Below are positions 1 to 34,283 of a DNA stretch of 34,283 bases, piece after piece (the stretch's first letter is position 1; the number at the start of each line of letters is the position of its first letter). Location of the stretch: assembly GCA_964349535.1 (NCBI GenBank), contig CAYGGQ010000001.1, positions 1 through 34,283 of the forward strand, written 5' to 3'. The notes under the pieces are model-generated. The model was given only the letters and a program-made list of their open reading frames with translations, had not been told where the DNA came from and ran no database searches. The translations under genes and the position numbers were made by a program. Source of the DNA: an uncultured Gammaproteobacteria bacterium (GTDB lineage Bacteria > Patescibacteriota > Patescibacteriia > 2-12-FULL-60-25).

Positions 1-1062
1 TCCAAGCTTCCCCTTGTTCTGCCCTTCAAATTGTGGTTCTGGAAAGCGAATGGAGATGACGGCCGTCATTCCTTCACGCACATCTTCTCCCCCAAGGTTC
101 TCGTCCTTCTCCTTGAGATACCCCTTATTGCGAGCGTAATTGTTCAACACACGCGTTAACGCGGCGCGAAAACCTTGAACATGCGTTCCCCCTTCTGCGT
201 TAATGATGTTGTTGGTAAACGCATAAAGTGTTTCTTGGTAATCGTCCGTATATTGAATACCGATCGAAACGTCTGTTTTTTCCTGTTGCTTGCTTACGAA
301 AAAAATATTTTCGTGCTTTGGTTGTTTTTTGTGGTTCAGGTGACGCACGTAGGAAGCGACTCCCCCTTCAAAATAGAAGCCGTAGACATCGTGCTGGTCT
401 TTGGCGCGCGCGTCAATAATCAGCATCTGAATCCCCTTGGTCAGATAACACTGCTGACGATAGTGATCGAGCACGCGCTGATAATCGAACGAGGTGCCTT
501 CTGTAAAAATGGTCGCGTCTGGTTTGAAAATAACCGTGGTTCCGTGACGCTTGCTCTTGCCTAATTCCTTGACCTTGGTGATGGGTTTCCCCTGCGAGTA
601 CTCCTGTTTCCACATCCCTCCATCTCGTTCCACGATGACCTCCAAGTGTTCGGATAACGCGTTGACCACGGAAACACCGACCCCGTGCAGACCACCGGAA
701 ATCTTGTAGCCACTTTCATCACCGCCAAATTTGCCACCTGCATGAAGTTTGGTGAGCACGAGTTCGAGCGCGGAAACTTTGTACTGCTTATGAATTTCGA
801 CCGGAATCCCACGACCGTTGTCAGAAACGGAAACACGGTCATCAGGCAACAGCGTAAGGATGATTTCCGTCGCGTGTCCGGCCATCGCCTCATCGAATGA
901 GTTGTCCGCTACTTCACGCAATAAGTGGAACAAACCGTCTGGTCCGGTTGAACCAATATACATGCCAGGGCGCTTCCGCACCGGCTCTAGACCTTCGAGC
1001 ACGGAAATTTGCTCCGCGCCATAGGCTCCTGTTTTTTTGATTTTGCTGGGTGCTTTGGGCAT
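1..1062 (-). CDS. gyrB: DNA gyrase subunit B (type IIA topoisomerase ATPase subunit). This is the N-terminal 354 codons; the 3' end runs off the window.
   Basis: Absent from the supplied ORF track because no stop codon lies inside the window. Hand translation of the minus strand from ATG 1062-1060 gives MPKAPSKIKKTGAYGAEQISVLEGLEPVRKRPGMYIGSTGPDGLFHLLREVADNSFDEAMAGHA...KISGGLHGVGVSVVNALS...NNIINAEGGTHVQGFRAALTR...PQFEGQNKGKLG. The frame stays open to position 1. These are GHKL ATPase and transducer motifs of GyrB/ParE. Confidence 0.85.
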   Translation of the reverse strand, partial: MPKAPSKIKKTGAYGAEQISVLEGLEPVRKRPGMYIGSTGPDGLFHLLREVADNSFDEAMAGHATEIILTLLPDDRVSVSDNGRGIPVEIHKQYKVSALELVLTKLHAGGKFGGDESGYKISGGLHGVGVSVVNALSEHLEVIVERDGGMWKQEYSQGKPITKVKELGKSKRHGTTVIFKPDATIFTEGTSFDYQRVLDHYRQQCYLTKGIQMLIIDARAKDQHDVYGFYFEGGVASYVRHLNHKKQPKHENIFFVSKQQEKTDVSIGIQYTDDYQETLYAFTNNIINAEGGTHVQGFRAALTRVLNNYARNKGYLKEKDENLGGEDVREGMTAVISIRFPEPQFEGQNKGKLG

Positions 1063-1147
1063 AGAAAACTGACAATAGGATAACAGAAAAGTGGTGAATG
1101 ATCCATCACGCGTCAAGGCTTTTTGGGGACTGTGCTATCATAATCCC

Positions 1148-2023
1148 ATGTCTGACAACCATATCATCGGTAGCGGCCTTACAGACCAGCAGCTTACGCT
1201 CGCCTCTTGGTGGACCCGTCACGGGATGAACCTGCGACGATTGGGGACGGGGACTCTCATCGGCGTCTCTGTGCTTTTTTGGGGCTTTACCCTCTGGACG
1301 GCACTTGATGTGTATGTCATCTCCTACCCCCGTGAATCTCGGATCATGCAGGTCATTGCAACAAATGGCATGCCGGCAGAAACCCTCGCGGCCATCGCCC
1401 CCCGCTCCTTGCAAACATCTCCATCCCTCGCACTCGCTTCCACCGGCAATCGGACCGACCTGCTCACACAAATCAGCAACCCCAATGCCCAATGGTGGGC
1501 TGAATTCACCTATCAGTTTATGCTTGGCGCGAGTTCCACGGAGCCTCGTGCTGGATACATCCTCCCATCGAGTCAACGGTATCTGACGGAACTAGGAGTC
1601 ACCTCACCTATCATCGGGAGTGCCACCGTCAAAATTGACAATATAGAGTGGCACCGGATTAATCCGGATGATGTGGAACGAGACTACCCTGCCTTTGCGG
1701 AAAAACGCCTTCAGTTTGTTTTTGAAGACATCAACTACCAAAATGATCTTCGTTTGAATAACCAGGCGATCGGACAAACTACGTTTACGCTTCGGAATCT
1801 GAGTGCCTACGGCTACTGGTCCGTAGATCTCCCTATTGTTCTTTACCGAGCCGATACACCCATTGCTATCACCTCTCTCAACGTCCAAAACGTACTGCCT
1901 GGAGAAGCTCGGCCTCTTTCTATCCACTGGGTTGAAAATATGTCTGGTATCAGTAAAACAGATATCCACGCAAACGTGAACATCCTTGATCCAAAAAACT
2001 TCCTCTCAAGCCGGCAATTTTAG
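1148..2023 (+). CDS. Hypothetical single-pass membrane protein.
   Basis: ORF 1091..2023. I prefer the ATG at 1148 (MSDNHIIG...). A hydrophobic segment LGTGTLIGVSVLFWGFTLWTAL is present. No recognisable catalytic motif. Divergent from gyrB. Confidence 0.6.
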   Translation: MSDNHIIGSGLTDQQLTLASWWTRHGMNLRRLGTGTLIGVSVLFWGFTLWTALDVYVISYPRESRIMQVIATNGMPAETLAAIAPRSLQTSPSLALASTGNRTDLLTQISNPNAQWWAEFTYQFMLGASSTEPRAGYILPSSQRYLTELGVTSPIIGSATVKIDNIEWHRINPDDVERDYPAFAEKRLQFVFEDINYQNDLRLNNQAIGQTTFTLRNLSAYGYWSVDLPIVLYRADTPIAITSLNVQNVLPGEARPLSIHWVENMSGISKTDIHANVNILDPKNFLSSRQF

Positions 2024-2055
2024 ACGGGCTGCTCTCTGTCTGATAGGCTCATTTC

Positions 2056-3174
2056 ATGCGATGGTTATTTGATTTGCTGGAGCGATTTGACTGGATCTTG
2101 CTCGCAGCCGTTCTGACACTGACAGGAATCGGTCTCGTTGCTCTCTACGGCATCGGCGTTTCGCATGAACCGGCTGATCTTTTTATTTTTTACAAACAGA
2201 TGGCGGCTGGCCTCATTGGCCTCTGTCTTGTTTTTAGTTGTATCGCCTTAGACTATCGTCATTTACGCTCTTTTAGTTTCTTACTCTATCTAGGCGGAGG
2301 CCTTCTATTAACGCTTGTGCTCTTTCTTGGACAAACGGTGAACGCGACGCAAGGTTGGTTTCGTATTGGCACTCTTTCCTTTCAACCTATCGAGATCGCC
2401 AAAGTGACGTTGGTGATTTATCTTTCATCACTTTTTGTCAGTCTTGGTCATGGACGGCTGACCTGGCGATTATTCGGTTTAAGCGGCACAGCCACCTTAG
2501 TCTATGTTGTCCTCACGATGATGCAGCCGGATTTTGGCTCAGCGATGGTCCTTGTTGCTATCTGGGGAGCCCTCTGTCTTTTTTTAGGTCTCCCGCGTCG
2601 CGCCTGGATCATTTTGCCCTTGGCGGCTATCACCTTGGCAGCCTCGCTGTGGGGTTTTGGTCTCAAGCCGTATCAGCGTGATCGTATTACGAACTTTTTG
2701 AACCCTGCCTATGATGTGCGTGGAAGCGGCTATAACGCGGCACAGGCACGGATCGCGATTGGTTCTGGGGGTTGGTTTGGAAAAGGGATTGGGGAAGGCT
2801 CACAAGCGCGTTTACGCTTTTTGCCAGAGGCTGCCACGGACTTTATTTTTGCCGTGGTTGGTGAGGAGCTTGGCTTTGTGGGCGTGACTTTGTGTCTTAG
2901 TCTCTTTGGTCTCATCGGATATCGTTATATCCGCATTGCCGAGGATTCAGGCGACGATTTTGCAACGCTTCTACTGGTCGGCTTAAGCAGTATTTTTATC
3001 GTCCATGTTTTTATCAACGCCGGCATGAGCCTTGGTATCATGCCTGTGACCGGCTTGCCCATGCCCTTTATTTCGGCCGCCGCCTCCTCCTTGGCCGTGG
3101 CGTTTCTCTCCATCGCGATTGCGGAAAGCGTGGCGGTCAGACGACGTGGCGCTGATACATCGCCCCATGCTTGA
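2056..3174 (+). CDS. SEDS-family peptidoglycan glycosyltransferase (FtsW/RodA/SpoVE).
   Basis: 372-aa polytopic ORF with the family motifs QPDFGSAMVL, GSGYNAAQARIAIGSGGWFGKGIGEGSQ, LPEAATDFIFAVVGEELGFVG and GIMPVTGLPMPFISAAASS. Confidence 0.9.
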   Translation: MRWLFDLLERFDWILLAAVLTLTGIGLVALYGIGVSHEPADLFIFYKQMAAGLIGLCLVFSCIALDYRHLRSFSFLLYLGGGLLLTLVLFLGQTVNATQGWFRIGTLSFQPIEIAKVTLVIYLSSLFVSLGHGRLTWRLFGLSGTATLVYVVLTMMQPDFGSAMVLVAIWGALCLFLGLPRRAWIILPLAAITLAASLWGFGLKPYQRDRITNFLNPAYDVRGSGYNAAQARIAIGSGGWFGKGIGEGSQARLRFLPEAATDFIFAVVGEELGFVGVTLCLSLFGLIGYRYIRIAEDSGDDFATLLLVGLSSIFIVHVFINAGMSLGIMPVTGLPMPFISAAASSLAVAFLSIAIAESVAVRRRGADTSPHA

Positions 3175-3218
3175 AAAAACAACTCTGGCAAGATAGGATG
3201 CGTGCAGCTTAAAAACAC

Positions 3219-3293
3219 GCGGGTATCATATAATGGTTATTATGAATGCTTCCCAAGCATTACAAGCGGGTTCGATTCCCGCTACCCGCTCCA
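3219..3293 (+). tRNA. tRNA-Gly (anticodon CCC).
   Basis: Hand-folded cloverleaf. Acceptor stem GCGGGTA/TACCCGC; anticodon stem AATGC/GCATT with loop TTCCCAA; T arm GCGGG-TTCGATT-CCCGC; discriminator T; encoded CCA. Confidence 0.9.
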
Positions 3294-3375
3294 TCGAGCT
3301 CAGCTCGACTCCGCGGATCGAACAGACAAAGCTTAGCTTTGCTCGAACGGAGACACAGAGATAACCTCGTCAATC

Positions 3376-3407
3376 AAAAACACCCCGATGTACATCGGGG
3401 TGTTTTT
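3376..3407. terminator. Perfect hairpin flanked by an A-run and a T-run (bidirectional-looking intrinsic terminator).
   Basis: Sequence aaaaa-CACCCCGATG-ta-CATCGGGGTG-ttttt. It is a 10-bp stem but the loop is only 2 nt, so the apical pair probably opens. Confidence 0.6.
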
Positions 3408-3420
3408 AGTTAGAAATTGT

Positions 3421-3455
3421 AAAAAAAACCGCCAACACAGAGTTGCTGTTGGCGG
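3421..3455 (-). terminator. Intrinsic terminator of the 80-aa gene.
   Basis: On the minus strand, CCGCCAACA...TGTTGGCGG (9-bp stem) is followed by T8. It lies 8 nt downstream of the stop at 3463. Confidence 0.7.
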
Positions 3456-3462
3456 GAAGCGG

Positions 3463-3705
3463 TTAGAGGTTCTTCAGAGCGTTTGTATACTTCTTCTCTT
3501 CTTCCTCGATCAGCAGGTCGATATTGGACTTCCTGCTCATACGCTCCTTGGCCTCCTCATCCGTGACACCTTCGACGACGACCAGGAACAGCTTCTTAAC
3601 CGGATTACCATACCACCGAACGAATGCCTCCTTGCTATCGAAGGTAGCGCGGGTCTTGAGCCCTGTTGCCGGACCAGTTCTGGTGCGAAGAATGACGTTG
3701 TACAT
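3463..3705 (-). CDS. Small hypothetical protein (80 aa) downstream of the helicase-sigma fusion.
   Basis: Taken from ORF 3463..3744, trimmed to the internal ATG at 3705 (MYNVILRTRTGPATGLK...). That ATG is preceded by AAGGAGG with a 6-nt spacer. Own terminator; no recognisable family. Confidence 0.6.
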   Translation of the reverse strand: MYNVILRTRTGPATGLKTRATFDSKEAFVRWYGNPVKKLFLVVVEGVTDEEAKERMSRKSNIDLLIEEEEKKYTNALKNL

Positions 3706-3731
3706 CCTAGACCTCCTTGAAGTGTGGAAAG

Positions 3732-3760
3732 ATGGTAGTGGCATTTGTTAAAAAAGTCAA
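3732..3760 (-). promoter_or_regulatory. Putative sigma-70 promoter for the 80-aa gene.
   Basis: Minus strand reads TTGACT (3760-3755), a 17-nt spacer, then TACCAT (3737-3732). The -35 context TTGACTTTTT is identical to that of the helicase promoter. Confidence 0.35.
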
Positions 3761-3804
3761 GGTTTTCCTGTCCGCCCCCCTGAGATCAACATCAAATAGT
3801 TTTG

Positions 3805-3838
3805 ATCAAAAATCAAGCCACGTTCAATGAACGTGGCT
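3805..3838 (-). terminator. Intrinsic terminator of the helicase-sigma gene.
   Basis: AGCCACGTTC-aat-GAACGTGGCT is a perfect 10-bp stem (3816-3838). On the minus strand it is followed by TGATTTTTGATC. It lies 20 nt after the stop at 3859. Confidence 0.65.
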
Positions 3839-3858
3839 AAAGAAATAGAGAGGATAAA

Positions 3859-5922
3859 TCACATCTCATCTTTCAAGGAATAAACCCTGGCGTAAAAGCG
3901 TAACCATGCGAGGGCTTTTTTGTATAGCTGACCCACCCGCGAACGACTTATCTCGAACTCGGCGGCAATTTTTACTAGCTGGTACTCCTCTCGATAGGGA
4001 GGAAGAGCAAAAGACATCTTCAAGACCTTTTCCTCGCGAGGTGGCAGCTTGTCCAACACAAGAAGAATAGCATTTGTCAGGCGCAATCGTGTCACGACCT
4101 CGTCTGGCCATGGTTCTGGCTCTCGTCCCTCGGGACCGGCCAGGGCACGCCAACCGAGTTCAAAGTCATGTTCTGGCACTCCTCGCACCCACCCGTGACG
4201 CCGATGTGGCACGACGAGACACTCCTCCATGTATTGCGCGTCTTCGTAACAACTTTGCTCCGCTTGACCGAAGGCATCACGCACGAGCAGATAGGTCCCT
4301 GCTCGTTCCGGAAACAGACGCGACATCAAGCGCATGTACTCTGATCCACCACGCATGTCGCAACCGAGAAACCGAAGCAGTTGCTCCCCGCGACCCGTGA
4401 AAAGCGGGTGGTTAAAGTACAACCATCGGAACAAGCGCACGCTCCCTGATCCCTGATTGACCACAAAGTCCGGACTTGAATTCATCACGGCCCGGATCTG
4501 ATGGATATCCTTAGGGTTCAGCTTTGGCTTTTCAAGCGTTCCTGCGAGCTTGATCCGGCTCACGAGAGTGACTTTTTCGATGGGCGTAGCTGTCGCACGC
4601 CGCATACGCTCTCGTGCTTTCGCATCTGGAGCAGTAGGCTGCTGTTTTTTTGGGCCCATCAGCTCGCCTGCCTCATAGACATCCGACGACCACTCCAAGA
4701 ATTGCGTAGGAAGGATCGGCTGTCGCGCCAAATTCTTTGGAATCAGAATGTGAATATGCGCGATCTGCCCTTCCCACTTCGTGAGCACCCGAAAGAACTT
4801 CTGTTCGGCGCGCACGACAGAGGGGGTTGGCGACAAATCGATCAACAGCTTGCAGCGAGGAGAGTTCCACCCCTCGATCAGAACACCGACATTGATAATC
4901 GTGTCGATCTCCCCAAGCGCATACTTCCGCAAGATCTCTTTGCGATCCTCTTTTTTCGTCTCTGCCACGATCAGTTCTGGCATCGGCGTCCCATGCGGAC
5001 GTGTATCCCGAAGATAACGGAAAAGTCCGTAGGCCTGCTTACGGGACGCGCAACAAATGAGCGTCGTGAGATCACGATTTTCCTTTGCGTAACGTATCTC
5101 TCGCGTCTGTTCAAAGAAGGGTGCCGCGCTCATCACTTCGCCGAGCTGGTCCTCTTGCAGCTTTCCAGCTACGACTTCGACGTGAGACGCATCCTCGTCA
5201 ACCTCGTACATCCACCAACGCAGAGGCGCCAGCAAACCAAGCTCAACCGCTTCCCCCACCGTAATTTCATGGATCAAGGCGGGAAAAAAGCGCGCTAAAT
5301 CCTGCACGTCATTGAACTTTGGGGTTGCTGTCAAGGCGACGCGAATTGCCAACGGATCAAAGCACTCATCAATCACGCGCTGGCGCTCTTTTGTCATGGA
5401 GCGGTGACCTTCATCAGCAAAGATCAGAGCAGAACAACGAATCTGCCAGGGGATCTCTACGCCATCTCGAAGATGGTTCTGCAGAATGTTGTAGGTTGTG
5501 ACGTTGATGCCACCAATGACCAGATCTTTTTCGTCGCCGTAATAAATCCCGATCGGCACGTCTGGCAACTGCCTCCGAAAATCACTCACGGCCTGTTCGG
5601 CCAGAATTTTCTTCGGAACCATAAAGGTCGTGACAAGGCCAGCGCCGATGGCGATTTGACCCGCGACCCCCGTCTTCCCCGTTCGGGGCGGGAGAATGAT
5701 CCGTCCCTTTGGGAGAGCGCTATCACGATCGTCATGTCGCATGGCAACATCAGCAATATAACGAGCAAAATCGGCGTACACACCTACCTGCTCTGGTTGA
5801 AGAGTAAACGTGGATCCCTCCACAGCACCAGCGTCCTCCACGGTACCTTCGATCCTCCTCGCAGCTGCGAGGAGCCGTTCTGCCATTGTTTCGGTCTGAC
5901 TGATCGCCTCGAGCAGAGCCAT
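3859..5922 (-). CDS. SF2 DExH-box helicase fused to a C-terminal sigma-70 region-4-like HTH domain.
   Basis: 687-aa ORF with RBS GAGGT. Helicase motif I is PPRTGKTG, motif II is FADEGH, motif III is LTATP, and a RecA2-like block reads VGVLIEGWNSPRCKLLID...RAEQKFFRVL. The C-terminus LDKLPPREEKVLKMSFAL...YQLVKIAAEFEISRSRVGQLYKKALAWLR matches the sigma70_r4 pattern (L..RER.V...RF....T..EIA...G.S..RV.Q....AL..LR). Confidence 0.75.
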   Translation of the reverse strand: MALLEAISQTETMAERLLAAARRIEGTVEDAGAVEGSTFTLQPEQVGVYADFARYIADVAMRHDDRDSALPKGRIILPPRTGKTGVAGQIAIGAGLVTTFMVPKKILAEQAVSDFRRQLPDVPIGIYYGDEKDLVIGGINVTTYNILQNHLRDGVEIPWQIRCSALIFADEGHRSMTKERQRVIDECFDPLAIRVALTATPKFNDVQDLARFFPALIHEITVGEAVELGLLAPLRWWMYEVDEDASHVEVVAGKLQEDQLGEVMSAAPFFEQTREIRYAKENRDLTTLICCASRKQAYGLFRYLRDTRPHGTPMPELIVAETKKEDRKEILRKYALGEIDTIINVGVLIEGWNSPRCKLLIDLSPTPSVVRAEQKFFRVLTKWEGQIAHIHILIPKNLARQPILPTQFLEWSSDVYEAGELMGPKKQQPTAPDAKARERMRRATATPIEKVTLVSRIKLAGTLEKPKLNPKDIHQIRAVMNSSPDFVVNQGSGSVRLFRWLYFNHPLFTGRGEQLLRFLGCDMRGGSEYMRLMSRLFPERAGTYLLVRDAFGQAEQSCYEDAQYMEECLVVPHRRHGWVRGVPEHDFELGWRALAGPEGREPEPWPDEVVTRLRLTNAILLVLDKLPPREEKVLKMSFALPPYREEYQLVKIAAEFEISRSRVGQLYKKALAWLRFYARVYSLKDEM

Positions 5923-5984
5923 GGCTTACCTCAAGTTAAAAGGTCCATCCCTTCATCCGCATTCAAGCGAAGTAAGGAATAGTC

Positions 5985-6014
5985 TATCTAGCCAGTATTT
6001 TAGGAAAAAGTCAA
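5985..6014 (-). promoter_or_regulatory. Putative sigma-70 promoter for the helicase-sigma gene.
   Basis: Minus strand reads TTGACT (6014-6009), an 18-nt spacer, then TAGATA (5990-5985). Confidence 0.3.
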
Positions 6015-6078
6015 ACGGGCCTGATCGGCCTTGCTCAATCACTCATCCCCTGTTAATATTCCCCCACTTAAAACACAC

Positions 6079-6154
6079 GCCAGTTTAGCTCAGTTGGTAG
6101 AGCAATGCTTTCGTAAAGCAGAGGTCCCGGGTTCGAATCCCGGAACTGGCTCCA
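6079..6154 (+). tRNA. tRNA-Thr (anticodon CGT).
   Basis: Acceptor stem GCCAGTT/AACTGGC; D arm GCTC-AGTTGGTA-GAGC; anticodon loop TTCGTAA; T arm CCGGG-TTCGAAT-CCCGG; encoded CCA. There is one A.G mismatch at the top of the anticodon stem. Confidence 0.88.
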
Positions 6155-6155
6155 T

Positions 6156-6190
6156 CCCCCTTTCGCGAAAGCTTCGGGGGGTTTTTGTTT
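6156..6190 (+). terminator. GC-clamped hairpin plus T-run after tRNA-Thr. This is copy 1 of a repeated hairpin motif.
   Basis: Sequence CCCCCtttcgcgaaagcttcGGGGGG followed by TTTTTGTTT. Confidence 0.6.
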
Positions 6191-6824
6191 ATATAAATTT
6201 TAAATACCTCTTCACATCCGCTCGCTGCAGCCGTTCTTCAATCGCCTTGTCCACGGCTTTTACGTCATTTTTTTCCTGAAACAGTTTTTGCATGAGCACA
6301 TCTTCCAAGAGCGCGGGTCGCATGACAAGTTGTTTAAAATCGCTCTCGGTCCAACCAAATTGTTCGTGCAGCGCGCTGCGAATCTCACTGATGCTTGAAG
6401 AACTCGCTTTTGCGACAAGTCCATCGTACGCGCGGTCAACGTCGAGTGGGGTCACGACAATCTTTTTTTCGGCCGCCAAATCCTCGACCGCCGCCGCCCG
6501 CATCATTCGATCAAGTGCCTGCGCGCGAATGGTGTTAGTAACTTCCGTGGGGAGGCCTTGCAGACGCGCGGTTGGACTTGCGAGAAAACGACGATCCGCG
6601 TCGAGCTGAAACAGATAAGCGGTATACGTGATCTTTTGCGTGCCTACTTTTGCCGCGGGAACCTGAAAAACGCGAGCAAAGCCTCGAGCCGCTCGCCCCT
6701 CCCATTGTCCATGAAAGATGCCGTACGTGAACACCGTGCCAGTCAAAGCAACCAAAAGTACGGCAAGAGCAGCAAGCGATGACGCTAACCAGTGTTGACG
6801 AAAGCGTTGGATCAAAGAGAGCAT
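6189..6824 (-). CDS. Membrane-anchored hypothetical protein (possibly SurA-N-like chaperone domain).
   Basis: 211-aa ORF with N-terminal TM segment LASSLAALAVLLVALTG. The functional call is weak and rests on general resemblance only. Confidence 0.55.
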   Translation of the reverse strand: MLSLIQRFRQHWLASSLAALAVLLVALTGTVFTYGIFHGQWEGRAARGFARVFQVPAAKVGTQKITYTAYLFQLDADRRFLASPTARLQGLPTEVTNTIRAQALDRMMRAAAVEDLAAEKKIVVTPLDVDRAYDGLVAKASSSSISEIRSALHEQFGWTESDFKQLVMRPALLEDVLMQKLFQEKNDVKAVDKAIEERLQRADVKRYLKFI

Positions 6825-6832
6825 AGCTTAGT

Positions 6833-7279
6833 TTAAAGAGTAGGTGTTGGAAAAAAGTAGTAAAACCATTGTTTTGGATTTGCGAACGGCCCATGGTCTT
6901 TTACGGCTGATAAATCACCAATGGGTTCATCCTCCTTTTGTTGTCCCTCTTGCCACGATAGAGGCTGACCGTCCGCGTTCCGTAACACAATGACGCGTTC
7001 TCCTGGTCTTTGCAATCCAAATCGTGAACGCGCCTGTTTATCTAACTCGTCTGCCGAAGCGAGGCGATCGATCAGTTGTTTTAACTGACCCTTCCTTCCT
7101 TCCAATTCCGTGACTTGTGCCTGTAACCCGCGAATCTCCTGGTTCACCTGCCACACATGGTATGTTTCTCGCACGGTTGAAACCCCGGCCATTAAAAACA
7201 ACGCCGCACCAACAGCAATCACCAAAGGCCATCGCATGACCTGAAGAATTCCCGTGCGCGGCGCCTGGCGAGGTGTCAT
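6833..7279 (-). CDS. Septum formation initiator family protein (FtsB/DivIC-like).
   Basis: ORF 6833..7561 trimmed to ATG 7279, which overlaps the upstream stop as ATGA. It has a TM segment followed by a coiled coil: WQVNQEIRGLQAQVTELEGRKGQLKQLIDRL...DELDKQARSRFGL. Confidence 0.7.
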   Translation of the reverse strand: MTPRQAPRTGILQVMRWPLVIAVGAALFLMAGVSTVRETYHVWQVNQEIRGLQAQVTELEGRKGQLKQLIDRLASADELDKQARSRFGLQRPGERVIVLRNADGQPLSWQEGQQKEDEPIGDLSAVKDHGPFANPKQWFYYFFPTPTL

Positions 7280-7923
7280 AGGTCCGTATCCTGTCCCGAT
7301 TTGCTCGCCGCGTTCTTCCGTGTTTGCAGTAACGATTCCACGGCAAACAGAGTCGCCGCGTCTGCGGCAGTGAGCATAATTTGCACGCGGTTCAACTGAT
7401 CCGTCGTCTCTTCTTTTTCCGTCTGCTCTTGCGTCCCATTGCGTACCTGATTGATCAATTCTCTTAACGCAACGGGATTTGGCAGATGTTGTACACGCAC
7501 ATCCGTGCTTGCCTCCCCTGTTTTTACCTTGATCGCGCCCATGCCCCATACCATTTCCCATAGGCCGCGCTTTCCAAGCAACACGTCATCAATTTGATGC
7601 AAGGAAATTTCATCGACCCGCCTTCCTCGCAACCCTTGTGGCTGCGCATGCAGTACACGATGAGAGGTGATCAACAAAACTTTATTTTGCCATTGCAAAA
7701 AAACACGCAGAGCCATAAACACACCGGCACACTCCAATGCAAGAAAAAGAAATATCCCAGGCCACCCCGCTTTCATGAGGGTGAACAAAAAGAAAAATGG
7801 AATCACGAGCACCAGTGCCGCCGCGCATAAACGTGGCCATAAGGTCACGCCATGCGCGCGGACAACCGCGTACACTTTTTCTCCCTCAATCGATGAAACC
7901 GCATCACGCCAACGGAAGAGCAT
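7276..7923 (-). CDS. Membrane protein with a bacterial PH (YdbS/YdbT-like) domain.
   Basis: 215-aa ORF with two TM helices followed by WQNKVLLITSHRVLH...ISLHQIDDV...GAIKV. Confidence 0.5.
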   Translation of the reverse strand: MLFRWRDAVSSIEGEKVYAVVRAHGVTLWPRLCAAALVLVIPFFFLFTLMKAGWPGIFLFLALECAGVFMALRVFLQWQNKVLLITSHRVLHAQPQGLRGRRVDEISLHQIDDVLLGKRGLWEMVWGMGAIKVKTGEASTDVRVQHLPNPVALRELINQVRNGTQEQTEKEETTDQLNRVQIMLTAADAATLFAVESLLQTRKNAASKSGQDTDL

Positions 7924-7926
7924 AGG

Positions 7927-8511
7927 CTAAAAACTATACGTGAAAAATGAAACAATGGCGAACGCAATCGCTAACCCCAATGTTCCCATGGCAAACGGAA
8001 CGAAGAGCTGCAGCCCTGCAAGTTTTGCCGTCAGCAACAGCCCGACACCGATCACCTGCAACGTCATCTTGATCTTCCCATATCCATTGGCGGAAATAAT
8101 ATTCCCCGTGCGGCGGTTCCGATGAAAGGCACCAATAATAATCGCCAATTCCATCGCAAGGATAATCAAAGAAAACCATATATTAACCTCACGCGCGACA
8201 AACAGCACCACGACGGACGCAATCAAACATTTATCAGCCACGGGGTCTGCAATCGTCCCCCACATGGTGATCTGCTTACGCACACGGGCAAGTGATCCAT
8301 CCAGCGCGTCGGTAAATGCCGTGAGGAGAAAGAGGACGAGCGCCGCTGGCCAGTGTTCTTTCCATAACGCGTAGAGAACGAACGGTGTCATCACAAAACG
8401 CAAAATCGTCAGATGGTTTGGGAGAACGGAACGCGGGATCAAACGCAAAAACGTTTTTGCAAAAAATTGGTCGTGCGGAAAAAAATGAATGTTTTCGTTG
8501 GTCATCAACAT
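7927..8511 (-). CDS. CDP-alcohol phosphatidyltransferase (PgsA-like).
   Basis: Carries the motif D-x2-DG-x2-AR-x8-G-x3-D-x3-D, seen as DALDGSLARVRKQITMWGTIADPVADK. Polytopic membrane protein. Confidence 0.85.
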   Translation of the reverse strand: MLMTNENIHFFPHDQFFAKTFLRLIPRSVLPNHLTILRFVMTPFVLYALWKEHWPAALVLFLLTAFTDALDGSLARVRKQITMWGTIADPVADKCLIASVVVLFVAREVNIWFSLIILAMELAIIIGAFHRNRRTGNIISANGYGKIKMTLQVIGVGLLLTAKLAGLQLFVPFAMGTLGLAIAFAIVSFFTYSF

Positions 8512-8532
8512 AGCGTTGCTCCGTTTTTTTAC

Positions 8533-10080
8533 TTACTCTGCCTGCGCGATCGTGACCGCCACTGGCTTCACCATGCCTATGTACTCGCGATACTTGGCAA
8601 CGTACTCTCGCGTTTCCTTCCTTAACGACGCGTATTCCTGCAATTGACGCTCCGTGACGACTTCTGTTTGCTGCTGCTTGGTCTCGGCGAGTGTGTTTTT
8701 GAGCGTCTTTACTTTTGTTGCGTCTGTTTCTCCTTGTAAAGCCGCTTTCGTTTTTTTGATCGTAGCCGCCAATTTTTTTTCTTGCGCCAACAACGTTTTC
8801 ACGTCTACGGGACGTGCCTTTGCCCACTCATCCTGCCATGCGGTAATCGCACGACGTGTCCGTATGATGCCGCCATTGTAGGCTGCCGCAAGATATTCAT
8901 TGACCTGTTCGGGGTTTGTGGAAAACCGCTCTCGAATTTCCTTCGGCAATTCGGCTAAACTTGAATCAAGATAAGCAATTTGCGCTCGAACCGCATTGCG
9001 CGGATCACGCATCCCCTTTTCAAAGTCCTTGATTAAATTGAGCTCTGTTCGCTTTGCAAAGGCCGCGTAGGTTTTAGGAATGAACTGCACTAATCCCAAA
9101 GCACCTGCCGTGGATTTGGAATAGGCGTACACGTCTTCTTGGTTTCCAGCCACGACCACGAAAAAGGGCTGCAACGCCTTTTCTTGATTTCGTACTAGAT
9201 CCGCATGGTCTGTGTGCTCAATCACCATAATCCCCTTTACCAAATCGGCGCTCACCACATCCGCCATTAACTGACCGGGAAACGCACGCGACCGGACACC
9301 GTCCTGCCGAAGCTTGTTGTAAGCATCGTTGATAAAACCATCCATCGTCTCCCGGCCGATCGCGAGCAGCTCTGGTGTCCTTAAAGCCACGGCGTCTGGC
9401 GTATACAAGACGTCCTGACCTTCATACACTTTTTTTCCCTGATACGTCACCTGCGTCACGATGGGATAAATCACCGCGACCACCGCTTTCCCATCGCCGA
9501 CCAGATATTCCGAATTCACGCCATTCGTGCGTTTCACTCTCACCGTTAAGTTGTGCGGATTTTTTAGTATCTTCACGGCAACACCAGACTTCAAAATCTC
9601 TACCAGTTGTATTTGATCCGTGACTCTATCCCAAACAGCGAGCGTGACGTCACGCGCCTCCTCTATTGTTTTATAGCGCTTGATGGTTTTGTCTGTTTTT
9701 TTTCGCTCCACGATCAACGCGGCGAGCTGCGCCCTCCCCCGTTGAATCGCAAGCCAAAGCCTGTCCTGTCGCGGATCTGCTCCCGTAACTTTACTCGCGA
9801 CACCGGTATCCACGAGTGGCAATGCCGTTCCGTTCAACAGGGCTAATAAATGTTCTCGCGTGGGTGCTTTGATGCCAGACGCTGGATGATAAAAAGTTCC
9901 GTCTGCCATCTGAAGCATCACGGGCTCCGTCTTCAACGATGCCTCTGCCGTGCTGGTCGACGCAGGAACAACGGATGCTAACGACGTTTCCGAGGACGCG
10001 ACCTCTGCAAAAGCTCTATACGGCATCAGACAACTGCCTGCAGCAGCAAAAAAAATAAGCGAGACGAGTTGAAAGCGCAT
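8533..10080 (-). CDS. Secreted lytic transglycosylase (SLT) domain protein.
   Basis: Signal peptide MRFQLVSLIFFAAAGSCLMPYRAFA. SLT-like motifs SKSTAGALGLVQFIPKTY and AAAYNGG are present. Confidence 0.7.
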   Translation of the reverse strand: MRFQLVSLIFFAAAGSCLMPYRAFAEVASSETSLASVVPASTSTAEASLKTEPVMLQMADGTFYHPASGIKAPTREHLLALLNGTALPLVDTGVASKVTGADPRQDRLWLAIQRGRAQLAALIVERKKTDKTIKRYKTIEEARDVTLAVWDRVTDQIQLVEILKSGVAVKILKNPHNLTVRVKRTNGVNSEYLVGDGKAVVAVIYPIVTQVTYQGKKVYEGQDVLYTPDAVALRTPELLAIGRETMDGFINDAYNKLRQDGVRSRAFPGQLMADVVSADLVKGIMVIEHTDHADLVRNQEKALQPFFVVVAGNQEDVYAYSKSTAGALGLVQFIPKTYAAFAKRTELNLIKDFEKGMRDPRNAVRAQIAYLDSSLAELPKEIRERFSTNPEQVNEYLAAAYNGGIIRTRRAITAWQDEWAKARPVDVKTLLAQEKKLAATIKKTKAALQGETDATKVKTLKNTLAETKQQQTEVVTERQLQEYASLRKETREYVAKYREYIGMVKPVAVTIAQAE

Positions 10081-10116
10081 ACAACTGACTATATTAGCGT
10101 TTGCGCAGACAACTGT

Positions 10117-10683
10117 CTAGCGGGAAGAAGGGGGGCGTAGGCGACGTTCTCGTTGCGAAATCAACCGCAACGCCTTAGAGAGCAGCCTGTCTAAATTACG
10201 GTAGCCGCTCGTATCAAACGCCTCATGCGCACGTACCCATGAAGCGATCCAAATAGCCCCTTCCCCGGTCATGATTTCTTTTGCGTCTGCCGGTGCTTCA
10301 AACAAGAAAAAATGAACCGTTTTTTCAATCAACGTGCCCTCACTCCGAAAACGAAAAGAGGTTCGGCCGATCGGCGCGATAAATCGTAACCGATCGAGTC
10401 CCGTTTCCTCCTTAATTTCACGTACAGCCGTTTCAACAAGATTTTCTCCTAATTCCTGATGCCCCTTTGGGAAGGTCCATCGTTCGTAAGGGTCTTGAAT
10501 GAAAAAAATCTCGAGATGACCAGCGCGCCGACGATAAATAATGCCACCAGCGGAGACTTCCCGACGAAAAGCCGCTTTACGGCTTTGTCGATGTGGCCTT
10601 GACGGGCGTGGCGGGTGTGGACGTCGCGGTGCCTGTGAGGACGGCGATGGCGTAGTCGAGTTGTGGATCTCGCTTGGCGTCAT
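10117..10683 (-). CDS. NUDIX hydrolase.
   Basis: Nudix box GHQELGENLVETAVREIKEETGL. The start is uncertain. The only in-frame start I see is ATG 10683, which overlaps the upstream S41 peptidase gene by 107 nt. Confidence 0.75.
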   Translation of the reverse strand: MTPSEIHNSTTPSPSSQAPRRPHPPRPSRPHRQSRKAAFRREVSAGGIIYRRRAGHLEIFFIQDPYERWTFPKGHQELGENLVETAVREIKEETGLDRLRFIAPIGRTSFRFRSEGTLIEKTVHFFLFEAPADAKEIMTGEGAIWIASWVRAHEAFDTSGYRNLDRLLSKALRLISQRERRLRPPSSR

Positions 10684-11884
10684 AATCTTCTGGCGTGCGT
10701 TCTACAACAATGTCGGGCTCTAAGCCGGCCTTGTTGATGGTTCGTTCTTTTGGCGTCACCCATTCCGCGATGGTGATCTTCACGCCGGAACCATCTTTAA
10801 AATCTTGGTAATCCTGAACGGATCCCTTCCCAAATGTCTTGGTGCCTAGGATAGTCGCTTGTCCGTGATCCTGCAAGGCGCCCGCCACAATTTCGGAAGC
10901 GCTTGCTGATCCTTGATTCACTAAAACGATCGTGGGCACTCCCGCTAGGAATGCCGGACCTCTTCCACGCAGTTCCTGTATGATCTCCCCTTGCGCGCGC
11001 TCCTTGACGACGAGGTTCTCCCCAACCCATGCCCCCGCAACGATAAGAGAAGTCTCCAAAAAACCTCCTGGGTCATTGCGTAAATCCAATATGATGCCTT
11101 TCACGTTTTTTTGTTGACGGATCTTATTTACCGCCTCCATAAAGCCTGCTTCCGTGTCTCCGTTAAAATGCGTCATCTCGATATAGGCGATGCCTTGTGG
11201 CAGCATTTTGAAACGCACACTCTTAATCTGAATTTGATCGCGCGTGAGCGTTACATCAAACGGAGGTTTTTTCTGACTTGGACGAAAAATGGTCAACGTT
11301 ACCTTGGTTCCGCGAGGACCTCGAATCAAGCTCACGGCTTTTTCCGTCGTCATCCCAACGGTTTCTTCTTTGTTGATTTTGATGATCGCGTCACCCGAAA
11401 GCAAGCCCGCTCGTTCAGCCGGCGTATCTGGCAACGGAGCGATCACTTGCAGCTGATCATCTTTAATGCCGATCTCGGCACCAATGCCTTCAAATTTTCC
11501 ATTCAGTGCCTCACGAAATTCCGCAGCACCTTTTGGTTCAAAGTAGGTGGTATAAGGATCCCCCAAGCTCCCAGCAAGTCCCGCCATGGCTCCATAAAAA
11601 AGCGTTTTGTCCGTGACGGGCTTCAGATAATATTTCTCTTTTAGGATCTGCCACAAATCCCAGAATTGTCGAAAATCAACGTCCTGCAATTCAAAATCTT
11701 GAGGCGTTGGGTCGCCAACCCCAATGATTTGCCCCGTGCCTGGCACGCGAAAGGTCAGCGCCTTGGCAAGCACCCCTGTCCGATCATGAAAGACATAACC
11801 GCCCAAACCAAAACCAACTACGAAGACGGCCAGCAGGCTCAAGATAGCCGCGGCGTATTTCTGCATAAAGGACTGATGGGACAT
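10577..11884 (-). CDS. S41 family C-terminal processing peptidase.
   Basis: N-terminal TM segment, a PDZ-like region, LVNQGSASASEIVAGALQD and TFGKGSVQ. Confidence 0.85.
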   Translation of the reverse strand: MSHQSFMQKYAAAILSLLAVFVVGFGLGGYVFHDRTGVLAKALTFRVPGTGQIIGVGDPTPQDFELQDVDFRQFWDLWQILKEKYYLKPVTDKTLFYGAMAGLAGSLGDPYTTYFEPKGAAEFREALNGKFEGIGAEIGIKDDQLQVIAPLPDTPAERAGLLSGDAIIKINKEETVGMTTEKAVSLIRGPRGTKVTLTIFRPSQKKPPFDVTLTRDQIQIKSVRFKMLPQGIAYIEMTHFNGDTEAGFMEAVNKIRQQKNVKGIILDLRNDPGGFLETSLIVAGAWVGENLVVKERAQGEIIQELRGRGPAFLAGVPTIVLVNQGSASASEIVAGALQDHGQATILGTKTFGKGSVQDYQDFKDGSGVKITIAEWVTPKERTINKAGLEPDIVVERTPEDYDAKRDPQLDYAIAVLTGTATSTPATPVKATSTKP

Positions 11885-11894
11885 AAAATTTATT

Positions 11895-13163
11895 TTACTC
11901 TTTGATCAAACGGATATCCGCACCGACCGCCTGCAAGCGTTCGTCCAGTGCTTCGTATCCACGATACACCATTTCCGCATCATGGATGATGGTCTCCCCT
12001 TCTGCAATAAGCCCAGCAAGCACCATCGTCACTCCGGCGCGAATATCAAGACTTCGAATTTCCGTGCCACGCAACGTCGTTGGTCCGCTGATCACGGCAC
12101 GATGCGGGTCCGCGATGATCGCGTTTGCCCCCATTTTGATAAGCTCGTGGAGATAACCAAGACGGGCTTCAAATAAAGGGTCGTGAATTAAAGAAACGCC
12201 GTGACACTGGGTCGCGAGCAAACCAAAGGGGGCTTGTAGATCTGTAGGAAACCCCGGATAAATCATGCTCTGTAACTTAAAGGCGTTCATACGACCAATG
12301 CCCTGCACGCGAAAACTTTTTCCTGACTGTTCATGATGAATACCGATGCGGGTCAGCGTCGTACGTAAAGCATCAAGATGCTCTGGGATCACGGGGTCCA
12401 TCTCGATATCGCCATGCGTCAAAGCTGCGGCCACGGCAAACGTGCCGACTTCCAACATGTCTGGAATAACGTTCCAGGCTTTTTTTGACGCCTGCAAAGA
12501 ACGCACACCTGTGATTTCTAAATCGTGCGTCCCAATCCCCTTGATTTTAGCGCCCGCCGCATTCAAAAAACGACAAAGATCTTGGACGTGAGGTTCCGCC
12601 GCTGCCAAACGCACGGACGTGTGTCCTTGAGCTGTTACCGCCGCCATAATTAAATTTTCGGTAGCCGTCACGCTAAACTCTGGCAAAACAATGTAGCCAC
12701 CGACCAACTGTTTTGTTTGCAAGCGCAGTCCTCGTCGGTCTTCGTCTGTTTCGACCGTCGCGCCCAATGCTTGAAGTGCGAACAAATGCGTATCGATCGG
12801 ACGATTCCCGATAATGTCGCCACCTGGTTCTGGAACCACCATTTTTTTAAAACGCGCCAACATCGGTCCTAACAGCAAAATCGAGAAACGAATTTGCTTC
12901 ATGGTTTTTTTATCCAACTTTGATGGATCTATTTCCTTTGTATCGATCAAAAGCTCATGCGGACCCAACCATTCGACGCGCGCTCCCATCTTTTCCAAAA
13001 TCTCCAAAAGACGTAGCACATCCAAGATACGAGGAACGTTTTTAAATCGAACGGGACCTTGAACGATAAGACTGGATGCAATCAAAGGACCAATCGCATT
13101 TTTTGAACCATTAATCGGAACACGGCCTCGGAGATGGTTCCCGCCTTGGATCAACATGCGCAT
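11895..13163 (-). CDS. murA: UDP-N-acetylglucosamine 1-carboxyvinyltransferase.
   Basis: ORF 11895..13316 trimmed to ATG 13163 (MRMLIQGGNHLRGRVPINGSKNAIGPLIAS...). The result is 422 aa, the typical MurA length and N-terminus. Confidence 0.9.
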   Translation of the reverse strand: MRMLIQGGNHLRGRVPINGSKNAIGPLIASSLIVQGPVRFKNVPRILDVLRLLEILEKMGARVEWLGPHELLIDTKEIDPSKLDKKTMKQIRFSILLLGPMLARFKKMVVPEPGGDIIGNRPIDTHLFALQALGATVETDEDRRGLRLQTKQLVGGYIVLPEFSVTATENLIMAAVTAQGHTSVRLAAAEPHVQDLCRFLNAAGAKIKGIGTHDLEITGVRSLQASKKAWNVIPDMLEVGTFAVAAALTHGDIEMDPVIPEHLDALRTTLTRIGIHHEQSGKSFRVQGIGRMNAFKLQSMIYPGFPTDLQAPFGLLATQCHGVSLIHDPLFEARLGYLHELIKMGANAIIADPHRAVISGPTTLRGTEIRSLDIRAGVTMVLAGLIAEGETIIHDAEMVYRGYEALDERLQAVGADIRLIKE

Positions 13164-13227
13164 AGGAGAAGAAGTAATGACGAAAAATCTTTCCCAGTGT
13201 ACCCTCTCCTTATCACCCTGTCGAGAC

Positions 13228-14562
13228 ATGCCCCAACCTTCTTTGTTTCGAAAAATACTGCCTTGGTTATTCGTCGCCGTCTTTTTCCTTTGTGCCCCCG
13301 TGCTTCTTTTGTACACCTCGGGGTATCGTTATAATACAAAAAAGAACCAAGTCGAACGGAACGGGACCATCATCCTCGACTCAACGCCAAGCAACGCTCG
13401 TATTTTTTTGGATGGAAAGATGATGAGCGCGACCACGCCAACAACCCTTCAAAACATTACTCCCGGTTGGCACCACCTCCGTATTGAAAAAGCCGACTAT
13501 ACAAGTTGGAGTAAAAATTTAGAAATTCACGCGGAGCAGGCGGTGTTTGCTAACAATATTTGGCTTTGGAAAAAAATCTCTTCCCCTGCTCCTCTGGTCG
13601 TTGGTGGGCCCCTGACACGCCTTAAAGCAGATCCGTTAGATCGACATCTTGGGTTTTTAATGGAGACGAGCACCTCGACGCAGATTGGTTTTTGGATCCC
13701 CGATTTATTATCCTCCTCTGCCCTCATCGCCGTACCACCCCTGTCGCGCGCCACCTCTTCCCTTGCCATACTGTCTTCTCTGCGCTGGAACGATGATGGG
13801 CGCTACTTGATCGTGGGTGGCACCACGCTGAACGAGCCCGCCTGGTGGTCTGGGGTAGAGGCTAGCAGTCGTCATGTACAGGCTTTACCCTCTGGACTGT
13901 ACCGCTGGTCTGGTAAAGAGCTCGTAGGGTCTGATCTACAAGCACACTACCGTTTAACCCCTCAAACAGGGGCCTTCAGCCGCACCACCATTCGCGATCC
14001 ACTTCTCCTCGATGAAGAAGGCTCCTACTCGCTCAACAGAAGTACCACAACTCACTCCCTTGTTTTAACGGACCGACTCTTGTGGAACCGTTTTTTTTCA
14101 CTCCCCTCAGGCAATTGGCGTTTCATGGAACGGCAACGCGCGTTTCTCCTCTTGCATGATCAAGATCGTTGGCTTGCGATCAATCCACAGTGGTATCGTG
14201 AACCCTACGCGGGGCGCCTCACCGGTGATGAACCTCGTTGGCTGCCAGACGCTAAAATTCCAACAGCCCTCTTCCTCAATCAAAATGAGCTTTGGTTGTG
14301 GGCGTTGGGTGACGAGCCCACCCTGCTGTGGCGTCAAAGCGATCCCCTCATTCAGGCAGCCTGGCATCGCGGCGGTGAGACCGTTTTTGTCGCGACGTCA
14401 CGCACCCTTTTCGCTCTTGATCTGGATGATCGAGATGGACGTCTTACGACACCCATCGCCGCCTTCGATCAAATCTACGATTTCACCATCCTCGACAAGG
14501 TTCTCTATGTTGCGGCGCGTAAAGACGATCAACGCGGACTTTGGAAAATTGAGGTCGAGTAA
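13228..14562 (+). CDS. PEGA domain-containing membrane-anchored protein.
   Basis: ORF 13156..14562. ATG 13228 (MPQPSLFRKILPWLFVAVFFL...) is preferred because earlier starts overlap the murA start. A PEGA-like block reads GTIILDSTPSNARIFLDGKMMSATTPTTLQNITPGWHHLRIEKADY. Confidence 0.65.
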   Translation: MPQPSLFRKILPWLFVAVFFLCAPVLLLYTSGYRYNTKKNQVERNGTIILDSTPSNARIFLDGKMMSATTPTTLQNITPGWHHLRIEKADYTSWSKNLEIHAEQAVFANNIWLWKKISSPAPLVVGGPLTRLKADPLDRHLGFLMETSTSTQIGFWIPDLLSSSALIAVPPLSRATSSLAILSSLRWNDDGRYLIVGGTTLNEPAWWSGVEASSRHVQALPSGLYRWSGKELVGSDLQAHYRLTPQTGAFSRTTIRDPLLLDEEGSYSLNRSTTTHSLVLTDRLLWNRFFSLPSGNWRFMERQRAFLLLHDQDRWLAINPQWYREPYAGRLTGDEPRWLPDAKIPTALFLNQNELWLWALGDEPTLLWRQSDPLIQAAWHRGGETVFVATSRTLFALDLDDRDGRLTTPIAAFDQIYDFTILDKVLYVAARKDDQRGLWKIEVE

Positions 14563-14957
14563 ATGCTCTTCGCGATTTCTCGTGCCTGCTCATCGGAATC
14601 ATACGTTTTTCCAGGCCAGTGTTTCAAACCATCATCCGCGTAGCGTGGAATGATGTGGATATGGAGATGCGGAATCACCTGACCCGCGACCGAACCTTCA
14701 TTCTGTTCCAGATTGAACCCTTCCACCTGAAGCCCCTCCTTGATCGCCCGCGCAATTTTTTGTGTTGCTATGATCCAGTGCTGTGCCGTTTCCGAGTCAC
14801 AGTCTAAAAACCCTTGGCAGTGTTTTTTTGGTACCACAAGCGTGTGGCCCAAGTTGATGGGATGAATATCAAGAAAAGCGTATACAAAGTCATCTTCGTA
14901 AACGGGAACAGAGGGGATTTTTTTGGCAATGATTTTACAAAAAAGGCAATCCGTCAT
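14529..14957 (-). CDS. HIT family (histidine triad) protein.
   Basis: Histidine triad HLHIHIIPR with N-terminus CLFCKI. Its 3' end overlaps the convergent PEGA gene by 34 nt. Confidence 0.9.
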   Translation of the reverse strand: MTDCLFCKIIAKKIPSVPVYEDDFVYAFLDIHPINLGHTLVVPKKHCQGFLDCDSETAQHWIIATQKIARAIKEGLQVEGFNLEQNEGSVAGQVIPHLHIHIIPRYADDGLKHWPGKTYDSDEQAREIAKSIYSTSIFQSPR

Positions 14958-14963
14958 ACCGCA

Positions 14964-15152
14964 CTACTCTACTCCTGTTATGGCCGTGAGAAAAGAAAGG
15001 ACGCCTGCAAGCACCACGACCCAAAACAAATCTAAAAATGGTAGAACGGATCCCGGGGTCAGCCTCTCCATAACGGTTAACACAACGGCAAGAACAACCA
15101 CGGCATAGGCGGTTTGACGTAAAAAAACTCGACACCCCGTAGCAATCGTCAT
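14964..15152 (-). CDS. Small two-TM membrane protein (62 aa).
   Basis: ORF 14964..15200 trimmed to ATG 15152, which forms an ATGA overlap with the upstream stop. Confidence 0.5.
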   Translation of the reverse strand: MTIATGCRVFLRQTAYAVVVLAVVLTVMERLTPGSVLPFLDLFWVVVLAGVLSFLTAITGVE

Positions 15153-16609
15153 AGTCGTTTTAACATACTCACGATCTCTTCCTTTAATGTTTGCGCCCAA
15201 TCCTCCCAGCGGACAGCAGGTCGTTCGTAACGTAATTGAACACTTCTGATATCCAAAGCACCATTTCTAGAAAGAATCGCCGGAAGAGAAAGAGAAAACT
15301 TTAATCGATCGGGTAACGGTCTCGTCAGGTCAAATGTCGTATGCAGTTTCCACCAGCCATCCCCCAAGGATTCAGGCTGTTGATAGGGAGTCACGATGGC
15401 ATCAATCCCTTCTTCTAACGGAAGCGAGGCGTCCGTGAGGCGACGTGGATAGGGTAAAAACAGTGTCTCGGGCGACAAAGCGACATACCCATCCCCGATC
15501 ACTCTTACGTCCCCTTGCGGCAAGGTCAGCGTGACAGGACCTCGCCGTTCCGTAGGCAGACGACTCAAAGGATACGCCTGATGTGTTTTCAATATTTTCA
15601 CCGTCGCCTGCCCCAAGTGAACGGCTTGTAGCCCTTCTGGATGCACCGTTTGTACATTGATGTGTTGCGAGTTGGTCCATACGCGAAGTCCCGCGGATGT
15701 AGTCGCGTACCCAACGTTATCACCGACGTAAAAGCGCGAACCAAACACCCAATGCCTTGCCGATGTCGCGATGCGGCGTATAAAAACATCGTCGTCCATA
15801 ATCAACGAGAGACGATACACGCCGGCCTTCAGATTTCCGATATGAACCTCCTTTCGAAAGGTCTGGTCCGGACGGGTATCGAAACGTCCACTGGAGGCAA
15901 CAGCCTCCGTCCAGACGGTCTCCTCCCCACGACTCACGCGAATCGCGACGATACTTCCACCGCGTTTTCGGTTGACGTCTTGCAGATCGAACTCAAAGTT
16001 GATTTCTCCATCTGTAGGAATGAGATAGAGGTCATGCGCTCCGCGTAGTGAAACGTTGTATTCGCGCGTCATGGCAGATGCATCCATCCTCTCTGGAACG
16101 GTTGTGGTCGCGTGCCAGAAAAGAAGTCGATCGGGATCTGTCGTCAATAACGCTTCGTCAGGTACGCCGTCTCTCACATACCCATGCACGCCTTGCTTGA
16201 CGACCGGATGCCATCCTTTGCTTAATGCTTCGCTCCAAAACGGATGCATTTCAAACGCAAACGTAGCGGGGTCGCGCAACACGCCAAACTCGACCAGCGG
16301 TTGTCGTGTCGGTCGCGCTTCCATCGTCACTTCGACCTGATCGTAGGGCCCAGGCAAGCGGGCACTTGCATAAACGGGTTCATGAAAAATCCGCTGACCT
16401 ATCCATCCCTCTGGCTGCAAGCCTGGTGGCGTCACGCGCTGACCGGGTAAAAAAGCGTCTAACCATGGACTCGTTCCATCAGCGACAAAACGATAGGTCG
16501 TGACACCACTCGGAGGAAATCGCAATAGACACAACCAAACAAGGACGCCGCAAACGGCGAACCATGGAATGACCAGAAGAGGCCAAGCAATCCAGCGCGA
16601 TAAGGTCAT
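15149..16609 (-). CDS. Hypothetical membrane-anchored protein.
   Basis: ORF 15149..16690 trimmed to ATG 16609 (MTLSRWIAWPLLVIPWFAV...), which forms an ATGA overlap with the GT-C gene stop. Confidence 0.6.
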   Translation of the reverse strand: MTLSRWIAWPLLVIPWFAVCGVLVWLCLLRFPPSGVTTYRFVADGTSPWLDAFLPGQRVTPPGLQPEGWIGQRIFHEPVYASARLPGPYDQVEVTMEARPTRQPLVEFGVLRDPATFAFEMHPFWSEALSKGWHPVVKQGVHGYVRDGVPDEALLTTDPDRLLFWHATTTVPERMDASAMTREYNVSLRGAHDLYLIPTDGEINFEFDLQDVNRKRGGSIVAIRVSRGEETVWTEAVASSGRFDTRPDQTFRKEVHIGNLKAGVYRLSLIMDDDVFIRRIATSARHWVFGSRFYVGDNVGYATTSAGLRVWTNSQHINVQTVHPEGLQAVHLGQATVKILKTHQAYPLSRLPTERRGPVTLTLPQGDVRVIGDGYVALSPETLFLPYPRRLTDASLPLEEGIDAIVTPYQQPESLGDGWWKLHTTFDLTRPLPDRLKFSLSLPAILSRNGALDIRSVQLRYERPAVRWEDWAQTLKEEIVSMLKRL

Positions 16610-18186
16610 GGGAGGGTCAGCACTAAACGATAAAGACGCTCGCGACCAAAAGATGCAAGTTCCTGTGCTTCTACACCAACGGCATACCACGCATCTTTTT
16701 CAGCTTGTGACAGTGGACGGACAAAAAGCCCTACCCGCAGACCTGTCCGCTGACGCAACCAACGCGCAACCGCCTGCTTATTTGGTAGTGGAGATACCGC
16801 GCGAAACAGTGGGAAAAATATTTTGTCGGAACGTTCTGATAAAATAAGATCTCCGGGAGAAAACAGTTGCTGGACATCACTTCGAATCGTTGAGTACCGA
16901 ATGAGTTCTTTTCGCGTATACAGCAAACCCTCATCATCTGCTCCCAACGCCTGAAAAATACCAAAGAGGGACACACAGGTAGCAAGCGAGGGCAGCAACC
17001 ATGGAACAAATCGCTTCCACCGTACGCGTATCCAGATGTAAGCAAAACCCAAACCACCAAGCCATGCGACGGGTAAAAAATATCGAAGAAAGGAATTACC
17101 TATCGTTGCCGTGACCGGACCAAAGCGATCGCGATAGAGACCGCTTCCGTAGATGATGAATAAAACAAGGAGGGTCCACGCAGACAGCCAGACGATCGCC
17201 TCACGTCGTCTGATCGCCGCTCTCTGCTGACGCAGCCAAAAATAGGTACACGCGACGCCGCCCATGACAAAAGTCCATAACCACAGCTTTTGAATAAAGA
17301 ACGTCCAGACATTCCAGAGCGCAATTTTTATGTTCAATCCATAGGGGAGCCAAGGCTGCGCTGATGTTGGTACCACCTCTGGCGCAATAGTCAGCGTTGG
17401 CGCTTGATCCAGCGGGGTGACATTACCAAGCGCATGATAACCAAACTCAAAGAATGAACCGTAGGCGCCCCGAGCAAGCACAGCCAGCGGGAGCAGAACG
17501 CATGTCGCTCCTATGGCTAACGCCCATCGCTCACGCCTCGTGGGTCGCCAGGACCAACCTGCCCAAACAAACCAAGGCAACAGCCACAACAATTCGATCG
17601 GCCGTATTGCTACCGTGATGGCTAAAAGACACCCCAACCCCACGACAGTCCACTCCCGTACGCGATGTGTTTGAACATAATCAATCCAGAACAGACACCA
17701 AATGCTAAGCGCGATGAAGCCGGTGTTTGGAAATAAACTACGATTCGCATAAAGAATCACCGTCGGGAAGGTGTAGGCGACGAGTGTTCCCCACCAAGCT
17801 CCCGAAAAACCAAAACGACGTAACAGACGGTAAAAAGGCCAGACCGAAGAAAGGAGAATCAGCATCCCCACCCACGGAAGCGCGCCAATACCTACAAACC
17901 AAACAAAAAAAGATAGAAGAAAAGGCCAGCCTAAAAAACCAACCGGAACAATCTCATTTCCCGCACTGATCCAGCTTCGGGGATGTACCCATGGATGCGC
18001 TCTCGCCAAAGGCTCTTGGATCGATGCTTGACCGGTGTGGGCAATCTGATAGGCAGCTATGGCCGTAGCCGTCTCGTCAGGTGAGGAGAAGATCCGAGAA
18101 CCAAGGGACGGGAGGATGCTATATAAAAGACCCAAGCCGATCATCAGACCTAAAAACGCGAACCTCTCTTTTTTGTTCACGGCCAT
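16606..18186 (-). CDS. GT-C fold membrane glycosyltransferase (ArnT/PMT, GT39-like).
   Basis: 526-aa polytopic protein with an early-loop acidic motif SSPDETATAIAAYQ. The family call rests on topology and that motif only. Confidence 0.55.
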   Translation of the reverse strand: MAVNKKERFAFLGLMIGLGLLYSILPSLGSRIFSSPDETATAIAAYQIAHTGQASIQEPLARAHPWVHPRSWISAGNEIVPVGFLGWPFLLSFFVWFVGIGALPWVGMLILLSSVWPFYRLLRRFGFSGAWWGTLVAYTFPTVILYANRSLFPNTGFIALSIWCLFWIDYVQTHRVREWTVVGLGCLLAITVAIRPIELLWLLPWFVWAGWSWRPTRRERWALAIGATCVLLPLAVLARGAYGSFFEFGYHALGNVTPLDQAPTLTIAPEVVPTSAQPWLPYGLNIKIALWNVWTFFIQKLWLWTFVMGGVACTYFWLRQQRAAIRRREAIVWLSAWTLLVLFIIYGSGLYRDRFGPVTATIGNSFLRYFLPVAWLGGLGFAYIWIRVRWKRFVPWLLPSLATCVSLFGIFQALGADDEGLLYTRKELIRYSTIRSDVQQLFSPGDLILSERSDKIFFPLFRAVSPLPNKQAVARWLRQRTGLRVGLFVRPLSQAEKDAWYAVGVEAQELASFGRERLYRLVLTLP

Positions 18187-18246
18187 GCCCTACAGTTTAA
18201 TGGAAGACCCTTCATCATTCAACCTCCACATGCTAAGATAAGGTCT

Positions 18247-19677
18247 ATGCAAACACGTTTGATCAGTTTTTTTGTCTCTCTCTTCGGGCTTTCTTTATTG
18301 ACCCTCCAGCCACTCACGGTCTACGCGCAGATAGCAACCTCTACTAGCGTCGGCGCTACGACCTCTACGTTTAATCCGGAGTTCATTTTAAGCAATGACG
18401 ATCTGTTTGAATTTCAAGGCATGAATCTTGAACGTATCCAACAGTTCCTGGTGAGCAAGCCTGGGGTCTTAGCGAACTATCGCACAAACGACATCGATGG
18501 TGTCGAAAAATCTGCGGCAACGATTCTTTGGCGCGTCGCGACCTCCTATCATATCAACCCAAAATACCTGTTAGCCTTAATGCAAAAAGAACAGAGCTTG
18601 GTCGAGGACCCCAATCCAGCACAAAAACAGTTTGATTGGGCCACGGGCTATGCCATTTGTGATGCCTGTTCAAAAAACGACCCACGGCTGCAAGAATTCA
18701 AAGGTTTCGCGAGTCAGCTTGAATGGGCGGCGAAGCAGCATCGTGAAAAATATCTGATTCAAATTCTTGGTCGTGGCACGACCGTCGCCGGCTACGCACC
18801 CGGAAAAACGATTAAAATTGACGGTCAAACGCTCACGCCCAAAAACCAGGCAACCGCCATGCTCTACAGCTATACCCCTCATCTTCATGGCAACCTGAAC
18901 CTCTGGAACATCTGGCAACGCTGGTTCTCGCTACTCTTTCCAGAAGGAACCGTGGTCCGTGGTGCTCCCTCAAACAAGACCTACTTGATTCGATTTGGAG
19001 AAAAACGCCCATTCAAAAGCAAAGCGGTAGCCGCCTCCATGGTAGATCCAAACAAAGTCATCAACGTCAGTGACAATCAAATCGCCTCCTACCCTACGGG
19101 ACCAACCATTTCCTTTCCAAACTATTCGATTGTCGAAACACCCGATAAAAAACGTTATTTGATCAGCGGCGATAACAAACGATGGATCGCTGGACTCAAA
19201 GTCTTTCGTCAATTTGGTTTTAATGAGGATGAAATTATTGAGGCGAGTGCAGACGACCTGCTTGCCTATGCGGATGCTCCCGACATCACCGCGTCTACCA
19301 CGCACCCAACAGGGCTGCTGGCAAAAGACGCGGAAAAAAGCTATTGGTATCTAGAAAACGACGTCCGACGACTCATCTTGAATAAAACATTCCTGAATTT
19401 GTATTTTAAAAATCGTACCGCCCGCCTGCTCACGCAAAAACAACTTTCTGCTTTTACGATTGGTGATCCTTACCGCCTACGCGACGGCGAGCTGGTGCGC
19501 TCCCCCACACAACCAGCCGTTTTTGTGATTGAGAATGGTTTCAGACGTCTTATCCCTTCGGCGGAAGTATTCGAGGAGCTGGGCTGGAAATGGAATAACG
19601 TGGTTTCGCTTCCTGATTCTGTTTTAAAGGATTATGCTATCGGTAGTCCCATCACGACTTCCCTCTCTTCTTTATGA
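18247..19677 (+). CDS. Secreted hypothetical protein (possible cell-wall-associated).
   Basis: Signal peptide MQTRLISFFVSLFGLSLLTLQPLTVYAQ. The block INPKYLLALMQKEQSLV resembles glucosaminidase-type wall hydrolases, but only weakly. Confidence 0.55.
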   Translation: MQTRLISFFVSLFGLSLLTLQPLTVYAQIATSTSVGATTSTFNPEFILSNDDLFEFQGMNLERIQQFLVSKPGVLANYRTNDIDGVEKSAATILWRVATSYHINPKYLLALMQKEQSLVEDPNPAQKQFDWATGYAICDACSKNDPRLQEFKGFASQLEWAAKQHREKYLIQILGRGTTVAGYAPGKTIKIDGQTLTPKNQATAMLYSYTPHLHGNLNLWNIWQRWFSLLFPEGTVVRGAPSNKTYLIRFGEKRPFKSKAVAASMVDPNKVINVSDNQIASYPTGPTISFPNYSIVETPDKKRYLISGDNKRWIAGLKVFRQFGFNEDEIIEASADDLLAYADAPDITASTTHPTGLLAKDAEKSYWYLENDVRRLILNKTFLNLYFKNRTARLLTQKQLSAFTIGDPYRLRDGELVRSPTQPAVFVIENGFRRLIPSAEVFEELGWKWNNVVSLPDSVLKDYAIGSPITTSLSSL

Positions 19678-20465
19678 TCGTTTCTGCTGCCATCGTCCCT
19701 CATTCACCGCTGCTCTTACCCTCGATTGGCAAGGAGCACCGCGAAAAATTAAACGCGACCCTGCAAGCCTTCGCGGAAATTGAACAGGCTTTGTATCTTA
19801 CAAAACCAGACACTCTCGTCGTGATTTCGCCGCACGCGCCTATGTATCCAGATGCGTTTAACGGGAACCTTTCCAGTCGCTTCGTGGGGGTATTAAAAGA
19901 GTTTGGTGATCATGGGACGACCATCGAGGCAAAGGCCGACTTCCTCCTTCTCGATCACATCCACCGTGCCATGCGCGCGGAACACATGCCTTTTACCCTC
20001 TCAAGCCAAGAAGAGCTCGATTACGGCTTCACCGTTCCCCTGCTGCTGCTCACCCAACACCTTCCTAAATGGAAACTGGTTCCTCTTTCAACCTCTTTGC
20101 TTGATGCCAGACAGCACTACGAATTTGGTCGACAACTCAAACGAATTCTTCATGCAGAATCTACAAGGGTCGCTGTCATCGCCTCTGCTGATCTTTCTCA
20201 CCATGTCAACAAACAGTCTACACAGGGTGAAGTACCAGAAGGCGCGATCTTTGATAGTTTAGTGCGTGAAAAAACAAAAACGCTGGATGCGGCCGGATTA
20301 CTCGCGGCCGATCCTGCTCTGATCGAAAAAGCGGGACAGTGCGGATATAAACCAATTCTCATGCTGCTGGGTGCGTTAGAAAACATCAACTGTACCTCTA
20401 AGGAATTGTGCTACGAAGCTCCGTTTGGCGTGGGCTATCTCACCGAACGTTTTGATATCGCTTAA
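19674..20465 (+). CDS. Memo-like / class III extradiol dioxygenase subunit B (LigB) superfamily protein.
   Basis: Contains AAIVPHSPLL, VISPHAP, ASADLSHH and GQCGYKPILMLLGAL. ATGA overlap with the upstream gene. Confidence 0.55.
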   Translation: MIVSAAIVPHSPLLLPSIGKEHREKLNATLQAFAEIEQALYLTKPDTLVVISPHAPMYPDAFNGNLSSRFVGVLKEFGDHGTTIEAKADFLLLDHIHRAMRAEHMPFTLSSQEELDYGFTVPLLLLTQHLPKWKLVPLSTSLLDARQHYEFGRQLKRILHAESTRVAVIASADLSHHVNKQSTQGEVPEGAIFDSLVREKTKTLDAAGLLAADPALIEKAGQCGYKPILMLLGALENINCTSKELCYEAPFGVGYLTERFDIA

Positions 20466-20468
20466 ACC

Positions 20469-22181
20469 ATGTTTGTCCAAGTCGTGCCTGTCGTACGAAC
20501 GCCGGCAGGTGTTGATGTGTTTGATTACCGGCTTCCTGCCGGTTTTGAGGCGCGCGTAGGCGATCTTATTCGAGTCCCATTTCGCAAGCAGATCACCCCA
20601 GCACTCGTCGTCGCGCTCCTAAAAACAAGCCCCGTGGCGCACAAAGCGCTCGATGCCATCGACTCTTATGCGGGACTTTCTTTTCCTAGCTCTCTCGTCG
20701 AACTCTTGCACTGGACCGCGGCACGTACCTTTACCTCCAAACCAACCGTTCTTGCCGCATGGATGCGCCAGCTGCCAAAACGACCAACATCGATCGCCTT
20801 TGAAGCGCCCAAACCTCGATTGACCTCCGGCTCTCTGATCGCTCATTGGAACATGAGCGCGTCTGCGGCCCTCGTCGAACGAGCACGCGTAGCTCTAAAA
20901 GAAAATCAACGTGTCCTACTTATCACCCCTTGGAAAAATCGCGTCTTGCGTTATCAACAGCAACTCCCTGGCGCGCAAGGACTGCACAGCGACATGGCAG
21001 ACGGTCAAGCGTTCCAAGCATGGCAAGCATTTGTGACCGGACAAACACGTTGCCTCATCACAACCCGTCTCGGCGCGTGGCTCTCCCCTGTGTCAGACGT
21101 TGTGTTGATTGATGAACCAGAAAACGACGATCATAAACAAGATGATCTCGCTCCTCGCTATGATGCGCGCCTTATGTCTGCTTGGTGCTCTCGTTTTGCT
21201 GGTACGCAAGTCGAAGGATTCGGTCTGACCCCGCCGCTTCATACACGAACGATCGCGCCTACGATCACAACTCCTCTGCATGTCATCATCCGAGAACGTC
21301 AGGGTCGATCGTCGATCCCGATGGTTCAGGCAGACACGCTTCTCCTTTTGAAAGACCATGACGGTCCACGTGTGATCATTCATCCTATTCGTGGGGTTGC
21401 CGCGAGTCTCGTCTGTCGCGATTGTGGATGGCGCGCGATCTGCGCCAACTGCGGTTTTGGTTTGCGCGCGGAAAAGACGAACGCTGTCTGTCGTCAATGC
21501 GGAAAGATGGCCGACCTCCCACAAGACTGTGGCTCTTGTGGGGGCGTAGACCTTGGAAAAGCGATGCCCGGCATCGAACAACTCAAACAAGCGTGGCAGC
21601 GCCATGAGCAAGCGGAGCGCGTCGAATGGCGCGATCAAAGCAACGAATCGATCGATCCGCCATTTCCCACGGGCGCCCTTGTTGTGATCACCGATGGTTC
21701 ACTTTTAGGCGGTGGTTTTGAGGATGTGCGTCGCACCGAACGCCAATGTCAAACCTTCCGTCGTCTCGCAAATCGCGTCGCCGAATGTCATGGGACCCTT
21801 ATCATCCAGTCAGATGAGGCTCTTGCCTCATCTTGGCACTCTTGGCTCAAAGCAGAAGGCGTCACGGCGTGGCAGGAGCGGGAGCGTCATGATCGAGAGC
21901 TGTTTCAATACCCGCCCGCAAAACGTCTTGTTAAAATCCTTGTTGATGGCACAGAACAAGAAGCAATCCATTGGATGGAAAAAGCAAAACCAACGATCGA
22001 CCCAAATGCCCAGTGGCGTGGGCCCTTTCACATCCCCTTTCGTGCCAAATCACGTCGTGAACGTCACGTGTTACATTTGATCTTTCTCACGGACACGACC
22101 GAACAACAACTCATCACTCAATTGACCCCGCTTGCCAGATCCGCCATCATAGACCTTGACCCGATCGCATTTTTCCATTAA
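20469..22181 (+). CDS. priA: Primosomal protein N' (PriA)-like, with a degenerate ATPase motif I.
   Basis: PriA-type N-terminus MFVQVVPVVRTPAGVDVFDYRLP...GDLIRVPF. Cys-rich zinc module CRDCGWRAICANCG...CRQCG...CGSCGG. VLIDEPENDDHKQ aligns to the PriA DEEHD.SYKQ motif. No GxGKT is found where it is expected (VLLITPWKNRV). Confidence 0.7.
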   Translation: MFVQVVPVVRTPAGVDVFDYRLPAGFEARVGDLIRVPFRKQITPALVVALLKTSPVAHKALDAIDSYAGLSFPSSLVELLHWTAARTFTSKPTVLAAWMRQLPKRPTSIAFEAPKPRLTSGSLIAHWNMSASAALVERARVALKENQRVLLITPWKNRVLRYQQQLPGAQGLHSDMADGQAFQAWQAFVTGQTRCLITTRLGAWLSPVSDVVLIDEPENDDHKQDDLAPRYDARLMSAWCSRFAGTQVEGFGLTPPLHTRTIAPTITTPLHVIIRERQGRSSIPMVQADTLLLLKDHDGPRVIIHPIRGVAASLVCRDCGWRAICANCGFGLRAEKTNAVCRQCGKMADLPQDCGSCGGVDLGKAMPGIEQLKQAWQRHEQAERVEWRDQSNESIDPPFPTGALVVITDGSLLGGGFEDVRRTERQCQTFRRLANRVAECHGTLIIQSDEALASSWHSWLKAEGVTAWQERERHDRELFQYPPAKRLVKILVDGTEQEAIHWMEKAKPTIDPNAQWRGPFHIPFRAKSRRERHVLHLIFLTDTTEQQLITQLTPLARSAIIDLDPIAFFH

Positions 22182-22184
22182 CCT
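22156..22184 (+). promoter_or_regulatory. Putative promoter for def, lying inside the priA 3' end.
   Basis: TTGACC (22156-22161), a 17-nt spacer, then TAACCT (22179-22184). The ATG of def lies 13 nt downstream and has no Shine-Dalgarno sequence. Confidence 0.35.
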
Positions 22185-22197
22185 GACTTATCATCCT

Positions 22198-22683
22198 ATG
22201 GAAATGGAACCATTCCAAATTCTGACAGAACCCACAAAGTCCTTACGCGAACGATCGCGCGTATTAGACGTGGAAGAGGTCACGACACCCGAATTTCAGC
22301 AGTATCTCGATCGCCTCATTCATACGATGTTCACCTCTGATGGGGTTGGGATCGCTTCGCCACAGGTTGGACGTAACATACGAGCGATTGTCGTCTTCAT
22401 GCCAAAGGGTGCCGAATGTTTTATCAATCCAGAAATTACCAAGACATCAACAAGCATGACGGACAGCGAGGAGGGTTGTCTAAGCGTCCCCGGCAAGTTT
22501 GGCATTGTCCCGCGTCATAAAAAAGTCACGGTCCGTGCCCTCAACCGCCACGGTCGTCGTGTAGAATTTGACGCTAAAAACTTCCCCGCCATCGTTTTTC
22601 AACACGAAATCGATCATCTCGATGGCATCCTGTTCATCGATAAAGCGACCAGCATGCTGTCAACGGTCAAACGACATATCTAA
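22198..22683 (+). CDS. def: Peptide deformylase.
   Basis: Motifs GVGIASPQVG, EGCLSVPG and QHEIDHLDG. Start taken at ATG 22198, after the priA stop. Confidence 0.92.
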   Translation: MEMEPFQILTEPTKSLRERSRVLDVEEVTTPEFQQYLDRLIHTMFTSDGVGIASPQVGRNIRAIVVFMPKGAECFINPEITKTSTSMTDSEEGCLSVPGKFGIVPRHKKVTVRALNRHGRRVEFDAKNFPAIVFQHEIDHLDGILFIDKATSMLSTVKRHI

Positions 22684-22701
22684 TCTAGCAATTTTCTTCA
22701 A

Positions 22702-23688
22702 TCATCTCTCGTCTTGAGAAGGATTTTGCGTTTTTGTTTGCAGCAATCGTTCCAACTCATAGGCATTCGCATGCCAGCAAAGACCTGAATAGGATGACAG
22801 ATTTTCTGGCGTTGCTCGTTTGAGCATCCGTCTTATCGTCTTCGATCGTAAAACGGTCGCGTGAGGTAAAAGTACGTATCCAAGAAAATCAACCCCTTGC
22901 TTCCACGTCTGTACCTTTACTTTGTTCGGATGCAATTCCATCTTCAATCTATTTTTAAGAAACACATCTACACGTTCTGCCAGATCAAATGCTTCAGATC
23001 GTGCCAACGTCAGAATCACAAAATCATCACAATAACGAACATAATGAATGGCTCGTAACTCATGCTTTACATAGCGATCCAACTCATGAAGATAGACATT
23101 GGCAAAAATCTGGCTTGTGAGATTACCAAGCGGAATGCCACGGCCGGGAAGGACGGAAAAACTCTCGATAATCCCCCGAAGCAAACGAACAACCTTCTCG
23201 TCTTTTACCCTCCGTCCCAACAAGGAAAGCAAAATCTCATGATCTACCGACGCAAAAAACTTCCTGACGTCGCACTTCAACGCATAGACCGTCCTCGTAT
23301 GATTCACGCTCGCCCGTCGGAGAAAAACTCCTAAGCGAGCTACAGCCACATGAGTGCCTTTTTCGAGCCGACATGAATAGCTGTCATAAATGAACCGCGA
23401 CTCAAAAAACGTCTCAATAACATTGACGATCGCTTGATGCACGACCCGATCCCTCACGGTCGCCTTATGTATACTGCGCTGCTTCGGATCAAAAATCGTA
23501 AATGGTTGGTAGGGGCCATGTCGGTATGTTTCTTCAAGGAGACTGTCCCATAAAGAAAAGATATTATCTTCAAGATGATATTCAAACTCCATCACATCCC
23601 CCTTCGATCGCTTGCCTTTGCAAAATCTGTGCCAAGCCTCAAATAAGTTTTCAAGAGAAACGATGCGGTAGAATAGGTCATTATTCAT
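22702..23688 (-). CDS. DGR-type reverse transcriptase.
   Basis: 328 aa. RT motifs are KQRSIHKATVRDRVVHQAIV, LKCDVRKFFASVDHEIL, the DGR-diagnostic IPLGNLTSQIFANVYLHELD ([ILV]GxxxSQ), and YVRYCDDFVIL (YxDD). RBS GGAGAGGT. Confidence 0.92.
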   Translation of the reverse strand: MNNDLFYRIVSLENLFEAWHRFCKGKRSKGDVMEFEYHLEDNIFSLWDSLLEETYRHGPYQPFTIFDPKQRSIHKATVRDRVVHQAIVNVIETFFESRFIYDSYSCRLEKGTHVAVARLGVFLRRASVNHTRTVYALKCDVRKFFASVDHEILLSLLGRRVKDEKVVRLLRGIIESFSVLPGRGIPLGNLTSQIFANVYLHELDRYVKHELRAIHYVRYCDDFVILTLARSEAFDLAERVDVFLKNRLKMELHPNKVKVQTWKQGVDFLGYVLLPHATVLRSKTIRRMLKRATPENLSSYSGLCWHANAYELERLLQTKTQNPSQDER

Positions 23689-23716
23689 TTTTACCTCTCC
23701 GAGAGGAGATTCCTCT

Positions 23717-24101
23717 ATGTTACCCCCCCCGCCACAATTTCAATCAAATCTCTCACAATCCAAGCGACATACCCATCATTCAGGCCATCTATGGTCTCTA
23801 CGCGTTCTGGAATGAAATCTTGCTGAAGTTCCCAAAAACCCAACGACATCTCCTTGGCCAAACCTGTGCCGAATACCTGCTTGATGTACTTGAAAAAACG
23901 CTGGCATCAGCACAAACGACACAGGTCACGGAAAAAATCCCCTACTTACAACACGCGAGTACAAAACTCGATACGCTCAAACTACTCACGCGCCTTACGA
24001 AGGACTGTAAGTGCATTTCAAACGCACAGTATTTGCAAATGGAGTCCAAGCTACAGGAAATAGGCAGGATGCTCGGCGGATGGATCAAGTCGCTTGGATA
24101 A
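23717..24101 (+). CDS. avd: Avd (accessory variability determinant; four-helix-bundle, 23S rRNA IVS protein family). The start requires a 1-nt correction in a C8 tract.
   Basis: In-frame part: PIIQAIYGLYAFWNEILLKFPKTQRHLLGQTCAEYLLDVLEKTL...CISNAQYLQMESKLQEIGRMLGGWIKSLG, the typical Avd C-terminus. The only SD-preceded ATG (GAGAGGAG-N8-ATG at 23717) is in the neighbouring frame. Removing one C from C8 (23723-23730) joins the two frames. The span is 385 nt, that is 3n+1. Confidence 0.75.
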
Positions 24102-24109
24102 AAAGCAAC

Positions 24110-24128
24110 CCCACCTGTGAAAGGTGGG
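24110..24128 (-). terminator. Hairpin between the avd stop and the TR 3' end. It looks like a terminator only on the minus (TR) strand.
   Basis: Minus strand reads CCCACCT-ttcac-AGGTGGG followed by GTTGCTTTTTA. On the plus strand the tail is ATCGTGATGGGG, with no T-run. Confidence 0.45.
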
Positions 24129-24142
24129 ATCGTGATGGGGAG

Positions 24143-24277
24143 TCCCGCAAGCGGGGCACCGAGTAGTTCGAGTTGTCATTGCTGCGGTCGTTGGCGTTGA
24201 CGTTCACCTGACGATTGTCACGGTTGAAGTTCACGATCACGACGTTCTGCCACGCCTCGTCGTCGTTCTCGGGGACG
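24143..24277 (-). repeat. DGR template repeat (TR).
   Basis: 135 bp aligning without gaps to 24687-24821 (offset 544). There are 119 identities. All 16 mismatches are T on the plus strand, which is A on the minus strand of this copy. In the target reading frame it carries 9 AAC and 2 AAT codons. Confidence 0.92.
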
Positions 24278-24614
24278 AGCTATATTACGTTTTCTCCTTC
24301 CATGACACCGAGCACAGGCGCACCCATGCCCTGTATTTTATGCGGGGTGCAACTACGTCAGTTTGATGACATAGCCCATCCCAAAAGAAAACGCGGAGTA
24401 CCCATCATTCGCGCCGCATCACCCTTCGCTCCTGCTGGAGCTACGGGTGACACCCCGAAGCTTTAGCGAAGGGGTGCGCTCTCGAACTCCGTAAAGATCG
24501 AGACTCTGACGGCATATGCGAGTAATAAGAGATTTCGGCGACCGGCATCCGTAAACGCCGATTCATGAGCCTACTTTCCATGCATAAGTATACCAGTTTT
24601 TGATAAAAAAATTA

Positions 24615-24660
24615 GGCGCTCAGGGAACCAAGGTCAGAAGACCAAGGTTCCCCAAGCGCC
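24615..24660 (-). terminator. Long interrupted hairpin 26 nt downstream of the VR. It could be the target-gene terminator and/or a DGR homing-associated hairpin.
   Basis: Minus strand reads GGCGCT-t-GGGAACC-tt-GGTC-ttct-GACC-tt-GGTTCCC-tg-AGCGCC followed by TAATTTTTTT. Confidence 0.6.
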
Positions 24661-24682
24661 AAGTGTTCAAGTTACAAGTGCC

Positions 24683-25540
24683 TTACTCCCGCAAGCGGGG
24701 CACCGAGTAGTACGAGTTGCCATCGCTGCGGCCGTGGGCGCTGACGCGCACCTGACGATTGTCACGGTCGAAGAGCACGATCACGACGCGCTGCCACGCC
24801 TCGTCGCCGTCCGCGGGGACGTTGACCTCGTAGCCAGCGGCGAACAAGCCGGGGAGCTTGTCGTAGTCGATGGCCTGGATCATATCCTTGAACAGCCATA
24901 CGATGACGAGCAGCTCGTCGGCGAGCGACTTGGAATCGCGCACCGCCGTGATGCTCTCGCGCTTCCGGTTGGTGTCGAGGTCGGCCACGATCCATTCGAC
25001 GACCGCGTGGTGCGTGTTGTTGCCGGAGAGCAGCCGCAGGCGCTCCACGGGCGTGCCCTCGTACTCGACCTTGCCCGAGTGGAGCAGGTTCCAGCGCCAG
25101 AAGCGACCTTCGCCGAAGACGTGCTGGAGGCGGGCATAGTGCGCTTCGAAGGTCTTGGCCACGCCCTCGTCCCCTTCGCCGAAGCGGATGCGGAACGAAC
25201 GGTAGGCGGACTTGCCTTTCGGCCACGCGGGAGCGGAGGAGGCGAGACGGACGAAGTCCTCCTCGGTCATTCCCCACTTTTCCTCGTCGTTCGCACGACG
25301 GAGAGCGGTGAGCTGTGCCTCGACGGTCATCTCATACGGGTTCTTCTCGGCGCGGGCGAGCTGCTCGTTGATGAACTGGATGAGCAAGCTCGCGTTCTCA
25401 CCCTCCTTGCCGCCGCGCATCCAATCGGTGTGTGCGGTCGTGCCGCCCGCCTTTTCGATGACACGGAGGGTGGAGTGAAGCAGGTCGTGCTCGATCTTCG
25501 TGATGGGGTTGGCCATTGGCGTCACCCGTTCCTTTCGCAT
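24683..25540 (-). CDS. DGR target (variable) protein with the VR at its C-terminus. No recognisable N-terminal domain.
   Basis: 285-aa ORF. An alternative start at ATG 25516 (MANPITK) has AAGGAA upstream. The last 45 codons are the VR. The TR AAC codons are in frame with this ORF, which fixes the coding strand. Confidence 0.85.
   Translation of the reverse strand: MRKERVTPMANPITKIEHDLLHSTLRVIEKAGGTTAHTDWMRGGKEGENASLLIQFINEQLARAEKNPYEMTVEAQLTALRRANDEEKWGMTEEDFVRLASSAPAWPKGKSAYRSFRIRFGEGDEGVAKTFEAHYARLQHVFGEGRFWRWNLLHSGKVEYEGTPVERLRLLSGNNTHHAVVEWIVADLDTNRKRESITAVRDSKSLADELLVIVWLFKDMIQAIDYDKLPGLFAAGYEVNVPADGDEAWQRVVIVLFDRDNRQVRVSAHGRSDGNSYYSVPRLRE
24687..24821 (-). repeat. DGR variable repeat (VR).
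   Basis: Counterpart of the TR. It encodes VPADGDEAWQRVVIVLFDRDNRQVRVSAHGRSDGNSYYSVPRLR, against the TR-encoded VPENDDEAWQNVVIVNFNRDNRQVNVNANDRSNDNSNYSVPRLR. Confidence 0.92.
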
Positions 25541-25676
25541 GCCGCAGACTGTCCAGACTCAGGATCATTCCCTAGTACGTGGAGTTGTCGTTTGTTGAAA
25601 GCGGCCTGTTAAAGCCCACAGAATGAGCTACAAAACGCCACTTTCAACAATAGGTTGCTATTTCAAAGAACATACA

Positions 25677-25705
25677 TTTATAGCATGTTTTCTGGGAAAA
25701 GTCAA
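25677..25705 (-). promoter_or_regulatory. Strong sigma-70-like promoter for the DGR target gene.
   Basis: Minus strand reads TTGACT (25705-25700), a 17-nt spacer, then TATAAA (25682-25677). It lies about 130 nt upstream of ATG 25540. Confidence 0.5.
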
Positions 25706-25853
25706 GCGCAGTACCTGTGCTTTTGCCTTATTTAGCCGGATTTATTGTAATAAACCAACTTTATCCAACAGAACCTATCTTACCACCCCCTCTTCCGCTG
25801 TCATGCTGTCTTATATATGTAATTCGTGCTAAATTTTCTGACGCTTACTGCTT

Positions 25854-26792
25854 ATGTTCCCGTCCCCCCTCCGCCTCCTCTTCCTTGGCACCTCCTCCTT
25901 CGCCGTCCCTGCGTTACGTCATTTAGCGAATGACAAACGCTTTCTCGTCACAACCGTCATCACGCAGCCTGACCGTCCCGTTGGTCGTCATGCCACGCTC
26001 ACACCCCCTCCCGTAAAAACGACCGCCCAAGAACTCAAGATCCCCGTCTTACAGTTTGAGCATGTAAAAAAAGATGACGCGTGGGATATTCTGAAAGAGC
26101 TCCACGCGGATGTCGGCGTTGTCGCGAGCTTTGGCCAGATCATCCCCCAACGACTGCTCGATCTGCCACGTCTTGGTATGGTCAACATTCATACCTCGCT
26201 CTTACCGCTCTATCGCGGAGCGTCCCCCATTGCCGAAGCGATAAAAAATGGCGATACAGAAACGGGTGTCACGATCATGAAAATGGATGCTCTGTTGGAT
26301 CATGGTCCTATTCTTCACGTTGCCCACGAAACGATCCTTCCAACCGACACCACCGCGAGCCTAGAAGAGCGCTTAGCAAAGCTTGGCGCAGAGATCCTTC
26401 CTGATACGCTCATCGCTTACGCAGAAGGTCAACTCACTCCGCAAGAGCAGGATCATACCAAGGCGACGTCGGTGAAACTCTTATCCCGCGAAGACGGTCA
26501 ACTGGATTGGCAAAAAACTGCTGAAGAGCTGGAACGTCTTGTACGCGCTTATCATCCTTGGCCTGGAACATTTACCATGCTCGACGGGAAACGACTGAAA
26601 ATTTTTAAAACACTCGTTGGCCCAACCTCCTCCCGCTCCCCCGGTAGTCGCTTTATGACTGATCAACTCCCCTGTATCACCGCGGGACAAAACACCTCGT
26701 TATGTCTTCTTGAAGTACAGCCAGAAGGCAAGGCTATGATGACAGGCGAGGCTTTTTTACGTGGAAACATGCACTGGGAAACAGTGCATTGA
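25854..26792 (+). CDS. fmt: Methionyl-tRNA formyltransferase.
   Basis: Contains LLFLGTSSFAVPALRHL, TQPDRPVGR, NIHTSLLPLYRGASPI and the C-terminal domain. Confidence 0.9.
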   Translation: MFPSPLRLLFLGTSSFAVPALRHLANDKRFLVTTVITQPDRPVGRHATLTPPPVKTTAQELKIPVLQFEHVKKDDAWDILKELHADVGVVASFGQIIPQRLLDLPRLGMVNIHTSLLPLYRGASPIAEAIKNGDTETGVTIMKMDALLDHGPILHVAHETILPTDTTASLEERLAKLGAEILPDTLIAYAEGQLTPQEQDHTKATSVKLLSREDGQLDWQKTAEELERLVRAYHPWPGTFTMLDGKRLKIFKTLVGPTSSRSPGSRFMTDQLPCITAGQNTSLCLLEVQPEGKAMMTGEAFLRGNMHWETVH

Positions 26793-26856
26793 CAATTCCC
26801 CCCATTTCTTTACGATAAGGGCATTCGTACTTTTGATAAAAAAGAAAGGAGGGCGC

Positions 26857-27621
26857 GTGGCAAAACGACCCATCTTGAAAAATAATTATGCGGGGCGGCT
26901 TGAGAACATCAAAATGCGCCCCTTTTTCCACCGAGGCGAGCTCTATACCTGCCTCATGCATGATATGCTCGCGGATCCCGCGATCTATCCCGATCATCTC
27001 TATCTTCTTTTGCAGATGGTGCATAGCGTGGAAAACCCAGAGCACCAACGCTTTTGCCGATTTGCGATTCTGGATACGTTGCTCTCAAAAACACCTCCTG
27101 CTCTGGATCAATCAAGATTCATGGCACAGGCTTTGGCGCATAAACCAGAGGATCGCGTGCGTTCCTTTCTCTGGATTTATGCCACGTCTCACTCTCCGAT
27201 GGATCTGGCACGCGCCCGCCTTTCTGCGAAGCTGCTTGTTGCGAATAATCAATGGGAGCTCGCCGCCATTGCCTTCGTGCATATCGGCTCGATCACCTTT
27301 GATCCCGCAGACTATATCGTCGCCCGATCCCAGGCACAGAAAATACCCTCCTCTCAAGCGCAAACTACCATCCTTTCTGATTTGGCCGTCGTCTCCTGTG
27401 CTCTGGAGGACTTTCTTATCGTGATGAGCGCGAGTGAACATACGCGCGATGAAACCATCATCTTGCATCTGATGAACTTTTTGGAAAAAAGAAGACTCCT
27501 TGGCCTGGCGGCAGAGCTCACGATACAGCTCCCTCCATCCCAAGTACGGACCAAGCAGCATCTGCTAGAACTTTGTCAGCGCTTGCGCGCCGCAAAACGC
27601 CAGCCCCCTTCCTGCCTCTAA
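26857..27621 (+). CDS. Hypothetical protein (predicted helical).
   Basis: ORF 26761..27621. GTG 26857 is preferred because AGGAGG lies 4 nt upstream and it avoids overlap with fmt. The start is uncertain. Confidence 0.5.
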   Translation: MAKRPILKNNYAGRLENIKMRPFFHRGELYTCLMHDMLADPAIYPDHLYLLLQMVHSVENPEHQRFCRFAILDTLLSKTPPALDQSRFMAQALAHKPEDRVRSFLWIYATSHSPMDLARARLSAKLLVANNQWELAAIAFVHIGSITFDPADYIVARSQAQKIPSSQAQTTILSDLAVVSCALEDFLIVMSASEHTRDETIILHLMNFLEKRRLLGLAAELTIQLPPSQVRTKQHLLELCQRLRAAKRQPPSCL

Positions 27622-29081
27622 CCCCCCTTCGCTAAAGCTTCGGGGGGTCTTTGATATAAAAGTAAACACATCTCCCCTAACACGATCAAGAGAATCCCAA
27701 GAGGGTGGTTGATGTAGGGGGTAAAAATATGAATGACAGCCAAGCTCACCACGCTTGTCACAATCGCGACCTTCATCCACTCGGGCAGTTGACTCAACCA
27801 TACTCGACGCAGCAAACTCCCTAACAGACCACACAGGAGCAAAACACCAAAGACGCCAAATTTGATCCATTGATCTAGCCACCCCCACTCAAACGCATAC
27901 GTCGTGACCTTGCCACCCGTCATTTGCACTGCCCTCGGATCTTGACTCTGATAAGTCACGGTTGCTCCAAAACCAGATCCGCGCAGAGGGTGCTCCTGTA
28001 TTTTTTGCCAAAGAACTGGTAGCAACTGCCATCGGCTCACTCCAGCCGCCTCATTTGTCTGCACACGTCCCGCAAACATCTGCCACAAGGCGGCGGGCTG
28101 GATCGCAGGCCAAGGAAAAAGAACAGTCGCAATTACCAAGCAAACTCCCAAGCCACTTCCTCCTAAAAGAATTTTTATATTTTGAACAGGTGGCCACGTC
28201 TTGCGTCGTAAAAGATTGATACCTAAAAAAAGGAGCCCCGCGGCAAGCCCTATCCAAAAACTACGTGACAGACTTGCGATCACCTCCGCAAAAGAAAGAA
28301 CGAACAATCCCTTTGCCCATCGGGGTAGCCGTTGGTCACGACTAAAACTAAGCCACGCGATCACGGCGATCACAACGGGAATCGCATAAATTTGAGATTG
28401 CAAAAAAATGCGATACGCCCCCTCCCCCATGGCGGTGATCTCTCCAACCCCCGTTCGTCGAATCCAAAGATACACCGGGCCACCAACGGAAAACCAACCA
28501 TGGGAAAAATCGTAGAGCAGCTCGAGCGTTTTCATGGGCAACCAAAACAACCCGACTAAAATCGCAGGATAAAGAACCTGTTTCAGTTTTTCGCGTCGAT
28601 TTTGCGCCAAATCCAATGCGGGTAACAGCAACACCCAAACAACCCAGGCATTTGCATCAGCCCACAAAAATACATTTCCATTCCACCAACCGATCAATAT
28701 CGCATGTATAACCCCGACCGCGAGCCAAAAATAGATCCGCCGTCCCTTGAGGTGTGTGGGCCATGTCTTCCATGTTTTGAAACGCAACGACCAGATCAAC
28801 CAACCCAGTATAAACGCGACGAACATCAACACGCGAAGGGAGTGACCACCATCCGCTTGTGCATCCGCTCCAAGTTTAAAAAACGCACCTTTCGATCCAA
28901 CTAAAAATTCCAGAATCAGCGCGCTCAACGCCACTTCTGGACGAACGATGGAGACTCCGAACATAAGCAGAGCGACCGTCACCGCCAAAACACTGCTGAT
29001 CATCGGGTCAAAGACTGTGACCATCGAAAGACTTTCGACCACTAAAAGAACGATTGCCCAATAAAAAATTTGTCGTTTCAT
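27618..29081 (-). CDS. O-antigen ligase / Wzy_C family membrane protein.
   Basis: ORF 27618..29216 trimmed to ATG 29081 (MKRQIFYWAIVLLVV...), because the first 45 codons are read from a palindromic repeat. Polytopic, with FAEVIASLSRSFWIGLAAGLLFLG. Confidence 0.65.
   Translation of the reverse strand: MKRQIFYWAIVLLVVESLSMVTVFDPMISSVLAVTVALLMFGVSIVRPEVALSALILEFLVGSKGAFFKLGADAQADGGHSLRVLMFVAFILGWLIWSLRFKTWKTWPTHLKGRRIYFWLAVGVIHAILIGWWNGNVFLWADANAWVVWVLLLPALDLAQNRREKLKQVLYPAILVGLFWLPMKTLELLYDFSHGWFSVGGPVYLWIRRTGVGEITAMGEGAYRIFLQSQIYAIPVVIAVIAWLSFSRDQRLPRWAKGLFVLSFAEVIASLSRSFWIGLAAGLLFLGINLLRRKTWPPVQNIKILLGGSGLGVCLVIATVLFPWPAIQPAALWQMFAGRVQTNEAAGVSRWQLLPVLWQKIQEHPLRGSGFGATVTYQSQDPRAVQMTGGKVTTYAFEWGWLDQWIKFGVFGVLLLCGLLGSLLRRVWLSQLPEWMKVAIVTSVVSLAVIHIFTPYINHPLGILLIVLGEMCLLLYQRPPEALAKGG
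27622..27647. repeat. GC-clamped hairpin, copy 2 of the repeated motif. It sits at the convergent gene ends.
   Basis: Sequence CCCCCCttcgctaaagcttcGGGGGG. The flank GTCTTTGATATAAAA resembles the copy 1 flank GTTTTTGTTTATATAAA. Confidence 0.55.
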
Positions 29082-29093
29082 ATTACAGTCTCT

Positions 29094-29196
29094 GTCATTC
29101 CTGCGAAGGCAGTCGTGCCTAAGGCAGATCCGCCTTAGGCGGAGAATCCATCCGACCGATCGGATTCCGATGGATTCCTGCCTTCGCAGGAATGAC
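29094..29196. repeat. 103-nt nested palindromic element (three-way-junction-like), intergenic within the glycan operon.
   Basis: The outer inverted repeat is a perfect 19 bp: GTCATTCCTGCGAAGGCAG (29094-29112) against CTGCCTTCGCAGGAATGAC (29178-29196). It encloses two hairpins: GCCTAAGGC-agatcc-GCCTTAGGC (29117-29140) and GAATCCATC-N16-GATGGATTC (29144-29177). Confidence 0.8.
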
Positions 29197-29217
29197 AAAT
29201 ATTCTATAAATTTCATA

Positions 29218-29925
29218 TTACAATTTATGCTTCGCCTTCACAATCGCTTCTGCCTCACGATACTGTTTTATCAGAAGTGGCGTATAGCCAAACAACGGCC
29301 ATGGCAGACGAAAAAGGAAGGCAGGGACCCATCGACTGATCGTCTTTCGATGTTGATCCACGCGTACACGCATCAACGTCTCTTTAATGGCAAATCCTCG
29401 ACCGCCGCGCTCAACAATGGTCAGCCATAAATCCCAGTCCTGAAATCGTTTCAACGATTCATCAAAGCCAGGAAAGACCTCTCGCCTTAGCATGGCGCTT
29501 GTATGAATGTAATTCCCCTGCTTCAAAGCCTCCACGTCAAATGCTCGTGCGGCAAACTTCTTCCAGCCAAACATGAATGAAGAGTAGGCGAACGCCACAT
29601 CAGGATGATCCATCAACGCCTTCTTCATGACCGCGAGCGTCTGGGGTTCCAGCATAGCATCAGCATCCAAAAACAACAGCAAATCTCCCCGTGCATGACG
29701 AAAGCCTTCGTTCCGCGCAGCCGGAGCACCACGATTTTGGTCAAACCGAAGGAGGTGCAACGGAAACGAAACCGACACAACGTTTAGTCGTGCTTGGAGA
29801 TCATCCGTTGAACCATCGTCCACCAGAATGACTTCAAAGTCTCGTTCTGTTTGACGATCAAGCGCCTTCAAGCAGTCAATGGCATCGGACGCGTGGTTCC
29901 AGACAGGAATAATGACAGAAATCAT
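29218..29925 (-). CDS. Family 2 glycosyltransferase.
   Basis: N-terminus ISVIIPVWNHASDAIDCLKALDRQTERDFEVILVDDGSTDD, with a DxD-type motif FLDADA. Confidence 0.85.
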   Translation of the reverse strand: MISVIIPVWNHASDAIDCLKALDRQTERDFEVILVDDGSTDDLQARLNVVSVSFPLHLLRFDQNRGAPAARNEGFRHARGDLLLFLDADAMLEPQTLAVMKKALMDHPDVAFAYSSFMFGWKKFAARAFDVEALKQGNYIHTSAMLRREVFPGFDESLKRFQDWDLWLTIVERGGRGFAIKETLMRVRVDQHRKTISRWVPAFLFRLPWPLFGYTPLLIKQYREAEAIVKAKHKL

Positions 29926-30968
29926 ATATGCAAAATCTTACGTACCTCTTGCCATCGATCTTCCCAACGAAAATCACGCAACGCTCGCGCGCGTCCCTGC
30001 TCCCCATACTGTTTACGTAATGCCGGTTCCTGGATCAAACGTTTTAACGCTTCAACCAGTGCCGATCGATCATTTGGATCGACAAGGATACCTGTCATCC
30101 CATCGAGCACGGCTTCGACGGCTCCCCCACTTTTGCCAGCAACGACCGGTAACCCTGCCATCGCCGCTTCAAGATAAACAATACCAAACCCCTCGACATC
30201 TCCTTTCTCCTCGCGCACGGGCAACGCGAACACATCCGCCGCGTGATACCACGCATTCCGTTCTTCATCCGTCGCTTGTGGCACGAACAGCACTTGGTCA
30301 CGCACCGACTCGGAAAGTCGTTGAAGTCGTTCACGGTCTAGACCGTCCCCAACGACCACCAGTCGAACACTTTTTGGTAAAGAAGGTAGGGCGTCAATCA
30401 ATCGATCAATCCCCTTGCGTGGCACCAAACGACAGACAGAAAGAATCACTTGGCTGTCTTCAGGAATGTGCACCTGTTGACGAGTCGTCATAGTTATTGG
30501 TGAGTACACCATTGGTTCAACACCCGGTGTGACAATGTGTGGTCGAAGAGTCAAGTCGAAACGGCGAATCTCCTCTGCCGTAAACGACGAATTTGCGATG
30601 ATCGCGTCTGCGTTCCGTAAAATACGGCGCGTCAACCAGGATTTTAAAAAAGTGCTTTGCGCGAGACGAATATCCAGCCCGTGCAGCAGCACCGCATACC
30701 TCGCCCCACCCGTCAGACGCGCAAGCCAAGCGGCCGTCCCAAGCGGCAATACATGACTCACCAAGATCCAATCATACCCCTGCTTACGCAAACGTCTCAT
30801 CCATGAAATAGTCGGCAACCACCTGGGCCAGGTCGGTTGCATGAATACCGTCTGCTCCGCAAAAACATCTATCATCCCTTGAGAAGCGCGGACCAAATTA
30901 TATAAATAACGCGCCACCCCTCCCTGCTTGGGTGGATAATCCAGAGTGACTAAAGCAATCTTAGACAT
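29922..30968 (-). CDS. Family 4 (GT-B) glycosyltransferase.
   Basis: Contains EGFGIVYLEAAMAGLPVVAGKSGGAVEAVLDGMTGILVDP. ATGA-type overlap with the downstream GT2 gene. Confidence 0.85.
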   Translation of the reverse strand: MSKIALVTLDYPPKQGGVARYLYNLVRASQGMIDVFAEQTVFMQPTWPRWLPTISWMRRLRKQGYDWILVSHVLPLGTAAWLARLTGGARYAVLLHGLDIRLAQSTFLKSWLTRRILRNADAIIANSSFTAEEIRRFDLTLRPHIVTPGVEPMVYSPITMTTRQQVHIPEDSQVILSVCRLVPRKGIDRLIDALPSLPKSVRLVVVGDGLDRERLQRLSESVRDQVLFVPQATDEERNAWYHAADVFALPVREEKGDVEGFGIVYLEAAMAGLPVVAGKSGGAVEAVLDGMTGILVDPNDRSALVEALKRLIQEPALRKQYGEQGRARALRDFRWEDRWQEVRKILHI

Positions 30969-32430
30969 CGTCGTGAGGTTCGTCAGCCACGGTGACGAGG
31001 GGCGACGTGCGTCGACGTAGCCACGGCATGAATACCAGTAGATCCTGTAAGGAGAAGAGTCGCGTAACCAATAAGAGGACCAACGCTAACGCTCCTGTGA
31101 AAAGAACGGCCATCGGCAAGGGCATAAGGATGGCCACAAAACGAATCGCGAACCAGACGATGGCTGCGACGCACACGCCACGAAAGACGAGCCAAACAGC
31201 CCATGTCATGCTCGGAATGTCCTTTCTCACGAACCAACCACCGATGAGCAGTAACGCGATGAACGTCACGACACCAGAGATGGCTGCCCCAGATGAACCG
31301 TACAGGGGAACAAGAAACAGATTTCCAATGATATTGATGACCATGGCAACCCCCATCGCCGTTGTCTTCCGTGACGCGCGGCGTGTGGCATTTAATAAAG
31401 AACCGATGGGAAAGTCTAAAAAGATAGGAATGAGCACCCACGGTAAAATACTCATCGGAGCGATAGATGCTGCATAAGCCTGACCGTAGATCAACGGGAT
31501 GAATCGCGGTGCAAATCCAGAAAGGAGGGCAGCGATTGGAGCTGATATCAACATCATCAGACGCAAGGAACCGGAAAAAATCTTTTTCAAACCATCATGG
31601 TCACCCTTCGCGTGTACCGCGCTCATGCTTGGGTATAGCGCCGCGACAAACGTCAACGGCAAAAACTGCAAAGCGTAGGTGACTTTGTAAGCCACCGCGT
31701 AATAACCCACCTCTGCGTCATGATGAAACTGTCGCAAGAGCAGCGTATCGACATAAGAATAGACTTTGACGAAGATGCCGGCCAAGGCGAATGGCAACGC
31801 TTGATGGAATAACTCTTTCCAAGGGGGTGTCGTGACTTCAACCTTTCGTCGCCGCACGTTCATCCATCCCCAGGCGACATTCCAGAGACTTCCCCCAATC
31901 AACGCCGCGATCAAACCGTAGACGCCCCAGCCTAAAAAAACCGCGGTGATACTCAAGGCAGCCGTAACACACTGACCGACGAACATGCCGAGCGCTTCAA
32001 ACCGCAAACGCTGCTGACCACGCAAAATGCCGTAGAAAATTAAAGACACGGCATCGAGCGACATAACAAAACAGGCGAGGGCGACGGCTAGTACCACCTC
32101 TTGCTGACCTGTCGCGAAATGCGCATAGGTCAACGCGCCCATGATGGCGATCGGAATCAACGTGGCCTTCACGGCCAACGCGCGGCGAACCATCGCCCAC
32201 CCACGCGTTTCGTCTGCCGCCATCTCTCGAATCACGACAGGCGTCAATCCGAGATCCGTCAATACGACAAAAATCGACGTAATCGAAACCGCGTAAAAAA
32301 ACTGCCCCGTCACCTCTGCCCCCAACCATCGCGCCACGACAGTGAATGTAACAAAAGCAATGACTTTTTGCGCCATCGTGGCACCCATGAGCCACATGGC
32401 GTTTTGAGCAATCTTTTGACCGTGAGACAT
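30961..32430 (-). CDS. Oligosaccharide/polysaccharide flippase (Wzx, MOP superfamily).
   Basis: 489 aa with about 12-14 TM segments. N-terminus IAQNAMWLMGATMAQKVIAFVTFTVVARWLG. Confidence 0.75.
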   Translation of the reverse strand: MSHGQKIAQNAMWLMGATMAQKVIAFVTFTVVARWLGAEVTGQFFYAVSITSIFVVLTDLGLTPVVIREMAADETRGWAMVRRALAVKATLIPIAIMGALTYAHFATGQQEVVLAVALACFVMSLDAVSLIFYGILRGQQRLRFEALGMFVGQCVTAALSITAVFLGWGVYGLIAALIGGSLWNVAWGWMNVRRRKVEVTTPPWKELFHQALPFALAGIFVKVYSYVDTLLLRQFHHDAEVGYYAVAYKVTYALQFLPLTFVAALYPSMSAVHAKGDHDGLKKIFSGSLRLMMLISAPIAALLSGFAPRFIPLIYGQAYAASIAPMSILPWVLIPIFLDFPIGSLLNATRRASRKTTAMGVAMVINIIGNLFLVPLYGSSGAAISGVVTFIALLLIGGWFVRKDIPSMTWAVWLVFRGVCVAAIVWFAIRFVAILMPLPMAVLFTGALALVLLLVTRLFSLQDLLVFMPWLRRRTSPLVTVADEPHDDV

Positions 32431-32468
32431 GCCTACAGCCTACGCTAAAGCGAAGAAATAAAAAAGGC

Positions 32469-33620
32469 TCACGCCTTCACACTCCCCGCCACCTTCTCCA
32501 CCAATCCTACATCAAAAAGTGTGGGGATGATGCGTTCGGCAGTTGGCTCTCCGATCATCCCAGCAATGGCTTCGGCCGCACGAATTTTGATCGTGTCCGT
32601 TATATGCATCACCCCCTGATCTAGCATGCCACGAAACAAACCTGGATAGCACAGGGCATTGTTTATCTGATTAGGAAAATCGCTGCGACCCGTTGCCAGC
32701 ACCATGATCCCGGCCTCACGCGCGACATCTGGTAAAATTTCTGGCACGGGGTTTGCTAAAGCAAACACGATTGAACCCGGAGCGAGCGACTCGGCAATCT
32801 CTTTGGTAAACGTTCCGGGGCCACTGACTCCGATCAAAACATCCGCACCACGCGCAACATCCGCGAGTGCCCCTCGTAGACTGTCCTTGTTGGTAAATGC
32901 CGCGAGCATCTTTTTTTCTTCGTTCAGCCCCTCACGTTCCGCAAAAATGGCGCCCTGACGATCCACGGCGATAAAATGACGAACACCAGCCTGCATCAAC
33001 AACTTGGCGATCGCGATTCCCGCCGCTCCGGCACCACTCTGCACCACGCGAACCTCCTCCATACGTTTTCCAACGACCTTGAGCGCATTGATCAACCCCG
33101 CCAACACCACAATCGCCGTACCATGCTGATCATCGTGCATAACGGGAATCGTGAGTTCCGCCTGCAACCGTTGTTCAATCTCAAAACAGCGCGGGGATGA
33201 AATGTCTTCCAGCTGAATAGCTCCAAAACTCGGCGCGATGGCCTTTACCGTCGCAATAATTTGTTCGACGTCTTGCGTCGCAAGTACGATAGGAATCGCA
33301 TCAATCCCTGCAAACTGCTTAAAGATGGCGCACTTCCCCTCCATCACGGGCAGAGCCGCCGCTGGACCAAGATTGCCGAGACCTAAAACCGCAGAACCGT
33401 CAGACACAACCGCGACGGTATTCTTGCGCCACGTAAGACGGTCAGCGTCTTCAGGATGGTCGGCGATCTGTTGCGAAACCGCGCCAACTCCAGGCGTATA
33501 CACGAGCGCCAGATCAGCCATGTCCTGTATCGGCGTCTTGGCGCGCATCTCAATCTTCCCCCGCAATTTCACGTGAAGTTCAAGGGCCTTTTGACTATTA
33601 TCATTTAAGGGCATTTCCAT
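32469..33620 (-). CDS. NAD(P)-dependent malic enzyme.
   Basis: Contains LALVYTPGVGAV, VVSDGSAVLGLGNLGP, ALPVMEGKCAIFKQFAGIDAIPI and GAGAAGIAIAKLL. Start set to ATG 33620 (MEMPLND...), because the ORF-track TTG (33662) and ATG 33632 fall inside or immediately after the putative promoter. The start is uncertain by up to 14 codons. Confidence 0.88.
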   Translation of the reverse strand: MEMPLNDNSQKALELHVKLRGKIEMRAKTPIQDMADLALVYTPGVGAVSQQIADHPEDADRLTWRKNTVAVVSDGSAVLGLGNLGPAAALPVMEGKCAIFKQFAGIDAIPIVLATQDVEQIIATVKAIAPSFGAIQLEDISSPRCFEIEQRLQAELTIPVMHDDQHGTAIVVLAGLINALKVVGKRMEEVRVVQSGAGAAGIAIAKLLMQAGVRHFIAVDRQGAIFAEREGLNEEKKMLAAFTNKDSLRGALADVARGADVLIGVSGPGTFTKEIAESLAPGSIVFALANPVPEILPDVAREAGIMVLATGRSDFPNQINNALCYPGLFRGMLDQGVMHITDTIKIRAAEAIAGMIGEPTAERIIPTLFDVGLVEKVAGSVKA

Positions 33621-33633
33621 AGGATAAGTCATT

Positions 33634-33662
33634 ACTATAGTTGAGTTCGGATCAGATGACAA
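33634..33662 (-). promoter_or_regulatory. Putative promoter for the malic enzyme gene.
   Basis: Minus strand reads TTGTCA (33662-33657), a 17-nt spacer, then TATAGT (33639-33634). Confidence 0.4.
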
Positions 33663-33732
33663 TCCATTGACAATCCCTCTATTTCATGAAAAAATAGACT
33701 CGTTCTTTTCAATGCAGTACAAGGAGACCAAC

Positions 33733-34283
33733 ATGTACGTCTACGTTGCCCGTCATGCGCGTACGGACTGGAACGATCAAGATCGTATCCAGGGTCAAAC
33801 CAACACTGTTCTCAATGAGCGAGGGTTGCGGCAAGCAAAACAGCTCGCGCGAGCATTAAGCACGGTCTGTCCGCCGCCAGTTGAAATCGTGAGTTCTGAT
33901 CTTCATCGAGCTCGCCAAACGGCTACCGTCGTTGCGCTCACTCTTGGCTTACCGCCCGTGGTGCATGATCGCCGCCTTCGTGAATGTCATCATGGGGCTC
34001 TCGAGGGTCAATTCCGAACGGCTGTCAAACGTAAACACGGCGACCTCTACCTCGACGCAGACAACCCCGCCTACGACTACGGCTCTGTGGGTGGGGAAAA
34101 CCACGCACAGGTCCTTCGACGTCATCTTGATCTCCTTCGTGACCTACACAAAAAAGACCAGCTTGAACACTGTCTGCTGGTCGGTCACGGAGGATCCCTG
34201 ATGACGCTTCTCCGCTTTCTTCATCACGATGGCACGCTCGCCGAGCAAGGTGATTTCACCCTCATTGATTTCAACCCAGAGCT
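33733..34283 (+). CDS. Histidine phosphatase (phosphoglycerate mutase-like) family protein. Partial: the 3' end runs off the window.
   Basis: Absent from the ORF track because no stop lies in the window. RBS AAGGAG is at 33721 and ATG at 33733. Translation: MYVYVARHARTDWNDQDRIQGQTNTVLNERGLRQA...SSDLHRARQTA...LLVGHGGSL, carrying the RHG-type catalytic motif. Confidence 0.8.
   Translation, partial: MYVYVARHARTDWNDQDRIQGQTNTVLNERGLRQAKQLARALSTVCPPPVEIVSSDLHRARQTATVVALTLGLPPVVHDRRLRECHHGALEGQFRTAVKRKHGDLYLDADNPAYDYGSVGGENHAQVLRRHLDLLRDLHKKDQLEHCLLVGHGGSLMTLLRFLHHDGTLAEQGDFTLIDFNPE

Follow-up and report, generated by a model that had tools for sequence, protein, structure and literature searches.

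Is region 22702-25705 of the stretch of DNA analysed here (34,283 nt, hereafter the window) a genuine diversity-generating retroelement (DGR), and if so, of which kind? A sequence-only reading had described it as a complete DGR that combines several properties outside the paradigm. It listed a 328-aa reverse transcriptase (RT), an Avd-type ORF, a non-coding 135-bp template repeat (TR) and a matching variable repeat (VR) that forms the last 45 codons of a 285-aa target ORF. All of these parts are present in the places assigned to them (Table 1), and the region is almost certainly a genuine DGR, of a type catalogued before in ultra-small "CPR" bacteria. The cassette is a chromosomal DGR of a Patescibacteria (CPR) lineage, lies between def and fmt, and is intact except for the start of avd.

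Table 1. Features of the DGR locus, with positions counted from the first nucleotide of the window.
Feature	Position	Strand	Evidence or remark
DGR reverse transcriptase gene, 328 aa	22702..23688	-	Motifs GIPLGNLTSQ and YCDD; Pfam RVT_1; bRT 8ub7; PHROG 1423
avd accessory gene	23717..24101	+	bAvd, DivGenRetAVD, PHROG 3206; frame from C-run to stop 24099-24101
C8 homopolymer (G8 on the RT-sense strand)	23723..23730	+	Head-to-head avd/RT junction
Hairpin CGAUCCCACCU-UUCAC-AGGUGGGGUUG and U-run, directly 3' of TR	24098..24132	-	Terminator scan
X', CCCAUCA, TR 3' flank	24133..24139	-	Pairs with leader X; covariation, cognate test, MFE fold
Template repeat (TR), non-coding, 135 nt	24143..24277	-	Direct-repeat comparison
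Structured 5' leader of the TR RNA	24278..24579	-	RNAalifold, covariance model, MFE fold
Leader segment Y', AGGAGAAAACGU	24298-24287	-	9 nt before TR; pairs with Y
Leader stem H5 around a UGCG (UNCG) hairpin	24326-24315	-	Leader structure
Leader conserved A-rich single strand, GCAUAAAAUACA	24343-24332	-	Leader structure
Leader hairpin H4	24382-24344	-	Leader structure
Leader segment Y, GCGUUUUCUUUU	24394-24383	-	Pairs with Y'
Leader invariant ACUCC	24399-24395	-	Joins X and Y; preceded by U at 24400
Leader segment X, UGAUGGG	24407-24401	-	Pairs with X' in the TR 3' flank
Leader hairpin insertion, window-specific	24479-24411	-	Leader structure
Leader hairpin H2	24503-24480	-	Leader structure
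Leader multi-part hairpin H1	24579-24528	-	Leader structure
Extended -10 promoter element, TGGTATACT	24587..24595	-	Ends 7 nt before the conserved leader 5' end
VR-proximal cis region	24603..24682	-	Six CTTG(G) motifs, conserved hairpin, T-run
Target (variable protein) gene, 285 aa, 64% G+C	24683..25540	-	VR = codons 241-285
Variable repeat (VR), target codons 241-285	24687..24821	-	16 A-to-N differences from TR, 13 codons affected

The window carries a DGR of a known type

By its scores rather than by a phylogeny, the RT groups with DGR RTs and not with those of retrons or group II introns; clustering with either of the latter was what the sequence-only reading had named as refuting a DGR. 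It matches Pfam RVT_1 (1.4e-22) and PHROG 1423 (6.6e-107), and its best solved relative is the Bordetella RT, bRT (8ub7; 161 bits, E 2.3e-46), whereas group II intron and retron RTs reach at most 87 bits (E about 1e-23). The [ILV]GxxxSQ motif marks DGR RTs, and group II introns carry QGxxxSP in its place; here IPLGNLTSQ, found in the RT together with YCDD as had been claimed, aligns to IPIGSLTSQ of bRT. Among NCBIfam models, the top match is a group II intron RT/maturase model at 155 bits, far under its cut-off of 300; a DGR RT model is not among the NCBIfam matches, and the retron St85 model scores 55.7 bits, below its cut-off of 235. The Avd-type ORF exceeds the cut-offs of two curated models, with 56 bits against 40 for Pfam bAvd and 80.8 bits against 80 for NCBIfam DivGenRetAVD, and matches PHROG 3206, 'Avd protein of DGR', at 8e-20.

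Within 21.5-27 kb, no direct repeat of 30 nt or more exists besides TR and VR (135 nt, 88% identity), and TR has no further match anywhere in the window. On the minus strand, every one of the 16 mismatches falls at a TR adenine (hypergeometric p 1.8e-11), with zero non-A differences over the 135 nt. The 35 TR adenines lie in 23 codon-equivalents, with 13 at codon position 1, 22 at position 2 and none at position 3, and adenine mutation of any TR codon cannot reach a stop codon. Thirteen codons are altered by the TR-to-VR substitutions, nine of them Asn codons (8 AAC, 1 AAT). Both repeats end in the same invariant, G+C-rich 3' tail of 25 nt, which is IMH*-like, and they part directly after GGGA. 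Judging by its sequence, the cassette has probably been active recently.

We compared 86 loci, namely the window, 80 loci found via the RT and 5 found via target homologues. In all 80 RT-related loci that include upstream sequence, avd is inverted and adjoins the RT, and 68 of the 86 loci carry, in the same arrangement, a TR and a VR of which 80% or more of the mismatches are A-specific. The records are Patescibacteria MAGs, except a few under other labels; the best relative in viral contigs has only 49% identity, as compared to 83% for one in a Patescibacteria MAG. In the searchable text of Wu et al. 2018 (PMC5758913), an inverted avd with the order TR-avd-RT is the B3 architecture, found in 90% of CPR DGRs. 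Within the scheme of Roux et al. 2021 (PMC8144416), this lineage matches clade 2, that of cellular Patescibacteria DGRs. The order in the window (target-VR, TR, inverted avd, RT) agrees with this CPR-type B3/clade 2 definition. Since the 80 related Patescibacteria loci have the same layout, published as "B3"/clade 2, the cassette is of a known kind and in itself adds another example. The earlier description of the cassette as 'non-paradigm' is right, but its main departure, the inverted avd in the order TR-avd-RT, is that published architecture.

At the level described in the searchable text of PMC5758913 and PMC8144416, we find no difference between the window and B3/clade 2 DGRs. With the CPR/DPANN DGRs of those texts it shares the host lineage, a cellular rather than viral location, and an order and orientation of avd and TR that depart from the core set. 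The target, which has no recognisable domain, resembles their 'UVR' classes of unknown fold.

A predicted RNA unit surrounds TR and very probably clamps its flanks

TR is predicted to lie in a separate RNA unit of ~480 nt that has its own extended -10 promoter and terminator. Among close loci, the promoter motif is conserved as TAnnnT in 20/21 and as TGnTAnnnT in 17/21, at the same distance from the leader start. On the other side, the hairpin and U-run directly 3' of TR are the predicted intrinsic terminator, and the U-run overlaps the avd stop codon. In relatives the hairpin is kept with a different sequence, although it is missing in a few loci, and no non-coding conservation is seen past it; by analogy, it may possibly correspond to the Avd-binding stem-loop. 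No Bordetella-type structured spacer is seen between TR and RT in the window, where TR is followed by the terminator and then by antisense avd.

The leader very probably clamps both flanks of TR. Segment X pairs with the TR 3' flank, segment Y pairs 9 nt before TR, and ACUCC lies between the two; therefore, TR would be held as a closed loop. In the leader alignment (RNAalifold), compensatory changes are seen in 37 of 48 pairs, and in an ungapped anchored alignment both sides change in 6 of the 7 X:X' pairs and 9 of the 12 Y:Y' pairs. The clamp cells are paired in 91% of cases, as compared to 43-60% when the partners are slid, and none of 500 shuffles reached the observed values. A covariance model matches 45 loci, 23 of them outside the model-building set, always on the RT-sense strand; in every locus with a mapped TR, the match stops where TR begins or only a few nt away. 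In the alignment fitted to that model, compensatory changes are seen in 23 of 25 pairs, and the share of paired cells is 95.6%, as compared to 69.5% in shuffled controls.

Across loci, a leader X segment is predicted to bind its own TR flank at -14.1 kcal/mol and the flanks of other loci at -10.3 (p about 1e-4). Both clamps also appear when the window RNA is folded as a single sequence (MFE, z -3.6). G-U pairs are compatible only with the RT-sense (minus) strand. Because unconstrained duplex energies are not significant against shuffled leaders (median z -0.9), the case for the clamp rests on covariation and not on energy. It should be noted that the ACUCC:GGAGU helix is invariant and hence gives no covariation signal; the window copy has a C:C mismatch. 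Within 22000-26500 there is no Rfam match at E<=1, RT-10 and group II intron RNA included, and the searchable text of PMC5758913 and PMC8144416 makes no mention of a promoter or spacer RNA for TR, nor of a homopolymer beside avd or of repeats following VR.

A simple repeat lies at the avd/RT junction

avd lies on the plus strand, head-to-head with the RT gene and opposite to RT, TR and the target gene. In the assembled sequence, the 5' part of the Avd frame contains no ATG, GTG or TTG that could serve as a start. A candidate avd ATG with a GGAG Shine-Dalgarno lies at 23717, but the C8 run puts it out of the Avd frame, which it would enter at C7 or C10. The run begins 3 nt past this ATG and lies 34 nt upstream of the RT ATG. 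The sole in-frame start is an ATG 221 nt upstream, within the RT gene, which is not conserved in relatives. Since avd is without an in-frame canonical start in the assembly, the element could at present be switched off or defective; the length of the C-run may also be an assembly error.

C8 is the only C/G run of at least 7 in the window. Runs of C7-C15 are present at the same site in 49/75 related loci, and (GA)n, (CA)n or (CAAT)n replace the run at the junction in others. The avd frames across the related loci look random, with about one third in frame, and the closest relatives are out of frame as well (L006 and L169 with C9; L166-168 with C8). Past the run, the Avd core is conserved and stop-free. 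As most of the loci keep the run, the frames look random and other repeats occupy the same site elsewhere, a maintained switch or slippage site looks likelier than independent damage, and the junction repeat points to slippage or phase variation.

Poly-G/C, (CAAT)n and similar repeats are found in contingency loci of Neisseria, Haemophilus and Campylobacter. As in such simple-sequence-repeat (SSR) loci, the homopolymer lies at an ORF 5' end or promoter spacer, its length varies among related loci and shifts the reading frame, and other repeat types substitute at the same site in related lineages. Unlike in those loci, the repeat lies at the junction of two DGR genes, so that any switching would be a prediction.

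The target family varies at the codons that TR adenines specify

The target is a member of an uncharacterised family whose proteins come mostly from Patescibacteria, many of them Candidatus Uhrbacteria. It has no Pfam, NCBIfam or PHROG match, and a search of PDB sequences with the family profile gave no hit at E<=10. The AF2 model is confident (pLDDT 94.3); Foldseek searches with it gave, among the 50 PDB matches listed, a best E of 0.64 and TM at most 0.13, and a best E of 0.2 in BFVD. In the model, residues 180-285 run through beta structure, helices and four beta-strands, an order that may fit a C-type-lectin-like arrangement, if a very divergent one. The positions that vary among family members (x in the consensus) are exactly the codons with TR adenines, and along two predicted beta-strands every second residue tends to be a variable one. 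The C-terminus of the target could take up to about 1e20 variants.

Six CTTG(G) motifs follow VR, with their 5' ends on the minus strand at 24678, 24671, 24663, 24656, 24646 and 24632. The last two sit in the arms of the conserved hairpin (24653-24623), after which comes the T-run (24614-24603). The CTTG repeats and hairpin follow VR and not TR: per 70 nt, CT[TCA]G averages 3.82 copies after VR, as compared to 0.69 after TR and 0.75 in the background, and at least four copies are present after 40 of 68 VRs.

Comparison with Bordetella and a model of priming

The window resembles the DGR of Bordetella phage BPP-1 in its RT family with the IGxxxSQ-type motif, in having Avd as accessory protein, in a TR that measures about 135 nt and contains AAC codons, in a VR that forms the 3' end of its target ORF, in an invariant G+C-rich 3' tail, and in a hairpin after VR. 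In contrast to BPP-1, where avd lies between VR and TR, avd is inverted and lies between TR and RT; the TR RNA has its own predicted promoter; CTTG repeats follow VR; no C-type lectin tail fibre protein can be recognised in the target; and the element is chromosomal, not phage-borne. The order of the Bordetella RNA elements is that of Handa et al. (bioRxiv 10.1101/2023.10.23.563531). As in the BPP-1 RNA, one strand pairs with the TR 3' end and, right beside that, with a segment some 10 nt before TR; after it come a stem-loop, an A-rich single strand and a long stem, and a UNCG loop is also present. Unlike in BPP-1, the Sp-like module lies 5' of TR, with only a 7-nt pairing segment and the terminator on the 3' side, and the window has no match at E<=1 to the RT-10 motif, the Rfam entry for the BPP-1 'Sp' spacer RNA.

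On balance, we lean towards the reading that the TR RNA scaffold is the Bordetella machine circularly permuted to the 5' side of TR. In such a scaffold, the duplex of X/ACUCC with the TR 3' end would be the template:primer duplex, at which an internal leader nucleotide would prime cDNA synthesis, and the Y:Y' duplex would be the stop element, ending cDNA synthesis at the TR 5' edge. The hairpin, the A-rich strand and the long stem after Y would then be the counterparts of, respectively, the stem-loop, the adenosines/thumb ring and the RT-binding stem in Bordetella. RT-Avd would copy TR and misincorporate opposite A, and the cDNA would replace VR. The invariant tail of 25 nt would direct this replacement, perhaps together with the CTTG repeats and hairpin after VR. 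We infer both the activity and the priming site of the window DGR from sequence and by analogy. Like retron msr/msd, the system would use a structured non-coding RNA transcribed beside the RT gene and, by way of the Bordetella DGR, internal 2'-OH priming; unlike retrons, it has no retron-type RT match above cut-off, and it has a TR/VR pair with adenine mutagenesis as well as Avd.

Alternative explanations

The leader might instead regulate or stabilise the TR transcript, with priming left to elements 3' of TR, through read-through into antisense avd or from the RNA's own 3' end. Naorem et al. (PMC5703328) proposed 3'-OH priming from nicked template RNA in Bordetella. Moreover, since Handa et al. 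predicted Bordetella-like elements in some CPR DGRs, using 40 nt upstream and 100 nt downstream of TR, downstream elements within antisense avd may exist. We nevertheless consider this reading unlikely: both TR flanks pair, with covariation, with adjacent leader segments, which is the geometry of the Bordetella primer/stop duplexes and not that of a regulatory leader; wherever TR was mapped, the leader ends at its start or a few nt away; and what lies 3' of TR is a terminator and then coding sequence on the other strand, without non-coding conservation past the hairpin. Distinctly unlikely, in our view, is a decayed or permanently silenced DGR, in which the frameshift at C8 leaves no Avd and the TR/VR differences record past activity only. 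The out-of-frame ATG, the lack of another canonical start near the avd 5' end and the out-of-frame closest relatives would all fit such a loss. However, the RT is full length with its catalytic motifs, the Avd core stays conserved and stop-free, and neutral decay would soon erase the strict confinement of TR/VR differences to adenines, while the retention of the run, the random frames and the alternative repeats at the same site have the look of a maintained switch or of slippage.

There is next to no chance that the RT is that of a retron, a group II intron, a defence system or some other retroelement and that the 135-nt repeat is an ordinary duplication or assembly artefact. The group II intron model at the top of the NCBIfam matches and the lack of a DGR RT model there point in that direction, but bRT is by far the best solved relative, no group II intron RNA or other Rfam family is matched, Avd adjoins the RT, the mismatches fall at adenines only, and the same repeat geometry recurs in 68 independent loci. 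This rival is effectively refuted.

Implications

Taken as a whole, a Patescibacteria DGR with a leader clamp and a permuted priming scaffold is, in our judgement, likely to be the best explanation of the locus. The TR RNA unit, the C-run at the avd/RT junction, the CTTG repeats after VR and the target fold are undescribed in the searchable literature, and DGRs go unmentioned in the 15 top-ranked of 721 papers found for SSR contingency loci. It is a tentative and somewhat doubtful proposal that three features hold jointly, namely: a permuted, autonomous TR RNA gene of ~480 nt that is absent from Rfam; SSR-gated activity at the avd/RT junction; and diversified residues on the beta-hairpin face of a fold that is not recognisably a C-type lectin. 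If true, the large cellular Patescibacteria DGR lineage would carry a circularly permuted Bordetella-type prime/stop RNA, and SSR gating would make the Patescibacteria DGR a phase-variable or slippage-dependent hypermutation system.

Organization of the cassette

The sequence-only reading had proposed a complete diversity-generating retroelement (DGR), comprising a 328-aa reverse transcriptase (RT) with a DGR-type motif, an Avd-type accessory ORF, and a template repeat (TR) and variable repeat (VR) of 135 nt each. All of these elements are observed in the sequence, and their interpretation as a DGR is supported by the protein comparisons and the adenine-restricted mismatches described below. 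The cassette is a DGR of the B3 architecture (Wu et al., PMC5758913), or clade 2 (Roux et al., PMC8144416), of the CPR (Patescibacteria), whose lineage and layout have already been described.

Features of the DGR cassette and its TR RNA
Feature	Coordinates	Strand
Target ORF, 285 aa	25540..24683	-
VR copy, 135 nt	24821..24687	-
Gap between target ORF and TR, 409 nt, without a credible ORF		-
Six CTTG(G) motifs	24623-24682	-
Extended -10, TGGTATACT	24595-24587	-
Leader segment X, UGAUGGG	24407-24401	
U and invariant ACUCC	24400-24395	
Leader segment Y, GCGUUUUCUUUU	24394-24383	
Stem-loop after Y	24382-24344	
A-rich single strand, GCAUAAAAUACA	24343-24332	
Y', partner of Y, AGGAGAAAACGU	24298-24287	
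TR copy, 135 nt	24277..24143	-
X', partner of X, CCCAUCA	24139-24133	
Hairpin and U-run	24132-24106	
Avd-like ORF	ends 24101	+ (opposite to RT, TR and target)
C8 run	23723-23730	+
RT ORF, 328 aa	23688..22702	-

The TR and VR (88% identity) form the sole direct repeat of at least 30 nt in the region 21.5-27 kb, and the TR has no further match anywhere in the window. Their homology stops abruptly on both sides, and all 16 mismatches are at adenines of the non-coding copy (hypergeometric p 1.8e-11). The 35 TR adenines occupy codon positions 1 and 2 exclusively. Asn codons account for 9 of the 13 codons that differ between TR and VR (8 AAC and 1 AAT), while none of the 23 mutable TR codons can be converted to a stop and about 1.5e20 peptides are reachable. 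The final 25 nt of both repeats are invariant and G+C-rich.

The RT matches Pfam RVT_1 and PHROG 1423 (6.6e-107). Its nearest solved relative is the Bordetella phage DGR RT 8ub7 (161 bits, E 2.3e-46), compared to at most 87 bits for group II intron and retron RTs, and its IPLGNLTSQ motif aligns opposite IPIGSLTSQ of the Bordetella enzyme (bRT). The NCBIfam matches are all sub-threshold and all to non-DGR RT models. The bit scores and the motif alignment support assignment of the RT to the DGR type. The Avd ORF scores above the cut-offs of both Pfam bAvd (56 bits, cut-off 40) and the NCBIfam equivalog DivGenRetAVD (80.8 bits, cut-off 80), and also matches the PHROG family 'Avd protein of DGR'.

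Related loci and genomic setting

A scan of one genome per species identified at least 548 RT relatives, the best 80 of which were compared. These are 46-83% identical to the window RT and come almost entirely from Patescibacteria MAGs, while the best relative among viral contigs is 49% identical; clade 2 of Roux et al. (PMC8144416) is described there as cellular and restricted to Patescibacteria. With five loci reached via target homologues and the window itself, the comparison covers 86 loci. In every compared locus that includes the upstream sequence, avd is encoded on the other strand and arranged head to head with the RT gene. Of the 86 loci, 68 contain a TR/VR pair in which at least 80% of the mismatches are A-specific, all in the same order: VR, a spacer of 243-644 nt, TR, inverted avd and RT. 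Three loci (L023, with VRs at 2856-2987 and 3875-4004, L030 and L070) have two VR-bearing target genes per single TR.

The 3.2-kb cassette is inserted between def (22156-22683) and fmt (25854-26792), downstream of priA (20469-22181). The genes def and fmt, encoding peptide deformylase and methionyl-tRNA formyltransferase, are commonly neighbours. Since the cassette is not flanked by def, fmt or priA in any of the 80 related loci, a shared insertion site is rejected and the cassette has moved between genomic sites. Elsewhere in the window, tRNA-Gly(CCC) at 3219-3293 (+) and tRNA-Thr(CGT) at 6079-6154 (+) are the sole Rfam/ARAGORN matches.

The TR is part of a structured RNA

Sequence comparison gives good support to the view that the VR-TR gap is a structured TR RNA gene, and that it represents an RNA family whose leader clamps the TR. 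In an alignment of 23 VR-TR spacers, CTTG(G) repeats and a covarying hairpin directly follow the stop codon, and are succeeded by a T-run, a -10-like element and a strongly conserved block of about 240 nt that reaches the TR and is broken by variable hairpin insertions. An extended -10 (TGnTAnnnT) is located 5-7 nt upstream of the conserved leader 5' end, GGAAAGUAGG, in 17 of 21 loci, with TAnnnT at the same position in 20 of 21. On the other side, a terminator scan identifies the hairpin and U-run directly 3' of the TR; this hairpin is kept among relatives with a different sequence.

RNAalifold predicts 48 pairs for 21 leaders, and 37 of these show compensatory changes. For the leader 3' domain, a covariance model (135 positions, 25 pairs) matches 45 of 97 sources at E<=0.01 (864 kb searched). 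The matches are all on the RT-sense strand and, wherever the TR is mapped, end at or within a few nt of its start. Of the matched loci, 23 lie outside the set used for model building and two are viral contigs. In the resulting alignment, which is fitted to the model, 23 of the 25 pairs are compensatory and 95.6% of cells are paired, vs. 69.5% when shuffled and 33-63% with slid partners. The leader is not a described family: Rfam has no match to it at E<=1 in a permissive scan covering 22000-26500, and gathering thresholds applied to the whole window return two tRNAs and nothing else.

The leader pairs with both flanks of the TR. Segment X is complementary to X', which starts 4 nt beyond the end of the TR/VR homology. 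The U and invariant ACUCC after X can pair with the last TR nucleotides, GGAGU or GGACU, and Y, immediately after ACUCC, pairs with Y', located 9 nt upstream of the TR. When three anchored blocks from 21 loci are aligned without gaps, both sides change in 6 of the 7 X:X' pairs and in 9 of the 12 Y:Y' pairs, with 89% and 92.5% of cells paired, respectively. None of 500 shuffles matches the observed values, and slid controls are 43-60% paired. ACUCC:GGAGU never varies and is therefore uninformative for covariation; half of the loci, the window among them, have a C:C mismatch in it. Independently of any alignment, X binds its own TR flank at -14.1 kcal/mol vs. -10.3 kcal/mol for flanks of other loci (permutation p about 1e-4; n=38). 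Distant loci carry unrelated X/X' sequences, such as GGAUAGAG/CUCUAUCC and AAAAAGGAGGAAGUCC/GGCACUUCCUUCUUUUUU. When the 482-nt window RNA is folded on its own, the minimum free energy structure contains both clamps as well as the other helices (z -3.6). Unconstrained duplex energies do not differ significantly from those of shuffled leaders.

The window leader also carries a 69-nt insertion at 24411-24479 (-), which has its own hairpins, including an 11-bp stem (CACCCCUUCGCU / AGCGAAGGGUG). It is missing in most relatives, and L016 and L026 have a shorter hairpin there; the position appears to be a tolerated expansion site of the leader RNA.

Comparison with the Bordetella DGR RNA

The Bordetella DGR RNA primes from the 2'-OH of Sp A56, within a duplex formed by Sp 53-56 and TR 118-121. 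After a further 2 nt, Sp 59-70 forms a second duplex, the 'cPRT Stop', with sequence immediately upstream of the TR. Next come a short stem capped by a UNCG loop, adenosines that are unpaired, the single-stranded 'thumb ring' and the long stem that binds the RT, and an Avd-binding stem-loop is located just 3' of the TR (Handa et al., bioRxiv 10.1101/2023.10.23.563531). The window RNA has its counterparts in the same order: X and ACUCC pair with the TR 3' end, the adjoining Y pairs upstream of the TR, and Y is followed by a stem-loop, a conserved A-rich single strand and a longer stem enclosing a UGCG hairpin, while a stem-loop is likewise present directly 3' of the TR. However, the window module is attached to the 5' side of the TR, whereas that of Bordetella is on the 3' side.

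Because the order of elements is equal and the connectivity alone is different, we tentatively propose that the leader is a circularly permuted DGR RNA. By analogy, the duplex of X/ACUCC with the TR 3' end would be the primer duplex and contain a putative priming nucleotide, the Y:Y' duplex would stop cDNA synthesis, and the remaining leader elements may contact proteins as in Bordetella. It should be noted that the search of other DGRs by Handa et al. used 40 nt upstream joined to 100 nt downstream of the TR, a design that is blind to a 5' leader arrangement.

Motifs next to the VR and composition of the target gene

Downstream of the VR, CT[TCA]G is present at 3.82 copies per 70 nt, compared to 0.69 after the TR and 0.75 in the background, a five-fold enrichment, and at least four copies follow 40 of 68 VRs. 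In the window, the six CTTG(G) motifs come directly behind the target stop at a spacing of 7-14 nt, with the final two located in the arms of the covarying hairpin GGAACC-UU-GGUC / GACC-UU-GGUUCC. As they distinguish VR from TR, these repeats are a candidate target-recognition element, whose analogue in Bordetella would be the hairpin close to the IMH (Guo et al., PMC3240598, cited after PMC5758913).

In this lineage, the target genes have a high G+C content irrespective of host, with a mean of 60% vs. 48% in the flanks and 44% in avd and RT, and in 55 of 58 loci the target is richer in G+C than its flanks. In the window, G+C is 64% in the target and 45-46% in RT and avd, compared to 51% overall. 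The target coding strand shows no adenine depletion. A 292-aa ORF (24734-25612, +) antisense to the G+C-rich target gene is probably not a gene.

A simple repeat at the avd/RT junction

The avd and RT start codons are 28 nt apart, and the C8 run begins 3 nt after the avd-side ATG 23717, which is preceded by a GGAG Shine-Dalgarno sequence. It is the window's single C/G run of at least 7. At the same junction, 49 of 75 relatives have C7-C15 (mode C10), and others have (GA)n, (CA)n or (CAAT)6. In full-length loci, 32 of 38 C/G runs of at least 8 fall inside this 110-nt zone. Three distant relatives carry G10-G11 runs at a second homopolymer site in the lineage, where the 3' flank of the TR meets the 3' end of avd (RT-sense; L036 ~4620, L044 ~4632, L076 ~4623).

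At C8, ATG 23717 is out of frame with Avd; C7 or C10 would restore the frame. The metagenome relatives closest to the window are out of frame as well (C8, C9). Only about a quarter to a third of loci overall are in frame, and most have an Avd-frame stop just upstream of the run, without a canonical start. The junction may gate avd by phase variation through repeat slippage, a less certain lead. Transcriptional or ribosomal slippage may also be the normal route to Avd. Another possibility is a non-canonical avd start: in the window sub-lineage the Avd frame is in phase with an upstream GAG GAG ATT. The run length may also be a homopolymer assembly error. A 199-aa Avd-frame ORF (23502-24101, +), running antisense across the RT start, was rejected as a real gene because it is unconserved and most relatives have a stop 0-30 nt upstream of the C-run.

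The run could alternatively act, as a G-run, in spacing an RT promoter. The window has a candidate promoter consisting of TTGAAA, 15 nt and TAACAT, whose spacer would be 17 nt with G10, and 16 of 53 loci have TAnnnT after the run (background 5%). Since the RT ATG is 0-10 nt away from the end of the run in about 20 loci, a general role as promoter spacer is rejected; it is an alternative for a subset of loci. As for repeat-mediated phase variation, the top-ranked papers of a literature search for its link to DGRs do not mention DGRs.

The target protein

The target has no Pfam, NCBIfam or PHROG match. A word index yields 162 homologues, and those with a named source are nearly all 'hypothetical protein' of Patescibacteria or Candidatus Uhrbacteria; one MAG bears the label Ignavibacteriae. 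With a profile searched against 1.84 billion representative proteins, the family expands to 299 representatives; ten longer or more distant members show no credible Pfam domain, the sole match being BH3, below cut-off. Core residues 65-240 are conserved, and the C-terminal consensus is NVPExGxExWQxVVxVxFxRxxRxVxVxAxxRSxxxSxYSVPxLRE, where x denotes TR-adenine codons. The AlphaFold2 model (66 sequences; pLDDT 94.3, pTM 0.86) places the variable residues at alternating positions along two beta-strands (251-258 and 263-270) and the loop after them.

According to Roux et al. (PMC8144416), annotated VR regions are systematically C-type lectin folds. No such fold is detected in the target by Pfam, NCBIfam, PHROG, Foldseek or the family profile. 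The best Foldseek match of the model has E 0.64 in the PDB (TM <=0.13 among the 50 matches listed) and E 0.2 in BFVD, and the family profile finds nothing at E<=10 among PDB sequences. Matches to HIV gp41 constructs in a single-sequence PDB search (E about 7e-5) were treated as coiled-coil noise, since the family profile did not reproduce them. A VR scaffold that is not recognisably C-type lectin is again a less certain lead, as the order of secondary-structure elements predicted for residues 180-285 would still permit a very divergent C-type lectin.

Target homologues also occur apart from a matching DGR. In L001-L003 (Candidatus Uhrbacteria RIFOXYC2_FULL_47_19, locus 2188-6843), a homologue of 73% identity lies downstream of Fic and AEP-TOTE genes, and the local TR matches a different, 211-aa gene; the RT is called there as 130- or 248-aa fragments and the avd/RT junction is (CAAT)6. 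L004 and L005 contain homologues without a DGR within 6 kb.

Significance

By itself, the cassette is one more among thousands of catalogued DGRs, with an architecture already reported to be typical of CPR bacteria; its potential importance lies in what the comparison of about 80 relatives shows on the whole lineage. Permuted priming, a repeat-gated junction and a VR scaffold not recognisable as C-type lectin are leads less certain than the TR RNA family. The VR-specific CTTG repeats bear on target-site recognition, and the unmatched target fold is relevant to whether, as claimed, every DGR variable region has a C-type lectin fold. The engineering of DGRs could benefit from such a compact and self-contained TR RNA gene.

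The leader offers a testable answer to how cDNA is primed and bounded in DGRs with inverted avd and no TR-RT spacer: the primer and stop logic of Bordetella appears to be retained, with the scaffold shifted upstream. If true, the essential features of a DGR RNA would be strand order and helix geometry, while connectivity would be free. Finally, the conserved junction repeat suggests a population-level switch for a costly mutator.

Follow-up and report, generated by a model that had tools for sequence, protein, structure and literature searches.

To our knowledge, the DGR of BPP-1 is the only one whose RNA has been studied biochemically and structurally. Three parts are required in its core RNA: 20 nt of avd, the TR itself, and, downstream, a spacer of 140 nt (Handa et al., NAR 2018, PMC6182149). 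The 2'-OH of spacer residue A56 serves as the cis primer for cDNA synthesis (PMC6182149). The spacer forms two adjacent duplexes, one with the TR and the other with an upstream segment (Handa et al., PMC6182149; bioRxiv 10.1101/2023.10.23.563531). In the same reports, stem-loops just past the TR were predicted in 207 of 278 Avd-containing DGRs, those of the CPR included, and were read as Avd-binding; that analysis was limited to the 40 nt before and the 100 nt after each TR. In the searched passages of Wu et al. (NAR 2018, PMC5758913), CPR DGRs make up 126 of the 372 DGRs treated, and 90% of the CPR DGRs in that set have a layout named Architecture B3, TR-(avd)-RT. According to the same passages, components on opposite strands require at least two transcription units.

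The window examined here is a whole stretch of DNA of 34,283 nt (contig CAYGGQ010000001.1, forward strand). Its DGR has the order target/VR (-), TR (-), avd (+), RT (-), and the features discussed below are collected in Table 1. The RT belongs to the DGR clade, as judged from its RVT_1 match together with LGNLTSQ and YCDD in the translation. All 16 of the 16 mismatches between TR and VR fall on TR adenines. A Pfam search with the target gene returned no match, nor did an exact-protein look-up of the RT. The positions of the TR (24277-24143, -), of avd (23717-24101, +), and of the RT (23688-22702, -) are those that define Architecture B3.

Table 1. Features of the DGR locus, in window coordinates.
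Feature	Position	Strand	Remarks
DGR reverse transcriptase gene, 328 aa	22702-23688	-	RVT_1 1.4e-22; motifs IPLGNLTSQ, YCDD
Gap between divergent RT and avd start codons, 28 nt	23689-23716	.	holds palindrome CCTCTC-c-GAGAGG, 23694-23706
avd start region, ATG TTA then C8 tract (23723-23730)	23717-23730	+	ATG +1 out of frame with Avd domain
Avd (bAvd) domain frame	23731-24101	+	PF22296 6e-15; stop TAA 24099-24101
Post-TR stem-loop 24132-24106 and U-tract, predicted intrinsic terminator	24096-24132	-	11 pairs, then CTTTTTAT
TR 3' end and post-TR linker, GGGACTCCCCATC	24134-24146	-	pairs with leader 24406-24395
Template repeat (TR)	24143-24277	-	135 nt; 88% identity with VR
Segment just upstream of TR, TGGAAGGAGAAAACGT	24287-24302	-	pairs with leader 24394-24381
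Leader clamp strand, GATGGGTACTCC followed by GCGTTTTCTTTTGG	24381-24406	-	two adjacent covarying helices
Structured 5' leader of TR-RNA, 303 nt	24278-24580	-	RNAalifold covariation
TR-RNA extended -10 promoter, TGGTATACT	24587-24595	-	motif TGnTAnnnT; predicted start near 24580
Target-mRNA terminator, long GC-rich hairpin and T7	24605-24667	-	inverted repeat I1; after target gene and VR
Target gene, 285 aa	24683-25540	-	VR 24687-24821 = last 45 codons of ORF

Relatives of the RT were collected by scanning one genome per species. Of the 547 that were found, the best 80 were kept (46-83% identity, nearly all from Patescibacteria MAGs). The genome of the window (1.07 Mb in 184 contigs) contains four further DGR RTs, and these paralogous DGRs were added to give a set of 84 other loci. 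All 76 relatives among the best 80 that had DNA upstream of the RT carried avd directly upstream of that gene and on the opposite strand, as did all four paralogues. A TR/VR pair was detected in 64 of the 84 loci; in every one of the 64, the TR was on the strand of the RT, with the VR on one side and avd on the other, and the distance from the end of the TR to the end of the avd match was mostly 40-60 nt. In the closest relative (L001), the whole cassette is collinear with the window at ca. 80% nucleotide identity. An earlier note on this DNA had described avd as inverted between TR and RT and converging on the TR, had called this layout atypical, and had suggested that the synteny of close RT homologues be compared. 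The orientation is as described, and the comparison of RT homologues has now been made. The word “atypical” is apt only with respect to BPP-1: the layout is universal in its own lineage and has been published as B3. The locus is an ordinary CPR (Patescibacteria) DGR with an already known gene order, so the layout itself adds nothing, and it is comparative evidence on the RNA that could matter.

In our judgment, the best explanation is that this B3 DGR is run as four transcription units with a stand-alone TR-RNA, and we consider this account probable. The first unit would be the target mRNA, ending at the hairpin and T7 of the target terminator (24667-24605). The second would start from the extended -10 element (24595-24587) and yield a non-coding TR-RNA of ca. 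480 nt, consisting of the 303-nt folded leader, the 135-nt TR, a 12-nt linker, and the intrinsic-terminator stem-loop (24132-24106 plus the U-tract). The third and fourth, avd and RT, would be transcribed divergently from a compact shared 5' region, with the promoter and 5' UTR of each lying within the other gene. RT and Avd would then act in trans on the TR-RNA.

The putative promoter of the TR-RNA, TGGTATACT, sits 10-18 nt beyond the target terminator. The motif TGnTAnnnT was found in 46 of 65 VR-TR spacers, as a single occurrence in 41 of those 46, and it mostly follows a T-rich stretch (the tail of the target terminator). It stands 6-9 nt before a conserved RNA 5' end, GGARAGTAGG, i.e. (C/T)GGA(A/G)AGTAGGCTCATG, in the nearer relatives; among the other close relatives, most have a similar element that lacks the TG, such as TATAAT or TATGAT. 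Downstream of this point, RNAalifold folded the leader of 21 loci into a structure of 48 pairs, 36 of which had compensatory changes. An alignment of the full-length TR-RNA (20 loci) gave 62 pairs, 37 of them compensatory. A search of positions 22000-26000 on both strands against Rfam, which covers the motifs RT-1 to RT-19 (Weinberg et al. 2017), gave no match at E <= 1. When a sequence profile of the leader was used to search the genome of the window (nhmmer), this copy alone was recovered; the leaders of the four other DGRs have diverged.

Two helices of the folded RNA bracket the TR. They were studied in an alignment of the closer relatives alone (20 loci, RT identity ca. 53-83%). Over the 19 pairs of the two clamp helices, 95.3% of the alignment cells were paired, compared to 84.5% in shuffles (0 of 500 shuffles reached the observed value), and the number of cells changed on both sides was 57, compared to 21.4. 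Sliding the partner strand by 1-3 columns, as a control, left 40-65% of the cells paired. When the 40 nt upstream of the TR were compared with the post-TR linker, i.e. for a pairing in the style of Handa et al., no helix with support equal to that of the leader helix was found. A single leader strand (24406-24381) would thus pair on both sides of the TR, and the TR would be looped out. Because this two-duplex topology is the same as that of the BPP-1 spacer, the spacer-like scaffold appears to have been relocated 5' of the TR, and the cis-priming site probably moved with it; that cDNA synthesis is primed from the leader we purely infer. With the scaffold 5' of the TR, a stem-loop alone would be needed downstream, and avd would therefore be able to sit antisense between TR and RT.

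That stem-loop has the core CCCACCT-GTGAA-AGGTGGG at 24110-24128, which a scan extended to 24106-24132. It comprises 11 pairs (6 of them GC), followed by CTTTTTAT, and a T-run is present on the minus (TR) strand alone; the U-tract reaches into the final codons of avd, which is convergent. A strong hairpin was present ca. 12 nt past the TR in every close relative, with a differing sequence. The stems could not be aligned by sequence (MAFFT and RNAalifold), so folding z-scores and tail composition were determined locus by locus. For the 60 nt after the TR (53 loci), the mean MFE was -20.2 kcal/mol and the mean z was -4.0, with z < -2 in 87%. The tail on the TR strand of these loci had a mean of 5.0 T per 10 nt (at least 5 T in 30 of the 53, fewer than 5 in the other 23), and an A-rich head preceded the hairpin in 3 of 53. 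The frequency of T-rich tails and the rarity of A-rich heads give the hairpin the polarity of a terminator for transcription in the TR sense. The earlier suggestion that it is terminator-like on the TR strand alone is thus borne out, and this polarity is kept in the relatives. The hairpin may also be the “Avd-binding stem-loop” of Handa et al., either instead of a terminator or besides being one; the two readings are compatible.

The principal alternative is a BPP-1-like co-linear RNA, in which transcription would read through the hairpin, cross avd in antisense (with avd in the role of spacer), and continue into RT, the hairpin being merely Avd-binding. We regard this as unlikely. It would accord with the stem-loops that were read as Avd-binding past the TR in 207 of 278 DGRs (Handa et al.), with the lack of a strong T-run after the stem in 23 of 53 relatives, and with a search for the RT promoter that gave no confident candidate. 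Weighing against it, a T-rich tail is seen on the TR strand alone, and the terminators of many relatives are of textbook form. Past the hairpin, the DNA codes for Avd, and no separate conserved RNA element was seen in it; the covarying strand that brackets the TR sits upstream, in the leader. Moreover, a co-linear RNA would be antisense to the entire avd mRNA. A separate TR-RNA that extends from ca. 24580 to ca. 24098 (predicted ends; ca. 480 nt) and is independent of the RT message has strong comparative support in the conserved promoter, the covarying leader, and the TR-strand terminator. Two proposals of the earlier note, that the TR is a separate short RNA and that the relationship of TR-RNA to RT differs from that in BPP-1, are in this way upheld.

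The divergent start codons of RT (CAT, 23686-23688) and avd (ATG, 23717-23719) have exactly 28 nt between them, as had been noted, and there is a Shine-Dalgarno-like motif on each strand of this gap: GGAGAGG 5 nt before the RT ATG and GAGAGGAG 8 nt before ATG 23717. The description of the gap as essentially one palindrome was an overstatement. CCTCTC-c-GAGAGG (23694-23706) covers 13 of the 28 nt, and perfect 6+6 palindromes occur 67 times in the window (33 in shuffles). A second inverted repeat, AGAGGA-gat-TCCTCT, is found at 23702-23716. Could the palindrome be a regulatory operator, or a hairpin that sequesters Shine-Dalgarno sequences, and so co-regulate avd and RT? The first repeat overlaps both Shine-Dalgarno-like motifs and the second could mask that of avd; even so, we think a regulatory role quite unlikely, with palindromes of such size numbering 67 in the window. 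Shine-Dalgarno motifs placed back to back on opposite strands make an inverted repeat by construction. In L001 the arms of the palindrome are cut to 4 bp, it is absent from the other relatives that were read, and many of these have start-codon gaps of 0-4 nt (CATATG, CATG). The palindrome was accordingly rejected as a significant or conserved feature, being of a common kind and not kept beyond L001.

Start-codon gaps in the relatives range from 0 to 30 nt, which implies that the promoters and 5' UTRs of avd and RT lie inside the partner gene, as had been proposed for this locus. In the window itself, no avd or RT promoter could be defined with confidence. The candidates are TAGAAT (23669-23674) for avd and TTGAAA-15 nt-TAACAT (23743-23717) for RT. 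The latter pattern fits the window and three relatives (L001, L009, and L013). That the poly-G tract generally lies in the -35/-10 spacer of the RT promoter was considered and rejected, since TAnnnT follows the tract in only 18 of 58 loci; the arrangement is retained solely as a local possibility. In the window, C10 instead of C8 would give this candidate RT promoter a 17-nt spacer and place avd in frame.

The assignment of ATG 23717 as the start of avd does not hold, for the C8 tract separates this codon from an Avd domain that is read in another frame. The frame of the ATG reaches a stop after 32 codons, and that of the Avd domain is at +1 across the tract. The domain matches PF22296 (bAvd, 6e-15); as assembled, however, the nearby start codons are all out of frame. 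The sole in-frame ATGs, at 23502 and 23526, are far inside the RT gene. An N-terminally extended Avd beginning at ATG 23502 was rejected, the length of the upstream open frame being irregular among relatives. Similar breaks are found elsewhere. The closest upstream ATG was in frame with the Avd domain at 12 loci, at +1 in 29, and at +2 in 15, with no clean pattern. In the genome of the window, the nearest ATG fails to match the frame of avd in four of five cases. On the other side of the junction, an RT start codon between the tract and the conserved RT body was absent in 25 of 63 loci.

At the avd/RT junction, 61 of the 84 loci have a repeat tract, which is C7-C15, (CA)n, or (GA)n. Long simple repeats were defined as G/C runs of at least 8 or dinucleotide repeats of at least 6 units; 62 of the 72 in the 628 kb of loci fell at the avd/RT junction. 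Five G/C runs of at least 8 occur in the 1.07-Mb genome of the window. Four are at the 5' ends of avd genes, the C8 described here among them, and the fifth is the stem of a terminator. The sole long dinucleotide repeat of that genome, (AC)25, is located at the remaining one of the five avd 5' ends. Among the loci without a junction repeat, some carry a repeat at the 3' end of avd (L031, L039, L071) and some inside the RT ORF (L062, L053, L059). Metagenomes were scanned twice with sequence patterns; the first scan gave no match, and the second detected one strain, 98.45% identical to L001, with C9 in both.

These frame breaks might be the mark of a decaying element: a frameshift would have made avd a pseudogene and left the DGR inactive, and at this locus the layout would then mean nothing for function. 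The frame of ATG 23717 is not that of the domain, a plausible alternative start in the right frame is lacking close by, and four of five avd genes of the genome do not match their nearest ATG. The RT, Avd-domain, and target ORFs are otherwise intact, however, and 16 of 16 TR/VR differences are A-specific. In addition, a conserved simple repeat is always where the break lies, and 61 of the 84 loci have it in this one place; such regularity fits a reversible switch or a recoding site and not random decay. We therefore consider decay very unlikely. The junction tract has the sequence characteristics of a contingency locus (a C8 tract after ATG TTA, with 61 of the 84 loci having a repeat in that position) and, as far as its sequence tells, is a slippage-prone repeat conserved across the clade. 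The C8 tract most likely gates the production of Avd, and hence mutagenesis. The simplest reading is a slipped-strand on/off switch that would act on Avd and sometimes on RT; recoding at the junction repeat may take place instead of switching.

An inversion of the avd segment (23.7-24.1 kb) during metagenome assembly, which the earlier note had left as a way for its reading to fail, is hardly conceivable: nothing beyond the contrast with BPP-1 speaks for it, the same orientation is found in 76 independent assemblies from many studies and on four other contigs of this genome, L001 is collinear across the cassette at ca. 80% identity, the layout is published, and the identical orientation of avd in 80 other loci excludes the inversion.

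A more far-reaching proposal can be put forward tentatively, as one that we would stop short of calling probable. CPR DGRs may use a circularly permuted, retron-like template RNA, with the scaffold and the cis-priming residue in the 5' leader and a terminator right after the TR, and the whole machine may be gated by a slippage repeat that avd and RT, placed head to head, have in common at their 5' ends. Each of the five DGRs of this genome would then switch independently and randomly.

CPR DGRs are a large share of the known elements (126 of 372 in the passages of Wu et al. 2018 cited above, PMC5758913), and several consequences would follow for them. Were the template RNA autonomous and permuted, the minimal RNA for reconstituting a CPR DGR would be defined, here as ca. 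24580-24096. The conservation of the reverse-transcription mechanism that has been claimed across taxa could be tested on a different topology, and stand-alone TR-RNA genes would be recognizable in genomes. A repeat that gated Avd would amount to a stochastic layer of control over targeted hypermutation, of which no description was found in the literature searched. That literature likewise yielded no description of an autonomous promoter-to-terminator TR-RNA, of a covarying leader with an upstream clamp strand, or of the junction repeat.

The closest described systems can now be compared with the locus. With respect to the CPR B3 DGRs of Wu et al., order, orientation, and host group are the same, and the passages searched (PMC5758913) reveal no difference in layout; a TR-RNA promoter, a structured leader, a post-TR terminator, and a junction repeat were not found in those passages. 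With BPP-1, the locus shares an RT, an Avd domain, and TR/VR repeats that differ specifically at adenines. It also has a TR flanked by RNA (essential in BPP-1), a stem-loop just past the TR, and one strand whose two neighboring duplexes involve the 3' end of the TR and a segment upstream of it. The differences concern where these parts lie. In BPP-1, avd, TR, and brt are co-oriented, whereas avd is antisense here. The bracketing strand of BPP-1 is in the 140-nt spacer 3' of the TR, next to brt; here, it is 5' of the TR, ca. 100-130 nt upstream, in a 303-nt leader with its own predicted promoter. In place of a long co-oriented spacer, there are 41 nt from the TR to the avd stop codon, with the terminator-like hairpin among them, and only ca. 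45 nt downstream of the TR before the predicted terminator ends the RNA.

Two other kinds of system bear resemblance to parts of this picture. The msr-msd RNA of retrons is a stand-alone, structured non-coding RNA that is used in trans by its RT; its template is closed by pairing of the flanks, and the priming residue is on the 5' side of the template. The CPR TR-RNA, as read from its sequence, would have a similar plan. There is no sequence or family relationship between the two, and the product of a CPR DGR, unlike that of a retron, is thought to home to the VR. The junction repeat, for its part, resembles simple-sequence contingency loci. Examples are poly-G/C tracts in Campylobacter, Neisseria, and Haemophilus and, in H. 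influenzae, a (TA)n tract that separates the divergently oriented hifA and hifB promoters. As in those loci, a homopolymer of at least 8 or a dinucleotide repeat is found in a 5' coding or control region, and the length of the tract differs among relatives and sets the reading frame. The difference is in what would be switched: slippage at this locus would gate a machinery of mutagenesis instead of a surface structure.

A long simple repeat was located at the avd 5' end in all five DGRs of the genome to which the window belongs (G000), and these positions hold five of the six long simple repeats found in the whole 1.07-Mb genome. The nearest ATG is in frame with Avd only in the (AC)25 copy among these five DGRs. 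The sole G/C run of 8 nt or longer in this genome that does not lie at an avd start (contig C43:8014-8021) forms the stem of a terminator-like hairpin, in which C8 is followed at a distance by G6 and then by T7.

The RT reading frame was also considered at the related loci. At 25 of the 63 repeat-bearing loci, this frame stays open across the tract and contains no ATG, GTG or TTG from there up to the conserved part of RT; as judged from these reading frames, the repeat may be located where the 5' coding ends of avd and RT overlap. The in-frame repeat length for RT differs from that for avd in the DGR on contig C2 of G000, a difference left unexplained by a simple model with both genes on. In relatives lacking the junction repeat, repeats were found at other sites of the DGR machinery, in RT or avd; the (GA)n tract of L053 is out of frame. 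In one relative (L018:3914-3992), the 78-nt avd-RT gap is composed of tandem copies of a ca. 14-nt unit, GGTAATTCGTAATT.

Simple repeats in the DGRs of G000 and in related loci
Repeat	Position	Location
C8	window 23723-23730	avd 5' end
C9	G000 contig C2:9218-9226	avd 5' end
C11	G000 contig C43:1147-1157	avd 5' end
C10	G000 contig C72:4110-4119	avd 5' end
(AC)25	G000 contig C11:770-819	avd 5' end
(GA)n	L062:1761-1798	within or at end of RT ORF
(GA)n	L053:4879-4894	within or at end of RT ORF
(GA)n	L059:5031-5052	within or at end of RT ORF
C10-C11	L031:3620-3630	extreme avd 3' end
C10-C11	L039:3632-3641	extreme avd 3' end
C10-C11	L071:3623-3632	extreme avd 3' end

Among the nearer relatives, CCCGCATAAAATACAGG (window 24330-24347) in the predicted TR-RNA leader is almost unchanged, and the consensus structure leaves its ATAAAAT core unpaired; this stretch of the leader is a candidate for an element that contacts protein or belongs to a catalytic site. 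The cassette (22702-25540) is a compositional mosaic, with GC contents of 64% (target), 59% (TR), 53% (leader), 47% (avd) and 44.5% (RT), compared to 51% for the whole window.

The cassette is flanked by def and fmt (22156-22683 and 25854-26792), which are usually neighbors. Neither was found within 4 kb at any of the 80 related loci (the best 80 of 547 RT relatives), and divergence between the window and its closest relative, L001, begins right at both ends of the cassette. From these comparisons, the cassette appears to have moved as one unit.

Follow-up and report, generated by a model that had tools for sequence, protein, structure and literature searches.

The locus described here is almost certainly a chromosomal diversity-generating retroelement (DGR), a system in which a reverse transcriptase serves to rewrite adenine positions at the end of one gene. 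It is a typical example of the DGRs that are common in the tiny bacteria of the candidate phyla radiation (CPR; Patescibacteria). It was identified in a window of 34,283 nucleotides, which is the whole stretch of DNA that was analysed. The minus strand of the cassette contains, in order, a gene for a 285-aa target protein with a C-terminal variable repeat (VR), a hairpin/terminator, a structured RNA of about 150 nt, a template repeat (TR) with a stem-loop, an inverted avd gene and a DGR-type reverse transcriptase (RT) gene (Table 1). The cassette, 3.2 kb long, is cleanly inserted between the genes def and fmt. The relatives L144 and L146 contain empty sites, in which the LigB-PriA-Def-Fmt order is kept and def and fmt adjoin, and both the C-terminus of Def and the N-terminus of Fmt are intact in the window. 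A search for terminal repeats or a target-site duplication at the cassette borders gave only a chance-level 9-nt match. The best relatives of Fmt all belong to Patescibacteria or Ca. Uhrbacteria, which identifies the host as a Patescibacterium. The cassette is cell-encoded rather than viral, as it sits inside the conserved LigB-PriA-Def-Fmt operon, and a Pfam search of the window detected no phage genes near it. At gathering thresholds, Rfam returned nothing from the window besides two tRNAs, and no promoter for the TR RNA was found in the window.

The initial annotation had described a TR/VR pair in which all 16 mismatches fall on template adenines and had read it as the product of mutagenic retrohoming. 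When the pairwise alignment was re-run, the 119 identities in 135 ungapped positions were reproduced, and per-base re-alignment placed the mismatches at exactly the TR positions given there (24168, 24176, 24180, 24188, 24192, 24197, 24203, 24204, 24225, 24230, 24231, 24245, 24246, 24263, 24267 and 24269). Every one of them is a T on the plus strand of the TR, corresponding to an A on the coding (minus) strand. The mismatches thus occupy 16 of the 35 minus-strand adenines, a placement with a chance probability of P = 1.8e-11 (hypergeometric test). None of the 100 non-adenine positions differs, which speaks for a recent last round of homing. The substitutions from TR to VR comprise nine A>G, five A>C and two A>T changes. 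The adenines of the TR are distributed over codon positions 1, 2 and 3 as 13, 22 and 0, respectively. The 13 amino-acid changes were also confirmed (E>A, N>D, D>G, N>R, N>L, N>D, N>R, N>S, N>H, D>G, N>D, D>G and N>Y), as was the richness of the TR in AAC codons, with AAY accounting for 11 of 44 codons (9 AAC and 2 AAT). The TR/VR comparison, which concerns one consensus sequence, shows homology that stops abruptly on both sides. The window contains just two copies of the repeat, located 544 nt apart, and the VR makes up the C-terminal part of an ORF that is intact. The reading as mutagenic retrohoming is supported by the adenine-only mismatches together with the RT, Avd, the C-terminal VR, the flanking hairpins and the recurrence of the pattern in related cassettes.

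Table 1. Features of the DGR cassette (coordinates are those of the window)
Feature	Coordinates	Strand	Evidence or remarks
Whole DGR cassette	22684-25853	-	3170-nt insertion, def stop codon to fmt start codon
DGR reverse transcriptase gene (328 aa)	22702-23688	-	RVT_1 (1.4e-22); phrog_1423 (6.6e-107); 8ub7_A
Out-of-frame ATG and C8 tract, 5' end of avd	23717-23730	+	ATG 23717-23719; C8 23723-23730
avd (accessory variability determinant), domain	23787-24101	+	Opposite to RT, TR and target; PF22296, NF033474, phrog_3206
Putative stem-loop and T-run, 11 nt 3' of TR	24106-24132	-	Terminator-like site; per-sequence folds
Predicted helix H0, 3' strand, GGGACTCCCCATCA	24133-24145	-	Last 3 nt of TR and next 10 nt
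Template repeat (TR), 135 nt, 35 adenines	24143-24277	-	Alignment to VR
Predicted structured RNA domain directly 5' of TR	24278-24422	-	Helices H1-H3; covariation
Predicted helix H0, 5' strand	24395-24407	-	Within 5' RNA domain
VR 3' flank (CTTG motifs, hairpin, T7 run)	24598-24682	-	Folds; covariation
Target (variable protein) gene, 285 aa, GC 0.64	24683-25540	-	No known family
Variable repeat (VR)	24687-24821	-	Encodes target residues 241-284; alignment to TR

DGR-clade RTs are distinguished by the motif [I/L/V]GxxxSQ, which replaces the QGxxxSP of group II intron RTs. The RT encoded in the cassette contains the motifs GIPLGNLTSQ (LGxxxSQ type) and YCDD and is, judged by its sequence, of DGR type. 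Its best PDB match is 8ub7_A, a 328-aa RT (E 2.3e-46; the top-scoring group II intron RT reaches 1.2e-23), and R71 is aligned with R74 of that chain. We take entry 8ub7 to be the Bordetella phage DGR enzyme (bRT). The RT falls under every NCBIfam cut-off, and no DGR-specific RT model is present among the NCBIfam matches of the window. No defence-system assignment is possible, because PADLOC matches the RT to generic RT models only and gives no match for the target protein. No other contigs encoding the RT of the window were found.

The cassette belongs to a wider set of similar elements. Seventeen related cassettes share the order target-TR-(avd)-RT, and 265 of their 271 TR/VR mismatches fall on TR adenines; the same adenine signature is shown by 17 of 19 more distant cassettes. 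Among RT-anchored metagenome loci, 67 of the 70 that could be evaluated have the same order, TR-(avd)-RT, with avd reversed. The variability is also visible in the target family, in which the entropy across 101 homologs is 2.63 bits at TR-adenine codons versus 1.12 bits elsewhere (P = 8e-7). Of 61 loci encoding homologous targets, about 40 have neither an RT nor avd nor a TR within 5 kb. Targeting of such RT-less genes in trans was considered for one genome, in which L005 has a TR and L007 and L009 are targets of this kind. Between this TR and the two VRs there are 7-13 differences at non-adenine positions, and action in trans is thus not demonstrated.

Immediately 5' of the TR lies a predicted structured RNA domain, supported by covariation, which the long-range helix H0 connects to the TR 3' end. 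In the domain (22 pairs), 96.8% of the cells are paired, versus 36-62% in slid controls, and compensatory changes occur at 17 of the 22 pairs. Its invariant loops include CGCATAAAAT.CAGG. A covariance model of the domain found 19 further cassettes and scored the window at 140.5 bits, the highest of all matches. The domain always occurs directly before a TR, across target families. Around the cassette it has no match in Rfam 15 even at E<=1. Helix H0 was assessed by a column-wise pairing test against slid controls; in alignment A8 (12 pairs), 87.7% of the cells are paired, versus 34-54% in the slid alignments, and six pairs show compensatory changes. On the other side of the TR, folding predicts a strong hairpin for nearly all of the 17 related cassettes; its position is constant, but its stem sequence varies. 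In six further cassettes, self-complementary matches appear some 130 nt beyond the RNA element. The 3' hairpin was obtained by per-sequence folding, the MAFFT/RNAalifold alignment having left the stems out of register. It is a candidate both for the Avd-binding stem-loop and for the 3' end of the TR RNA. All RNA elements of the window cassette are intact.

In the 3' flank of the VR, four CTTG motifs (24679-24651) follow one another at intervals of about 8 nt. A long hairpin with a CTTGG...CCTTGG core (24660-24615) begins 26 nt after the VR and is followed by a run of seven T residues (24611-24605). Compensatory changes are found at six of the seven pairs of its inner stem. This flank also follows the VRs of unrelated target families and is absent beside the TR, whose flank differs completely. 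In this respect the cassette conforms to the general DGR pattern of an IMH-type 3' boundary and an inverted repeat that comes after the VR but not after the TR. The flank may serve both as a target-site signal and as the terminator of the target gene.

Avd is present in most DGRs, although not in all. The Avd domain of the cassette matches PF22296 (bAvd) at 1.8e-14 and 54.6 bits (cut-off 40), NF033474 (DivGenRetAVD) at 2.8e-21 and 75.8 bits, slightly under the cut-off of 80, and phrog_3206 ('Avd protein of DGR') at 9e-18. No in-frame ATG, GTG or TTG is available to avd downstream of the RT gene. An AGGAG (Shine-Dalgarno) sequence lies 8 nt upstream of the only nearby ATG, and because this ATG is out of frame with avd behind the C8 tract, this allele may not make Avd; with a C7 tract the ATG would be in frame. 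The same layout of an ATG and a C-tract (C7-C12) is found in 13 related cassettes, a C-run of at least six is present in 38 of 67 more distant cassettes, and the avd start is out of frame in 40 of the 47 cassettes that carry a tract. Among the 18 close cassettes examined, the out-of-frame layout is found together with mismatches that are cleanly restricted to adenines. Because of this recurrence and this coexistence, the out-of-frame avd looks like a regulated or recoded state rather than decay, and the poly-C tract points to a switch on Avd that would work by phase variation or recoding.

The state of avd is also the point from which a different history of the locus could be argued, namely that a genuine DGR is now switched off or decaying, so that the TR/VR pair records past homing by an allele that can no longer make Avd. 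The lack of an in-frame start codon and the position of the sole Shine-Dalgarno-preceded ATG agree with such a history, but the RT ORF is intact with its catalytic motifs, the non-adenine positions of the repeats are free of mismatches, and the RNA elements are complete and give the top score against their model. A layout shared by most tract-carrying cassettes, and found alongside adenine-only mismatches in the close ones, likewise speaks against decay, which we consider improbable. Two other explanations of the repeats have next to no probability. The first is an ordinary duplicated fragment, i.e., a partial paralog or pseudogene of the target 3' end that has undergone random point mutation. 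Two direct copies at short distance are the minimum expected after local duplication, but this reading is already refuted by the mismatch statistics, as a single base on a single strand of one copy accounts for all differences; there is no synonymous third-position change, the same pattern recurs in 17 independent cassettes, and RT and Avd genes adjoin. The second, adenine-specific chemistry without reverse transcription (deamination or editing of VR DNA or RNA), would account for A>G being the commonest change (9 of 16), but is scarcely credible given that the other seven changes (A>C or A>T) are not deamination products, that the changes are confined to the repeat and end exactly at its borders, and that the unchanged copy is non-coding and adjoins the RT/Avd pair.

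The target protein was compared with Pfam, NCBIfam, PHROGs, PADLOC and, by profile search, the PDB, without a match. A profile built from 101 homologs found nothing among PDB sequences at E<=10, and Pfam searches with long or divergent members of the family revealed no informative domain. Matches of residues 30-72 to HIV gp41 constructs (E ~7e-5) were rejected as reflecting helical/coiled-coil composition and not homology, because the profile search finds nothing. The AlphaFold2 model of the target has a pLDDT of 94.4. Foldseek returned no match to the model at E<=0.001, and no entries described as DGR variable proteins occurred among its top 50; matches to RelE/HigB toxins (probability <=0.06, TM <=0.29) were dismissed as meaningless. 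Hydropathy analysis detected no transmembrane or signal-like segment, and the target appears to be cytoplasmic. The family is compact, with 297 clusters at 50% identity.

Several features are shared with the C-type-lectin DGR proteins (Mtd, TvpA, AvpA and TaqVP), which likewise have a C-terminal VR and variable and conserved residues alternating on beta strands. The order of secondary-structure elements in the target (beta, alpha, ..., alpha, then four beta) is compatible with a C-type-lectin-like topology, and animal C-type lectin domains are the best-TM matches of the target domain model in Foldseek, at sub-threshold values (TM 0.33-0.38). On the other hand, searches of Pfam, NCBIfam and PHROGs did not place the target in any of the CLec-related families (FGE-sulfatase, DUF1566 and Mtd-like), nor does it have a sequence or profile match in the PDB. 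Its VR ends in YSVPRLRE and lacks the end motif that is characteristic of CLec VRs.

The TR-(avd)-RT element is the known norm for DGRs of CPR bacteria, in which DGRs are already known to be abundant. According to Wu et al. 2018 (PMC5758913), architecture B3, TR-(avd)-RT, accounts for 90% of CPR DGRs. The same order of target, TR, inverted avd and RT is found in the window as in B3 and in clade 2 of Roux et al. 2021 (PMC8144416). The cassette likewise is chromosomal in a Patescibacterium host, has a target with a C-terminal VR and no transmembrane segment or recognisable domain, and exhibits adenine-specific mutagenesis with adenines at codon positions 1 and 2. No group-defining feature differs. 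In the literature searched for CPR DGRs, no description was found of a 5' structured RNA, an avd poly-C tract or a CTTG-repeat VR flank.

The DGR of Bordetella phage BPP-1 (mtd-avd-TR-brt) has a homologous RT, and the LGxxxSQ motif is common to both. Both systems also have Avd, a TR of about 135 nt and mutagenesis at adenines, and in both the VR is C-terminal with a hairpin after it. For the BPP-1 RNP, an upstream/downstream duplex and an Avd-binding stem-loop have been described, and the same elements were predicted for 207 of 278 DGRs (Handa et al. 2024, bioRxiv 10.1101/2023.10.23.563531). Like BPP-1, the cassette is predicted to have a stem-loop shortly after the TR 3' end and a duplex that joins upstream to downstream sequences of the TR. 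The large structured RNA of BPP-1 is the ~140-nt Sp located 3' of the TR, whereas in the cassette it lies 5' of the TR, and it is the upstream strand, not Sp, that is predicted to pair with both the TR 3' end and the downstream segment. Further differences are that the target is no phage tail fibre and has no detectable C-type lectin fold, and that the VR flank contains CTTG repeats. RT-10 and the other 'RT' motifs (Weinberg et al. 2017, PMC5737381; Rfam) are likewise structured ncRNAs beside bacterial RT genes. RT-10 adjoins the TR of the BPP-1 DGR on its 3' side, whereas the RNA element of the cassette is on the 5' side and, as noted above, without an Rfam 15 counterpart.

A mechanism may be proposed by analogy with the Bordetella phage. 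The minus strand would be transcribed into a TR RNA composed of the structured 5' domain, the TR and the 3' stem-loop. In the long-range helix, a segment at the 5' end of the structured domain would pair with the final TR bases and the 10 nt that follow, closing the TR into a loop and setting its 3' end beside the structured domain. The RT-Avd complex would bind the TR RNA, prime on it and make cDNA, misincorporating opposite adenines. This cDNA would replace the VR, guided by TR/VR homology and probably also by the VR-specific 3' flank with its CTTG repeats and hairpin. Since the adenines occupy only the first two codon positions and belong mostly to AAY codons, about 23 residues on a beta-hairpin and the C-terminal tail of the target would be recoded without stops. 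The site of priming and the functions given to the 5' domain and the CTTG repeats are likewise inferences. A broader reading for this CPR lineage combines a permuted DGR RNA, in which an RT-Avd-recruiting domain 5' of the TR is clamped to the TR 3' end by a long-range helix, with a hypermutable poly-C tract that gates Avd and switches diversification on and off in the population, and with a cytoplasmic non-C-type-lectin target. It is offered tentatively and is rather doubtful.

The locus is a clean and complete example for three open DGR questions, namely the fold and location of the targets, RNP assembly and the control of homing. Whether all DGR VRs lie on C-type lectin folds and whether CPR targets are truly non-membrane were left open by Roux et al. 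2021 (PMC8144416), and the compact, confidently predicted target family makes both questions testable. The empty sites in relatives also mark out the 3.2 kb of the cassette as a discrete unit, an advantage for reconstitution. For an inverted-avd DGR without a long TR-RT spacer, the predicted 5' domain and H0 provide a concrete, mutable model of RNP assembly. For the control of mutagenic homing, the poly-C tract offers a candidate Avd switch.

A diversity-generating retroelement (DGR) was identified in the window. The initial annotation had described a pair of repeats that differ only at template adenines, and this observation is confirmed in full and is the correct reading of a genuine DGR. 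Ungapped realignment of the template repeat (TR) with the variable repeat (VR) reproduced 119 identities out of 135 and placed all 16 mismatches at the coordinates listed before. At each of the 16, the TR copy has T on the plus strand and hence A on the coding strand (minus). The TR contains 35 coding-strand adenines, of which 16 differ in the VR, and none of the 100 non-adenine positions differs (hypergeometric P = 1.8e-11 for 16 mismatches all placed on the 35 adenines). Nine of the TR-to-VR substitutions are A>G, five are A>C and two are A>T, and together they give the same 13 amino-acid changes as reported earlier. In the target frame the template has AAC or AAT at 11 of its 44 codons, and all 35 adenines occupy codon position 1 or 2. 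Homology between the repeats ends abruptly at both sides, and no third copy is present in the window.

Features of the DGR cassette and their positions in the window
Feature	Positions	Strand	Description
Target ORF	25540-24683	minus	285 aa; last 44 codons are the VR
VR	24821-24687	minus	variable repeat
VR 3' flank	24598-24682	minus	four CTTG motifs about 8 nt apart after the stop codon, 46-nt hairpin, T7
Non-coding stretch		minus	about 400 nt, between hairpin/T7 and TR
5' RNA domain	24278-24422	minus	directly 5' of TR
Long-range helix H0	24395-24407 with 24133-24145	minus	pairs the domain's 5' edge with the final three TR bases and the ten that follow
TR	24277-24143	minus	template repeat
Terminator-like stem-loop	24132-24106	minus
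Avd gene	23787-24101 (domain)	plus	only cassette component off the minus strand
avd 5' end	23717-23730	plus	only ATG with a Shine-Dalgarno (SD) sequence, out of frame; AGGAG 8 nt upstream, C8 tract after
RT	23688-22702	minus	328 aa

The best solved relative of the reverse transcriptase (RT) is the 328-aa RT of entry 8ub7 (E 2.3e-46; best group II intron RT, 1.2e-23). We interpret this chain as the DGR enzyme of the Bordetella phage, the entry being named only 'Reverse transcriptase'. In the alignment to it the GIPLGNLTSQ and YCDD motifs are present and an arginine falls opposite its R74. The RT also matches phrog_1423 (6.6e-107). The small plus-strand protein matches the PHROG 'Avd protein of DGR' (Avd, accessory variability determinant) and Pfam bAvd, the latter above the cut-off, and scores 75.8 bits with the NCBIfam Avd model, slightly below its cut-off of 80. 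The cassette is a mosaic in GC content (target 0.64, TR 0.59, RT 0.45, avd 0.47; window 0.51).

The cassette is a discrete insertion of 3170 nt (22684-25853) that separates def from fmt and is oriented in the reverse direction. The empty site was found in two relatives (L144 3522-4933; L146 3359-4918), in which the order LigB-PriA-Def-Fmt(-Wzy) is kept and def and fmt are adjacent. Neighbours of the def/fmt type were seen at none of 141 related cassettes, and neither a target-site duplication nor terminal repeats were found at the borders. A short hairpin-like repeat, CCCC(C)TTCGC[TG]AAAGCTTCGGGG(G), has three copies in the window. One follows a tRNA and one lies between two convergent genes (6146-6187 and 27612-27653, both on the plus strand), and the third is in the VR-TR spacer (24451-24476, minus strand). 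The repeat is also present in the def-fmt intergenic region of L146 and appears to be an element of the REP or terminator type in these genomes.

The host is a Patescibacterium: the best relatives of the adjacent Fmt are exclusively proteins of Patescibacteria and Uhrbacteria (at most 64% identity). Many related cassette contigs (L001, L002, L004, L006, L015, L024, L029 and others) carry record titles naming 'uncultured Gammaproteobacteria', Bacteroidetes, Ignavibacteriae or Lentisphaerae; mislabelling or mis-binning of metagenome-assembled genomes is the probable cause. Architecture B3 of Wu et al. 2018 (PMC5758913) is 'TR-(avd)-RT' with avd reversed. The window shares with it the inverted avd next to the RT, as do 67 of the 70 evaluable metagenome loci found by RT profile, in which avd immediately precedes the RT and is encoded on the strand opposite to it. 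Given this order and the Patescibacterium host, the element belongs to an already known type of CPR (candidate phyla radiation) DGR. Patescibacterial DGRs form cell-encoded clade 2, whose targets usually contain no transmembrane or other recognisable domain; whether these targets are truly non-membrane was posed as an open question (Roux et al. 2021, PMC8144416).

The adenine signature recurs in related loci. Among 61 genomic loci with a gene for a target relative, about 20 have the order target-TR-(avd)-RT, and 17 of these carry a TR/VR pair of 127-142 nt in which 265 of 271 mismatches fall on TR adenines. The signature thus belongs to the whole lineage, which supports the earlier claim that mutagenic retrohoming has acted at this locus. 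RT, avd and TR are absent within 5 kb at about two thirds of the target homolog loci (L001-L061). Several genomes encode more than one target paralog; L005, L007 and L009 are from one genome, and L045 contains two tandem copies.

The target has 162 relatives in a collection of 5.8 billion proteins, all unnamed or 'hypothetical', and those with organism names are from Patescibacteria, mostly Candidatus Uhrbacteria. An exhaustive profile search gave only 297 clusters at 50% identity out of 1.84 billion, nearly all of 220-330 aa. An alignment of 101 homologs shows a fixed C-terminal scaffold, PGLFAAGYEVNVPE..W..VV.V.F.R..R.V.V.A..R...S.YSVP.LRE, with hypervariable positions between the fixed residues. 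The 23 codons with adenine in the window TR have a column entropy of 2.63 bits, compared with 1.12 bits for the remaining 21 (Mann-Whitney P = 8e-7).

No match to the target was obtained in Pfam, NCBIfam, PHROGs, PADLOC or PDB sequences with the single sequence or a profile, and it has no transmembrane or signal-like segment. The AlphaFold2 model built from the 101-sequence alignment (pLDDT 94.4, pTM 0.86) has a helical N-terminal part followed by an alpha/beta domain, and the VR spans residues 251-270, which form a beta-hairpin, together with the C-terminal tail. Foldseek searches of the full model against PDB and viral predicted structures gave nothing at E<=0.001 (best PDB match, E 0.57; TM <=0.14). 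The C-terminal domain modelled alone (pLDDT 93.4) also gave no significant match; its sub-threshold matches of highest TM are animal C-type lectin domains (5b1w 0.33, 3vyj 0.38), and none of the top 50 is described as a DGR variable protein. No C-type lectin fold is thus detectable in the scaffold as modelled, and a very divergent topology of that kind is possible. Unrecognised C-type lectin variants are expected in CPR (Roux et al. 2021, PMC8144416).

All 18 cassettes conserve the 150 nt that immediately precede the TR, a stretch with invariant blocks and three helices. Pairing in this domain reaches 96.8% of cells, versus 78.7% in shuffled controls and 36-62% with partners slid, and compensatory changes occur at 17 of 22 pairs. 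A covariance model of the domain (window, 140.5 bits) detected 19 further cassettes among 80 RT-anchored metagenome loci, invariably on the RT strand and just ahead of the inverted avd; a target-family homolog is absent from 13 of the 19. For 17 of the 19, the RNA element is followed by a TR that has a second copy at another place in the locus, and the two copies differ almost exclusively at adenines; in three of these 17 the VR lies on the other strand. Rfam 15 gave no family match to the element, even at E<=1. The long-range helix H0 is paired in 87.7% of cells versus 34-54% when slid, with compensatory changes at 6 of 12 pairs and four central pairs kept in 19/19 sequences. A strong stem-loop lies 10-20 nt 3' of nearly every TR, its stem sequence differing among loci.

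In the Bordetella phage DGR, the Sp RNA lies 3' of the TR and forms adjacent duplexes with the TR and an upstream segment, beside which the ribonucleoprotein has an Avd-binding stem-loop (Handa et al. 2024, bioRxiv 10.1101/2023.10.23.563531). For 207 of 278 DGRs, CPR ones among them, the same study predicted such stem-loops together with duplexes between upstream and downstream sequences, taking in only 40 nt upstream of the TR. The 3' stem-loop and long-range helix of the window therefore have known counterparts. The bulk of the structured RNA in the window, however, is 5' of the TR rather than 3', and it is a strand about 120-130 nt before the TR, and not Sp, that pairs with the TR 3' end and downstream segment. 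This arrangement appears to be new. The 5' domain would recruit RT-Avd and supply the priming nucleotide.

The arms of the 46-nt hairpin in the VR flank again contain CTTGG, and its inner stem has compensatory changes at 6 of 7 pairs. The CTTG/hairpin flank was found 3' of the VR in 18/18 cassettes and at about 17 target loci with no nearby RT. Many RT-less target homologs keep this flank, and others have an ordinary terminator instead. A flank of CTTG(G/A) motifs about 8 nt apart and a hairpin with CTTGG in its arms follows VRs of unrelated target families as well as of this one (VR flanks in L066, L108, L115, L123, L133, L134, L137, L138 and L140), and the flank is absent beside TRs. By analogy with the IMH and cruciform that mark the recipient in Bordetella phage, it is plausible as a candidate target-recognition signal. 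The hairpin and T7 probably also terminate the target transcript.

The avd gene has no in-frame ATG, GTG or TTG downstream of the RT gene. None of 14 cassettes compared has its upstream ATG in frame, these being the window and 13 related cassettes with C7-C12 tracts (L005, L008, L011, L020, L023, L026-L028, L030, L032, L033, L035 and L038). Tracts of at least six C are present in 38 of 67 more distant cassettes (within L062-L141; C26 in L063), and the ATG is in frame in only 7 of the 33 that have one upstream. Overall, 40 of 47 tract-bearing cassettes have this ATG in a different frame from avd, whereas 26 of 29 tract-free cassettes have a plain in-frame ATG. The avd-frame peptide after the tract is moderately conserved. 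The tract may be a phase-variable switch on Avd, operating by slipped-strand mispairing, or it may be a site of transcriptional or ribosomal slippage (recoding); a promoter spacer is a further possible role. No published description of a poly-C tract in avd was found in the literature searched.

The interest of the locus lies in its secondary features, which with uneven support include the structured RNA, the VR flank, the poly-C tract, the target scaffold and the insertion.
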